From: Squalus acanthias
Lineage: Eukaryota
Assembly: GCA_030390025.1 (NCBI GenBank)
Contig: CM059431.1
Coordinates: 104,720,001 to 104,784,000, forward strand
Length of the DNA stretch: 64,000 nucleotides
Direction: 5' to 3'
A program made the translations under genes and the position numbers. The notes under the pieces were generated by a model. The model ran no database searches, was not told the origin of the DNA, and saw nothing but the letters and a program-made list of their open reading frames with translations. Shown one piece after another: positions 1 through 64,000 of this stretch (position 1 is its first letter; each line of letters opens with the position of its first letter).

Positions 1-346
1 GCCGCGCCTCTAGCCAAGCTGTTCCAGTACAGCTACAACACTGGCATCTATCCGACAATGTGGAAAACTGCCCAGGTACAGTACGTCCTGTCCACCAAAA
101 GTAGGACAAATCCAATTCGGCCAATTACTGCCCCATCAGTCTACTCTCAATCATCAGCAAAGTGATGGAAGGTGTCATCGACAGAGCTATCAAGCGGCAC
201 TTACTCACCAATAACTTGCTCACTGATGCCCAATTTGGGTTCCACCAAGACCACTCGGCTCCAGACCTCATTACAGCCCTGGTCCAAACATGGACAAAGG
301 AGCTGAATTCCAGAGGTGTGGTGAGCGTGACTGCCCTTGACATCAA
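1..346 (+). mobile_element. CR1-group LINE, ORF2 reverse transcriptase fragment (5' part, split by an L2 insertion)
   Basis: Translates as ..NYCPISLLSIISKVMEGVI..LLTDAQFGF..VTALDI; the frame continues at 725 with KAAFDRVWH. Confidence 0.9.
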
Positions 347-724
347 CAACAACAACTTGGATTTATAGAGCGCCTTTAACATAGTAAAACGTCCCAAGGC
401 GGTGCATTGGAGTATTTTAAGACAAAAAATTTGACACTGATCCACAAAAGGATAAATAGGGCAGGTGACCAAAAGCTTGGTCAAAGAGGTAGGTTTTAAG
501 AAGCGTCTTAAAGGAGGAAAGAGAGGTAGCAAGGCGGACAGGTTTAGGCAGGGAATTCCAGAGCTCAGGGCCCAGGCAACAGAAGGCACGGCCACCAGAG
601 GCTGAGCGATTATAATCAGGAATCCTCAAGAGGGCAGAATTAGAGGAGCGCAGCTATCTCGGGGGGTTGTGGGGCTGAAGAGATTACAGAGATAGGAAGG
701 GGCGAGGCCATGGAGGGATTTGGA
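344..724 (-). mobile_element. L2 LINE 3' fragment nested in the CR1-group LINE
   Basis: GRAFCCLGPELWNSLP..SFKTLLKTYLF C-terminus plus 3' UTR and (TTG)n tail; splits gacatcaa|aaggcagca. Confidence 0.9.
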
Positions 725-1850
725 AAGGCAGCATTTGACCGAGTATGGCATCAAGGAGCCCTAGTAAAACTGAAGTCAATGGGAATTGGGGGGAAAATTC
801 TCCACTGGCTGGAGTCATACCTAGCCCAAAGGAAGATGGTTGTGGTGGTTGAAGGTCAATCATCACAGCCCCAGGACATCGCTGCAGGAGTTCCTCAGGG
901 CAGTGTCCTAGGCCCAACCATCTTCAGCTGCTTCATCAAGGACCTTCCCTCCAACATGTCAGAAATGGGGATGTTGGCTGATGACTGCACAGTGTTCAGC
1001 GCCATTCACATCTCCTCAGATAATGAAGCAGTCCATGCCCGCATGCAACAAGACCTGGACGACGTTCAGGCTTGGGCTGATAAGTGGCAGGTAACATTCG
1101 CGTCACAGAAGTGCCAGGCAAAGACTATCTCCAACAAGCGAGAGTCTTACCACCGCCCCTTGACATACACCGGCATTACCATCGCCAAATCCCCCACCAT
1201 CAACATCCTGGGGGGTCACCATTGACTAAAAATTTTACTGGACCAGCCACATAAATAATGTGGTAACAAGAGCAGGTCAGAGGTTAGGTATTCTGCGGCG
1301 AGTGTCTCACCTCCTGACTCCCAAAGCCTTTCCACCATCTACAAGGTACAAGTAAGGAGTGTTAATGAATACTCTCCACTTGCCTGGATGAGTGCAGCTC
1401 CATCAACACTCAAGAAGCTTGACACTATCCAGGACAAAGCAGCCCACTTGATTGGCACCCCATCCACCACCTTAAACATTCACTCCCTCCACCACCGGTG
1501 TACCGTGGCTGCAGTGTGTACCATCTACAAGATGCACTGCAGCAACTCACCAAGGCTTCTTTGGCGGCACCTCCCAAACCCGCGACCTCTTCCACCTAGA
1601 AGGACAAGGGCAGCAGGCGCATGGGAACACCACCACCTCCAAGTACCCCTTCAAGTCACACACCATCCTGACTGAGAGGTATATCGGCCGATCCTTCATC
1701 ATCGCTGGGTCAAAATCCTGGAACTCCCTCCCTAACAGCACTGTGGGAGTACCTTCACCACACGGACTGCAGCGGTTCAAGAAGGCGGCTCCCCACCACC
1801 TAAATGCTGGCCTTGCCAGTGACGCCCACATCCCATAAACAAATTTTTAA
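725..1850 (+). mobile_element. CR1-group LINE ORF2 (RT core to 3' end), degraded
   Basis: AAFDRVWH, GVPQGSVLGP, (M)LADD, W.DKWQVTF motifs with frameshifts; 3' tail taaatgctggccttgccagtgacgcccacatccc. Confidence 0.9.
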
Positions 1851-1852
1851 AA

Positions 1853-2083
1853 ATATACTTTTGACAGTTCTGTACGTACGGACCTGTCAAAAGTATGAAT
1901 GGGGATTCCCTTCTTCCATTGGTTGGGCCGGTCCACGAGATCCCAGGGGCGCCTACGAACCGCTTGCGCCCCTGGGATACGTGGGGCTCTGCCCGCGCGG
2001 ACCCGGAGAGACCCAGGATCGCAAGGTGCCATTCCTCCCGGGCCACCAGGTACTTTCGTAGACATTTTTGCAAATGTTGGCCC
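1853..2083. mobile_element. Harbinger-like MITE family B, one-end fragment
   Basis: Homologous to 20968-21228; ends in the TIR-like aaatgttggccc. Confidence 0.7.
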
Positions 2084-2155
2084 GTTAACTCTGTTTCTCT
2101 CGCCACAGATGCTGCCTGACCTGCTGAGTATTTCCAGCATTTTCTGTTTTCATTT
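2084..2155 (+). mobile_element. Penelope-type pLTR fragment (family 2)
   Basis: gttaactctgtttctct..agatgctgcctgacctgctgagtatttccagcattttctg matches 63638-63705. Confidence 0.7.
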
Positions 2156-2194
2156 GGGATAAAAAAAAGTTTCCAGATTTTAAAAAAGTTTGAG

Positions 2195-2535
2195 AGGGAG
2201 GGAAGGAGGGAAGGAAGGAACTTGCATTTATGTAGCACCTCACATGACCTCAGGATGTCTCAAAGTGCTTTACAGCCAATGAAGTACTTTTGAAGTGGAG
2301 TCACTGTTGTAATTTAGGAAACGCGGCAGCCAATTTGCGCACAGCAAGCTCCCACAAGCAGCAGTGTGATAATGACCAGATAATCTGTTTTAGTGATGTT
2401 GGTTGAGAGATAAATATTGTCCTGGACACCGGGGATAACTCCCCTGCTCTTCTTCGAAGTAGTGCAATGGGATCCTTTAAGTCCACCTGAGAGTGGAGAC
2501 GGGGCCTCGGTTTAACGTCTCAGCTGAAAGGACAG
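2195..2535 (-). mobile_element. Deu-domain SINE (SacSINE1-like), 5' truncated
   Basis: Deu core and L2-like tail shared with the full-length copies at 8593 and 23700. Confidence 0.85.
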
Positions 2536-3314
2536 AAAACTCGATATGCTGACACTAAATGGAGTCTGTGGCCAAGTGACACTGTATCTGTTCAATGAAT
2601 GGCATAATTGACATGAGGTGGATGCGAGGAGGGTAGCTCTGTTTGGAATTCCAGGGCACCCTTTGCAGATGTGGGAATAGAGGACACACTTCAAGGAGCC
2701 TGTCAAATTAAGACAGGACTACATACCAGATAGAAGACCCAAGATTCCATGCCACAGAATGTTGCCTGTCAACCTGCTCCACATTTACTGCTCAGCCCTG
2801 CCAAGCAGTCACGCAACATTACAGCTCTGTCATTGCATTTCATGCATACCAATAGCTCAGAAGAGCACACAGTCAAGATTAGAATGTACAACTGAAAGCT
2901 TCGCCACAATCATATCTTCGATGAGGCTTCACCATGAAAGCACTGAAACACAAGCCTGGCCACTTGCTGAATGACTCCCAGTGACTTTGGAAAATGCCAA
3001 ACGTGTAACGATGTTGAGCAGCCGGGGCATGCTATTCATCCTGAAAAGGATCATGCAGCACGGAAGGAAGCCATTCGGCCATAGGTGCCCGTGCTGTCCC
3101 ACCCTCCTGCTCTTTCCCCGTAGCCCTGCAAATTTTTCCTTTTTCTTTTCACTTGACCAAGTGTGCGTGATGCTGAAACTGGATGTATGTATTAGAGATT
3201 CAATTCCTCAATATGCATTTCCCTTAATGAGCACAAAAACTCAGGGGAAATAAAGTTTAAAAAAAAAACAAAACTGGCTCTGCCTTCACTATACATTACT
3301 GTTTAAGATCTATC

Positions 3315-3507
3315 CCTCAGCCGTTGAGTATATTCAAGACAGAGATCATTAGATTTTTGGACTCTAGAGGAAGCAAGGGATAATGGGATAATGCGGGAAA
3401 GTGGAGTTGAGGTAGAAGATCAGCCATGATCTTATTGAATGGCGGAGCAGTCTCGAAGGGCCGAATGACCTGCTCCTGCTCCTATTTCTTATGTTCTTAT
3501 GTTCATA
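3315..3507 (+). mobile_element. CR1 LINE 3' end
   Basis: ..gatcagccatgatcttattgaatggcggagcag..cctatttcttatgttcttatg tail. Confidence 0.85.
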
Positions 3508-3861
3508 TGCTCTTATCGTTTCAACAACATACACAGTTTGGTTTTTAAGTCAGGCTTTAACATCATATCACAATATTTTTGACACCAGCTTGATATACTT
3601 TCGGTGTCTGTGTCGGAAAACAATATTGCAATACTGTGGTGTGGTGTGCTTTTCCTCATTCTTTCTATGTAATGTGCCCTGCACCTCGTTACGACTCTCT
3701 TTCATCCCTATCTTTCTCTAAATTTGAGTGCTGAAGTTTGTAGGTGGATTCGGAAATGATTCATTCATCATAGAATCCTGCAGTTGTCTCCGTTGAATTG
3801 AAGAGGGCTTTCAGACTGAGACCTTAACCAGCATGATAGCGAGGATTAATTATGCGGAGGT

Positions 3862-3985
3862 AAAATCCTGCGGATGCTGGAAATCTGGAATATCAACAGA
3901 AAATGCTGGAAATACTCAGCAGGTCAGGCAGCATCCGTGGAGAGAGAAACAGAGTTAAACGTTTCAGGTCGATGACCTTTCATTC
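3862..3985 (-). mobile_element. Penelope-type pLTR fragment (family 2), hammerhead core decayed
   Basis: Matches 62580-62675 plus 63525-63545. Confidence 0.7.
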
Positions 3986-4210
3986 ATATTAATTATGTGA
4001 AGTTTAGGAAACTAGGCATAGTCTTAAGTGGACATTTTACCATTTTTTTGCCTCGTTAGATAATGGCCCTATTCTGACGTTTGTGGAGGATAAATTATAC
4101 AGAAAGGTGTTCATACCAATGAGGTGGGACGTAATCTTCTTGTCAATCAGAAACACCGGGGGTAATTTTAACCCCCAAAGACTGGTGGGTTTGGGTCGGG
4201 TGGGAAGTGT

Positions 4211-4628
4211 ACATAAGAACGTAAGAAATAGGAGCAGAAGTAGGCCATACGGCCCCTCGAGTCTGCTCTGCCATTCAATATGATTATTGCTGATCTCCTA
4301 CCTCAACTCCACCTTCCCACGCTATCCCCATATCCTTTGATTCCCTGAGGGCAAAAAATCTAGCGATCTCTGTCATGAATATACTCAACGGCTGAGCCTT
4401 CACAGCCCTCTGGGGTAGAGAATTCCAAAGATTCACCGCCCTCTGAGTGAAGAAATTTCTCCTCATCTCAGTCCTAAATGGCCGACCCCTTATTCTGAGC
4501 CTATGCCCCCTGGTTCTAGACTCCCCAGCCAGGGGAAACGGCCTCTCAGCATCTACCCTGTCAAGCCCTTTAAGAATTTTATACGTTTCAATCAGATCAC
4601 CTCTCATTCTGCTAAACGCCAGAGAATA
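4211..4628 (-). mobile_element. CR1 LINE 3' fragment
   Basis: MRGDLIETYKIL..TRGH..RRNFFTQR..LWNSLP and 3' tail. Confidence 0.92.
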
Positions 4629-4998
4629 AAGAACTATAAAAATTTAAAAATTTCAAACACGAACCGAACCCGCCTTGATCTCAGCCACTTCCGGTTTTAA
4701 TGGAGGTGGAATGGGGGTGGGGGGGGGGGCGGTTTTTACCAACCCGCTCCCAGGAGGTCGGTCCCTCATTTAAATATTTTAATGAGGCTGCGTGCCTCAG
4801 TTTTTTTTCTCTGTTCGGAAACCCGGCAGCTGAAGGGTGACAAGGATTGCTGTGTGGAGAAGATAAGTGCCTTTCCAGCACTGCTTATGGGCCAGGAGGA
4901 GGAGTGCTTCCCCCCCAGCCCATCAAGCAAACCTGTTAACCTCCCCAGCGATCAGGCTCCCCTCCTTCACCCCCGCCCCCCACCCCGATCCGATTCAC

Positions 4999-5850
4999 AG
5001 AACATAAGAACATAAGAAATAGGAGCAGGAGTAGGCCATTTGGCCCCTCGAGCCTGCTCCGCCATTCAATAAGATCATGGCTGATCTTCTACCTCATCTC
5101 CACTGTCCTGCACTATCTCCATATCCCTTGATTCCCTTAATATCCAAAAATCTATCGACCTCTGTCTTGAATATACTCAACGACTGAGCCTCCACAGCCC
5201 TCTGGGGTAGAGAATTCCAAAGATTCACCACCCTCTGAGTGAAGAAATTTCTCCTCATCTCAGTCCTAAATGACCGACCCCTTATTCTGACACAGTGACC
5301 CCTGGTTCTAGACTCCCCAGCCATGGAAAACATCCTCCCTGCATCTACCCTGTCAAGCCCTGTAAGAATTTTGTATGTTTCAATGAGATCACCTCTCATT
5401 CATCTAAACTCCAGAGAATAAATGCCTAGTCTATTCAATCTCTCCTCATAGGACAATCCCCCCATCCCAGGAATCAGCCTGGTGAATCCTTCGTTGGACA
5501 CCCTCTATGGCAAGTATATCCTTCCTTAGGTAAGGAGACCAAAACTGTACACAATACTCCAGGTGTGGTCTCACCAGGGCCCTATATAATTGCAGTAAGA
5601 CGTCTTTAATCTTATACTCAAATCCTCTTGTAATAAAGGCCAACATACCATTTGCTTTCCTAGTTGCTTGCTGTACCTGCATGTTAACTTTCAGTGATTC
5701 ATGTACAAGGACAGCCAGGTCCCTCTGAACACCAACATTTCCCAATCTCTCACCATTTAAAAAATACTCTGCTTTTCTATTTTTCATACCAAAGTGGATA
5801 ACTTCACATTTCTCCACATTATATTTCACTTGCCGTGTTCTTGCCTGACT
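4999..5850 (-). mobile_element. CR1 LINE 3' fragment
   Basis: YNVEKCEVIHFG..LVRPHLEYCVQFWSP..RGDLIETYKIL; (TTCTTATG)n tail. Confidence 0.93.
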
Positions 5851-6816
5851 CAATGTCCTCCACAACCTACTCTCCGGCACCCCTCCATGTCCTCCACGGA
5901 CCCCCTGGGATCTTCTCCCCATCCCCTCCGATCTCTCCGGCCCTTTCCACGATGTCCCCTCCTCCTTCGATCTCTCCAGGCCCTAACCCCCCACCGCCAA
6001 CGCATGTCCTCCCAAACCCCAACTCCCAATCTCTCCAGGCCCTCCATCGATGTCTCCCACCGACCCCTGATCTCTCCCTCCCTTCTCTCTGCACCCCGGC
6101 TGCGGCCTGGTTCCAAGGGCCTCCCCACCCAACGGCCAGCCAGCCTATCAATCTGGCTGGCTGCGGCCGGGAAATGGATTTCAAAAATGTACCTCCGGGT
6201 TTCCCAACAGCAAAACAGCTCCCTCCCCGCCTCCCTGTAAATATCGGAGCCACTCTCTCCATGTCTTGCACAAATAAAGTAAACTCGCTTCAAATATTAA
6301 ATCCACTTACCTAACACAGCACAATTGATCACCAAATGATCTCAGTCCAGCTTGGGGGGCTTTACAACTGATGGAGATTTGTGATGCAGGACATCAGCAT
6401 GAAGCACATCACCAAAGCCGCCTTCTGTGCAAGAACTAACTCTAAAAAACATTGTTAAAATAAGAGTGCTGAAGTTACCAAGGTTTAAGGCCACCTGAAT
6501 AAACTGAAAGAACATTGCGACTAGAAACAACAATGAAATAAGGAACGCATTTACTAACTTCTGCAATAACCTTTACATGAAGAGTAATACTTCATTTTAA
6601 AAAGAAAGAATTGGCCTTGGCTAATGCATGGAAAATTCTATAACCTATTATTGTCAAAGTGCTTTCTTTGCAACTGATGTTAACGTAACAGTTGTAAATA
6701 CCACTTTCTGAGGGAGGGGATTTAGAAAAACTTTCCATACCAATCCCTTACACATTAGTGACAGTGTTTCAGTAGGCTGCTTGAGATAGAAGCAGTGGTA
6801 TATATACTTAGAAACA

Positions 6817-7610
6817 ATCATAGAATGGTTACAGCACAGAAGGAGGCATTCGGCCCGTCGAGCCCGTGCCGGCTCTCTACAAGAGCACTTCAGCTCGTCC
6901 CACTCCCCCGCCCTTTCCCCGTAGCCCTGCAATTTTTTTTTCTTCAGGTACTTATCCAATTCCCTTTTGAAAGCCATGATTGAATCTGCCTCCACCACAC
7001 TCTCAGGCAGTGCATTTCAGATCCTAACCACTCGCTGTGTAAAAAAGTTTTTCCTCATGTCGCCTTTGGTTCTTCTACCAATCACCTTAAATCTGTGTCC
7101 TTTGGTTCTCGACCCTTCCGCCAATGGGAACAGTTTCTCTCTATCTACTCTGTCTAGACCCCTCATGATTTTGAACACCTCTATCAAATCGCCTCTCAAC
7201 TTTATCTGTTCTAAGGAGAACAACCTCAGCTTCTCCAGTCTATCCACGTAACTGAAGCCTCTCATTCCTAGAACCATTCTTGTAAATCTTTTCTGCACCC
7301 TCTCTAAGGCCTTGACATCCTGCCTAAAGTGCGATGCCCAGAATTGGACACAATACTCCAGTTGAGGCCGAACCAGTGTTTTAAAGAGGTTCATCATAAC
7401 TTCCTTGCTTTTGTACTCTGTGCCTCTATTTATGAAGCCCAGGATCCCGTAAGCTTTTTTAACCGCTTTCTCAACCGGCCCTGCCACCTTCAATGATTTG
7501 TGCACATATATCCCCAGGTCTCTCTGTTCATGTACCCCCTTTAATATTATACCCTTTAGTTTATATTGCCTCTCCTCGTTCTTCCTACCAGAATGTATCA
7601 CTTCGCACTT
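6817..7610 (-). mobile_element. CR1 LINE 3' fragment (second subfamily)
   Basis: ORF 7017-7601 LVRPQLEYCVQFW..RGDLIEVFKIM; attctatg tail. Confidence 0.93.
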
Positions 7611-8592
7611 TTAAAGCCATTACATCAGACCCATGTCCTATGCCAGTGTTCAAATAGTCACATTGGCCAGAACAGAGAGGATGTCAGGGGGTTGTTTGCT
7701 TGCATAAGGATAACCTATTCAGTTAAGAGGCACAGCTTTGTACTTTGATGCAGAGTGAACCCACTCTGTGAACCAATGGTGCTTGATGTAATGGCATTAA
7801 AAAAATCACTTATACTATTAAATGTATCTCAAGTGCCAATTCAGCAGATATGACAAATGCAAGCCAATTTAACTTTTTTTTACGTTTTGTATTTTTGGTT
7901 CTCACTATAAAAATGCACCCTCTAGTCAAAAGGAAACATGTTCTTTATTGTGGCTAAAGCTTCTGGTTCAATATTTTTCTCCCTGAAAGATATTACAATT
8001 AATATGCAGAACAGTATATTTTGTAACTCTAGCCATACAGGAAGCATGGAAGGAACTTTAAAGCAGTTTATTAAATATCAATGGCCTGGAATTTGCGGCC
8101 CTGATGATGGCGAACTGGCAGCGTCCGCCGTCATTTTGCCTTTGAAACTGACAGCAACTTCGAGATTTAGCGCGATCGCAGCTTAACGTGGAAATCCTGA
8201 AGTTGTGGTCTGTCATTCACTGCTCCGACACTGGTTGTGCTGTGGACTCCCCCACCCCTCCCCCCAGAGAGCTGGCAATCAGAGAAATCTCTCAAATCAG
8301 GGAAACTGATGAAAACTTTGCCACTTCCGCAGTAATATCGCTGTTAAATTCCCCACTAAAAGTTAGACCCTTTGGATTAGGTGTAGCTGGGGTTTTAACA
8401 GTGTATTGACTGCTAAACAAAGGTTATAGCCCTGAAAAACAAATTTTAATTTTGTGCCGTGTCAAATTTATCCACTTTAATAAAAATTTAAATTTTTAAG
8501 AAACTTTTTAAAAAATGTAATATTTTTAAAAGTTTGTTCATCTTTATTTCAGGTTTACCTTTTCCTCATGTGAGAGCTCCAATCTTTGTTTT

Positions 8593-9052
8593 GCTGTAGC
8601 TTAGTGGGTAGCACTCTCACCTCTGAGTCAGAAGGTTGTGGGTTCAAGTCCCACTCCAGGGACCTGAGCACATAAAGCTAGGCTGACACTCCAGTGCAGT
8701 GCTGAGGGAGTGCTGCGCTGTCGGAGGTGCTGTCTTTCGGATGAGATGTTAAACCGAGGCCCCGTCTGCTGTGGATATAAAAGATCCCATGGCACTATTT
8801 TGAAGAAGAGCAGGGGAGTTATTACCCGGTGTCCTGGCCAATATTTATCCCTCAATCAGCATCACTAAAAACAGATTACTGGTCATTATCACATTGCTGT
8901 TTGTGGGAGCTTGCTGTGCACAAATTGGCTGCCGCGTTTCCCACATTACAACAGTAACTCCACTTCAAAAGTACTTCATTGACTGTAAAGCCCTTTGAGA
9001 TATCCGGTGGTCATGAAAGACGCTATAGAAATGCAAGTCTTTCTTTCTTTCT
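8593..9052 (+). mobile_element. Deu-domain SINE (SacSINE1-like), full length
   Basis: tRNA-like head (A box tagcttagtgg, B box ggttcaagtc), Deu core tctttcggatgagatgttaaaccgagg, L2-like tail ending (TCTT)n. Confidence 0.9.
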
Positions 9053-9204
9053 AACATTTTGAAAAAGTTAGAATCAAAGGAGCTTACCCACTTCCTTGTT
9101 CGCTGTCTGTGCGAATTCTGCATTTTGATTGTCTGCATAGACTGCTTGTTGACGTCACAGCAACTCTTTGCTGGGAGTCCCCGTTTACTTGTGTTGATTT
9201 CAAT

Positions 9205-10115
9205 TCTAAATTGTCCGACTGCTTGACTGGCATCCAGGTCTGGATGAGCAGAAATTTTCTCTAATTAAATATTGGGAAGACCGAAGCCATTGTTTTCGGT
9301 CCTCGCCGCAAATTCCATTCCCTAGCCACCGAATCCATCCCTCTCCCTAACATCTGTCTGCGGCTGAACCACACTGTTTGCAAGCTTGGTGTCATATTTG
9401 ACCTTGAAATGAGCTTCCGACCACATATGCGCAACGTAACTAAGACCGCCTATTTCCACCTCCGTAACATGGCCCGTCTCCGTCCTTGCCTCAGCTCATC
9501 TGCTGCTGAAACCCTCATCCATGCCTTTGTTACCTCTAGACTTGACTAGTCCAACGCACTCATGGCTGGCCTCCCACGTTCCACCCTACGTGAACTTGAG
9601 GTCATCCAAAACTCGGCTGCCCGTGTCCTAACTCGCACCAAGTCCCGTTCACCCATCACCCCTGTGCTCGCTGACCTACATTGGCTCCCGGTTAAGCAGC
9701 ACCTCGATTTCAAAATTCTCATCCTTGTTTTCAAATCCCTCCATGGCCTCGCCCCTTCCTATCTCTGTAATCTCCTCCAGCCCCACAACCCCCCGAGATA
9801 TCTGCGCTCTTCTAATTCTGCCCTCTTGACGATCCCTGATTATAATCGCTCCACCATTGGTGGCCGTGCCTTCAGCTGCCTCGGCCCTAAGCTCTGGAAT
9901 TCCCTCCCTAAACCTCTCCGCCTCTCTACTTCTCTTTTCTCCTTTAAGATGCTCCTTAAAACCTACCTCTTTGACAAAGCTTTTGTTCATCTGTCCTAAT
10001 TTCCTCTTATGTGGCTCGGTGTCAAATTTTTTGTCTTATAACACTCCTGTGAAGCTCCTTGGGATGTTTTACTATGTTAAAGGCACTATATAAATAATAG
10101 TTGTTGTTGTTGTTG
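9205..10115 (+). mobile_element. L2 LINE 3' fragment
   Basis: ORF 9562-9999 IQNSAAR..ITPVLADLHWLPV..LWNSLP; (GTT)n tail. Confidence 0.93.
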
Positions 10116-10394
10116 AAAACCTGAAATTCTCCCCACAGAGATCTTGAGATCTTTGTAGGAGGCTTAATTCGGGGCAAGCAGCGAATGCCTTTGCTTCACC
10201 GCTGACCGCAAACTCGGGGCCTATAACTCATAAAATCATAGAAATTTACAGCACAGAAGGAGGCCATTCAGCCCATTGGCTGAGAAGGTGGCTATTTTCT
10301 CACAATCTGCTTGTTTGATCATAGTAGTTTGGCTCAATATCAATGAGACCACATCTGTGGCCAGTAAAAGCTGTTCACTCCTGTGTCCAGTTGA

Positions 10395-10451
10395 AAGAGA
10401 GAGAGAGAAAGAAAGAGAGGGAGAGAACGAGAGAGAGAGAGAGAGAGAGAG
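10395..10451. repeat. (GA)n microsatellite
   Basis: Imperfect GA tract. Confidence 0.9.
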
Positions 10452-10495
10452 CACAAGAGCACGATACAGCGACAGTGACAAATTACTAAAACTCA

Positions 10496-11352
10496 GGCCG
10501 CGATTTTGTCAATTGATACGGGTTGGGAGCGGGTCAGTTGGTTTCCGACTTCCAATCCCACCCCCAACTGCATCCGGCCCACAGACGAGATTTTGCATCA
10601 ATTGGTCTTGTTAAGCCCACCCTGCGGACTTGCCGGCCAATTAAGAGGAAGCGGGTCAGATGACGTCATTTGATGACGCGTCATCTGCCGCTTTTCTTAA
10701 AGGGACCATGCACAATTTCTCTTTGACAGCTCATTTCTCAGTGTTTGACAGCATTGAGGTGCTGCAAACACTGACAATCACTGTACAAAGGTGAGCTCTT
10801 GCACCCAGGCTCTCCAGTGACTCCCTCCTTAGGCTAGAACAGAAGGCAGCTGCAGGTGAGGTGACAGAAGCAATCTGTCACTGGTGAGAGAGGTTCTCCC
10901 AATGAGGTGGCACTAGACATCGGTTTCAAAACTTGTTACCTAAAGAAATGTGTAAATGCATTAAAAATGATTTTCTCAATATTTTCTTACCTCTGAGACT
11001 CACCAGTGCACCATTGGATCCTGCACACCACTTCTGCAGCTGTCATCAATGCAGAAACATTACAGCAGACTCACAACACGCCACACTTACCTGGCTTGGT
11101 GTCCGGACGTTAGGAAGCCCGAGGCAGAAGCGGCAAAATTACTCTGAACTACCTGTTAACAGGCAGGTAAGTGGCTTTAATCCTCTTCCCGCCGCTAGGT
11201 GTTGTGTCCATGCGCAAATCGGGGACCCAACACTTGGGAAAATTGTTTGGAGGTGGGTTGATGGCGGGATTGGACCCCGCCGTCAATCAAAACGATTTTA
11301 ACCTTTGACCCACCTCCAAACCCGCCCTCTCAGTGCCGATAAAATCGCGGCC
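10496..11352. mobile_element. Harbinger-like MITE family C
   Basis: Perfect 12-bp TIR ggccgcgatttt/aaaatcgcggcc, TSD TCA; homologous to 51040-51887. Confidence 0.88.
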
Positions 11353-11769
11353 TCAGTATCTGCACAGCTGAACAATTGTTCTCACTAACAGGATGCCCTT
11401 AAGAGTGCTCTGTACTTTGCCGTGTTGCATTTTTTTAACTCTGTGTTCTGATTGTTTAAAGTGAATCACTTGGCCTGGAAAAAAAATTCATGATCATCGA
11501 ATGTCGCATCAACCACAAAAACATCCAGCTGTATTTTGGTAAACTTGCTTGGTTGCTGCATAAATGAGTCGCAATAGTAAAACTATGCAAAGAACGGCAG
11601 AATTTGATTCAGATCTCCACTGCGGAGGAGTAATTGAATAGATTCAGAGGGTCTAAAATTCTAATCTAGTTTCAACGTTACAAGTCAAGTGTGCATTGAG
11701 AAGATGTGCATCCATTAGCCTACAGGGGATTCAGAAGCACATCATACATAGAGAACCAAGGCTTTCACC

Positions 11770-12198
11770 AGGTTCAAGTCCCACTCCAGAGACTTGAGCA
11801 CAAAAATCCAGGCTGACACTCCAGTGCAGTGCTGAGGGAGCGCTGCACTGTCAGGGGTGCCGTCTTTCAGATGAGATGTTAAACAGAGGCCCTGTCTGCC
11901 CTCTCGGGTGGATGTAAAAGGTCCCATGGCACAATTGCGAAGAAGAGCAGGGGAGTTATCCCTGGTGTCCTGGGCCAATATTTGTTTCTCAATCAACTTC
12001 ACTAAAAAAAACAGGTTATCTGGTAATTATCACATTGCTGTTTGTGGGAGCTTGCTGTGCGCAGAATGGATGCCGCATTTCATACATTACAACAGTGACT
12101 ACACTTCAAAAGTACTTCATTGGCTGTAAAGTGCTTAGGGACATCCTGAGGTTGTAAAAGGCACTGTATACATCCAAGTCTTTCTTTCTTCTTTCTTT
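11770..12198 (+). mobile_element. Deu-domain SINE, starts at the B box
   Basis: Homology to 8640-9052. Confidence 0.88.
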
Positions 12199-12482
12199 TT
12201 TGGAATACATACTGTAACTGGATTAGAATGGTTACTTCTACTATGGGACTATTGGGAGTTTAATGCATACATGCAATAGATCAGAGATGATTAACATATC
12301 CCATCCATTAAACCACCATGGATTAAAACATGGTTTAATGCTGAATAAAGAGAATAGCATATGCAGACCCCAACATTATAAGACGTCCCAGTGAGACATA
12401 CATAAAACTAGACTGCCACAGGAAACAGTATTTACTGACTAAATTATTTCAAAACATTGGTGCATGACTGGTAAAACACCAA

Positions 12483-13358
12483 GGGGGAAAAATTCAGTTG
12501 GTTGCGCCTCCCGTTAGCGCCTTAAGAGGGCGCTAATGGGGCACAAAGCAACTAGCACCCGGGCACGGCGATGTTTGCGCCGCTCGCGAAATTAACTAGA
12601 CATTTTGTGGCGGCGCTAAACACTATCGCCATGATCTCCTGCGCCGGCAGATCGTGACGTCAGTCGAGTGCGCAACGCCCCGGTAGCGCCCCAGACCGGA
12701 TATTGAGTGGCGCCCCCTGCCTTACCGCCTGACGCTAGCAACGACAGGTTGAGGGGAGCGTTTTGCAGTCAGGAAGGGACTGGGGGAGCGCTATTTAAAG
12801 GCGACCGCTTCCTGCCTTTTATTGTTGGTGACATTTTTGAACCATGCATTCTGAAAGAGAGAGAGAGAGACTTCTGGAGACATTCAACGCTGTGTGAAGG
12901 AGTTTGGGGTACTGAGCAGCACTTTGCAAGTTTCTTGTATCGATTTAGAAGAGACTGTGGGGGCTGCACTCTGAGCTCTTTCCCTGGTACTCTCCATTGT
13001 TCTTTCCAGCAGATTTGATGTACAGGTCTCTCCAGGCCGAGATTCAAGGCTGCAATGAGCAGGATGTGGATGGAAAGCAAGATCAACCCTCCCCTTTAAG
13101 AATTGGCTGGCGCCATTGTGTGTGTGTTCCATTGCTGACTGACATCACATGAGCTTCGCCAGCGCTCTGAGTTAGCGCCTCGCTCTTCGGCCTTTGCGCC
13201 TTAAGACAGGTGTGAAGCACCTGATTTAGCGCTCCAATCACCTCCAGGGGCGATAAAAGTCAAGTTTGCAGTCGGAGGCGATAATTAGCGCCAGGCGCTA
13301 ATCTTTTCACCCGGTCGATAATTGCGCCCCAAACGGGGCGATACTGAACTTCTCCCCC
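12483..13358. mobile_element. Harbinger-like MITE family A (opposite orientation to the other three copies)
   Basis: TIR gggggaaaaattcagt / actgaacttctccccc, TSD CAA; four copies in the window. Confidence 0.9.
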
Positions 13359-13452
13359 CAAGAATATAGGTGCAAATCACTAACAGAAAAAGAGGAAATA
13401 AATTAAACCATGCACCTAGCTTGGGAGTCACTCCCATAAGAAGCGTGATAGC

Positions 13453-13802
13453 ACCTCCCTATGTTTGTAACCTCTGCCAGCCCTACATCGCTCCGTAATC
13501 TCTGCGCTCCTCCAATTCTGGCCTCTTGCACATCCCCGATTTTCATCGCTCCACCATTGGCGGCCGTGCCTTCAGCTGCCTCGGGCCCTAAGCTCTGGAA
13601 TTCCCTCCCTAAACCTCTCCGCCTCTCTCTAACCTCTCTCTCCTCCTTTAAGACGCTCCTTAAAAACTACCTCTTCACCTGCCCTAATTTCTCCCTATGT
13701 GGCTCGGTGTTAAATTTTGTTTGATAATCACTCCTGTGAAACACCTTGGGGCGTTTTACTATGTTAAAGGCGCTACGTAAATGCAAGTCGTTGTTGTTGT
13801 TG
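13453..13802 (+). mobile_element. L2 LINE 3' end
   Basis: ggccgtgccttcagctgcc..ctctggaattccctccctaaacc; (GTT)n tail. Confidence 0.88.
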
Positions 13803-15039
13803 ATGGAAGCACGGCAAAATATGTCTTAAAATGCTTCAACACTCATGAACCTGCCTTTTGTTTTATAGGGAACGGACACGGCTAAAAACGGGATATTTCT
13901 TGCAGGGCAGATGAGATCATTGACCATGCTATCATTCTGGCCCCACATAAGAAAGCAGCATAGCATGCTCGAAGGTACTTTCAGATATATATCAGCTAAC
14001 AAGAAGAAAGCTAATGTTTTTACTACTTTCTGCATAACCGCTCTTTTGAGCTGTAGTTCGTTTGGAGATCAAGAAGAATCATGAAGTCTATGTATCTGAA
14101 ATAAATTGGCTTTTATAATATGCCATTACTCATGAGTGCTACTATAAAATTCATTAGTACCGCTTTGATGAAACAGGCTAATATCAGAAGACTATAAGAT
14201 CTGTGAACATTGATGCAGAACATTATCAGTATAGATGGGATGCTAAAGGGCATGCCATTCATAATGATTGTTTACTGTCTCGCGCAAAAATTTACTCTGA
14301 ATCATTTATGGTACATGTTTTGAGAATCTTAGAAAATTAAGCTTCTGTGCTGGTTTGAAATATGTTTGGTTAGGTTGAGTGAGAAAATCCCGTCTTAACT
14401 TAATTTTTCTGTCCTTTTTATAGCACAAAAGAAAGTCCATTAGCCAGCCCCAGACCCTGAACTTCTGACAGGGCTCCACAGAGGGAAAAGTTAGCATTTC
14501 AGTGCCATCGAGTCACCTCAGATGCTCTGTGGGCTAATCACCCAGAAACAGCCTTTGTGCACATTAGAATTTAAAAAAAACGGCTCGGAGGCACACATCT
14601 ACCCACCCCCGCCCCGGCCCTGCGAGTGTCGCAGTTGACAACAGCAACGCCTGTGATCTGCACACTAATGGATGCTATAGCTTCCAGATAACTACCCTGA
14701 GGCTTAACTGTGCATCGCTGTACCTGACACTGCGCAATGAATGCTACTGGTGGCGTGAAGGTCACTTTTTTGTTCCCATCATTTTCGCTTCATCCATTAA
14801 GTTTATAGGTTTAGTCACGGTGGGGGGCGGGGGGCAATAGGAGTATTGGAATAGTAAGATAATAATGCACTTGCAAGGCTATCTGTGTCTTGTCAAGTGA
14901 AAATAAAGCCAAATATAGACAGATCAACACAACAGAAAAGAACTCTGGCGACTGAGTAATCTAGCCCTGCAGTTGGTGTCGAAATTTGTGTTTCTTAACA
15001 ACAGGAACAATCTGTGTGGAAAATATTTTCTCAATGCAG

Positions 15040-15288
15040 AGAAATGCAAACTGCTTCATATGGGGGATAAAAAAAAAAACCAGGGAAGGACTCTATTATT
15101 TAATTAAAAAAACTAAATTAATGTGCATGGGAAAGGAAAGCGATCTGGAAGTCCTGATTGCCAATAAATTGAAGCTATCGCTACAATGCTTGGTGCAGTG
15201 AGTAAAGGAAATCAGATGGCAGAATGCATTAGGATGTCAATATTGAGCCGAAATAGCGAGGTAATCCTGCCACATTATAAGTTATTGG
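15040..15288 (+). mobile_element. Ancient CR1 ORF2 remnant
   Basis: KESDLEVLIANKLKLSLQC..SEVILPHYKLL resembles the CR1 ERDLGV..KL..S.QC..EVIL.LY region. Confidence 0.6.
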
Positions 15289-15792
15289 AACAACAACAAC
15301 AACAACTTGCAGTTATATAACGCCTTTAATGTAGTAAAACTTCCCACAGCACTTTGCAGGAGTGTTAGCGGACAAAAACATTTAACACCGAGCCAAAGAC
15401 GATGTTCAGACAGGTGACCAGAAGCTTGGTCAAAGAGGTAGGTTTTAAGAAGCGTCGTGAAGGAGGAGGGAGAGAAGAGGTTTAGGGAGGGAATTCAGAG
15501 CTTTGAGCCTAGATAGCAGAAGGCACGGCCGCCAATGGTGGGGTGAAGGAAGTTGGGGATGCGCAAGAGGCCAGAATTGGAGGAATGCAGAATTTTTAGA
15601 GAGTTGTAGGCAATGTTCCCACTAATTTGTTTTTTGCGGGGGGGTGGGTGCGTGGCCCCTTTAAGGGCTGCACGACCCATTCACAGTTTCAATTTAACAT
15701 TGGAAAAAGTGGTGTCGGGCTGCGTTAGTTGTAAAGCTGGAGGAGGTTCCAGAGATAGAGTAGGGCGAGGCCATGAACACAAGGATGAGAAT
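15289..15792 (-). mobile_element. L2 LINE 3' end with a nested ~115 bp hAT-like MITE fragment (15611-15727)
   Basis: L2 tail caacaacaacttgc; insert starts caatgttccc like the TIR at 31168 and is flanked by gttgtagg/gttgtaaa. Confidence 0.75.
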
Positions 15793-16596
15793 GGACATAA
15801 ACACTACAACTAAGTTAGATACAAAATAAAATAGTGTTTAAAAGCCCATAATTCAGCATTGTGTGGAGCTATAAAGTCAACAGTGTTGCTAAGCAGAATA
15901 GTTTATATTCTCCTCATGATCCTTTCCACTTGCTACAGCAGCCAGCTTTCCACCTTCATGCTCGGACTGATAGATAACTTGTGTTGAACTGTGGACCGTT
16001 CAGTGCTGTGAAGACTTAAAGTGCGTCCTGACACTGCCCTAAACTCATTCCACAACCGAACCTCCACAAGCCAAAAGATAGAAGAGGCTCCCGTCTCATC
16101 AACGTGGCCTGGATTTGAAACATTGGTACCAGACTGGAAAAAAAATTAACCTGCTGTACCCACATGACCTTGAACAAACCACAGCAAATCACCATGCCTG
16201 CCTCACAGCAGTATTGTGAAGTTCACAAAGCTGTTACGCATTTGTTACATAAAACAATCATTTCTAAAATAGCCTGGAACAATGGTTCCATTGCTTTGTA
16301 TTTATTAGTTCTACTTTACCACTGTGGGTTTTTTTTCTTACCATAAGCAGCTTGCGTACTGATTGCAATAAATCTGATCTATTTTTATGAATATGCCACT
16401 CATCAGACTGTTTGAACAATATTGAAAATACTCACAGTGGGGCTAACTTGCCCATTACCATCCGCCTGTGTTCTCAGCAGCAACCTCATTTGTACATAGT
16501 CTGGATTAATAGTCCATCATTTCCAACAACGTAGGACTTCTGCAAGTAAAAGGTAAGCATACTACTGAAACTCTGAAACCGCTTTATGAAACTCTC

Positions 16597-16920
16597 GAGG
16601 TAGAAATTGCTTTGCGTCCCGCCGATTTCTAGAGCGGGAATTCAGCGATGGATTTACAAATTCCGCAGTTGGACACTGCGCGCCGGAAGTGCGCCCAAAA
16701 AGTGGCCGCCGCCATATTGGCTCCGTGTGTGAGCGTGAGCTTTCAGCGAGAAGGGACAGAGTGAACGATAGCCAAGAACCCTGTAGGATGGGACCCCCGG
16801 ACAGACAACTCGGGTCGCCCCTTACGCAAAGTCATCCTCACGATCTCCATGACTTACTTCTCGAGTTGGGGGGTGGGGGGGGCGGTGGTAGAGGACCTGA
16901 ATGGATGTTCTCCCTCCTCC
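16597..16920. mobile_element. Probable MITE end fragment
   Basis: Starts gaggtagaaatt (family A-type TIR), CpG-rich; no partner TIR found. Confidence 0.4.
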
Positions 16921-16921
16921 T

Positions 16922-17300
16922 ACATAATAACATAAGAAATAGGAGCAGGAGTAGGCCATTCAGCCGCTCGAGCCAGCTCCACCATTCAATAAGATCGTGG
17001 CTGATCTGATCTTGGCCTCAACTCCACTTTCCTGCCTGTTCCCCATAACCCTCGACTCCCCTGTAGCTCAAATATATGTATATCTCTGCCTTGAATATAT
17101 TCACTGACTCCGCCTCCACAGCTCTCTGGGGTAGAGAATTCCAAAGATTCACGACCCTCTGAGAGAAGAAATTCCTCCTCATCACCGTCTTAAAAGGGTG
17201 CCCCCTTATCCTGAAACTATGCCCCCTCATTCTAGATTCCCCCACGAGGGGAAACATCCTCTCAGCATCTACCCTGTCAAGCCTCCTCAGAATCTTATAT
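16922..17300 (-). mobile_element. CR1 LINE 3' fragment
   Basis: TYKILRRLDRVDAERMFP..RRNFFSQRVVNLWNSLP. Confidence 0.92.
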
Positions 17301-17684
17301 GTCCTTGACTTCTCCCTACTCTTGTTTCTGGACAATTATAAAGTGTCGCTTTCTGTCTTGTGAGTAGTTATTATTCTCTCCGATTCCCTTTCACACGCCC
17401 TCCATCATCATCTCTGACCCTAAATGTGAAGTGTTCGTAGATGTCTCTAGGTCATCTGCACAGCTGCCACTTTTCCTCGCCTACCTCCAATCCTCCTTAA
17501 AATGCAGTGCACAACCCCTACATTCTGCAGCTTCTTCCACATCTCCACACTTCAGTTCAGAACGAGTAAATGCTGTTCAGCTCAAATGTGTTAAGGTTGA
17601 TGTACAGGACTCAATCCTTTCTGCCTTGATATTAAGCCCACGTCCTTCTACTCCCAGTCTATTCATACTGCACATGGGTACTAC

Positions 17685-17964
17685 CAGATTAATCAATATG
17701 GGTGTAGTATTATCAGATTAATCAATATGGGTGTAGTATTATCAGATTAATCAATATGGTTGTAGTATTATCAGAATACTCAATATGGGTATAGTATTAT
17801 CAGATTAATCAATATGGGTGTAGTATTATCAGATTAATCAATATGGGTGTAGTATTATCAGATTAATCAATATGGGTGTAGTATTATCAGATTAATCAAT
17901 ATGGGTGTAGTATTATCAGATTAATCAATATGGGTGTAGTATTATCAGATTAATCAATATGGGT
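17685..17964. repeat. 29-bp minisatellite, ~9.6 copies
   Basis: Unit cagattaatcaatatgggtgtagtattat, head to tail, with only a few substitutions. Confidence 0.97.
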
Positions 17965-19139
17965 AGGGGTATTTCAGGCACCTTGTGCCAGCAACAAGTG
18001 CTCCTAAGTCAAGGATAACATCGCCAGTGGAAATATTAGAGTTCTTCCATTCTGCCCTGACAACATGCCTTGATGCAAATCCCAGAAAAGCACCTCCCAC
18101 TGCATCATTGAACACTTTTTCATTGCACACAACCCCCATTCTTGTGGTCTGTCTGAGTGAAATTAATGTTGAATTAGGGTGGATAATCCCGGAGCGAAAG
18201 AGGGAAGATGACTGCAAGCATAGAAAAACAAAATAGGGAATGGAGAAAGTCCAGTTGGGTTCGAGGGGATCCCATCAAGCCCAATCTTTGCGATATACCA
18301 AGCAGAGTTTGCTCCTTATTGGACTGTGCCCTTCTTAGTTCTACTAATCAATCTGATCAGCAGGGCAAACTCCAGACATTGTTTGTGTTGATTATGCAAT
18401 CAGGTTTCCTATTAGACAACTGGCAGTCGCTGAAGTGTGGGTTTAGAATGATTACCAGAATGAGCACACTTGGTCTGTTTCAACACTTCAAGGGTGCTTT
18501 TATTGCAAGGGTGAATCTTGCCAGTCCTGCTGTAAAAGGATGTTGGAGTGATCTAGAAACAAATTTTAAATATTACACAGTATTACATTTTTGTCACAAG
18601 TCCTTTGAGCAAATAGCGAATAATATTAGAGCCTGTTTGATGATTTTAAATTATGTATTCTAAACGCTGTTGCTACATAGGCTTTATTGGGACCTTGTAC
18701 ACGTAACATTTGCATTAGACAGAGCGGAGGCTTGCTTTGATCCTACATTTTAATCAGAAAATTGAAAGACCCTTATGACTTTATCCACTTAGTGCACTCA
18801 CTGGTTATAATTCATTCTCTTTTATTCCTTCCAAGTGATGGATGGTGCCTAACTTAAATCACTAAATTGATATGTACAGACAAAAGAAGAATGCGAGACC
18901 TCAGATCAGATGGTTAACAGGTCCAACAGATGGGAACAGTCGAGTTTATTTTGGACCAACAAGTTGAAATTATGAACTTCAGAGCATAAAATAGTGAATG
19001 AAACCGAAGTTGCATTGACTTATCATTTAAAAAAAGAATAAGGAAAAAAAAAACACATTCTTTTGATCCAAAGCAGTCCAGCTTTGGTAATGCATTATGC
19101 GAATATTCAATATTTCAAGTTAAAATTTCTGAGCATTTA

Positions 19140-20075
19140 ATATCAATGCACTAATCAAAGACAGCCAGAAAAGAATCATTAAAAGCATTTCATGTTTGAC
19201 AAATTTAATAGTGTTTTTTCAAGAGGTGACAGTTTGGCTTGATAAAGGGAATGCAGTAGATATAGTACAGATAGATTTTCAGAAATGGTTTGATGAAGTG
19301 TCTGACAAGAGGCTTGTTAGAAATATTAAGCTCTATGTTTTAAGAGCAAATTTAGCAAGAGGGATAGAAAGTTGGTTGATGGGCAGAAAAAGAAGAGTTA
19401 AGGCAAATGGGTGTTGCTAGGATTGGAGGTTGGTAGTGGTAGTGGTGGGTGGTTGGTAATCCAGTTCGCCCATCACCCCCAGTGCTCGCTGACCTACATT
19501 GGCTCCCGGTTAAGCAACATCTCGATTTCAAAATTCTCATCCTTGTTTTCAAAACCCTCCACGGCCTCGCCCCTTCTTATCTCTGTAATCTCCTTCAGCC
19601 CCACAACACCCCCCACCCCCCGAGATATCTGCGCTCCTCTAACTCTGCCCTCTTCAGCATCCCTGATTATAATCGCTCAATCTTTCGTGGCCGTGCCTTC
19701 TGTTGCCTGGGCCCTAAGCTCTGGAATTCCCTGCCTAAACCTGTCCGCCTCGCTACCTCTCTTTCCTCCTTTAAGACGCTCCTTAAAACCTACCTCTTTG
19801 ACCAAGCTTTTGGTCACCTGCCCTAATTTCTCCTTATGTGGATCGGTGTCAAATTTTTTGTCTTAAAATACTCCTGTGCAGCAACTTGGGACGTTTTACT
19901 ACATTAAAGGTGCTCTATAAATACAAGTTGTTGTTGTTGTATAGCCCAGAGATTAGTGATGGGTCCATTTATGTTCTCTGTGCATATAGGACATAGGTAG
20001 CACATATATAGCAGACATTATATTAACTCCTTGAAAGGAAAATTAATAAATATTTGCAATTCCTATGCTAAGTGG
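19140..20075 (+). mobile_element. Ancient CR1 RT remnant interrupted by L2
   Basis: LTNLIVFFQEVT..AVDIVQIDFQK.FD.V; after the L2 a decayed GVPQGSVLGP-like stretch (gtatagcccagagattagtgatgggtcca). Confidence 0.7.
19462..19939 (+). mobile_element. L2 LINE 3' fragment
   Basis: PVLADLHWLPV..LKTYLFDQAFG; (GTT)n tail. Confidence 0.92.
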
Positions 20076-20121
20076 AGGTAGAGTGGAGTGAGGCCATGGA
20101 GTGGTTAAAAGACAAAGACAA

Positions 20122-20350
20122 GGGTCCTGATATTTACATGGAGGCAGGGAGGGAGTGTGTTTTTGGGGAGGGGCAACCCGGAAATCCCAGGGACGTGGAA
20201 GTTCTGCCGAATCTAACGGCAGGATCTCATTATCATTTATTTCACTCCGTCTCCCTCCCGGCAGCCGGCCAGATTGACAGGCGGGCAGGAAAACCAATGG
20301 CAGGAGGCTGTTGGGGACGGTCCCCGGCAATCGGCAAAGATCGCGGAGCC
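20122..20350. mobile_element. MITE fragment
   Basis: Reverse-complement similarity to 6100-6251. Confidence 0.5.
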
Positions 20351-20483
20351 AGTGATGAGGGCTTTTTCAATTCACAATTGTCGCTAATTGAGTGAGGAGA
20401 AAGTTTAGGCAAGATTCCTTAGACAGAGAGCTATTAGAGCACGGAATGCTTCACCACAGAGTGTAACTGAGACAGAAAACATT

Positions 20484-21228
20484 GGTGCAGAAATTCCGAT
20501 CCCTACGGGTGGGTACGCGCTGTGTACTCACCCGTAGGGACATCGGAAATGTCGGTTTCAGGCGCTGGAAACCGGCATTTCCGACCTGTCAAGAAAGCTC
20601 TTGACAGATCCTCCGGCTGCCCGGGCGAAGGGCCTCTGCGGGGGGAGAGTTCCGTATTTTGGAGACCTTCTGCCCACAGAAAACACTTACAATTCTTGTG
20701 CCTGGTAAAAGCAGGTGTAAGGCCTGCTTTTACCAGGATAAGAGTTGAAAAAAAGTAAAAAAATAAAAAATTTCCACTGATTTATCATTTAAAAATACTT
20801 TAAAGAAAGGTAAGTTTATTTTTAGCCCTGTTAAAAACTTTAATTATTTTTTTCAAAAAATAAAATTTTTGTTTCAAATACTTAATTTATTGTAATTTAA
20901 AGTCATTTTAAAAATGTGATTTTTAAAAAAAATTATTTAAAGTTTTACTATGTTTTGGGGGTGATCTCTATTCATATATTTGACAGGTCTTCCTGTCAAA
21001 TGTATGAAGGGAGATTCCCTTCTCTGATTGGCTCCCCATGGCCCACGTGATCCCAGGGACGCTGCAAACCGCCTGCGCCTCTGGGATACGTGGGCCCTGC
21101 GCACCGGCAGTTTGGAGAGGCCCAGCAGCGGAACTCTGCGCCTCCCGGGAGCCCTCCGGTCTTGGCGCAGATTTTTCCAGATCGCAGCCCTCCGCCCGCG
21201 GGAGGCCTGCGATCGGAATTTCTGGGCC
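20484..21228. mobile_element. Harbinger-like MITE family B (divergent subfamily), inserted in an old CR1 3' end
   Basis: TIR ggtgcagaaattcc/ggaatttctgggcc, TSD ATT; GC-rich arms and AT-rich core. Confidence 0.85.
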
Positions 21229-21382
21229 ATTGTACTTTTTAAGGAAAACTGGATACATTTTAGAAGCAGAGGAAAGTACAGGAGAGAGCAGAACAATGGG
21301 ATTAGTTTTTGATTGCTCTTAAAAAGAGCTAGCCCAGGCATGGTGGGCTGAATGGCCTCTTTTTGTACAGTAAACTGTGGTT

Positions 21383-21668
21383 CACAGAATCACAGAATCC
21401 CCACAGTGCAGATAGAGGCCATTTCAGCCCATTGAGCCTGCACCGACACATATCCCACCCTATCCCCGTAACACTAAGGGTCAATTTATCATAGCCAAAT
21501 CAACCTAACCCACACATCTTTGGACTGTGGGAGGAAACCGGAGCACCCGGAGGAAACCCACGCAGACACGGGGAGAATATGCAAACTCCACACAGACAGT
21601 TAGCCGAGGCCGGATTTGAACCCAGGTCCCTGGCGCTGTGAGGCAACAGTGCTAACCACTATGCCACC
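21383..21668 (-). mobile_element. HE1-like V-SINE
   Basis: Minus strand: tRNA head ggtggcatagtggttagcac..ggttcaaatcc, V domain tgtgtggagtttgca..ctgcgtgggtttcctccgggtgctccggtttcctcccacagtccaaag, CR1-type tail. Confidence 0.9.
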
Positions 21669-21721
21669 ATGTTCTTTGGGGACACTGCATTGTGGCCACC
21701 AAATGCCTAAATGTACATGAT

Positions 21722-23197
21722 GAAGAAAAGCAAGACTTGCCTTTCATGACCTCAAGACATCTCAAAGCGCTTTACAGCAAATGAAGTACTTTTTGAAGTG
21801 TGGTCACTGTTGTAATGCAGGAAAAGCCGCAACCAATTTGCCCATAGCAAGCTCCCACAAACAGTAATGTGATAATGACCAGATAATCTGTTTTAGTGAT
21901 GTTGATTGAGGGATAAATATTGGCCAGGACACAGCAACAACAACTTGTATTTATAGAGCACCTTTACCATAGTAAAACGTCCCAAGGCGCTGCACAGGAG
22001 TATTATAAGACAAAAAGTTTGACACCGAGCCACATAAGGTGAAATTAGGGTAGATGACCGAAAGCTTGGTCAAAGAGGTAGGTTTTAAGGAGTCTTAAAG
22101 GAATAAAGAGAGGTAGAGAGACGGAGAGGTTTAGGCAGGGAATTCCAGAGCTTAGGGCCTAAGCAACAGAATGGTTCAGTGATTATAATCAGGGATGCTC
22201 AAGAGGGCAGAATTAGAGGAGCACAGATATCTCGGGGGGTTGTGGGGCTGGAGGAGATTACAGAGATAGGGAGGGGCGAGGCCATGGAGGGATTTGAAAA
22301 CAAGGATGAGAATTTTGAAATCGAGGCGTTGCTTAACCGGGAGCCAATGTAGGTCAGCGAGCACAGGGGTGATGAGTGAACGGGACTTGGTGCGAGTTAG
22401 GACACGGGCAGCCGAGTTTTGGATGACCTCAAGTTTACATAGGGTAGAACGTGGGAGGCCAGCCAGGAGTGCATTGGAATAGTCAAGTCTAGAGCTAACA
22501 AAGGCATGGATGAGAGTTTCAGCAGCGGATGAGCTGTGGCAAGGGTGGAGACAGGCGATGGTATGGAGGTGGTAATAGGCAGTCTTAGTTATGCCACGGA
22601 TATGTGGTCGGAAGCTCATTTCAGGGTCACATATGACACCAAGGTTGTGAACAGTGTGGTTCAGCCTCAGACGGATGTTAGGGAGAGGGATGGAGTCAGT
22701 GGCTAGGGAACAGAGTTTGTGGCGGGGACCAAAATCAGTGACTTTGGTCTTACCAATATTTAATTGGAGAAAATTTCCGCTCATCCAGAACTGGATGTCG
22801 GACAAGCAGTCTGACAATTTAGAGACCGTGGAGGGAGCGAGAGAAATGGTGGTGAGGTAGAGCTGGGTGTCGTCAGCGTACATGTGGAAACTGACGCTGT
22901 GTTTTCAGATGATGTCACCAAGGGGCAGCATGTAGATGGGACACCAGGGATAACACCCACCACCCCCTTCTTAGAAATAGTGCAATGGGATCTTTAACAT
23001 TCACCTGAAATGACAGCTGAGGCCTCAGTTTAATGTCCCATCTGAAAAATGGCACCTCCGACAGTACAGCACTCCCTCAGTACTGGCACTGGTGTATCTG
23101 CCTGGATTATGTGCTCAAAGCTCTGGAATGGGACCTGAACCCACAACCCTTCATGAATTAAAGGCGAGAGTGCTACCAACTGAGCCCCAGCTGACAC
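21722..23197 (-). mobile_element. Deu-domain SINE split by an L2 insertion
   Basis: 3' part 21722-21932, 5' part 22939-23197; ggacac duplicated at both junctions. Confidence 0.85.
21933..22938 (-). mobile_element. L2 LINE fragment including the RT catalytic motif
   Basis: ORF 22176-22883 YADDTQLY..LNIGKT..LDYSNALL..LHWLPV. Confidence 0.95.
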
Positions 23198-23699
23198 ACG
23201 ACGAGAAATATTTTGCCACAATGACCTTATTTCCTCTATAAATTGACAAACTCCAAAGCCGTCCGAATTCGGCCAAAAAAAACAAGAACTAGTTTTGGAT
23301 CACTTCGGATTCAAAATTTTGTTTGGCTCTTCTAGCTCATCTGAAAGTCAAAGGCTTGGTCTCCATGCGGTTCGTGAAGAAAGTGAAAATCAGATGTGTT
23401 GTTTAACTGAGAGCGTAGCAATATCGTTTGGACAGTCTTTTCATCAGCAGCGTGCAATGCTCATTTATCATATTCGTTGCTGACCTATATCTACAGAAAT
23501 TAGCACGGCAGGCCATGCCTTGCTGCATGATCACATATTTCTCCAGTATTCACTGCCTCCAAGGAATGCTCCATTTGTTCAGTAACTGTATATAGTTTGA
23601 ACATTTTTTTTTTGCAACAAAGTCCTTGACTTGTTTGGCAAACTGCTTTCGCAAAAAATATTGCTGAGTGGAAGGAATAAGCTTGATCTTTATACTATA

Positions 23700-24181
23700 A
23701 GACAGACTGGCAGACTTGCATTTAATTAGCGCCTTTCACGACCACCGGACGTCTCAAAGCGCTTTACAGTCAATTAAGTACTTTTGAAGTGGAGTCACTG
23801 TTGTAATGTGGGAAACGCGGCAGACAATTTGCGCACAGCAAGATCCCACAAAACAGCAATGTGATAATGACCAGATAATCTGTTTCTGGTGATGTTGGTT
23901 GAGGGATAAATATTGGCCCCAGGACACCGGGGATAACAGCTCTGCTCTTCTTCGAAATAGTTGCCATGGGGATCTTTTACATCCAGCTGATAGAGCAGAG
24001 GGGGCCTCGGTTTAACGCCTCATCCGAAAGACGGCACCTCTGACAGTGCAGCACTCCCTCGGCACTGCACTGGGAGCGTCAGCCGAGCTTTAATGTGCTC
24101 CAGTCTCTGGAGTGGGACTTGAACCCACAACCTTCTGACTCAGAGGCGAGTGGGCTACCCACTGAGCCACCGCTGACACTG
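23700..24181 (-). mobile_element. Deu-domain SINE, full length
   Basis: Head, Deu core and tail all present. Confidence 0.92.
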
Positions 24182-24929
24182 TAAAGTACAAATAGGTCAT
24201 GTTGCAAAAATTAAAGCAAGGCTGTTGGCAATCCTTAATAAACAGCATGCTGTTGTCGTAATGCTGCACTCTGCTCCGCGGTAACTCATGCTCTTCTTCT
24301 TATTACATATTTATAATAATTGTTGCCTTTAGAAAGATTTTAGATGGGGAAATGATCCGGGTCTTTTTTCCCCCCACTGCCTTTTAAATCAGCCAAAACT
24401 GCAGCTTTTAAAATGTCCCTTATTTTCTCCCTGTTTTGAATGTGATCATTTGAATTTCAATAAAATCCAGCAAGGGGAAAAAAAAAATGTTTCAACTGAC
24501 ATCTTTGTTCCCACTGGAATGAAAATTATGTGATAATATTCTCAGAAAGAAACCATTTGAGGCTTTGGTCTGGTTGTATTCTAAAGATAGCGTTGAGTTG
24601 CTAAAAGACGATCTTTACATATTGGCTATGTAGGTCGTGAGAAATGGGATGCTGAAGTAGTAAAGTGCTTATGCAGCAGTTTTTAATTGTACTTTCTTTC
24701 CTTGTAGTCTCATTGCGGTTAAGTGGAAAATGAATAATCTTGGCTGCGTATATACAATGCGTGTTTTCAATTTCAGCTACTGTTGCTATTGGGTCTGACC
24801 ATGTGACAAAATTATAGCATAAATTACAAAATCATGAATATTTAGGGCTTAGCCTTGAAGTTACGTTGCACGAATATTAATGTATAAAGCCTTGATTTGG
24901 TCCGATTTTGAAGGAGCTGTTAATCTAAA

Positions 24930-25358
24930 TGAAAGAAGAACATGCATTTTCATAGCGCCTTTCACGACCATCAGATGTCTCAAAGCGCTTTACAGCCAAT
25001 GAAGTACTTTTGGAAGTGGAGTCACTGTTGTAATGTGGGAAATGCAGCAGCCAATTTGTACACAGCAAGCTCCCACAAACAGCAATGTGATAATGACCAG
25101 ATAATCTGTTTTTGTTATGTTGGTTGAGGGAGAACACCAGGGATAACTCCCCTGCTCTTCTTTGAAGTAGGAGCCATGGGATCTTTTATGTCCACCTGAG
25201 AGAGCAGGCAGGGCCTCAGTTTAACATCTCATCCGAAAGACAGCACAGCACTCCCTCAGTACTGCACTGGAGTGTCAGCCTAGCTTTATGTACCCAAGTC
25301 CCTGGAGTGGGACTTGAACTCACAACCATTGATGTCTCAGAAGCGAGTGTGCTACCTG
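24930..25358 (-). mobile_element. Deu-domain SINE
   Basis: Homology to 23700-24181. Confidence 0.88.
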
Positions 25359-25767
25359 CAAGGTAACACCTCCATCAAAATGGTAGACAGAGGAATTTCA
25401 GAGGAATGTGTTAAGTATTTTTACGTGTTTACAAATGAAATCTAGGTGGAGCATTACATGGCAAGGGGTTTTGTTGCGCAGTTTCATCTTGAAGGTACAG
25501 CAGGAATAACTTTTTACATTTTATCTTTCCTTATCCAGTGCTCTGACTGTTGCAATCACAGGGATCTGAGATTAAGTAGAATGAATGCTGACAAAGATGG
25601 ATAGCTTCATCTTTGGGAAGGGTGGCGATCGCGCCCTGGGATTGTTAACTACAGCATGATGAAGAAAGGAGTCATCTGCCCATCGAGCGTGGTGACACCC
25701 AGATTGAGTGCAGCAATTACATCATAGACTGTAGCAGCCACATCATGGACTGGGAGGGTGCTTCACT

Positions 25768-26060
25768 AATCATAGAATCATAGAATTATAGAATGTTACT
25801 GTGTAAAAAAAACTTCTCCTCATCTCCCCTTCTGGTTCTTTTGCTAATTTCATTAAATCTGTGCCCTCTGGTTCCTGACCCTCCCACCAGTGGAAACTCC
25901 TCATAGTTTTGAACACCTCCATTAAATCTCCCCTTAACCTTCTCTGCTCTAAGGAAAACAATCTCAGCTTCTCTACTCTCACCACATAAACTGAAGTCTC
26001 TTGTCTCTGGTACCATTCTAGTAAATCTCCTCTGCACCCTCTGCCTTGACAGGCTTTCAA
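25768..26060 (-). mobile_element. CR1 LINE 3' fragment with deletions
   Basis: LFSLEQRRLRGDLMEVFK; (attctatg)n tail. Confidence 0.85.
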
Positions 26061-26079
26061 AAAGGTGGTGCCCAGAAAT

Positions 26080-26176
26080 GACCTAGCAAACCACTCAGTA
26101 AAGGGCAATTAGGGATGGGCAATAAATGCTGGCTTTGCCAGTGACGCCCACATCCTGTGAATGAATTAAAAAAAAC
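26080..26176 (+). mobile_element. 3' tail of the SINE seen at 34850
   Basis: gggcaattagggatgggcaataaatgctggctttgccagtgacgcccacatcc. Confidence 0.75.
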
Positions 26177-26404
26177 ATAATTTTACAGTAACTTGGCATC
26201 AGTTATTTCACAGTCGACTTTGAATATGTTCACAGGTAAAGTATTGGTAACTAGGGCTGTCTTTATATTTCTTGTTACCAGACATAGTTCTACACAAGCA
26301 TTCTTACCACCACTTGGAATTTCAGAACATGTGTGTTTCCTCGGTAGGTAACATCCAGTTTATTTTGTCCATTCGACCTTACTTTGTTCTTGGTGAAAGA
26401 TATC

Positions 26405-27166
26405 GGCCCAGAAATTGGATTTCGATGGTTGCCGCGGGGGTAAGGATCCCCCGCGATATCGCACTCCGCGCCTGCCTTTATGGTTTCGGCCCACACGAAC
26501 TTCAGTTCCTGGGCCTCTCCCTGGTGCCGGCGCGCAGTGTGTGCGTGTCCCAGAGGCGCAGTTAGTTCGATGCGACCTCTGGGATCACGTGAGCCAGTTA
26601 GAGCCAATGGCAGCACACCATCTTTCATTCATAGTTTTGACAGGAAGAGCTGTCAAAGCTATGAATACAAATTGCCCCCAAAAGAACAGCTAAACCTCAA
26701 TTAAATTAAAAAAAACCATCACATTAATAAAATAACTATAGTTAAATAAATTAACCACTTTAAACAAAAATTTAAATTTTTGAAAAAATTTAAATTCTTT
26801 TTAAAAGTTATAAAAATAAACTTACCTTTCTTTAAAGTCTCTAAAAAAGATAAACATGTTGAAAAAAAATTAAAATAATACTTAATTAACTACTTACCTT
26901 GTTAAAAGGGGGTCTTACGCCTGCTTTTTTCATGTGTAAAATCTTCAACACTTACCTTCGCGTTCAAACCTGAAAAAAAACCTAAGTGTGCTGCGTGCGC
27001 ACAGCCTGTAGTGCGCACGCAGTTCACTTAGGAACCGCCCCCTTCGCAATATCGGAAGTGCCGTTTCCCGCGCATGCGCAGTGCATGCAGGAAACCGGCA
27101 CTTCGGGACCGAATATGGGTGAGTACACAGTGCGTACTCTCCCGTATTCGGACGAATTTCTGGGCC
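26405..27166. mobile_element. Harbinger-like MITE family B
   Basis: Perfect 12-bp TIR ggcccagaaatt/aatttctgggcc, TSD ATC; near-identical to 45759-46524. Confidence 0.92.
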
Positions 27167-27264
27167 ATCAATTTAATAGGCTAAAGATATCTCCTCTAGC
27201 TGAGTCTTCTTGTTCAACCCAATCACATACTGGAGGCTCTCCATATTGAGGGGGCTGGATGCCC

Positions 27265-27570
27265 CTAAAGCTAGGGGCCATAAATATAAGATAGTCAGCA
27301 ATAAATCCAATAGGGAATTCAGGAAAAAATTCTATATCCAGAGAGTGGTGAGAAGGTGGAACTCGCTGCCACATGGCGTTGTTGAGCCGAATAGCAAAGA
27401 TGCATTCAAGGGGAAGCTAGATAAGTACATGAGGGAGAAAGGAATAGAAGGGTATGTTGATGGGGCGAGATGAAGAGGGTGGGAGGAGGCTGGTGTGGAG
27501 CATAAACACCGGCACGGACCAGCTGGTCCGAATGGCCTGTTTCTGTGCTGTACATTCTATGTGATTCTAT
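27265..27570 (+). mobile_element. CR1 LINE 3' end
   Basis: RGHKYKI..FRKKFYIQRVVRRWNSLP. Confidence 0.9.
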
Positions 27571-28044
27571 CACCATTGTTCTGTACTGCTCCTATTTCCA
27601 ATAGGGAACAAATATTCAGTTGATTTAAAGACACTTTTCGTCTTGGTCGCAATCCTGATAATTTTTTGGATCATGCTTCATTTTCTTCCCGTGTACGTAT
27701 CCTTTGTTTGAATAACATACAACTGCAAAATGTTCACTCTTCTAAAAAAAAAACTTGTGGCATTTGGGCATTTATAGCTGAGCGGATCGTCCTGCTTTCC
27801 GGTAGTCCCCCCACATTCCTGACTTATTACAATTGTGCTTAAAATTGTATCATTTCTTATCTGTGTGCCTGATTGCATCTACTGATGCTGCAGTGTGTGA
27901 TACTTTTACAGTGGGTCACCTGTTTTGATCTATGACAAGTTCTTAATGGTGAAATGTCCCCATCAGACTTACCCATCACTATTCATCGCTTGTCAGATTC
28001 AATGATGCAAGATTATCCTTTGCTTTATCACCCATACAATAAAT

Positions 28045-28567
28045 AGATTATTCCAGTTTAACAGATTGAGGAGAACCAGGGGCCGTGAGTTTAAACTGCG
28101 CAAGAGTAGGAGTAGACTGGAGGTTGGGCGGTTCTGCTTTTCCCCAGAGAGTAGTGAGCCTCTGGAGTACATTGCCGGCTGGTGAGTTGGGTGCTGACTC
28201 ACTGCGTTGCCTTTTAGCGGGAGCTGGACCGGTTCGTGACTGGGGCAGAGATTGCATCACATAGAATGTCAGCGTCTTTACAAGCTAACACTTGGTCTGT
28301 GGGATCTCCTGGACTGGTTTCAATCACCTGAGGGGGTTCGGAGATGAATTTTCCAGAGTTTTTCTCCCCCTTATTGGCCCTGTTTTTTTTTTAGCTTTGT
28401 TGCCTCTCCCAGGAGATTACATGGCTGCGTGGAAGCGGGGGGTGCAAGGTGGGGGCACAAGTAGGGAGGAAGTGTTTAATCATGATGCTCTAGCCATCAA
28501 GAAGTGCAGGGCAGACTCAATGGACCAGCTGGTCTTTTTCTGCCTGTCAATTTTGTATGTTCGTAAC
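28045..28567 (+). mobile_element. Divergent CR1-type LINE 3' end with a long 3' UTR
   Basis: RTRGREFKLRKSRSRLEVGRF.FPQRVVSLWSTLP-like translation. Confidence 0.7.
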
Positions 28568-29199
28568 TGAGTGTTTATGTCTAATTTCCATTAAACCCCT
28601 GATACAATATGGTAAAATAAATCAGCTTGGCTGTATCAGCTACTGCTGCGTTTAATGTTGCTCAAAAGTTTGGAGTGCACTGACATTGTTTCACGCACAG
28701 TTCCCATTGCTTTAACTTGTTTTGCTCAATCCTTGCACTGCCATCAGTTTATTCCTTCCTCTCACAGAACAGTTCAACAGCTTCGATTAACCCAGCTTCC
28801 TTTTGTTATTAGTGGATACCAGTCAACATCTGGCACCATATAAAATTGCCAGAGATCAGCGATCCACACACAGACTGATTGCAAGCGCCTAGCTTTATTT
28901 ACAAGGAATACAGATCGATCAAGAGAGAGATTCGTGCAGATATGACAAGTCACAAATTTCCTCAGGGTTTTAGACACAATTTGGCTCTTATCAGGGTGGC
29001 CGGCAGAGATGGAAATTGGGGCAGGACCTATTTAAGTTGGGTCTCTCTCCCATGCTTGCTGTGCTTGTGTGTCCTGGAGGAATGGGGGTGGGCATAAGGA
29101 AAGGGGCTAGCCTTGGTGGATGATGCCGTACATTGGATTTCCCACCAGTTCTGATCCTGATGCCCCAGCGTACTGCACCCCTGTGTGAAGTACGTGTGC

Positions 29200-29505
29200 T
29201 ACAACAACTTGCATTTATATAGCGCCTTTACCGTAGCAAAATGTCTCAAGGCGCTTCACAGGGGTGTTATCAGAACAAAATGTGACACCAAGATATTACG
29301 ACAGAGCTTGGTCGAAAAGGTAGGTTTCAAGGAGCATCTTAAAGGAGGAGAGCGGGGTAGAGAGGCAGAGAGGTTTAGGGAGGGAATTCCAGAGCTTAGG
29401 GCCGTGGCAGCTGAAAGCACGGCCACCAATTGAGGGGCAAAGGAAATCGGGGATGCGCAAATTTGGCGGAATGCTGAGTTATCGGAGGATTGTAGGGCTT
29501 GCGAG
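29200..29505 (-). mobile_element. L2 LINE 3' end
   Basis: acaacaacttgcatttatatagcgcc..gggaattccagagcttagg. Confidence 0.88.
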
Positions 29506-29789
29506 GTGCTGGAACAGGGACCCATCCAATTTGGAAATACCAGCTTCTAAACTATATAAAGAAGCACCTATGTCTTTCGCGTGCAGTGCCAAGATAAATA
29601 TGCTTGCCTAATTCTTTCATTTGGCATAAGTATGATGATAATTTGGACATTCTGGGAGATCGTTTTAGCCCATCTCGAATTTTGTTTGAAGTGTTCTTTG
29701 ACTGAAGCCTGGAGTTTTTTTTGGCGAGACCCAAGGAAATTTAAAAATTGTGTTGGGCTGATCACACTGCATCATAAAGTGATATAAAG

Positions 29790-30685
29790 AAAGGCGGCAT
29801 TGTAGGCAGTGTTGATGAAAGCATAACATTGCAGAGAGATATTGATAGATGAAGTGAACGGGCGAAACTGTGGCAAATGGATTTCACTGTAGGCAAATGT
29901 GAGGTCACCACTTTGGACCTAAAAAGGATAGTTTCTAAATGGTGAAAAGCTAAAAATAGTGGATGTCCAAAAGAGACTTGGGGGGTCCAGGTACATAGAT
30001 CATTAAAATGTCATGAACAGGTACAGAAAATAATCAAAAAGGCTGAGGAATGCTGGCCTTTATATCTAAAGGACTAGAATACAGGGGGGTAGATGTTATG
30101 CTACAACTATACAAAGCCCTGGTTAGACCACACCTGGAGTACTGTGAGCAGTTCTGGGCACCACACCTTAGGAAGGATATATTGGCCTTGGAGGGAGGGC
30201 AGTGTTGGTTTACCAGAATGATACCCGGACTCCAAGGGTTAAGTTACAAGGAGAGATTACACAAATTAGGGTTGTATTCCCTGGAATTTAGAAGGTTAAG
30301 GGGCGATTTGATCAAAGTTTTCAAGATATTAAGGGGAACAGATGGGGTAGATAGAGAGAAACTATTTCCACTGGTTGAGGAGTCTAGGACTAGGGGGCAT
30401 AGTCTAAAAATTAGAGCCAGACCTTTCAGGAGTGAAGTTAGGAAACACTTCTACACACAAAGGGTGGTAGAAGTTTGGAACTCTCTTCCGCAAATGGCAA
30501 TTGATGCTAGATCAATTGTTAATGTTAAATCTGAGATTGATAGCTTTTTGTTAACCAAAGGTATTAAGGGATATGGGCCAAAGGCGGGCAGATGGAGTTA
30601 GGTCGCAGATCAGCCATGATCTCACTGAATGGTGGAACAGGCTCGAAGAGCTAAATGGCCTCCTCCTGTTCATATGTTCCTATAA
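29790..30685 (+). mobile_element. CR1 LINE 3' fragment
   Basis: ORF 30050-30601 LVRPHLEYCEQFWAP..RGDLIKVFKIL..WNSLP. Confidence 0.93.
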
Positions 30686-31059
30686 ACAGGATTTCACGCA
30701 GTCTCATTACATAGCTATTTGCATATATTTACGTTTTCTCATGACCCCTCGCACATTCTCTGCAACAGTAATTAGCACTGGCAAACAAACTTGTCTGGAG
30801 ATTGGCTCGTTTCACGATTGGAGTGGGCACTACCAGGTTTGCAAACTCATGATTTCATGCAAATAGCACCTTTCGCACTCATCAGTAAATACAGTTTAAA
30901 AAAACCTGATCAAATATTATAAACTAATAAAAGCTTTGAATAATTTCCATCAATGGATTACTCAAAGTGACATCGAAAACTCACAATGCTCCATTCGCAA
31001 AAATGTGCAAGGATAGTAGCTTTTCAAATCAGTGCTTTTATTCTTTACGACCTTAATTT

Positions 31060-31690
31060 AAGAAAAAAAAGAACTTGCGTTTATATAGCGTCTTTCACGT
31101 CCTCAGTATGTCCTAAAGCGTTTCGGAGCCCATTCATTACCTGTGAAGCATAAGTAACTGTTGTAATCAATGCTCCCTGTAAGCTGCACTTCGTTCTGCG
31201 CAGCCTGCTTCTTTTAACACGTGGTCCCTTTAAATTTACAATGTAAAAGCCGGTGAGCGGCCTGCGCGGGACCTTTCAGATTACTGCGCAGCCGCGCGCG
31301 CGCGCACCTTAACGGGAACATTGGTTGAAATGTAGGAAAATCTGGCAGACAATTTGCACAGGAATGTCCCTGAAACAGCAATGAGATAAGTAGATGGTTC
31401 ATCGGTTCCGAGAATTGGTGTGTTGAGGGATAAATGTTGATCAGAAGAGGAGAACTCCCTTGCGCCTCTTCAGATCGTACCCTGAGCTATTTCATATCCA
31501 TCTGAGCAGACAGATGGGGCTCTGTTCAAAGTCTCATCTTGTATTCAACAACTCTAACAATACAGAATTCCCTCAGTCATGCACTGAAGTATTGACCTAG
31601 ATTATGTGCTTTACATGCTGGAGCAGGGCTGAAACCACCAACTTTCTGACTCAGAGATGAGAGTCATACCATTGATCCAAGCTGGCGATT
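31060..31690 (-). mobile_element. Old, diverged Deu-domain SINE
   Basis: Degenerate homology to 23700-24181; hosts a hAT MITE. Confidence 0.75.
31168..31323. mobile_element. hAT-like MITE, 156 bp
   Basis: TIR caatgctccctgtaag/cttaacgggaacattg; 8-bp TSD gttgtaat/gttgaaat. Confidence 0.85.
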
Positions 31691-31919
31691 TTCTCCATAA
31701 TTTATTGGCTTAGGCGAGTTTAAGGCTCTTCAGGGATCGCTGGCGCGCTAGGACCACACCTAACTCACATTCTTCATGCGTGAGCACTAAGCGCTGGCAG
31801 GCGTGAAGGCACCACAGCGGAGTCCTAAACGTATCAGCTGATGGCCACGCGCGTGAACTTCTAGTAGTGGTTACTAGATATCAATCAGACTGTTTCTTCC
31901 CTCTTCCTACCTAAGGAGT

Positions 31920-32144
31920 CATGATGCAGAGATGCCGGTGTTGGACTGGGGTGGACAAAAATGAGAAGTCGCACAACACCAGGTTATAGTCCAACAGTTT
32001 TATTTAAAATTCCGAGCTTTCGGAGCTGCTGCTCCTTCGTCAGGTACAGTACCTTTGCCTGAAGAAGGAGCGGAGCTCCGAAAGCTCGTAATTTTAAATA
32101 AAACTGTTGGACTATAACCTGGTGTTGTGCGACTTCTCATTTTT
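31920..32144. mobile_element. Penelope-type inverted pLTR insertion (family 1)
   Basis: ~88-bp inverted arms 31958-32045 / 32058-32144; 12-bp TSD tacctaaggagt; homologous to 61321-61445. Confidence 0.85.
32055..32091 (+). ncRNA. Minimal hammerhead ribozyme motif
   Basis: uugc-CUGAAGA-a-ggagc(gga)gcucc-GAAA-gc-UC-guaa. Confidence 0.7.
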
Positions 32145-32156
32145 TACCTAAGGAGT

Positions 32157-32275
32157 GTGAGGCCAATTGTAGCACTCGTACCACAGCTCTGAACGACATT
32201 AAATAACTCAGCACATCCCTGAGATCAAACCTGCTTGTCTTCCTTGTTTGCGTAGCTCAGTATTGTACTCCATGC
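32157..32275 (-). mobile_element. Possible old tRNA-derived SINE (may continue on the other side of the Penelope insert, ~31740-31919)
   Basis: Minus strand B-box-like ggtttgatctc followed by tgtgctgagtt..gctacaattggcctca; recognised from memory only. Confidence 0.4.
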
Positions 32276-32582
32276 TGAGGGAACAGAGGATCCCCTCTAC
32301 ATTTCATTCTTTATTTTCATGAATGGCTCTGGAATGTATTTCATACACAATGAATTTAAAGTATGCACTTCAGAATGTTTTTCTTCTTACACAGTCTGAT
32401 AGTCTGAAAAATCCTTTGGATGAAACAGTCTTCCATAGACTTGCCCATACATTGTCTGTTATAGGGGTGACATAAAGAAAACCGTGCTTGCCCTGTCAAT
32501 GAGACAAATTGAAACTGGACTAAAGTTCAGCAGTTTGAAGAGTGTCTTTATGTCATGTCACATATGTCAATGTAGAGACGAT

Positions 32583-32704
32583 GGCCTGGAAATTTGATGG
32601 CGCTGCGCCTGTTCTTCAGGTGCAAAACGGGTGCCTAAGCATCGAATATGGCGGGCTCATTACACGCAGGAGGTACGTAGTCCACCATATTGGTAAAGGC
32701 ACAA
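32583..32704. mobile_element. MITE end fragment
   Basis: Starts ggcctggaaattt (same TIR type as 8083). Confidence 0.45.
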
Positions 32705-33172
32705 AAGGCACCCGTCTTTCGGTGAGACATTAAACTGCCCTCTCAGGTGGACGTAAAAGATCCTATGGCCACTATTTCGAAGAAGAGCGGGGGAGTTCTC
32801 CCCCTCTGTCCTGGGCCAATATTTATCCTTCAATCAACATCACTAAAAAACAGATTAGCTGCTCATTATCACATTGCTGTTTGTGGGACCTTGCTGTGCA
32901 CAAATTGGCTGCCACGTTTCCTACATTACAACAGTGACTGCACTTCAGAAAGTACTTCATTGGCTGTAACGTGCTGTAGGATGTCCGGTGGTCGTGAAAA
33001 GCGCTGTAGAAATCATCAAGAAATGGAATGGTATGGGCTTGATTTCAGGCTAAGAGCAGGGGAAACAATAGCCTGAGCAGGTCCTATACTAAATCCAGAA
33101 CCAAGTAGGACCTTCATTTATGATCTTGGTCTTTCCCCCAGCCCCACAGAATTTATCTTTCTTTCTTCTTTC
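32705..33172 (+). mobile_element. Deu-domain SINE, 5' truncated, with a 140-bp foreign insert in its tail
   Basis: Deu core to gcgctgtagaaat, then insert 33013-33153, then (TCTT)n. Confidence 0.85.
33013..33153 (+). repeat. Local duplicate of 34498-34639
   Basis: Direct repeat with a handful of substitutions. Confidence 0.95.
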
Positions 33173-33279
33173 AAAAAGAGGAGTACAGGGCCCGTGTCTG
33201 ACACATGCATTAGACCTTTGCATATGCAATAGGGGAGACGGCCTGACTAATTTCTAAGCCATTAACGACCTTCCTCTCA

Positions 33280-33385
33280 AAATCCTGATGAAAAGTCGAC
33301 AACCGAAATGTTAATTTAAAAAAAAAAAAATCTTTTTCCAGATGCTGAGAGACCTGCTATGTCTTTCTAGCATTTTCTACTTCAT
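33280..33385 (+). mobile_element. Degenerate Penelope-type pLTR (family 2)
   Basis: ctgatgaaaagtcgacaaccgaaatgttaa..ccagatgctgagagacctgct..agcattttct. Confidence 0.55.
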
Positions 33386-34059
33386 GTCTCTCCAGCATAT
33401 CCCCTGGTGCTTTACCCGTTGGACATAATGAAGTTGTCTACTCTGCGTCGTCTGCGGATTCCGCGCATATTAGTATTTCAAAGAAAAGACCGCACAGCCC
33501 CCGAGCAAATTAATTCCTGAGTACAGCTCCAAAGAAGGCCAGTATTGAAAATGAGGATGAATCAGGGCAGTTTTTGTACTGGAACTCTTTTGAAGATACT
33601 GCTAAGTGTAGCCAATTTTTAAAGCACATTTAACCTGCCCATCTAAAGTCGGATTGAACATATAATACAAACATTTTCCTCATTTGACACAGAATCCTTC
33701 CCCCCTGGGTTATTTAGTAATGCCACAGTGAGCAGCAGTGAATGATGTTGACAAGTCTTTTTAAGTTAAAGCACTCCACATAACAAATGAACACATTCCT
33801 GACTGATGTGTTCCCCTGAAACTATCACTTACTGCAATTTAAGCTTCCCATGGTCTTCTGCACTAAGTGGGATGTGGGACGTGCCTGGATGGTGCCAGGT
33901 TACATACGTCTGTCCTTCAGAAAACATTATTGTGGTTGCGGACTTCCTTGTGTTGAGCAGTAGAAACTGAAGGAACGCAATCAGAAGCTCACGATCTCAA
34001 ACTAGTTTAAGAAACAACCACTTTTGACTTACTATTGTTACATTAATTAACCTTACAAC

Positions 34060-34445
34060 AGAGAAGGTTAAGGGGAGATTTAATTGAGGTGTTCAAAATT
34101 ATATGGGGTTTTGATAAGAGTAGATAAGGAGAAACTGTTTCCAGTGGCAGGAGGGTCGGTAACGAGAGGACACAGATTTAAGATAATTGGCAAAAAAGCC
34201 AGTGGGGAGAGGAGGAGAATTTTCTTTACTCAGCGAGTTGTTACGGTCTGGAATGCGCTGCCTGAAAGGGAAGTGGAAGCAGATTCAATAGTAACTTTCA
34301 AAAGGGAATTGGATGTTGACTTAAAAAGGAAAAATTTGTAGGGCTACGGGGAAAGAGCAGGAGAGTGGGACTAATTGGAGAGCTCTTTCAAAGACACGAT
34401 GGGCCGAACGGCCTCCTTCTGTGCTGTATGATTCTATGATTATAG
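34060..34445 (+). mobile_element. CR1 LINE 3' end
   Basis: RVDKEKLFP..TRGHRFK..FFTQRVVTVWNALP. Confidence 0.9.
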
Positions 34446-34849
34446 AATAGCCTGTCAACTAACAGGGTGCTTGAAGATTCCAAAAATTATCTTTGATTCA
34501 TCAAGAAATGGAATGGTATGGGCTTGATTTCAAGGCTAAGACCAGGGGAAGCAATAGCCTGAGAAGGTCCGATACTAAATCCAGAACCAAGTAGGACCTT
34601 CATTTATGCTCTTGGTCTTTCCTCCAGCCCCACAGAATTCACAAGCATGTTTTCTTCTGCAACATCACACCCTGCTTTACATGAAACATGCATGAAGGGA
34701 AACATTTAACAACCACCATCGCATGTAACTTGAATTAAATAAACTGCAGAATCAGCCAGCTACGTGAGCACCAGTTCATGCTCTAAATCCAGTTCAATGC
34801 TATATTTTATGATTTCTAGTGCGACTGGAATTTTGAATTAAATTCACGC

Positions 34850-35192
34850 TGGAGAATTTAAATTCAGTTAATTAAATAAATCTGGAATAAAAAGCTCAGT
34901 AATGGTGACCATGAAACTACAAGATTGTCAAAAAAAAACATCTAGTTCAGTAATGTCCTTTAGGGAAGGAAATCTGCCGTCCTTACCCGGTCTGGCCTAT
35001 ATGTGACTCCAGACCCACAGCAATGTGGTTGACTCTTAACTGCCCTCTGAAATGGCCCAGCAAGTCACTCAATTGTAACAAACCGCTACAAGAAGGCCGC
35101 TCACCACCATCTTCTCAAGGGCAATTAGGAATGGGCAATAAATGCTGGCTTTGCCAGCGATGCCCACATCCCCTGAACGAATAAAAAAAAAA
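34850..35192 (+). mobile_element. SINE-like element (5' truncated) whose tail matches the LINE at 725-1850
   Basis: Non-coding body; last ~100 bp match 1778-1845; A-rich end. Confidence 0.75.
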
Positions 35193-36299
35193 CTAGGTAT
35201 ATTAGTAATGCTGCTGTGGCCACCCTCATAGCTGTTGAAAAACTTTGTTAAATTCTTATATGGTTCTTCTAAATAAGTAATCCTGTTTCCTGTTCTGTCA
35301 CCACCTGCTATCCACTGATAGAGGTATGGTAGGTCCTACTTTTGACTTAATTACTGTAACATTGTATTTTCTGTACTGAATTAACTCCCGCTGTAATGCA
35401 GTAGTGTGCAATGACTAAAACACCAATCAAAAATCTATTTAAAGGATGGAAGTAAATTAAGTGATGTTGCTGCTTCCCATATTTCTTCGTGTGCTAAACC
35501 CATGTGCTGCAAGGTAGGTTTGATAGAAGCATACAGCACCGACGGAGGCCATTCATCCCATGGTGCCTGGACCAGCTCTCTGACAAAGCTACCAATTAAT
35601 TCCACTCCCCCTGCTCTTTCCCCTTGGTTGTAAAACATTCAGATTGTCTGAAAGTTTATAGAGTTCAGACCCGTGAAACAGGCAACTCGAGACAACGATT
35701 TCAGGGTAAACTATTCTTTACTTATAATCAGCAAGAGGTTACAAGTAAGTACCAAATACAAACCGTACTCAATTCATTCATTCATTACAAGTAAGCACGC
35801 ACAAATCTAAAATCATTTACTTTAAGCTCAGGTGATCATAAGCAACACCACATACATACTAACACCAGTGAGAGGTCAATTCAGTGATGTCTAGACGTAT
35901 GACTTTAACTGGCAACTGACCAGGTCGCCCACGACTGCAGCCACGAGTGTCAGTCTACAACATCCTGTAAAGGAATAGCCATATTTCAGAAAAATACACC
36001 ACCCTATGAACAGAATTCTGACATTATTAAAATATGACAAACTGGGTTTAAAAATCTGGAAGCCTTAACAAGACAAAGCTGTAAATACAGGCTTCTGAGA
36101 TAAGATGAGCTTGTTAACACAAAGCTATAAACACCATACAAGCTTTTGAAATGGGAAATGGTTGTTAACACTGAGACAATGGCCCTATTGAAGAAGCAAA
36201 GAGTTTGTTCCAAGGAGTCTGCAGTTTGGAACCAACACAATAGCAATACCCAGTTTAAAGTGTTAAAAGCTAACACTTCGAACAGAAACACAGAACAAT

Positions 36300-37043
36300 G
36301 GGCCGAAACTTGATCCCGGGACGCGAGAGTACGCACTGCGTACTCTCGCGTATTCCCACTCCAATTGCCGGTTTTCTGCATGCCCTGCGCATGCGCTGAA
36401 AACCGGCAATTGCTCTTCCGAAAAGGGGGCGGGGCCGGAGTGCATCGCGTGCGCGCTACAGGCTGCGCGCACGCTGTGCACTTCATGCTTTGGACGCGCA
36501 GGTAAGTACTGAAGATTTTGGAAATGTAAAAAGGAGGAGTAAGACCCGCTTTTAAGAAGGTAAGTAGTGAATTAAGTATTTTTTTGAATTTTTTTTTACA
36601 GGTATATCTTTTTTCTGGACTTTAAAGACAGGTAAGTTTATTTTTATAACTTTTTAAAAGATTTTAAATTTTTTCAAAAATTTAATTTTTTATTTAAAAT
36701 GGTTAATTTAATTAACTATACTTATTTTATTAATGTGATGGGTTTTTTTTTAAATTTAATTGAGGTTTAGCTGTTATTTTGGGGGGGTGTAAGATTCATA
36801 AGTCTCTCAGCCATGCTGTGAGACTTATGAATGGAAGATGGTGTGCTGCCATTGGCTCTAACTGAGTCACGTGATCCCACAGCTCGCACGAATTAACTAC
36901 GCCGCTGGGATACGCAAGCCCAGCACAGCTGATGTCTGGAACATCAATTTCGTGCGAGCTGGATCAGAAAAAGCATAAGCGAGGTGAGACATCGCGGGAA
37001 AGGCTTACCCCCGCGGGAACAGAGCGAGATCAATTTCTGGGCC
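36300..37043. mobile_element. Harbinger-like MITE family B (opposite orientation to 26405)
   Basis: TIR gggccgaaactt/aatttctgggcc; flanks aat/att. Confidence 0.85.
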
Positions 37044-37056
37044 ATTAAAAAAACAT

Positions 37057-37947
37057 GGGGGAAAAATTCAGTATCGCCCCGTTTGGGGCGCAATTATCGG
37101 CCGGGCGCAAAGATTAGCGCCTGGCGCTAATTATCACCTCCGACTGCAAACTTGACTTTTATCGCCCCTGGAGGTGATTGGAGCGCGAAATCAGGCGCTA
37201 CACATCTGTCTTAAGGCGCAAAGGCCGAGGAGCGAGGCGCTAACTCAGAGCACTGGCGAAGCTCATCTGATGTCAGTCAGCAATGGAACACAGACACAAT
37301 GGCCCTGGCCAGTTCTTGAAGGGGAGGGTTGATGTTGCTTTCCATCCACATCCTGCTCATTGCAGCCTTGAATCTCGGCCTGGAGAGACCTGTACATCAA
37401 ATCTGCTGGAAAGAACAATGGAGAGGCCCAGGGAAAGAGCTCAGAGTGCAGCCCCCACAGTCTCTTCTAAATCGATACAAGGAAGGGCAAATCAAAATGA
37501 ACCTGCAAAGTGCTGCTCAGTACACAAAACTCCTTCACACAGCATTGAATCTCTCCAGAAGTCTCTCTCTCTCTCTCAGAATGCGTGGTTCAAAAATGTC
37601 GCCAACAAAAAAAGGCAGGAAGCGGTCACCTTTAAATAGTGCTCCCCCAGTCCCTTCCTGACTGCAAAACACTCCCCTTAACCTGTCGTTGCTAGCGGCA
37701 GGCGGTAAGGCAGGGGGTGCCACTCAATATCCACTCCGGGGCGCTACCGGGGCGTTGCGCACTCGACTGACATCACGATCTGCCGGCGCAGGAGATCGTG
37801 GCGGTACTGTTTAGCACTGCCGCAAAATGTCTAGTTAATTTCGCGAGCGGCACAAACATCGCCGCACCCGGGCACTAGTTGCTTTGCGCCCAATTAGCGC
37901 CCTCTTAAGGCGCCAACGGGAGGCGCAACCAACTGAATTTTTCCCCC
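37057..37947. mobile_element. Harbinger-like MITE family A
   Basis: Perfect 16-bp TIR gggggaaaaattcagt, TSD CAT. Confidence 0.92.
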
Positions 37948-40184
37948 CATGTGTCTTTGTAAAAGTAACATCAAATGAAAGACAGGAAACATAAGTTTGT
38001 AATATAACCAATTAAGATGACTGGGGAAACAATTAAGTACTCAGTTGAAGTGTTTTTGATTTACATATTGTAAAAGGTACAAACAGAAGACTTTGTAAAT
38101 ATTACATCAATAGATGTACCAAGCAATCACACTGTTTATGTGTTGAACTTGGAAAACACGGAGACGTGAAGTCTGGCTTATAGGCAGTTAAACTGATTTA
38201 AGAATTCAATAGAAAACCTTTGTAAGAATGGCATCAAATAGATAAATATGTTATACCATATTTTATGATAAGTTTCGAACACCTAAAGGTAGAGAAAGAA
38301 TTCTGCAAGTTAACAGCTGAACTGACAGTAAGATTAGAAAGAAGTCAACAGAGAGATGACTAGAGAGGATTAGCTTACATCAGCAGAAAACTTCAAAGAA
38401 TATGCCACTGCAAAAAGGGTATAAAAAATAGAGCTTTCAGATAGAAAGTCAGAAGTCGCTGGAACGGGCAGGCGATTCTCAGCTTCAGAGGCAGGCTCTG
38501 TAAGTTTTTAACTCTTTGAGTCTTGGGGATCAAAAGGTACTTTTATTTGATTTTGGTGGATATTCTGGATTAAGAATAAGTAGAAATGTAAAAATGTAAC
38601 GAAGTTAAGATTTGAGAATAAGGATCTCTGAGAATAGAATTGTAAGCTATTTGTATTTTGAACTGTTAAAGTTGCGATTGACTCACCAACTGTTAACTAA
38701 ATGTCGGTTCTTTAATAAATCTATATATTTTTAGAATTGTCTCACAGAGTACTTCTGTATTAAACTCGCAAACTCAATCTCTGTACACACTTTTGTGAGG
38801 AGTTGCAGAATTCTGGGGGGGAGTTTCTGGACCCTCATAATATCCGAAGGTTACAGTTTAGTTAAACTTATTAAAAGTGCTATCTGGAGGATGGTAACAT
38901 CTTCAAGTAGTTCCTTTCCTTTAGGGAGAGATAGTCTGAACCTTTAGACCCAATTAAGCTTCTTAAAGGATTCGGCTATCTCTAACTTTAGTTGAAGGTG
39001 AATGTCTGGGAGATACGCCTGATCCGGGGTGGCCCGAAAGGGCTAGGACTAGTAATTATCCCTTCAATCCCTCATACCCCAAAACTTGGCAACTCGCCCA
39101 CAGCATTCGTGTCCCAAACTGTGTGATTAACCTTGTTTTTCTCTCTCTCACTTTCTATCTGTTTTGATGCTTAGTTAACCATGGCCAGACATTCAGGGGT
39201 TGGAGAAAGTCATTGTTTTCACATCTGAAGGTTGTTGACTCGTGGTTCTCACAGAATTTTCAAAATCTTAACTTTTGGAGGAAAAAAAACAGCTTACAAG
39301 CACATGACTTGTTTTACAAATGTTGTCGCCAATGCAGTCTCTTGCCCTCAAAGCTTGTCGGTACATTTGGTCACTTTTAGATTCAGTCAAACAGTATACT
39401 CTTACATTGTCCTGCGATTTTTTCCTTTTTAAGTATTTATCCAATTCCCTTTTGAAAGTTACTATTGAACCTGCTTCCACCGCACTTTCAGTGCGTCAAA
39501 AAAAAATTCTCCTCGTCTCCCCCCTCACTTGTTTGCCATTATCTTAAATCTGTGTCCTCTGGTTACTGACCTTTTTTTAAATATATTTGAAATATAGTTT
39601 AATATATTTTGTGCCGTTTGAGCAATAATTAGGCACAATTCTCCCCAAAAATATTTTGCTACATTTGAAACGAATGTCTATAATTACAGGGATTCACAAA
39701 ATAGTTTATGGTATAATCACAAAGTAATTTGGATCGTAGAATTAAAAGTATATATGCTTTAAATGACGTTCAATGATTGTATTATATTATAGAATCAACT
39801 CAAATGAAAGGGATTATTGCAGCTATGCTAGAAATGGAAATTGTACTTTATTCAATTAGTTTTATAATTTTACTGGTACAAAGCAAACTACCTTTTCCAT
39901 GGACAGAGCGGAAAATGGAAGATCCAAAGCCATTGTTCCAAGAGGGAAAGCCCAGGACATAGGGTCACAAAGACTCATCTTTTCTTCCCAATTTGAATTT
40001 GGAAATAATTTACCAGCATTCTGAGTGTAGAGATAATGCCTTGATTAAATTATGTTTTTATACACTAACAATGTAAAATAAAAAGATAGTTTGAATGTCT
40101 ACTACATTCCATTGTTGCAAAGCTTTAAAAATGATTTTAGATTGAACTACAAGAGGAAACAAATCTTTTAAAGCATGCTTGCTT

Positions 40185-40885
40185 AGACCCTAAGCTCTGG
40201 AATTCCCTCCCTAAACCTTTCCGCCTCTTTACCTCTCTCTCTCTTCCTTTACCAGTTTTGGTCTCCTTATCTAAGGAAGTATATACTTGCCTTGGAGGCG
40301 GTGCAACAAAGGTTCACTAGATTGATTCCTGGGATGAGAGGGCTGTCATATGATGAGAGATTGAGTAGAATGGGCCTATACTCTCTTGGGTTTAGAAGAA
40401 TGAGAGGTGATCTCATTGAAACATACAAGATTCTGAAGGGGATTGACAGGGTAGATGCTGAGAGGCTGTTTCCCCTGGCTGGAGTGTCTAGAACTAGGGG
40501 GCATAGTCTCAGGATAAGGGGTAGGCCATTTAATACTGAGATAAGGAGGAATTTCTTCACTCAAAGGACTGTGAATGCTGAGTCTTTGAGTATATTCAAG
40601 GCTGAGATAGATAGATTTTTGGACTCTAGGGAAATCGAGGGATATGGAGATCGGGCAGGAAAGTAGAGTTGTGGTCGATGATCAGCCATGATCTTATTGA
40701 ATCGAGGGGCCGTACGGCCTACTCCCGCTCTTATTTCTTTCTATATTTTAAGTCGCTCCTTAAAACCTACCTCTTAACAGTTCTAATATCTCCTTACGTA
40801 GCTCGCTATCAAATTTTGTTTGGTAAAGCTCCCGTTTTACTGCGTTAAAGGCGATATATAAATGCAAGTTGTTGTTATTGTTGCC
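40185..40885 (+). mobile_element. L2 3' end (40185-40250, 40745-40885) split by a CR1 insertion
   Basis: ..ctctcttccttt | ..tcgctccttaaaacctacctc is contiguous in other L2 copies. Confidence 0.8.
40252..40742 (+). mobile_element. CR1 LINE 3' fragment
   Basis: ORF 40292-40666 QRFTRLIPGM..RGDLIETYKIL. Confidence 0.92.
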
Positions 40886-40954
40886 GGAATCAATGTATTT
40901 TTGGTGAAGTACGTCAGCCACAGTTTTATTTGAGGCTATGTTGAGCAGCCCTGC

Positions 40955-42103
40955 TGTGAAGGAATAAGCCATATAACCTATTCAGAAAAATACACTATCT
41001 TATGAAAGAATTCTGGCCTTATTAAAACATGACAAACTGGGTTTGGAAATTTAGAAACTTAACTATGAAATAGCTATGAAAGCATTCTGGCTATTGAGAT
41101 AAGACAGTTGTTGACCCTGAATAAATAACCTTATTGAAACAGAAGGTGAAGTGCTCTGACAGGCTGATCTTTTGCGAACAAAACAATGGTTACCCTGGAT
41201 AAGGTGTTCTAATTTAAACTTCGTAAAGATGGCACATAAGATAAGGAACATCTGCCCTTGTGAAGATGACATAAAGTAAGGAACACCTGCCGTCACACCA
41301 TTTTTATATGGTAAACTTAGAACACCTAGAGATGAGACAAGATTGTGTAATGCTACCAGCTGATGTGGCAGTAAGAATTGCAGAGGTCGGCAGAAAAATG
41401 ACTAGGGATAATTAACTTGCATCAGCAGAAAACCTTAAAGGAGATACCACTGAAAAAGGGTATAAATATTGAACTCTCAAATGGGAATCAGACTTGCTTT
41501 AATCGGGCAAAGTGATTCTCGACTTCAGAGGCGGCTTTGTAGTCTACCACTCTTTGTACCTCGAGGATCAAAGGTATTTGATATTGATGGATATCCTGTA
41601 TAAGAAACCTTTAAGAACTGTAATATTGTAGTGAAGTTAAGATTTAAAAGTAAGATTCTCTGATAATAAGATCATAAGTTTTCTCTTTTTAGAATTGTTA
41701 AAGTTGCGATTGACTGATTCACCAACTGTAAATTGCATGTCAGTTCTTTAATAAATCTATATATTTTTAGAATTGTCTCACATAAGACTTCTGTATCAAA
41801 AACTCGCAAACTCAATCTCTGTACACTCTTTGTGAGGAGCTGCAGAATTCTGAGGGAGTTTTCCAGACCCTCATAATATCCGGGATGTTACAGTCTAGCT
41901 AAACTTATTAAAAGCGCTATCTGGAGGACGGTAACATTCTCGGGTTGTTCCTTTTTTTTAGGGGGAGATAGCCCGGACCTTTAGACCCAATTAAGCGTCT
42001 TTAGGATTCGGCTACCTCAAACTTTAGTTGAAAGTGAACGTCTGAGAAATACGTCTGATCCGGGGTAGCCCTAAAGGGGCTAGGACTAGTAAAAATCCCT
42101 TCA
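40955..42103 (+). mobile_element. Solo LTR, 1149 bp, uninterrupted
   Basis: TGTGAAGG..CCCTTCA, TSD CTGC; TATA gggtataaat ~41459, AATAAA ~41750. Confidence 0.9.
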
Positions 42104-42779
42104 CTGCTATGCTGACTACGAGAGGATGCCAATGAGCTCACATTGACAATATCCCTGAGATGCATGGAGGAGACTGGTTCTAGACTTGGGAATGGAGCTG
42201 ACCTCAGTTAAATGCATCCAGCTAACTTGCAGATTGCGATGCAAGCACGTAATGCAACTCCTGTAAGGTATTCCCCAGGGCGAACTAAAATGCTTTCCAA
42301 GTATTGAAGCCTCAGGAATTTCAGCCTAGATTTTCTGATTGGCATTATTTTAACGCTAGCACTAACCCAGTTAGAAAAAAAAATGGGTTGCTGCTTGCAT
42401 TAAAATAACACCTATCATAAACCGTTCTCCCCCGGGGCAGTGTACTCCTGGTCTCTATAACTCATGTACATTTTCAAATAGTTTGTCAAAAGCTGCCTTG
42501 CTCCTTTCGTGAGGTGATCTTCTGCAAGATCTTCCTAGTAAGGCGATGGTTATATAACCCCTTCTGCCGCTCCAAATGTTCCTTATTGTTTTGTTCCTCC
42601 TTGTAAGCCATAATGTGGCATCTTTATCGGAAGATTCGCCTGTATATAAAGATGCAGAAGAATCTGTGTAGTTATGAAATTGTCATTTCTGAGAAAATCG
42701 CTCTGCTCCAAGTGCAGATGGTCAGTAGGGACGAATCGAGCAATATGACCTCTAACGATAGCAACGCTTCAACCTGAAC

Positions 42780-44115
42780 TTTAGTAATGAGACAGAAGTT
42801 CTAGACAGGCTAAAAGAGCTTAAAGCAAATAAGTCCTTAAGAAAGGGTAATGCTTATCCCTAAATACTAAGATAGACAAGGGAAGAGATTTATGAAGCAT
42901 CACAATTCATTAAGAGGAAGTCAGTAAACACTGGCGGTGTTCTAGTGTACTGGAAACAGGCAAATGTGATGCTTATTCCCAAAAATGATAATCAAACAGA
43001 CTCAGGCAAAGAACGACCCATTTGTCTTACATAAATACTGTATAAAATAATAGAATCAACCATCAGGAAGAAAGGTGAGGATTACCTGCATGATAATAAA
43101 GCAATATCTAATCTAGTTTCAATAGGTAATAGCCTGCTTGACCAACCACCTTGATTAATTTGATGAAATTAGCTGTGCAGATCCTTCTAACAATTGCATC
43201 TAGGGGCTGGATTTTCTCAATGAAGGCGCATTGGGGGTGGGACTGCTGGTTGTCGGGTTTTAGTCCCGCCCCCAATGACGTCCGGCCAACCCATGCTCTT
43301 TTTCCTTGATTGACCTTGTTAAGCCTGCCCTGCGGGCTTAGCGGCCAATTAAGGGAAAGCCGGTGAAAGAGGATATCAGCGTATGACATTTCATCTGTCA
43401 AAAATTTTTGACAGATGAATTGTCAGCATTTGACAGCTTAGAGAAGCTGTCAAACACTGACAATCTCTGTGTTATGGTGAGTCCTTGCACAAAAACTCAC
43501 CAAAACCTCTTTCCTCAGCAGAAATCAGATGGCTGCTGCATCTGAGAATGCAGCAGCCATTCTGTCATCTCTGCCGTTGAGGTGAGGTACCTTCGGATCC
43601 CCAAGGGTTGAAGCCTGCAAGAAGAAACAAAGGTAAGTAAACTTTTTTTAAACTTTACACTCACCTCTCATACTCACCTCTCCACACTTGCACCCATCAC
43701 TCACCTCCACAGCGGACTTTTTGATCCCTCTCACCCCCGCAGACCCACTGCTCGCCTCGCTGACCCTGGCGAGGTTCGCAGTCATCGGGAAGCCCGCACT
43801 TGCAGGGGCAAAATGGGGATAAGCCTCAAAACTGCCTGTTAACAGGCAGTTAATTGGCTGTAATCCCCTTCCAGCCTCGAGGAGATGGGTCCCTGTGTGA
43901 CTCGTGGACCCGCCTCCCGGGAAGATGGCACAGAGACGGGTTGGGAGCGGGTTCGGTACCCGCTCCCAGTTTCTGCCATTTTCCCAGCAGTCCTGCCTCC
44001 ATACCCGCCTCCCCAGGGCTAGCAAAATCCACCCTTGGTGTCTAAAATACATTCAACAAAGTTCCCCATGAAAGTTATTATTTATGCTTAAGGCAGTGAG
44101 ATTCCAGCTAGAACT
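42780..44115 (+). mobile_element. Ancient CR1 RT remnant split by a MITE
   Basis: EVLDRLKELKANKS..W KQANVMLIPK..RPICLT*ILYKIIES; resumes after 44034 with a FNKVPHE-like stretch. Confidence 0.7.
43204..44034. mobile_element. Harbinger-like MITE family D
   Basis: TIR gggctggatttt/aaaatccaccc; flanks tag/ttg; reverse-complement homology to 62678-63521. Confidence 0.8.
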
Positions 44116-44149
44116 TTAAACTATATAGTTAACATAACACAGTAGATGC

Positions 44150-45020
44150 TCAAATTACAAATAAGGTCATAAAAAAGCAAACAAAGCACTGGAGATCATT
44201 TCTAGGGGGATAGAATTGAAAAGCAGGGATGTTAAGTTAAATTTGTACAGAACCTTGTTTAGCCCACACTTGGAGTACTGTGAACAGTATAAAAAGGACG
44301 TAGAGGCATTGGAGAAGGTGCAAAAAAGATTTACTCGAATTGTACCAGAACTGAGAGGTTATACCTATCAGGCACGATTGAATAGGCTGGTGCTCGTTTC
44401 TCTAGATATGGTTCTAGACTTGGGAATGGAGCTGACCTCAGCTAAATGCACCCAGATAACTTGCACATTGTGATGCAAGCATGTAATGCAATTCCTATAA
44501 GGTATTCCCCAGGGCGAACTAAAATGCTTTCCAAGTATTGAAGCCTCAGGAACTTCAGCCTAGATTTTCTGATTGGCGTTATTTTAACGCTAGCACTAAC
44601 CCAGTTAGAAAAAAAAAATTCTCTAGAAAAGAGAATACTGAGGGGTCTTTAAGATTATGAAAGGGTTTGATAGGGTAGACATAGAGAAGATGTTTCCACT
44701 TGTGGGCGAGAGCAGAACTAGGGGACACAAATATAAGATAATCACTAATAAATCCAATAGGGAATTCAGGAGAAACTTCTTTACCCAAAGAGTGGTTAGA
44801 ATGTGGAACTCGCTGCCACGGGGATTGGTTGAGGTGAATAGCAGAGATGCATTCAAGGGGAAGCTAGATAAGCACATGAGGGAGAAAGGAATAGAAGATT
44901 ATGTTGATGGGGTGAGATGGAAAGGGATGGGAGGAGGCTGGTGTGGAGCATAAACACCGGCATGGACCAGTTGGACTGCAAGGCCTGTTTCTGTGCTTTA
45001 AATACTTTGTAATATTTTAT
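44150..45020 (+). mobile_element. CR1 LINE 3' fragment with a 212-bp insert
   Basis: LYRTLFSPHLEYCEQ.. and MKGFDRVDIEKMFP..WNSLP. Confidence 0.9.
44407..44618 (+). other. Templated insertion copied from 42175-42383
   Basis: Direct repeat ending in an A tract; 9-bp TSD ttctctaga. Confidence 0.9.
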
Positions 45021-45758
45021 AATATATACTGCTGGTCACCAAGACACAGGACACATTCAAGATGGTTCAGAGAAGAGACTTGAAATAATCTCTAACATGA
45101 AGGGAATGAGTTAAGAGGAATGACTATAGAAACTTAGGGGGAAAAATTGGGTGGCGCCCCTTTTAGTGCGCTAATGTCGCTGGGGCGCTAATTTTAGATG
45201 TTCAAATTATAGTGAACATCGTCCTCCAATATAGAATATAGTGAAAGAAAAGTAGATCTAGGTGGGCGCAGGTTCAAACTAGTAAGAGGCAAATTTATGA
45301 CTGCTCACAGGCAATTGTTTTACACACAACAAATGATCAACACAGGGAACGTCAGCTGTGGGGAAGCTACTAGAATCTGTCATTAGGGATAGAGTGACTG
45401 AGCACTTGAATGAATATGAGCTGAGCAGACAGAGTCAGCATGGCTTTGTTAAGGATTCCTGTGGAATGGATTTCCAGATGGAACAGTGAAGGCGAAAACT
45501 CGGGAGTCATTTAAGAAACAGTTGGCTGCTGTGATGAGGGAGAATGAAAAGATTAAAAGATGGATGAGCTAATATTGGCTGAATGATCTTCCTCACTTGT
45601 ATCATCTGGTGATGGTGGGCAGCTTGCCCATGATTACCTGATATGCATGGCTGGCAGACAAGGCTCCCTGTTGGTAGAGTTGATAAAATCAGCTCTTCTG
45701 ATATTTTCATAAGCATTACAGATATGGTATCAGTATCTGTAACAAGGCAGTACATAAT

Positions 45759-46524
45759 GGCCCAGAAATTAGACTTCGATGGTTGCCGCGGGGGTAAGGA
45801 TCCGGCGCGATCTTACCTACCGCGCCTGCCTTTATGGTTTTGGCCCACACAAACTTCTGGTCCTGGGCCTCTCCCTGGTGCCGGCGTGCAGTGTGTGCGT
45901 GTCCCAGAGGCGCAGTTAGTTTGATGCGACCTCTGGGATCACGTGGGCCAGTTAGAGCCAATGGCAGCACACCATCTTTCATTCATAGTTTAGACAGGAA
46001 GAGCTGTCAAAACTATGAATACAACTTGCCCCCAAAAGAACAGCTAAACCTCAATTAAATTAAAAAAAAAAACCATCACATTAATAAAATAACTATAGTT
46101 AAATAAATTAACCACTTTAAACAAAAATTTAAATTTTTGAAAAAATTTAAATTCTTTTTAAAAGTTATAAAAATAAACTTACCTTTCTTTAAAGTCTCTA
46201 AAAAAGATAAACCTGTTGAAAATTTTTTAAAATAATACTTAATTAACTACTTACCTTGGTAAAAGGGGGTCTTACGCCTCCTTTTTTCATGTGTAAAATC
46301 TTCAATACTTACCCTCGCGTTCAAACCTGAAAAAAAACCTAAGTGTGCTGCGTGCGCACAGCCTGTAGTGCGCACGCGGTTCACTTAGGAACCGCCCCCT
46401 TCGCAATATCGGAAGTGCCGGTTTCCCGCGCATGCGCAGTGCATGCAGGAAACCGACTCTTCGGGACCGAACATGGGTGAGTACACAGTGCGTACTCTCC
46501 CGTATTCGGCCGAATTTCTGGGCC
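45759..46524. mobile_element. Harbinger-like MITE family B
   Basis: Perfect TIR ggcccagaaatt; flanks aat/att. Confidence 0.92.
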
Positions 46525-46546
46525 ATTATCAGTAAATTTACAACAG

Positions 46547-46660
46547 TACATTACAACAGTGACTACACTTCAAAAAGAACTTCATTGGCTGTAAAGTGCT
46601 TTGGGATGTCTGGTGGTAGTGAAAGGTGCTATATAAATGCAAGTCTTTCTTTTTTCTTTC
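46547..46660 (+). mobile_element. Deu-SINE 3' tail
   Basis: tacattacaacagtgactacacttc..aaatgcaagtctttc. Confidence 0.8.
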
Positions 46661-46661
46661 A

Positions 46662-47125
46662 ATGATACCAGGGCTAAAAGGGTTAAATTATGAGGACAGG
46701 TTACACAGATTAGGCTTGTAGTCCCTTGATTATAGCAGATTAAAGAGTGAACTAATTGAGGTGCTTAAGATGATTAAAGGAGTTGATCGGGCAGATAGAG
46801 AGAAACCATTTCCTCTGGCGGGGGGGGGAGTCCAGAACAAGTGGGCTCAAACTTAAAATTAGAGCTAAGCTGTTCAGAGGTGATGTCAGGAAGCACTTCT
46901 TCACACAAAGGCCAGTGGAAATCTGGAACTCTCTCCTCCCAAAAAGCTGTAGGTCAATTGAGAATTTCAAATCTGAGATTGATAAATTTTTGCTAGGCTA
47001 GGGTATTAAGGGTTACGGAACCAAGGCGGGTAGATGGAGTTAAGATACAGAGCAGCCATGATCTAATTGAAAGGCGGAACAGACTCGAGGGGCTGAATGG
47101 CCTCCTCCTGTTCCTATGTTCATGT
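46662..47125 (+). mobile_element. CR1 LINE 3' fragment
   Basis: LKIRAKLFRGDVRKHFFTQR..IWNSL. Confidence 0.9.
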
Positions 47126-47909
47126 GATGTTAAAGGGACCAAAGTTTGTGACTCCATGATCGAGACAGCAGAGCCAATGTACCTTGGGTGTGAGTGCTGC
47201 AGTCGGGGCTGCAGTGAACTGACCTTAGAAAGGAAGGTCACGCATTGAAGTAAATTGGCAGCACAGTGCCTGACATGCTGGGAGTCGCCTGGAGTCAAGG
47301 GGTGGGTTACCTGACTTCAACGGCTCTTAAAAGGGCCGACCATTGTCCTCAAAGCTGTCCTGCCGCTGAATAGGGGAAGAAGTCCTGCAGCAAATGCTGG
47401 AGCTGCTAAAAGAGGCCCTGCACAGCAGGGAGACAGAAAAAGAAAGACGTTGCATTTCTATAGCGCCTTTCACGACTTCAGCATGTTCCAAAACGTTTTT
47501 GCAGCCAATGAAGTACCTTTTCAAGTTGCTTCGGCACTCGAACCATTAGAATTATTCAATAATTTCAATCAAGCAATGAAAGCAACGCAGCAAAGTGGGA
47601 ATTTAGTGCTAAAAAAAAATGGAACGATCAGATAATTTGAATTAACCACTTTAAATTAAGAGGAATAAATTGGATGCACCAACTGTTTCTTGGATGGTAT
47701 AGCAGCAAGAAAGTTCAAAGCAAATTAGCGGGGGAGGCCTACCACTGGATCCCTCACCCTACGAGTACTGCCTTCGATTTTCATCCCCTCGTCCCAGCAG
47801 TCCTTACATTGCCCCGCCATGTGTAAATGACAGCATAGAGGTGCGGTCCGGAAATCCTTGCCTCATGCCACTACTGCCACCCACCCCATGGACCACCAGG
47901 AGAGACAAA

Positions 47910-48510
47910 GAATTACATCGAATGTACAGCACAGAAACAGGCCATTCGGCCCACCTGGTCCGTGCCGGTCTTTATGCTCCACACGAGCCTCCTCCCACCC
48001 CGACTTCATCTCACCCCATCAGCACAACCTTCTCTTCCTTTCTCCCTCGTGATTTTATCTAGCTTCCCCTTAAATGCATCTGGGAAAATCACCTCTACTC
48101 CTTGTGGTAGCGAGTTCCACGTTCTTACCACTCTTTGGGGTAAATAAGTTCTTCTCTACGCCTACCCTATCGAACCCCTTAATAATTTTAAAGACCTCTA
48201 TTAGGTCACCCTTAGCCTTCTGGAGGAAAGAGCCCCAGCCTGTTTATCCTATCCTGATAAGTATAACCTTTCAGTTCTGGTATCTGGTGCGCAAATGGGC
48301 TGCTGCGTTTCCTACATTACAACAGTGACTCCATTTCAAAATGGACTTCATTGGCTGTAAATCCTTTTGGGACGTTTGGTGGTCGTGAAAGGCGTTATAT
48401 AAGTGTAGGTCTTTCTTTGTTTCTTTTATCATTCTTGTAAATCTTTTTTGCAGCTTCTCCAGAGCCTCTGTATCTTTTTATAATATGGAGACCAGAACTA
48501 TGCACAGTAC
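47910..48510 (-). mobile_element. CR1 3' fragment with a Deu-SINE tail inserted (48283-48425, +)
   Basis: CR1 tail cacagaaacaggccattcggcc; ends ggagaccagaactatgcacagtactc. Confidence 0.8.
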
Positions 48511-48816
48511 TCGATGATAGAGCCTGGGGCAACATCAGAAAGCCCACTGAATGCTTTTTCTGAAGGACGCATCCAGTGATGGCTGTAGGCATACACAGAC
48601 CCTTAATTTAAAATTTTGGTCTATACTGAAATGCTTTGCCAGGCCAAAAGGTTTTTTTCGAAGTGAAATAAAATTGTAACAGATGGTCTTCCATTGATAA
48701 GTGGACATGGAATGTGCTTTGATGTGCTTTACTGAAAGGCAGCAAACATGGTTGTGACTGCAGGGGGTAGTCATAGACAACAGAGATAAACAAACCCCCT
48801 TAGATTTGCAGACATC

Positions 48817-49490
48817 GGGCTGGATTTTCATTGACCCGTGGAGGCGGGTTTGGAGGCGTGTGGGGGGTTAAAATTGCGAAAAGTAGCGGGCGGGCACAAG
48901 TCCGCCTCCATCCCGCCTCCACGCAATTTTGATGAAATCATGTCTGCTGGTCCCGCCTGCGTCCCGCCTTTAAGAGACGGGATAGGCTGTTAAGGCCCTT
49001 AACAAGCACTAAATTGGCTCTATAATGCCATTTTGAAAGGCCTTTGTGATTTTAACCCTTGTTCTACGTGAAGCACGCCTATTCTGATCCACGATTGTGA
49101 AACCTGGCGGGAGCACATGTGGATAGCTGAATATCAGTGGCTGCGCTCAGTATCAGTGAGTGGTTGGCTGGCATCTGGGAGTGGTGGAGCAAAAAAAATT
49201 CTCTCTCTCTCTCTCTCTCTCAGATAGAGCTGCTGCTCATTTTGCATCCAGGTCCTCTCACAGCAAAGGCCAGGCAGTCTCTGATCTTCAATGCAGCATC
49301 AATGATGACATCATCAGAGGCGACTTTCAGACTGAAACCACTAATTAGTTCATGGGTTCCCACATGCTGGAACTCAATTGCCCAATTATGTGAAAATTGC
49401 ATCAATCTCCCAGATACAATTGCAGTCGGGTGGATAACACGAAAAGTGGATGACATGACCCCAACCCACCCCAGTATCAAAATCCAGCCC
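48817..49490. mobile_element. Harbinger-like MITE (D-type TIR)
   Basis: Perfect TIR gggctggatttt/aaaatccagccc; flanks atc/acc. Confidence 0.8.
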
Positions 49491-49521
49491 ACCGTGTCTA
49501 TAACAAAACAGTCCACAAGGT

Positions 49522-50147
49522 TGTATAATGACTTTTGGTGGCCAAAGGGGAGGAGTCAAACCTTTCAAGTTTTGAAATGCAGGATGCAATGTAACACATG
49601 AAATGTGACCAAGTGGTTTGCTGCCACTTTTGTAAACTTTATGAGTGAATGAACAATTTTGGGTTTTGATAAAGGCAGCTAACAGATAACCACACAGGAT
49701 GTGAGAGTGTGAAAGTTTGACAGCTCAAACAACTCAGGTCGAAGATTAAAGGAACATTTCACCATCTCTGAATGATTGATTTACTGGAAAAAACAAGGAA
49801 AACTGTATAAAAAAACCAGTGACGGAAAATATCGGCACCACAGTCAGAAGGAGGGGCCTGGCTGATCGTCTCAACTCAAAGAGCTGCCGTCGAAAGGCGG
49901 AGAGCTGCCGTCGAAAGCATGTGGCCTACAATCAAAGCTGGACTGATCATCGGTGGGTGGTTGTATGTATGATTTCCTGTAACATTATTGGTGGACTGCT
50001 CGAATAGTGGTTGGGGTTTTGAACCTGTCTTAGGAACAATAAAAGGTTAAAAGCAGAACCGGTGTATCTAGTGTAATTTCTCATAAGTCTCCAGTCCGAA
50101 CTCTACAACCCGTTGGACGGGGCGAAGGGTGATTCCGCATGGCCTAC
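49522..50147 (+). mobile_element. Candidate solo LTR
   Basis: TG..CA possible; tgtataaaa ~49804, AATAAA ~50038 then GT-rich; no convincing TSD. Confidence 0.3.
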
Positions 50148-50879
50148 ATGGCCATCCTATGGCCTCAAACACGCATCCAATGAAGGCCACAGCCCATTCT
50201 GAGGCTTAAACTGAAAATGGACTGCAAATCTTCAGGGCTTTGGTGCTGCCTTGAAGATTCCTCCTCCTTTTGGTGCTACAGTGGGTGTTGACCATCAGCA
50301 CCTCTGCGTTTTTCCACGTGGCAGTGGCAGGCTTCCTCGGTGGCAGGAATTCCATTGGGAGGCTGCTTGGTGTAGCTCATGACTTCCCCCAAACCAGGAA
50401 AGTGGGTCGGGGTAACAGCAAAATCAGGATGGTGTCCTGACTTTTGTCCAGTGGCTAACCTCGAATGGAGGAAAATCCAGGCCTATAGGTTTCCAATAAA
50501 ATTATGATTGCACTTAAGTTGTGCGTGCAGATATTTTTCTTGGCAAGATTTGGAAATTTCTTTCATAAAATGTCACAAATCATATTCGAAGACAATAAAT
50601 ATTCACCTTTGTCTACAGATGCGCGTGTGTGGGGAGCTGTGATTGAGGTAAGAGCACCTCCCATGCAGCCCTACCTGCCTGATACCCCTTCATTCATCAT
50701 CTGCTTCTTCTTCCAAGCACATAAGATATGGGAATTCCCACTGGGCAATCCATTGGTGCCAAAATTGTGCTTTAGCAGAAAAGCTCAAGGGAATCTAAAT
50801 GCCAGTAGAAAATCAACAGTATAACAAATAAAACCATTAAGAAAAGGTTGCAACAGACTTAACTTTACATTACTAAGGA

Positions 50880-52163
50880 AAGGAAGAAAGACTTCCATTT
50901 ATATAGCACCTTTCACAACCTCAGGACGTCCCAAAGCGCTTTACAGACAATGAAGTACTTTTTTGAATTGTCATCACTGTTGTAATGTAGGAAACACGGC
51001 AGCCAATTTGCGAAGATTGAGATAATGATCAGATACTTTGGCCACAATTTTGCAAATGGATGCGGCTTGGGAGTGGGTCAGCTGGTTTCCAGGTTCCAGT
51101 CCCGCCCCCAACTGCATCCGGCCAACGGACATGATTTTACGTCGATTGACCTTGTTAAGCCCGCCAATTAAGAAGAAGCCGGTCAGATGATGTCAGTTGA
51201 TAACGCGTCATCAGCCGGTTTCCTTAAAGGGACCATGCACAATTTTTCTTTGACAGCTCATTTCTCAGTGTTTGACAGCATTGAGGTGCTGCAAACACTG
51301 ACAATGACTGTTCACAGGTGAGCTCTTGCACCCAGGCTCTCCAGTGACTCCCTCCTCAGGCTAGAACAGATGGCAGCTGCAGGTGAGGTTATAGAAGCGG
51401 TCTGTCACTGGTGAGAGAGGTTCTCCCAATGAGGTGGGGCTAGACAGCCAATTCAAAACTTGTTACCGACAGAAAAGTGTAAATGCATTTGAAATGATTT
51501 TCTCAACATTTCCTTAACTCTGAAACTCACCAGTGCACCATTGGATCCTTCACACCACTTCTGCAGCTGTCATCAATGCAGAAACATTACAGCAGACTCA
51601 CAACATGCCACATTTACCTGGCGTGGTGTCCGGACATCGGGAAGCCCGAGGCAGAAGCGGCAAAATTGAAAAAGAGCCTGTTAACAAGTATCAAGTACCT
51701 GTTAACAGGCAGGTAAGTGGCTATAATCCTCTTCCAGCCACTAGGTGTCGGGTGCTTATGCAAATTAGGGACCCGACACTTGGGAAGATTGATTGGAGGC
51801 GGGTTGACAGCGGGTTTCCTGCCCACTGTCAAACTTTGCCATTTTGACTGCGGTCCCGCCTCCAATCCCGCACTCTGAGGATCGGCCTTTGTGTTTCTTG
51901 AGCGATTAAGGGATAAATATTGGCCAGGATACCGGGGATAACCCCCCTGCTCTTCTTCGATATAGTGGCCATGGGATCTTTTACGTCCACCTGAGATGGC
52001 AGACGGGGCCTTGGTTTAAGGTCTCATCCGAAAGACAGCACCTCCGACAGTGCAGCACTCCCTCAGCACTGCACTGGAGTGTCAGCTTAGATTATGTGCT
52101 CACTTGAACCCACAACCTCCTGACTCAGGCGTGAGTGCTACCTCTGAGCCATGACTGATACTG
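50880..52163 (-). mobile_element. Deu-domain SINE split by MITE C
   Basis: 3' part 50880-51039, 5' part 51888-52163. Confidence 0.85.
51040..51887. mobile_element. Harbinger-like MITE family C
   Basis: ggccacaatttt..atcggcc, TSD TTT; homologous to 10496-11352. Confidence 0.85.
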
Positions 52164-52592
52164 TGCCCTTTCCCTGTACTTACCACTGCCGAGCAACCTA
52201 ACAACATGCAGTTGTGTGCAGGACAACCTGCTCAATGAATACTGCAGTCAATAGAAATGAAATTTAGGAGTGATGTATAAAAGATCTCAATATCACCCAT
52301 GTTTTCACTATCGTTGAAAGTAAAAATGACCCCCAAGGAGTTGGAGATGTGAAGCATCAGCGAGAAATGAATCTGGAGAGAGGAGGTCAGAGACTTGGCC
52401 AGTGAAGGTCATTTAAAGAGGTAGATCTCTGTGTTGTTGATGTAGTAAAAAAACATAAAATAATAGAAAAGGACCACAGACCAGCAGAAGAACTAGAACA
52501 AGAAAAGCAGAGAGACTGAGAAGAGAAAAGCAAGAGTAAACTGAGTGCTAAATATAATATAACTTCAAGTTGGAAAAAAAAAGTTATGGCCA

Positions 52593-53636
52593 GAACATAC
52601 GAACATATGAATTAGGAGCAAGAGTTGGCCACTCGGCCCTTCGAGCCTGCTCCGCCATTCAATAAGATCATGGCTGATCCGATTACTCCACATTCCCGCC
52701 TACCCCCGATAACTTTTCACCCCCTTGCTTACCAAGAATCTATCTACCTCTGCCTTAAAAATATTCAAAGACTCTGCTTCCACCGCCCTCTGAGGAAGAG
52801 AGTTCCAAAGACTCACGACACTCTGTGAGAAAAAAATTCTCCTCATCTCTGTCTTAAATGGGTGACCCCTTATTTTTAAACAGTGACCCCTAGTTCTAGA
52901 TTCTCCCACAAGAGGAAACATCCTCTCCACATCCACCCTGTCCACACCCCTCAGGATCTTATATGTTTCAATCAAGTCACCTCTTACTCTGCTAAACTCC
53001 AGCGGATACAAGCCTAGCCTGTCCAACTTTTCCTCATAAGACAACCCGCCCATTCCAGGTATTAGTCTAGTAAACCTTCTCTGAACTGCTTCCAACGCAT
53101 TTACATCCTTCCTTAAATAAGGAGACCAATACTGTACACAGTACTCCAGATGTGGTCTCACCAATGCCCTGTATAACTGAAGCATAACCTCCCTACTTTT
53201 GTATTCAATTCCCCTCGCAATAAACAATAACATTCTATTAGCTTTCCTAATTACTTGCTGTACCTGCATAGTAACCTTTTGCAATTCATGCACTAGGACA
53301 CCCAGATCCCTCTGCATCTCAGAGCTCTGCAATCTCTCACCATTAAGATAATACGCTTCTTTTTTATTCTTCCTGCCAAAATGGACAACTTCACATTTTC
53401 CCACATTATACTCCATTTGCCAGATCTTTGCCCACTCACTTAACCTATCTATATCCCTTTGTAGCCTCCTTATGTACTCTTCACAATTTACTTTCCTACC
53501 TATCTTTGTGTCATCAGCAAATTTAGCAACCATACCTTCGGTCCCTTCATCCAAGTCATTTATATAAATTGTAAAAAGTTGAGGCCCCAGCACTGATCCC
53601 TGTGGCACACCACTCGTTACATCTTGCCAATCAGAA
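52593..53636 (-). mobile_element. Young CR1 LINE, 5' truncated, RT frame uninterrupted
   Basis: ~310 aa open: SGVPQGSVLGP, FADDTK, YNVGKCEVVHFG, LVRPHLEYC, WNSLP. Confidence 0.95.
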
Positions 53637-53644
53637 GAGACAAA

Positions 53645-54045
53645 GAAAAACAACAACAACAATATATATTTATGTAGCACCTTTAATGTAGTAAAACGTC
53701 TCAAGGCGCTTCACAGGGGTGTTATAAAACAAAATTTGACACAGAAGGAGATATTAGGACTAGTGACCAAAAGCTTGGTCAAAGAGGTAGGTTTTAAAGA
53801 GCGACTTAAAGGAGGAGAGAGAGGTAGAGAGGCAGAGAGGTTTAGGCAGGGAATTCCAGAGCTTAGGGCCTAGGCAGCTGACGGCACGGCCGCCAGTGGT
53901 TGAGCGATTATAATCAGGGATGCTCACGAGGGTAGAATTAGCGGAGCGCAGATATCTCGGGGGGGGGGGGGTTGGGGGGCTGGAGGAGATTACAGAGATA
54001 GGGAGGGGCGACGCCATGGAGGGATTTGAAAACAAGGATGAGAAA
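53645..54045 (-). mobile_element. L2 LINE 3' end
   Basis: PDYNRSTTGGRA..LWNSLP..KTYLFDQAFG. Confidence 0.92.
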
Positions 54046-54049
54046 GGCC

Positions 54050-54180
54050 ACTGTTTGGAAGGACATGCTGATCGGGTGGGATGAAGAGGGGTGGGAGGAG
54101 AATCACGTCGAGCATAAACACTGGCGTGGACCAGTTGGGCCAAATGGCCTGTTTCTGTGCTGTAAATTCTATGTAATATA
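54050..54180 (+). mobile_element. CR1 3' tail
   Basis: gagcataaacactggc..ggcctgtttctgtgctgtaaattctatg. Confidence 0.8.
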
Positions 54181-54585
54181 CTTTTGTTTCTTTGATGCAT
54201 TTACACAGGAAAAACAGAGTAAAGATACAGCAAGTTAGAGGACTGCAGAAAAGGTCAGACCTCGAGCAGAATCTTGGACGCACTGTTGGAGACAGCTAAC
54301 ACTTCCTGCTGTGGGGTCCTTGATATACTGAGACAGGCCATAAGTACTTTGTCAATGGAACAATTGTCAGCTGAGATATATATATCTATATATGCATAAT
54401 TATATGTATTCCCAGCAGGCCGAAACTTAGTACAATTCCACCTGTCGAAAGGTTACAATGGAGCTGACTTCATACATTTTGACAGAGAATGGAATTAAAA
54501 CACATTTTAGGGGCAATTACTGTTATTCACATCTATGCTATGCACTAATGGATCTTGCCTGCCTGGAATTGGATTATAAACCTAT

Positions 54586-55250
54586 GGCCAGGAGTTTCCG
54601 CTAGGCTGCGCAGTTTTTTTTTTCAGCGCAAGTAGCCCGAAATAGACCAAACCTGCGTGAAAGATCACATAATTTTAAAGTGCGAGTTACGTCCAGCGCA
54701 AATCCGGTTTCCGCGATCTTTTGCGTTAATTGAAGAAACATTGTGCTAGCAACTGGTCCCGCCCACAAAACTAGCTACGCCCTCCAGATCGAATGACATC
54801 AGATATACGGCACAGAAACAGGCCATTCGGCCCAACCTGTCCATGCCAGCGTTTATGCGCCACACGAGCCACCTCCCGTCTTTCCTCATCTAAATCTATC
54901 AGCATAACTCTTTTTTTTTAGGGAGAAGGGAATAGAGGGTTACGCTGGCGAGTTTCCGCTAATTGCGCCCGTTTGTTGGCCTTCGAGGAAGCTCTAAAAA
55001 TTACGCTGTTTATTTTAGGCACAAGGACACTAATAGGCACGTTTTAAAAGCTATTGAATATGTATATTTTTTAATTTACTAAGAAACTGACTACTGTACA
55101 CCAATGTAACTAGTAAATGGTACTGTATAGTTTTTTAAAGTCATTTTCAGTTATTTAAAATCGGGTTACTCACAGGTGGTGGACTGGACATTCTGATTAA
55201 AAATGCTTATTTTTTTTGTGATAAACCCATTTTCAGCTGCATTAATCAAA
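54586..55250. mobile_element. Probable MITE with small CR1 pieces nested (54795-54945)
   Basis: Starts ggccaggagtttccg; CpG-rich arm then AT-rich core; right end not located. Confidence 0.4.
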
Positions 55251-55264
55251 GTTACCACTCTTAG

Positions 55265-55920
55265 CGCTGAATTTTGCCGGCGCTCAGAGGGCGGATTCAG
55301 AGGCGGGTCTGCTGTCAAAATCCAAATGATTGACAGCGGGGTGGTATCCCGCGCTAAACCCGCCTCCTTGTGAGTTTCCCTAACGCTGGCTCTGCCTGCG
55401 CTTTGCAGACATGGCACTAAGTGGCGGGTCATTCATTTGCGCTAGTTAAGAAGGCGTTTAACGCAATTTAATCACCATTTTACCAGGTACAAAGCATTTT
55501 CCCAAGTTTTCCACGAGGTTCCCGTCACTCGGGGATCACACCAGGTAAGTAGATCGGGTTCTGAACAACTCTCCATTTCATTCAATGGGTGACAGCTGCA
55601 AAAGTGGGATAAAAGCTACCATTTTACAGCTGGTCACTTTCCACTCTCAGAAGCTTCAGCCTTCAGTGTTTGGAACCCACTTTTGAGCTGTATGCACTTT
55701 TGAAGTGTTTGGAGTAATCTCTCTATCCACTGTCACCTCCTTGGAACAACCTATCTCTACACTGACAGATAACTTCTGTCATCTCAACCTCACCTGCCAT
55801 CTATTCCATCAGCATCGGTGCCCTTGAAAAAAATCTCACCTTGGTCCTCAGAATCTCAACACGATCAGCCCCAACACCAGCATCACCATGTCCTCGTCAG
55901 ATGCTGCCAGAAGAACTGAT
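55265..55920. mobile_element. Probable MITE fragment related to families C/D
   Basis: Starts gcgctgaattttgcc; ggaggcggg/cccgcctcc-type subterminal motifs. Confidence 0.45.
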
Positions 55921-56029
55921 AGAATGTAACCAGGGTAGGTAATAAATGATTGTACAGGTTGACATAGAACTCTACAAAAATAGTAAATTAGAATTTAATG
56001 TACAACATCGAGAAAATAGAAAATTAATT

Positions 56030-56499
56030 AAAAAAGACTTGCATTTATATAGAGCCTTTCACAACCAGACATCCCAAAGCACTTTACAATCCAATGAAGT
56101 ACTTTTTGAAGTGTAGTTATTGTTGTAATGTAGGAGACGCAGCAGCCAATTTGTACACAGCAAGCTCCCACAAGCAACAATGTGATAATGACCAGATAAT
56201 CTGTTTTAGATGTTGATTGAGGGATAAATATTGGCCCCAGGACACCGGGGAGAACTCCCCTGGCTCTTCTTCGAAATATTGCCGTGGGATCTTTTACGTC
56301 CACCTGAGAGAGCAGACAGGGCTTCGGTTTAACGTCTCATCCGAAAGACGGCACCTCCGACAGTGCAGCACTCCCTCAGCACTGCACTGGGAGTGTCAGC
56401 CCTAGATTTTTGCGCTCAAGCCTCTGGAGCAGGGCTGGGAACCCACAACCTTCTGACTCAGAGGTAAGAGTGCTACCCACATGAGCCACAGTTGACACT
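56030..56499 (-). mobile_element. Deu-domain SINE, full length
   Basis: Head, Deu core and tail all present. Confidence 0.92.
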
Positions 56500-56727
56500 T
56501 TTAAAAAGTGTGGGAGAAAAGGGCAGGATTCTTATAAAGGCTACATCAAAACCACTGATGATTAAACTACCAGAAATTGAAGAAAAATTCCATTTTATGG
56601 CATTTTCAGTAAACCCTAAAACAAGCACTAATATTTGAGTAATAAAAGCCCTCAAATATTCAGGAGTAGTTCCGCTGCTAGATCATTAAGGTTATACAAC
56701 TTGCAACGGTGAATCTGATTGGAGCTT

Positions 56728-57113
56728 AGGGTTGCCAACTCTGGTTGGCCGTAGTCCTGGAGGTATCATCACATGACCTCCTGCCTCCACCGCCCTGCCC
56801 CCACACTCCTACCATTGGTCACCCAACACGTCCATCCTCACGGTGCCCCGCCTTACCTCACCAATTGGAGAGCGAATAGACTCCTCATTACCCGATTGGA
56901 TGATTCTTGACTGTCAGTCAAAAAGCTTTTTTTTCCCATTGGCCAATATTTTTTTTATCACTGGTAAACAAAAGTGTTTAATTCAAGAAAAAAACTAAAT
57001 TTTTTATTGTGCCTATGATTTTCCGCCAGGGGTTTTCTCACAGCAGTGTGTCCTGGAGATTGATCTTCAATTCCTGGAGATTCCAGGGCAATCCAGGAGG
57101 GTTGGCGACCCCG
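56728..57113. mobile_element. hAT-like MITE
   Basis: TIR tagggttgccaac/gttggcgaccc; repeated tcctggag subterminal motifs; TSD not clear. Confidence 0.6.
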
Positions 57114-57441
57114 AGTGGGCCGGCAGAAGCCCAACATCAAATCTCTCAGCAAAATTAGCTGCGCAGATTCAGTCAAAGACTGGGCAAAAGCTGGTAAAGG
57201 AAAATGTTTGTAGCAGGTAACATAAAACACAACCCAGAAATGTAGTAGAGTCTGAGCAGAATGTGGGAAGACTGATTGAGGGTTGAGCCAGCAGGCGACC
57301 ATGGGGTGAAAGTTGACCTGAGGGAAACAACACAAAAGTGCTGCGACCGGAGTGAGAGTCGCAAAGTGGCAGAGTGCCAAAGGGAAAAAAAAGAGAGGTA
57401 AAAAGGTGGTAGCAGAGAGTCCAGAAACCAGGGAGAGACAT

Positions 57442-58245
57442 ACAACAACGGCAACTTGCATTTATATAGCACCTTAAACAAAGTAAAACGTCCCAAGGAG
57501 CTTCACAGGAGCGATATCAACAAAAATTAGACAACGAGCCACATTAGGAGAAATTAGGGCAGGTGACCAAAAGCTTGGTTAAAGAGGTAGGTTTTAAGGA
57601 TCATCTGAAAGGAGGAAAGAGAGGTAGAGAGGCGGAGAGGTTTAGGGAGAGAATTCCAGAGCTTAGAGCCTTGGCAACTGAAGGCACAGCCACCAATGGT
57701 TGAGCGATTATAATCAGGGATGCTCAAGAGGGCAGAATTAGAGGAGCGCAGACATCTCAGAGGGTTGTAGGGCTGGAGGAGATTACAGAGATAGGGAGGG
57801 TCGAGGCCATGTAGGGATTTGAAAACAAGGATGAGAATTTTAAAATCGAGGTGTTGTTTAACCGGGAGCCAATGTAGGTCAGCGGGCACAGGGGTGAAGG
57901 ATAAACGGGACTTGGTGAGAGTCAGGACATGGGCAGCAGAGTTTTGAATGATCTCAAGTTTACGGAGGGTAAAACGTGGGAGGCCGGCCAGGAGTGCGTT
58001 GGAATAGTCAAGTCCAGAGGTAACAAAGGCATGGACGAGGGTTTCAGCAGCGGATGAGCAGAGACAGGTGCGGAGACGGGCAATGTTATGGAGGTGGTAA
58101 AAGACGGTTTTAGTGATGACACGCAATGTGGTCGGAAGCTCATCTCTGGGTCAAATATGACACCAAGGTTGTGAACAGTCTGGTTCAGCCTCAGACAATT
58201 GCCAGGGAGAGGGATGGAGTCTGTGGCTTGGGAATGGAGTTTGTC
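57442..58245 (-). mobile_element. L2 LINE 3' fragment
   Basis: ORF 57554-58126 HAFVTSGLDYSNALL..LHWLPV. Confidence 0.94.
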
Positions 58246-58734
58246 TCCATTTTATGCCCGTAAAATGGACGCAACACATACTATTTCTTTCCCCAAGTTT
58301 TACTTTCAAACCTCCCAGGGCCATGTTGACAGGGGCAACATCATTTCTCCTTCTACTCAAGATTCATTTGCAACCAGCATTTAGTGCCTACAGGATAACA
58401 TTCATTGAGTGTGGTGCTTTTAGGCATTTCTGAGAATTACGATAAGGCACTATATCCAAGCATGTGTTTTCTTATTTGGTTTTACCTTTTATCTCTATAT
58501 TTTTATTTTAATTGCACAGCCTTGCATTAGAAATTTTGATTAAAGGCACTAATCCCAGAATAAAAATGCACCATTTAGGCATCTGCCAATGTTAACAGCA
58601 TAACTCGGTTTTGACATTTGCAACTTGCATCTGACTTCAGAACATCTTTCGTTCTGATATTTAGGTGACAGTTAATAGCCTGTGGTGTCACCAAACTCAG
58701 AGAGCAAAGGGTCTCAGGATGTCATAGAGTCAAA

Positions 58735-59627
58735 GGGGTAGAAATTAGGTCGCGCCCCATTTGGGGCGCAAATATCGTCTGGACGCAAATATTAGCGCCT
58801 GGCGCTAATTATCGGCACTGACTGGAAACTTCACTTTTACCGCCCCGGGAGGTGAGTGGAGCGCTAAAGCAGGCGCTGCACACCTGTCTTAAGGCGCAAA
58901 GGCCGAGCAGTGAGGCGCTAACTCAGAGCGCTGGCGAAGCTCATGTAATGTCAGTCAGCAATGGAACACACACACAATGGCACGGGCCAGTTCTTAAAGG
59001 GGATGGTTAATCTTGCTTTCCATCCACATCCTGTTCATTGCAGCCTTGAATCTCGGCCTGGAGAGATTTGCACATCAAATGTGCTGGAAAGAACAATGGA
59101 GAGTACCAGGCAAAGAGCTCAGAGTGCAGCTCCCACAGTCTCTGCTAAATCGATACAAGGAATGGCAAATCAAAATGAACCTGCAAAGTGCTGCTCAGTA
59201 CCCAAAACTCCTTCACACAACGTTGAATCTCTCCAGAAGTCTCTCCCTCTCTCTCTCAGAATGCGTAGTTCAAAAATGCCACCAACAATAAAAGACAGGA
59301 AGAGGCCCCCTTTAAATAGCGCCCCCCCCAGCCCCACAGCGATTGATAGCGTTCCAGTCTTCTGGTCGTTGGAAGCGCCAGGCGGTAAGGCAGGGGGCGC
59401 CACTCAATTTCCGCGCCGGGGCGCCACAAGGGCGTTGCACCATGGAATGACGTCACAACCTGCGCGCGCAGGTGGTCGCAGCGGTAAGTTTTAGCGCCGC
59501 CGCACAATGTCAAGTTAAGTTCCCGAGCGGCGCAAACATCGCTGCGCCCGGGCGTTAGCGGCTTTGCGCCCCATTAGCGCCCTCTTAAGGCGCTAACGGG
59601 AGGCGCAACCAACTGAATTTTTACCCC
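58735..59627. mobile_element. Harbinger-like MITE family A (divergent copy)
   Basis: TIR ggggtagaaatt/aatttttacccc; flanks aaa/ata. Confidence 0.88.
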
Positions 59628-59787
59628 ATAGAGTCATAACGGCACAGAAGGAGGCCATTCGGCCCATCGAGTCCGTGCTGGCTCTCTGTAGAGCAATCTA
59701 GTCAGTCCCATTCCCCTGCTCTATCCCCGTAGCCCTGCATGTTTATTTCCATCAAGGGCCTATCCAGTCTCCCCTTGAAAACATTGA

Positions 59788-60668
59788 GGGGGAGAAATTC
59801 AATATCGCCTCATTTGGGGCGCAATTATCGGCCGGGCACAAAGATTAGCGCCTGACGCTAATTATCGCCACCGACTGCAAACTTGACTTTTATCACCCCT
59901 GGAGGTGATTGGAGCGCTAAATCAGGTGCTTCACACCTGTCTTAAGGCGCAAAGGCCGAGGAGCGAGGTGGTACCTCAGAGCGCTGACGAAGCTCATGTG
60001 ATGTCAGTCATCAATGGAAAACACACACAATTGCGCCAGCCAGTTCTTAAAGGGAAGGGTTGATCTTGCTTTCCATCCACATCCTGCTCATTGCAGCCTT
60101 GAATCTCGGTCTGGAGAGACCTGTACATCAAATCTGCTGGAAAGAACAATGGAGAGTACCAGGGAAAGAGCTCAGAGTGCAGCCCCACAGTCTCTTCTAA
60201 ATCGATACAAGGAAGGGCAAATCAAAATGAACCTGCTCAGTACCCAAAACTCCTTCACACAGCGTTGAATCTCTCCAGAAGTCTCTCTCTCTCTCTCTCA
60301 GAATGCGTGGTTCAAAAATGTCACCAACAATAAAAGGCAGGAAGCGGTCGACTTTAAATAGCGCTCCCCCAGTCCCTTTCTGACTGCAAAACGCTCCCCT
60401 CAACCTGTCGTTGCTAGCGGCAGGCGGTAAGGCAGGGGGCGCCACTCAATATCCGCTCCGGGGCACTACCGGGGCGTTGCGCACTCGACTGACGTCACGA
60501 TCTGCCGGCGCAGGAGATCGTGGCGGTAAGTTTAGCGCCGCCGCAAAAAGTCTAGTTAATTTCGCGAGCGGCGCAAACATCGCCGCGCCTGGGCGCTAGA
60601 TGCTTTGCGCCCCATTAGCGCCCTCTTAAGGCGCTAACTGGAGGCGCAACCAACTGAATTTTTACCCC
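59788..60668. mobile_element. Harbinger-like MITE family A
   Basis: TIR gggggagaaattca/tgaatttttacccc, TSD TGA. Confidence 0.92.
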
Positions 60669-60974
60669 TGAGTGTCTCCACTTCCATCACTTCCGTCGGC
60701 AACGAATTCCAGGTCATCACCACATGCTGCGTAAAAAAGTTTTTCCTCACATCCCCCCCTGTATCTCTTGCCCAAAACCTTAAATCTGTGTCCCCTAGTC
60801 CTTGTACCATCAACTAGTGGGAACAGCCTTTCCCCGTCTAGCCTATCCAAACCCCTCATAATCTAACGTCAAGGCTGCAGCGCTTGCTGCGCCGGCGGTT
60901 TCATGGTCATGGTTTTATCTTGTAACAACGCAGGGAATTAATAATGGAACAATCTGATATAATGCTCAGATATA

Positions 60975-61261
60975 GGGGTGACCGCTCGGCTAAGTGGCAG
61001 CGTTCCCGCCCAAGCTCGGCAAGCGCAGGGTTCGATCCTCCGCTCCAGGCAGTCCCAGCTCTGGCTCTGAATTCTGGGTTGAGATCCAGCGGGATACTCG
61101 TGTCTAGTGAGTTTCGGAAGCCCATAAAACCACCTTATCGGCTAGTGTAGAGATGGTTATAGCCATGAAAGGAACTTGCTCTCCAAGGCCTGTCAGACTG
61201 TTAATCAATCTGTGAAAACTGCCACTACCAAGAAAAGGGTGTGAAGTTACCAAAAAAAAAA
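60975..61261 (+). mobile_element. Candidate unclassified tRNA-headed SINE
   Basis: A-box-like tcggctaagtgg (60986), B box ggttcgatcc (61029), ~210 bp body, A10 end. Confidence 0.55.
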
Positions 61262-61320
61262 CAATCAGCTGTCAGGCCTCTTAAATTATAATTCAATCAA
61301 CTTCCCCTCTCAGTTTTTAA

Positions 61321-61730
61321 CATAGATGTGGAGATGCCGGTGTTGGACTCGGGTGGACAAATGTGAGAAGTCGCACAACACCAGGTTATAGTCCAACAGT
61401 TTTATTTGAAATCACAAGCTTTCGGAGCGCTGCTCCTTCGTCAGGTGAAGTGAAGAGATGCATATAGGCACAGCATATATAGTCAGAGAACACTGCCAGA
61501 TGATTACAGTTAATCTTTCTAACTGCCCTTTATCACACCTCGGCGGAGAGATAATCACGGCAATCAAAGGTGTGGATGGTGTCCAAACAGGTCAGTCAGG
61601 AAAACATTACATCAAAGACAATGAGGTGGGGTCACAAGGGGTCAAATGTGGCAGATGCTGGTGTCTGTATGGAAAACAAAACATAGTTTAAACTTGAATT
61701 GGTTCCACACAAACAATCAGGTTCGGGTTA
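61321..61730 (-). mobile_element. Penelope-type element 3' fragment/pLTR (family 1)
   Basis: 61321-61445 homologous to 31920-32045; right boundary uncertain. Confidence 0.75.
61412..61448 (-). ncRNA. Minimal hammerhead ribozyme motif
   Basis: Minus strand ucac-CUGACGA-a-ggagc(agc)gcucc-GAAA-gc-UU-guga; stems I and II fully paired. Confidence 0.75.
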
Positions 61731-61747
61731 GCTCTTGCAGAGAGCCG

Positions 61748-62400
61748 GCCTTGGTGAGATTACACCTGGAGTACTGTGTGCAGTTTTGGTCTCCTTACCT
61801 AAGAAAGGATATACTTGCCATAGAGGGAGTGCAGCGAAGGTTCACCAGACTGATTCCTGGGATGGCAGGACTGTCGTATGGGGAGAGATTGGGTCGACTA
61901 GGCCTGTATTCACTAGAGTTTAGAAGAATGAGAGGGGATCTCATTGAAACATATAAAATTCTGACAGGGCTAGACAGACTGGACGCAGGGAGGATGTTTC
62001 CCCTGGCTGTGGGGGTCTAGAACGAGGAGTCACAGTCTCAGGATACGGGGTAGGACATTTAGGACTGAGATGAGGAGAAATTTCTTCACTCAGAGGGTGG
62101 CGAACCTATGGAATTCTCTACCCCAGAAGGCTGTGGCGGCCAAGTCACTGAATATATTTAAGAAGGAGATAGATAGGTTGCTAGACACAAAAGGCATCAA
62201 GGGGTATGGGGAGAGAGCGGGAATATGGTATTGAGATAGAGGATCAGCCATGATCATATTGAATGGAGGAGCAGGCTCGAAGGGCCAAATGGCCTACTCC
62301 TGCTCCTATTTTTCTATGTTTCTATGTTTATATGTTTCTATGGCATGGGCTCGACAGGCCGAATGGCCTCCTTCTGTGCTGTAACCATTCTATGATTCTA
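61748..62400 (+). mobile_element. CR1 LINE 3' fragment followed by a second CR1 tail
   Basis: LVRLHLEYCVQFWSP..RGDLIETYKIL; (TTTCTATG)n, then a further tail 62340-62400. Confidence 0.92.
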
Positions 62401-62677
62401 ACCACACCTCACACAGCAACTTTTCTGACTTATTAACGGTTAAGGCAGTAAGCAAACCTGAAGAGCAAAATGATATATGGCATGTTAAAAGGCAAGACCT
62501 CCATTGAGAGCACCTACTCTTTGAATGTGAGCCTAAAGATTTGGACCACTTCCAAAGATTTTACACCTACTACAAAAGCAAAATACTGCGGATGCTGGAA
62601 ATCTGAAATAAAAACAGAAAATGCTGGAAATACTCAGCAGGTCAGGCAGCTTCTGTAGCGAAAGAAAAAGAGTTATA

Positions 62678-63521
62678 GGGCTGGATTTTCCAAGCCCCGA
62701 GGAGGCGGGCATGGAGGCGGGACAGCCGGTAAATTAGCAGAAAGTGGGGGCGGATGGCAAACCCGCTCCCATCTCGCCTCCGTGCCCTTTTGCCAGGAGG
62801 TGGGAAGATGTGCTGCTTTGGGTCCCGTCTCCTGGAGACGGGAAAGGCATTTAATACTTTTAACTGCCTGTTAACAGGTAGTTAACAGGCAGAAAAAAGG
62901 ATTAGTGCCATTTTACCTTCACAGGTGAAGGCTTCCCGACCTCGGAGAACCTCGCCGGGTTAGAGGAGACGTGGAGGAGGTCTGCGGCGGTCGGAGGCAC
63001 CTGGAAGTAAGATGTAGAGGTGAGTGATGGGTGCAAGTGTGGAGTGGTAAGTATGTAAGGTGAGTGATAAGTTTTAAAAATGTTCACTTACCTTGTTTTC
63101 TTCCTACAGCCTTAGCCGCGGTGGATCGGGAGAGCCGACATCTTCCTTGTCAATTTCACAGACTGGCTGTTGGAACCTCCGAACCAACAGCCATGTGAAA
63201 TTTACAAAGTTGAAAGGTTTGATGAGTCCTGAACACAGGGACTCAACAAACTAAAGAGAATGTCAGTGTTTGATAGCTTCACAGAGCTGTCAAACGCTGA
63301 CATTTCTTCTTTCAAGAAGTCTTGATAGATAGCACGTCTGACGTTGACGTGCTCTGTCAGTGACTTCCTCCCTAATTGGCCTGCTGAGCCCGCAGGGCGG
63401 GTTGAACAAGCTCAATCAGGGGAAAATCCCTCTGGTTGGTCAGGCGAGGATGGAGGCGGAAAATTGACACGACAAGCAGCAGTCCCGCCTCCAACTTGTC
63501 TCCATTCACAAAATCCGGCCC
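62678..63521. mobile_element. Harbinger-like MITE family D
   Basis: TIR gggctggatttt/aaaatccggccc; flanks ata/att. Confidence 0.85.
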
Positions 63522-63608
63522 ATTGTTTCAGGTCGATGACCCTTCGTCAGAACGACTGAATTATTCTGGATAACTGCTGATATTAATTTTGCTTCCCTAT
63601 TATATCCA

Positions 63609-63643
63609 TTTCTGACGAAGGGTCATCGACTTGAAACGCTAAC
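63609..63643 (+). ncRNA. Minimal hammerhead motif, probably inactivated
   Basis: uu-CUGACGA-a-ggguc(auc)gacuu-GAAA-cg-CU-aac; the conserved U before the cleavage nucleotide is C here. Confidence 0.55.
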
Positions 63644-64000
63644 TCTGTTTCTCTCTCTACAGATGCTGCCTGACCTGCTGAGTATTTCCAGCATTTTCTG
63701 TTTTTATTTTACACCTACTGCTCGCTTTCAAGAATCCCACTTTGAGACAGTTAATCCAGCTGACTGTGCTCCTTGTACATTGGTGCCGATCTAGATTTTG
63801 TCCTCCAGCACTTCTCTGGAGCTTGAGGGCAAAACCAACAGCTTGCTTCAACTCTGTCGGGATTCTTTGATTATTGACTTTTTAAAAAGTATCTTATGAA
63901 TTATGATTGAGTCTGACAATTTTTTTTCTCTGTATTTTTAGTTGCTTCCTGAATACATTTAGTTTGAAATCCGGAATGCCGATAATGTAACTGTGGAAAC

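What the first reader, a model, noticed from the sequence alone, without database searches (positions are those of the whole stretch)
31908..32156. 225-bp palindromic Penelope-type insertion carrying two back-to-back hammerhead ribozymes
Seen: 12-bp TSD tacctaaggagt and ~88-bp inverted arms separated by ~12 nt. Each arm begins with CUGANGA-stem II-GAAA-GC-UC pointing outward, and the plus-strand copy keeps a 4-bp stem I. There is no coding sequence. Established: Penelope-like elements carry minimal hammerheads in pLTRs, lack a real stem III (dimeric folding through the AGCU palindrome) and often show inverted pLTRs. Inference: either an extreme truncation product or a tiny non-autonomous ribozyme retroelement. 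A host transcript from either strand would contain a ribozyme or form a long dsRNA hairpin.
Basis: partly seen in the sequence, partly recalled or inferred. Interest (0 to 1): 0.7.

Follow-up and report, generated by a model that had tools for sequence, protein, structure and literature searches.

The report
Fold-back stump of Penelope-like retroelement
This is a real, short leftover of a very abundant jumping gene, laid down as two head-to-head copies of its ribozyme-bearing end, an arrangement already described for this class of element and so largely ordinary.

Summary
The insertion is real: 225 bp between exact 12-bp duplications, with a minimal hammerhead motif on each strand. Two corrections. 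First, 37 bp at the left end are a single-copy 'tail' outside the palindrome. Second, the arms align to a self-complementary 4-bp centre, so there is no true spacer. Tail + pseudo-LTR end + inverted tail-less copy + TSD is the published signature of Penelope-like elements, and opposite-strand hammerhead pairs were reported in 2014. A second, unrelated family in this window has the same build. In public contigs most family copies continue past the hammerhead like an uninverted copy at 61.4 kb, and 19 distinct fold-back joints are listed. This favours an inversion built anew at each insertion. One ~90%-identical contig has a similar centre, so a small lineage copied as a unit is not excluded. 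The tail-side hammerhead has a broken stem I, and a read-through RNA is predicted to fold into a -158 kcal/mol hairpin that blocks the other. No genome was held for a copy count. The scan noted this pattern before, in this genome and two others.

The parts
31908..31919 (.). Left target-site duplication, 12 bp
   Evidence: Exact match to 32145-32156; 2 occurrences in the window
31920..31956 (-). 37-bp 'tail', present on one side only
   Evidence: Outside the inverted arms; shared with the copy at 61325-61446; other family contigs have loose ends at both 31920-31921 and 31952-31962
31957..32050 (-). Tail-side arm: 5'-truncated pseudo-LTR end, with an AATAAA hexamer downstream of the hammerhead
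   Evidence: 92% identical over 123 bp (with tail) to 61325-61446; arm alignment; hexamer
32010..32047 (-). Minimal type I hammerhead motif, core starting at 32043; predicted cut 32014|32013; stem I broken (2 of first 4 pairs)
   Evidence: does not fold as a hammerhead on its own
32049..32052 (.). Self-complementary 4-mer at the centre where the two arms meet head to head
32051..32144 (+). Inverted, tail-less arm, ending where the tail begins on the other arm
32055..32091 (+). Minimal type I hammerhead motif, core starting at 32059; 4-bp stem I, 5-bp stem II, no stem III, palindromic 15.1-16.1 tetramer; predicted cut 32087|32088
   Evidence: the isolated 42-nt piece folds into stems I and II at -9.2 kcal/mol
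32145..32156 (.). Right target-site duplication, 12 bp
61325..61446 (-). Comparison: uninverted copy of the same family with tail and an intact hammerhead motif; continues 5' into further sequence (possible 7-bp TSD at 61319 and 61680, weak)
62558..63719 (.). Comparison: second, unrelated hammerhead-bearing family with the same TSD-tail-arm-arm-TSD build; 14-bp TSD, interrupted by a later ~843-bp insertion

Best explanation
An ordinary, extremely truncated insertion of a high-copy Penelope-like retroelement (PLE). Shown here: tail + pseudo-LTR end on the minus strand, an inverted tail-less copy joined head to head, a 12-bp TSD, and two hammerhead motifs. Inferred mechanism, from the Anolis PAc work: the element's endonuclease nicked both strands 12 bp apart. 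Each 3' end primed reverse transcription on element RNA, one at the outer start site (copy with tail) and one at the inner start site (copy without tail). Both syntheses stopped about 7-8 nt upstream of the hammerhead core, and the two cDNA ends were joined, probably through the self-complementary 4-mer. Fold-back self-priming, as proposed for rotifer PLEs, would give the same product. The hammerheads are passengers copied from uncleaved RNA. The insertion encodes nothing and is probably inert as a ribozyme.
For: The layout matches published PLE insertions: inverted 5'-truncated copy plus a 30-40 bp tail at one end (PMC8557442); 31-bp tail, inverted pLTR, 8-10 bp TSD and palindromes at the junction (PMC3846280); tail = stretch between two RT start sites, both strands cut and extended, hammerhead cleavage not needed in vitro (PMC11167929); dual minimal hammerheads on opposite strands ~100-700 bp apart (PMC4209133). 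The tail ends 116 nt from the start of stem II; in PAc the ORF starts at stem II and RT starts 111-118 nt in. The same family occurs uninverted at 61.4 kb. A second family with no significant similarity (best E 1.0) has the same build with a 14-bp TSD and a different, ~57-bp centre. In 3 of 4 runs laid, the listed loose ends at 32045 read like the 61446+ continuation; 20 listed arm-to-arm joints collapse to 19 distinct ones. Summed contig depth is over 10^6 on the outer arms in X1 and X3 against 9.5-27.5 on the flanks, and about 2,250 at position 32048 (not a copy number).
Against: No PLE open reading frame was found in the window, so the parent element was not identified here. One contig of run X7 spans 32013-32113, centre included, with 8 other letters and 2 gaps. 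All 7 arm-to-arm differences lie in the inner 40 of 95 columns (p about 0.002, tested after seeing the pattern; 0.016 if the innermost 8 columns are dropped), which uniform ageing of two identical arms does not predict. Depth at 32048 is still about 240 times the flank in X1. The joints come from short contigs (21-28 letters on the shorter side), only 15 of 63 rows were shown, and several lie next to variable positions where alignments may be clipped.
Confidence: 0.75

Rival explanations
1. A small non-autonomous lineage. A master copy with this head-to-head centre is transcribed and mobilised in trans by PLE proteins. The inner ~40+40 nt imperfect palindrome is inherited, and the outer arms are regenerated by fold-back synthesis at each insertion.
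For: X7 contig 29 crosses the centre at about 90% identity; within 32045-32057 the tables list only one inserted base and one substitution for that run. Other contigs reach 32047 from the left or 32049-32052 from the right. Depth at 32048 is about 2,250 in X1 and X3. Arm differences are confined to the inner 40 columns and the outer 55 are identical. Rotifer PLE pLTRs carry 18- and 38-bp palindromes at their 5' ends, and pLTRs suffice for mobilisation in trans (PMC3846280).
Against: One contig only, whose letters were not shown; a mismatch is listed only at 3% of depth, so its centre need not be identical. A subfamily with this upstream sequence could converge on the self-complementary 4-mer: another joint sits at a self-complementary hexamer with depth 114-166. 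Centre depth is under 0.1% of arm depth and may include unclipped contig ends.
Confidence: 0.17
2. Post-insertion origin of the palindrome or of its asymmetry: a single-arm insertion was duplicated by fold-back repair, or the arms were homogenised by gene conversion while the hairpin tip mutated faster.
For: Differences cluster near the centre; both arms carry letters that differ from the family majority (32012 on the left, 32057 on the right).
Against: The inverted arm ends exactly at the tail boundary and one TSD encloses both arms, in two independent families, which points to the insertion reaction. It may still explain the inner-arm gradient.
Confidence: 0.06
3. Assembly artefact: an inverted repeat produced by chimeric reads or mis-assembly.
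For: Long palindromes are a known long-read artefact (own knowledge); no listed DNA-run contig spans the centre.
Against: The arms differ at 7 columns and a clean TSD is present. In 2 of 2 DNA runs of organism A (samples S1, S2), contigs at flank-level depth run from each flank 20-29 letters into the element, in the orientation the window shows (below the tool's 31-letter rule for bridging).
Confidence: 0.02

Closest known systems
Complex insertions of endonuclease-bearing Penelope-like elements (Pen2a/Pen2/Pen3a of Adineta vaga, PMC3846280; general scheme in PMC8557442)
   Same: Head-to-head inverted pseudo-LTR, optional 30-40 bp tail on one end, short TSD, palindrome at the junction.
   Different: No ORF or body: only ~94 bp of pseudo-LTR per arm remain. 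TSD is 12 bp against 8-10 bp in the rotifer examples.
PAc, Poseidon-type PLE of Anolis carolinensis (PMC11167929)
   Same: Hammerhead followed by a tail at a similar distance (116 nt from stem II to the tail end); two usable end points.
   Different: No start codon at stem II and no open frame through arm and tail here; sequence relationship not tested.
Minimal hammerheads (min-HHR) of metazoan PLEs (PMC4209133)
   Same: Type I core, extra base after position 9, G10.1-C11.1, 4-bp helix I, no helix III, palindromic 15.2-16.2; opposite-strand pairs already noted.
   Different: Helix II is 5 bp (7-8 bp in the Schistosoma families); the two cores are 16 bp apart, closer than the ~100-700 bp reported; one stem I is broken.
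Non-LTR retrozymes (bioRxiv 10.64898/2026.07.22.740005)
   Same: Short, non-coding, type I hammerhead, related to PLE pLTRs.
   Different: Retrozymes are head-to-tail tandem units with two same-strand ribozymes; this is head-to-head with one sense ribozyme per strand.

Membership tests
Penelope-like element (EN+) insertion | ORF with telomerase-like RT and GIY-YIG endonuclease | tested here: not met
   No ORF in the insert; no GIY-YIG Pfam hit in 237 of 237 frames scanned. The insert is filed as a fragment that works like a PLE end, not as an autonomous member.
Penelope-like element (EN+) insertion | Link of this terminal sequence to a PLE ORF, and RT phylogeny | not testable with these tools
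No genome held; 4 collection scans gave 0 matches.
Penelope-like element (EN+) insertion | 30-40 bp tail on one end only | tested here: met
   37 bp, 31920-31956; ~38 bp in the second family
Penelope-like element (EN+) insertion | Inverted 5'-truncated copy joined head to head, with a short TSD around the whole | tested here: met
   12-bp TSD
Penelope-like element (EN+) insertion | Empty target site with one copy of the TSD | tested here: inconclusive
   No such joint among the 15 of 63 rows shown; organism B's contig begins at 32155
Minimal type I hammerhead (min-HHR) | Core CUGANGA, extra base, G-C closed helix II, GAAA, palindromic 15.2-16.2, UH | tested here: met
   Both arms and the 61.4-kb copy
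Minimal type I hammerhead (min-HHR) | Helix I of 4-5 bp (plus arm) | tested here: met
   4 pairs, one G-U; the third pair is U-A here and C-G in the 61.4-kb copy, a change on both sides
Minimal type I hammerhead (min-HHR) | Helix I of 4-5 bp (minus arm) | tested here: not met
   2 of the first 4 pairs
Minimal type I hammerhead (min-HHR) | Self-cleavage as a dimer | not testable with these tools
   Bench assay needed. Rfam models gave no hammerhead hit; a two-strand fold of the plus motif gave a competing stem II duplex, not the dimer ribozyme.
Non-LTR retrozyme | Two or more head-to-tail units, each with a complete hammerhead | tested here: not met
   Arms are inverted; one sense hammerhead per strand
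Non-autonomous element amplified as a unit | Many dispersed copies with the same ends, centre and arm asymmetries | tested here: inconclusive
   19 other joints listed against one contig with a similar centre; no genome for a census

The most novel reading that the evidence does not exclude
A minority lineage of ~225-bp self-contained hairpin mini-elements: a fixed anti-hammerhead/hammerhead core inherited from one master, mobilised in trans by PLE proteins, with the outer arms rebuilt by fold-back synthesis at each landing. This would be a MITE-like, head-to-head counterpart of retrozymes, and its inherited-versus-fresh arm boundary (which falls at the predicted cleavage site) would record how PLE inversions are made.
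Probability: 0.15. Interest if true: 0.5.

Novelty: new member of a known kind. Interest (0 to 1): 0.18.

Why it matters
As it stands, little: it is a clean, very small example of a described PLE insertion signature. Its value is as material. How PLEs make inverted copies (twin priming on both nicked strands versus self-priming) is still open in the papers read, and whether their hammerheads cut in vivo is unsettled. A genome with this many stumps allows both to be tested by counting where arms start relative to the cleavage site and whether the two arms come from one template or two.

Tried and rejected
No whole genome was held, so the genome-wide junction count could not be run. Pattern scans for other copies found nothing: metagenome contigs twice, viral contigs, prokaryote genomes; these collections are not expected to hold vertebrate DNA, so the blanks say nothing. 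Rfam: no hammerhead family; the mir-1597 hit (39.8 bits, gathering 93) reflects the long hairpin only and was rejected. Expression: no RNA holder listed; the guessed-RNA run X7 had no cover over most of the flanks; neither is evidence. Host gene: 237 of 237 stop-to-stop frames (48 aa or more, at least 120 bp outside self-repeats) gave only 3 RT fragment hits and 3 below-cutoff hits; short exons would be missed. A guess that the insertion is absent from other individuals was dropped: both junction regions appear in X1 and X3, and 4-5 flank differences alone would explain the 0.77-0.80 word share. The clustering of arm starts just after the predicted cut (9 of 19 joints with an arm starting at +1 to +10) is kept as a lead only, because of clipping and selective listing. 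The 2016 dimer-cleavage paper (PMC5785218) was not held. A sequence look-up of earlier notes and a look-up near this place returned nothing.

Full report
OBSERVATION. An exact 12-bp repeat flanks a 225-bp insert and occurs only these two times in the window; chance is about 7e-8 at a fixed place and 3e-5 with 400 boundary choices. The plus strand folds at -157.9 kcal/mol (z -20.7; 0 of 200 shuffles as stable) and the minus strand at -144.9. Hammerhead cores start at 32059 (+) and 32043 (-), each with an extra base after position 9, a 5-bp stem II, GAAA, GC and UC. Three corrections follow. The first 37 bp (31920-31956) are not part of the palindrome. The arms align all the way to the centre 32050|32051, a self-complementary 4-mer, with 7 differences in 95 columns, so there is no foreign spacer. 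Only the plus motif has a full stem I (4 pairs, one G-U); the minus motif keeps 2 of the first 4. Rfam found no hammerhead family at E up to 10.

SURROUNDINGS. The window is at least 51% self-repeated. Of 237 stop-to-stop frames scanned against Pfam, 3 hit the RT family (2 above its cut-off) and 3 gave below-cutoff hits to other families; none hit GIY-YIG. The host is probably a shark; that label comes from recall and from earlier AI notes, not from a test. The same family occurs once more in the window, at 61325-61446, 92% identical over tail and arm. That copy is not inverted and continues upstream of its hammerhead into other sequence. Its stem I has C-G where the plus arm has U-A, a change on both sides that supports the helix. 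A second family, without significant similarity to the first (best E 1.0), has the same build at 62558-63719: 14-bp TSD, ~38-bp tail on one side, outward-pointing cores, a different centre of ~57 bp, and a later ~843-bp insertion in one arm. Single-arm copies of that family lie at 3855-3987 and 2080-2155. So inverted and uninverted forms coexist in two families within 64 kb.

OTHER COPIES. No genome was held. Four of the 24 listed runs were laid on 31680-32480, all as contigs. In X1 and X3 (organism A, two samples, DNA by guess), contigs at flank-level depth (9.5-27.5) run from each flank 20-29 letters into the element. That is below the tool's 31-letter rule for bridging but agrees with the window on both sides. 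No empty-site joint is among the 15 of 63 rows shown. Summed depth is above 10^6 on the outer arms in X1 and X3; this is no copy number but marks a very abundant family. In X1, X3 and X6 the listed loose ends at 32045 (17, 7 and 7 contigs) begin like the continuation of the 61.4-kb copy; none was listed there for X7. I took the 15 joints of table 5 and 5 further ones from the 12 rows of table 5c, dropping 6 duplicates and 1 backward joint. These 20 give 19 distinct arm-to-arm joints after collapsing mirror images. One sits on a self-complementary hexamer with depth 114-166, so joints can recur at such words. Caveats: the shorter side is 21-28 letters, the list is selective, some joints lie beside variable positions, and joints like the window's own cannot appear as skips.

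AGAINST THE SIMPLE READING. Contig 29 of X7 (115 letters, depth 5.5) spans 32013-32113 with 8 other letters and 2 gaps; within 32045-32057 the tables list for that run only one inserted base and one substitution. Its letters were not shown, and a mismatch under 3% of local depth is not listed, so I cannot say its centre is identical. Other contigs reach 32047 from the left and 32049-32052 from the right, which suggests a subfamily with this upstream sequence. Depth at 32048 is 2243 in X1 and 2256 in X3: under 0.1% of arm depth, yet about 240 times the X1 flank, and possibly inflated by overlapping and unclipped contigs. The 7 arm differences all fall in the inner 40 columns (p 0.002, post hoc; 0.016 without the innermost 8 columns). 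This fits two template RNAs, a mutable hairpin tip, or an inherited core with freshly made outer arms. I could not separate these.

HOW IT MOST LIKELY WORKS. Shown: the anatomy above. From the literature: PAc cuts and extends both target strands, starts reverse transcription at two sites inside its RNA that delimit the tail, and does not need hammerhead cleavage in vitro (PMC11167929). Inferred: staggered nicks 12 bp apart each primed a copy, one from the outer and one from the inner start site. Both stopped just upstream of the hammerhead core and were joined at the self-complementary centre; gap filling made the TSD. The tail ends 116 nt from the start of stem II, close to the 111-118 nt of PAc. 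Self-priming, proposed from rotifer PLEs (PMC3846280), would give the same product. As RNA, the locus is predicted to be a hairpin rather than a ribozyme: the pair probabilities of the plus motif's stems I and II are 0.000 in read-through RNA, under 0.01 for the arm alone, and 0.10-0.16 for a 50-nt piece. Each strand has one sense hammerhead, so the two cannot form the cis dimer such motifs are reported to need (PMC4209133; PMC6765202). These are equilibrium predictions without tertiary contacts or protein; PAc's hammerhead cut only when protein was present.

COMPARISON WITH WHAT IS KNOWN. The build is in print: an inverted 5'-truncated copy with a 30-40 bp tail at one end (PMC8557442); an inverted pLTR, 31-bp tail, 8-10 bp TSD and junction palindromes (PMC3846280); dual minimal hammerheads on opposite strands ~100-700 bp apart (PMC4209133). 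It works like a PLE end. It fails the ORF test for an autonomous PLE, its link to a parent ORF was not testable, and it fails the tandem test for a retrozyme (bioRxiv 10.64898/2026.07.22.740005). What I saw of each paper: PMC11167929, parts 1-2 of 4; PMC4209133, parts 1-2 of 4; PMC3846280, 11 passages and the Discussion; PMC8557442, 12 of 19 passages; PMC6765202, 7 passages; the bioRxiv preprint, part 1 of 5; PMC5785218, only as cited in PMC6765202. No supplements were read; those of PMC4209133 and the preprint may list this family. Five literature searches showed no paper on this family or on unit-amplified hairpin PLE derivatives; Repbase and Dfam could not be searched. Earlier notes of this scan describe the same pattern in this genome (e1-7790103) and two others (e1-7858806, e1-7789271). 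They are unchecked and are not counted as support; e1-7858806 led me to PMC3846280.

VERDICT. Real, tidy and of a known kind: a fold-back stump of a Penelope-like element (confidence 0.75). A small lineage amplified as a unit remains possible (about 0.15-0.17) and is best tested by shared arm asymmetries, not by a shared centre alone. Novelty: new member of a known kind. Interest 0.18.

Noticed in passing
window 62558-63719: A second hammerhead-bearing family shows the same build: 14-bp TSD (62558-62571, 63706-63719), ~38-bp tail, outward-pointing cores at 63550 (-) and 63612 (+), and a ~57-bp centre that is mostly not palindromic.
   Followed up: yes
window 62679-63521 (relative at 43204-44034, 71% identical): An ~843-bp element with short terminal inverted repeats splits the tail-side arm of that second element right at its hammerhead's cleavage region; no clean TSD of its own. 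It fits the unchecked note e1-7805368 on a Harbinger hot spot; the Harbinger label is from that note and recall.
   Followed up: partly
window 3855-3987, 2080-2155, 33285-33400: Single-arm ends of the second family (10-bp TSD at 3845 and 3988; none found for 2080) and a more distant hammerhead-bearing end at 33285.
   Followed up: partly
window 32001-32011 and 32088-32097 (joints): In 13 of 19 distinct listed joints both arms start 3' of the predicted cleavage site, and in 9 of 19 one arm starts within 10 nt of it. This could reflect RNA 5' ends made by self-cleavage, or clipping at variable positions.
   Followed up: partly
window 31957-32144: All 7 arm-to-arm differences lie in the inner 40 of 95 columns; the outer 55 are identical and the boundary is 2 nt past the predicted cut. 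Unexplained.
   Followed up: partly
window 17678-17965: Tandem array of a ~29-bp unit (from the 12-mer spacing).
   Followed up: no
window 1855-1896, 20494-21015, 26757-27151, 36321-36832, 43384-43464, 46114-46165: Many short internal palindromes within repeats that look like non-autonomous DNA transposons.
   Followed up: no
whole window: At least 51% of the window is self-repeated, mostly LINE-like RT fragments; no host exon was recognised.
   Followed up: partly
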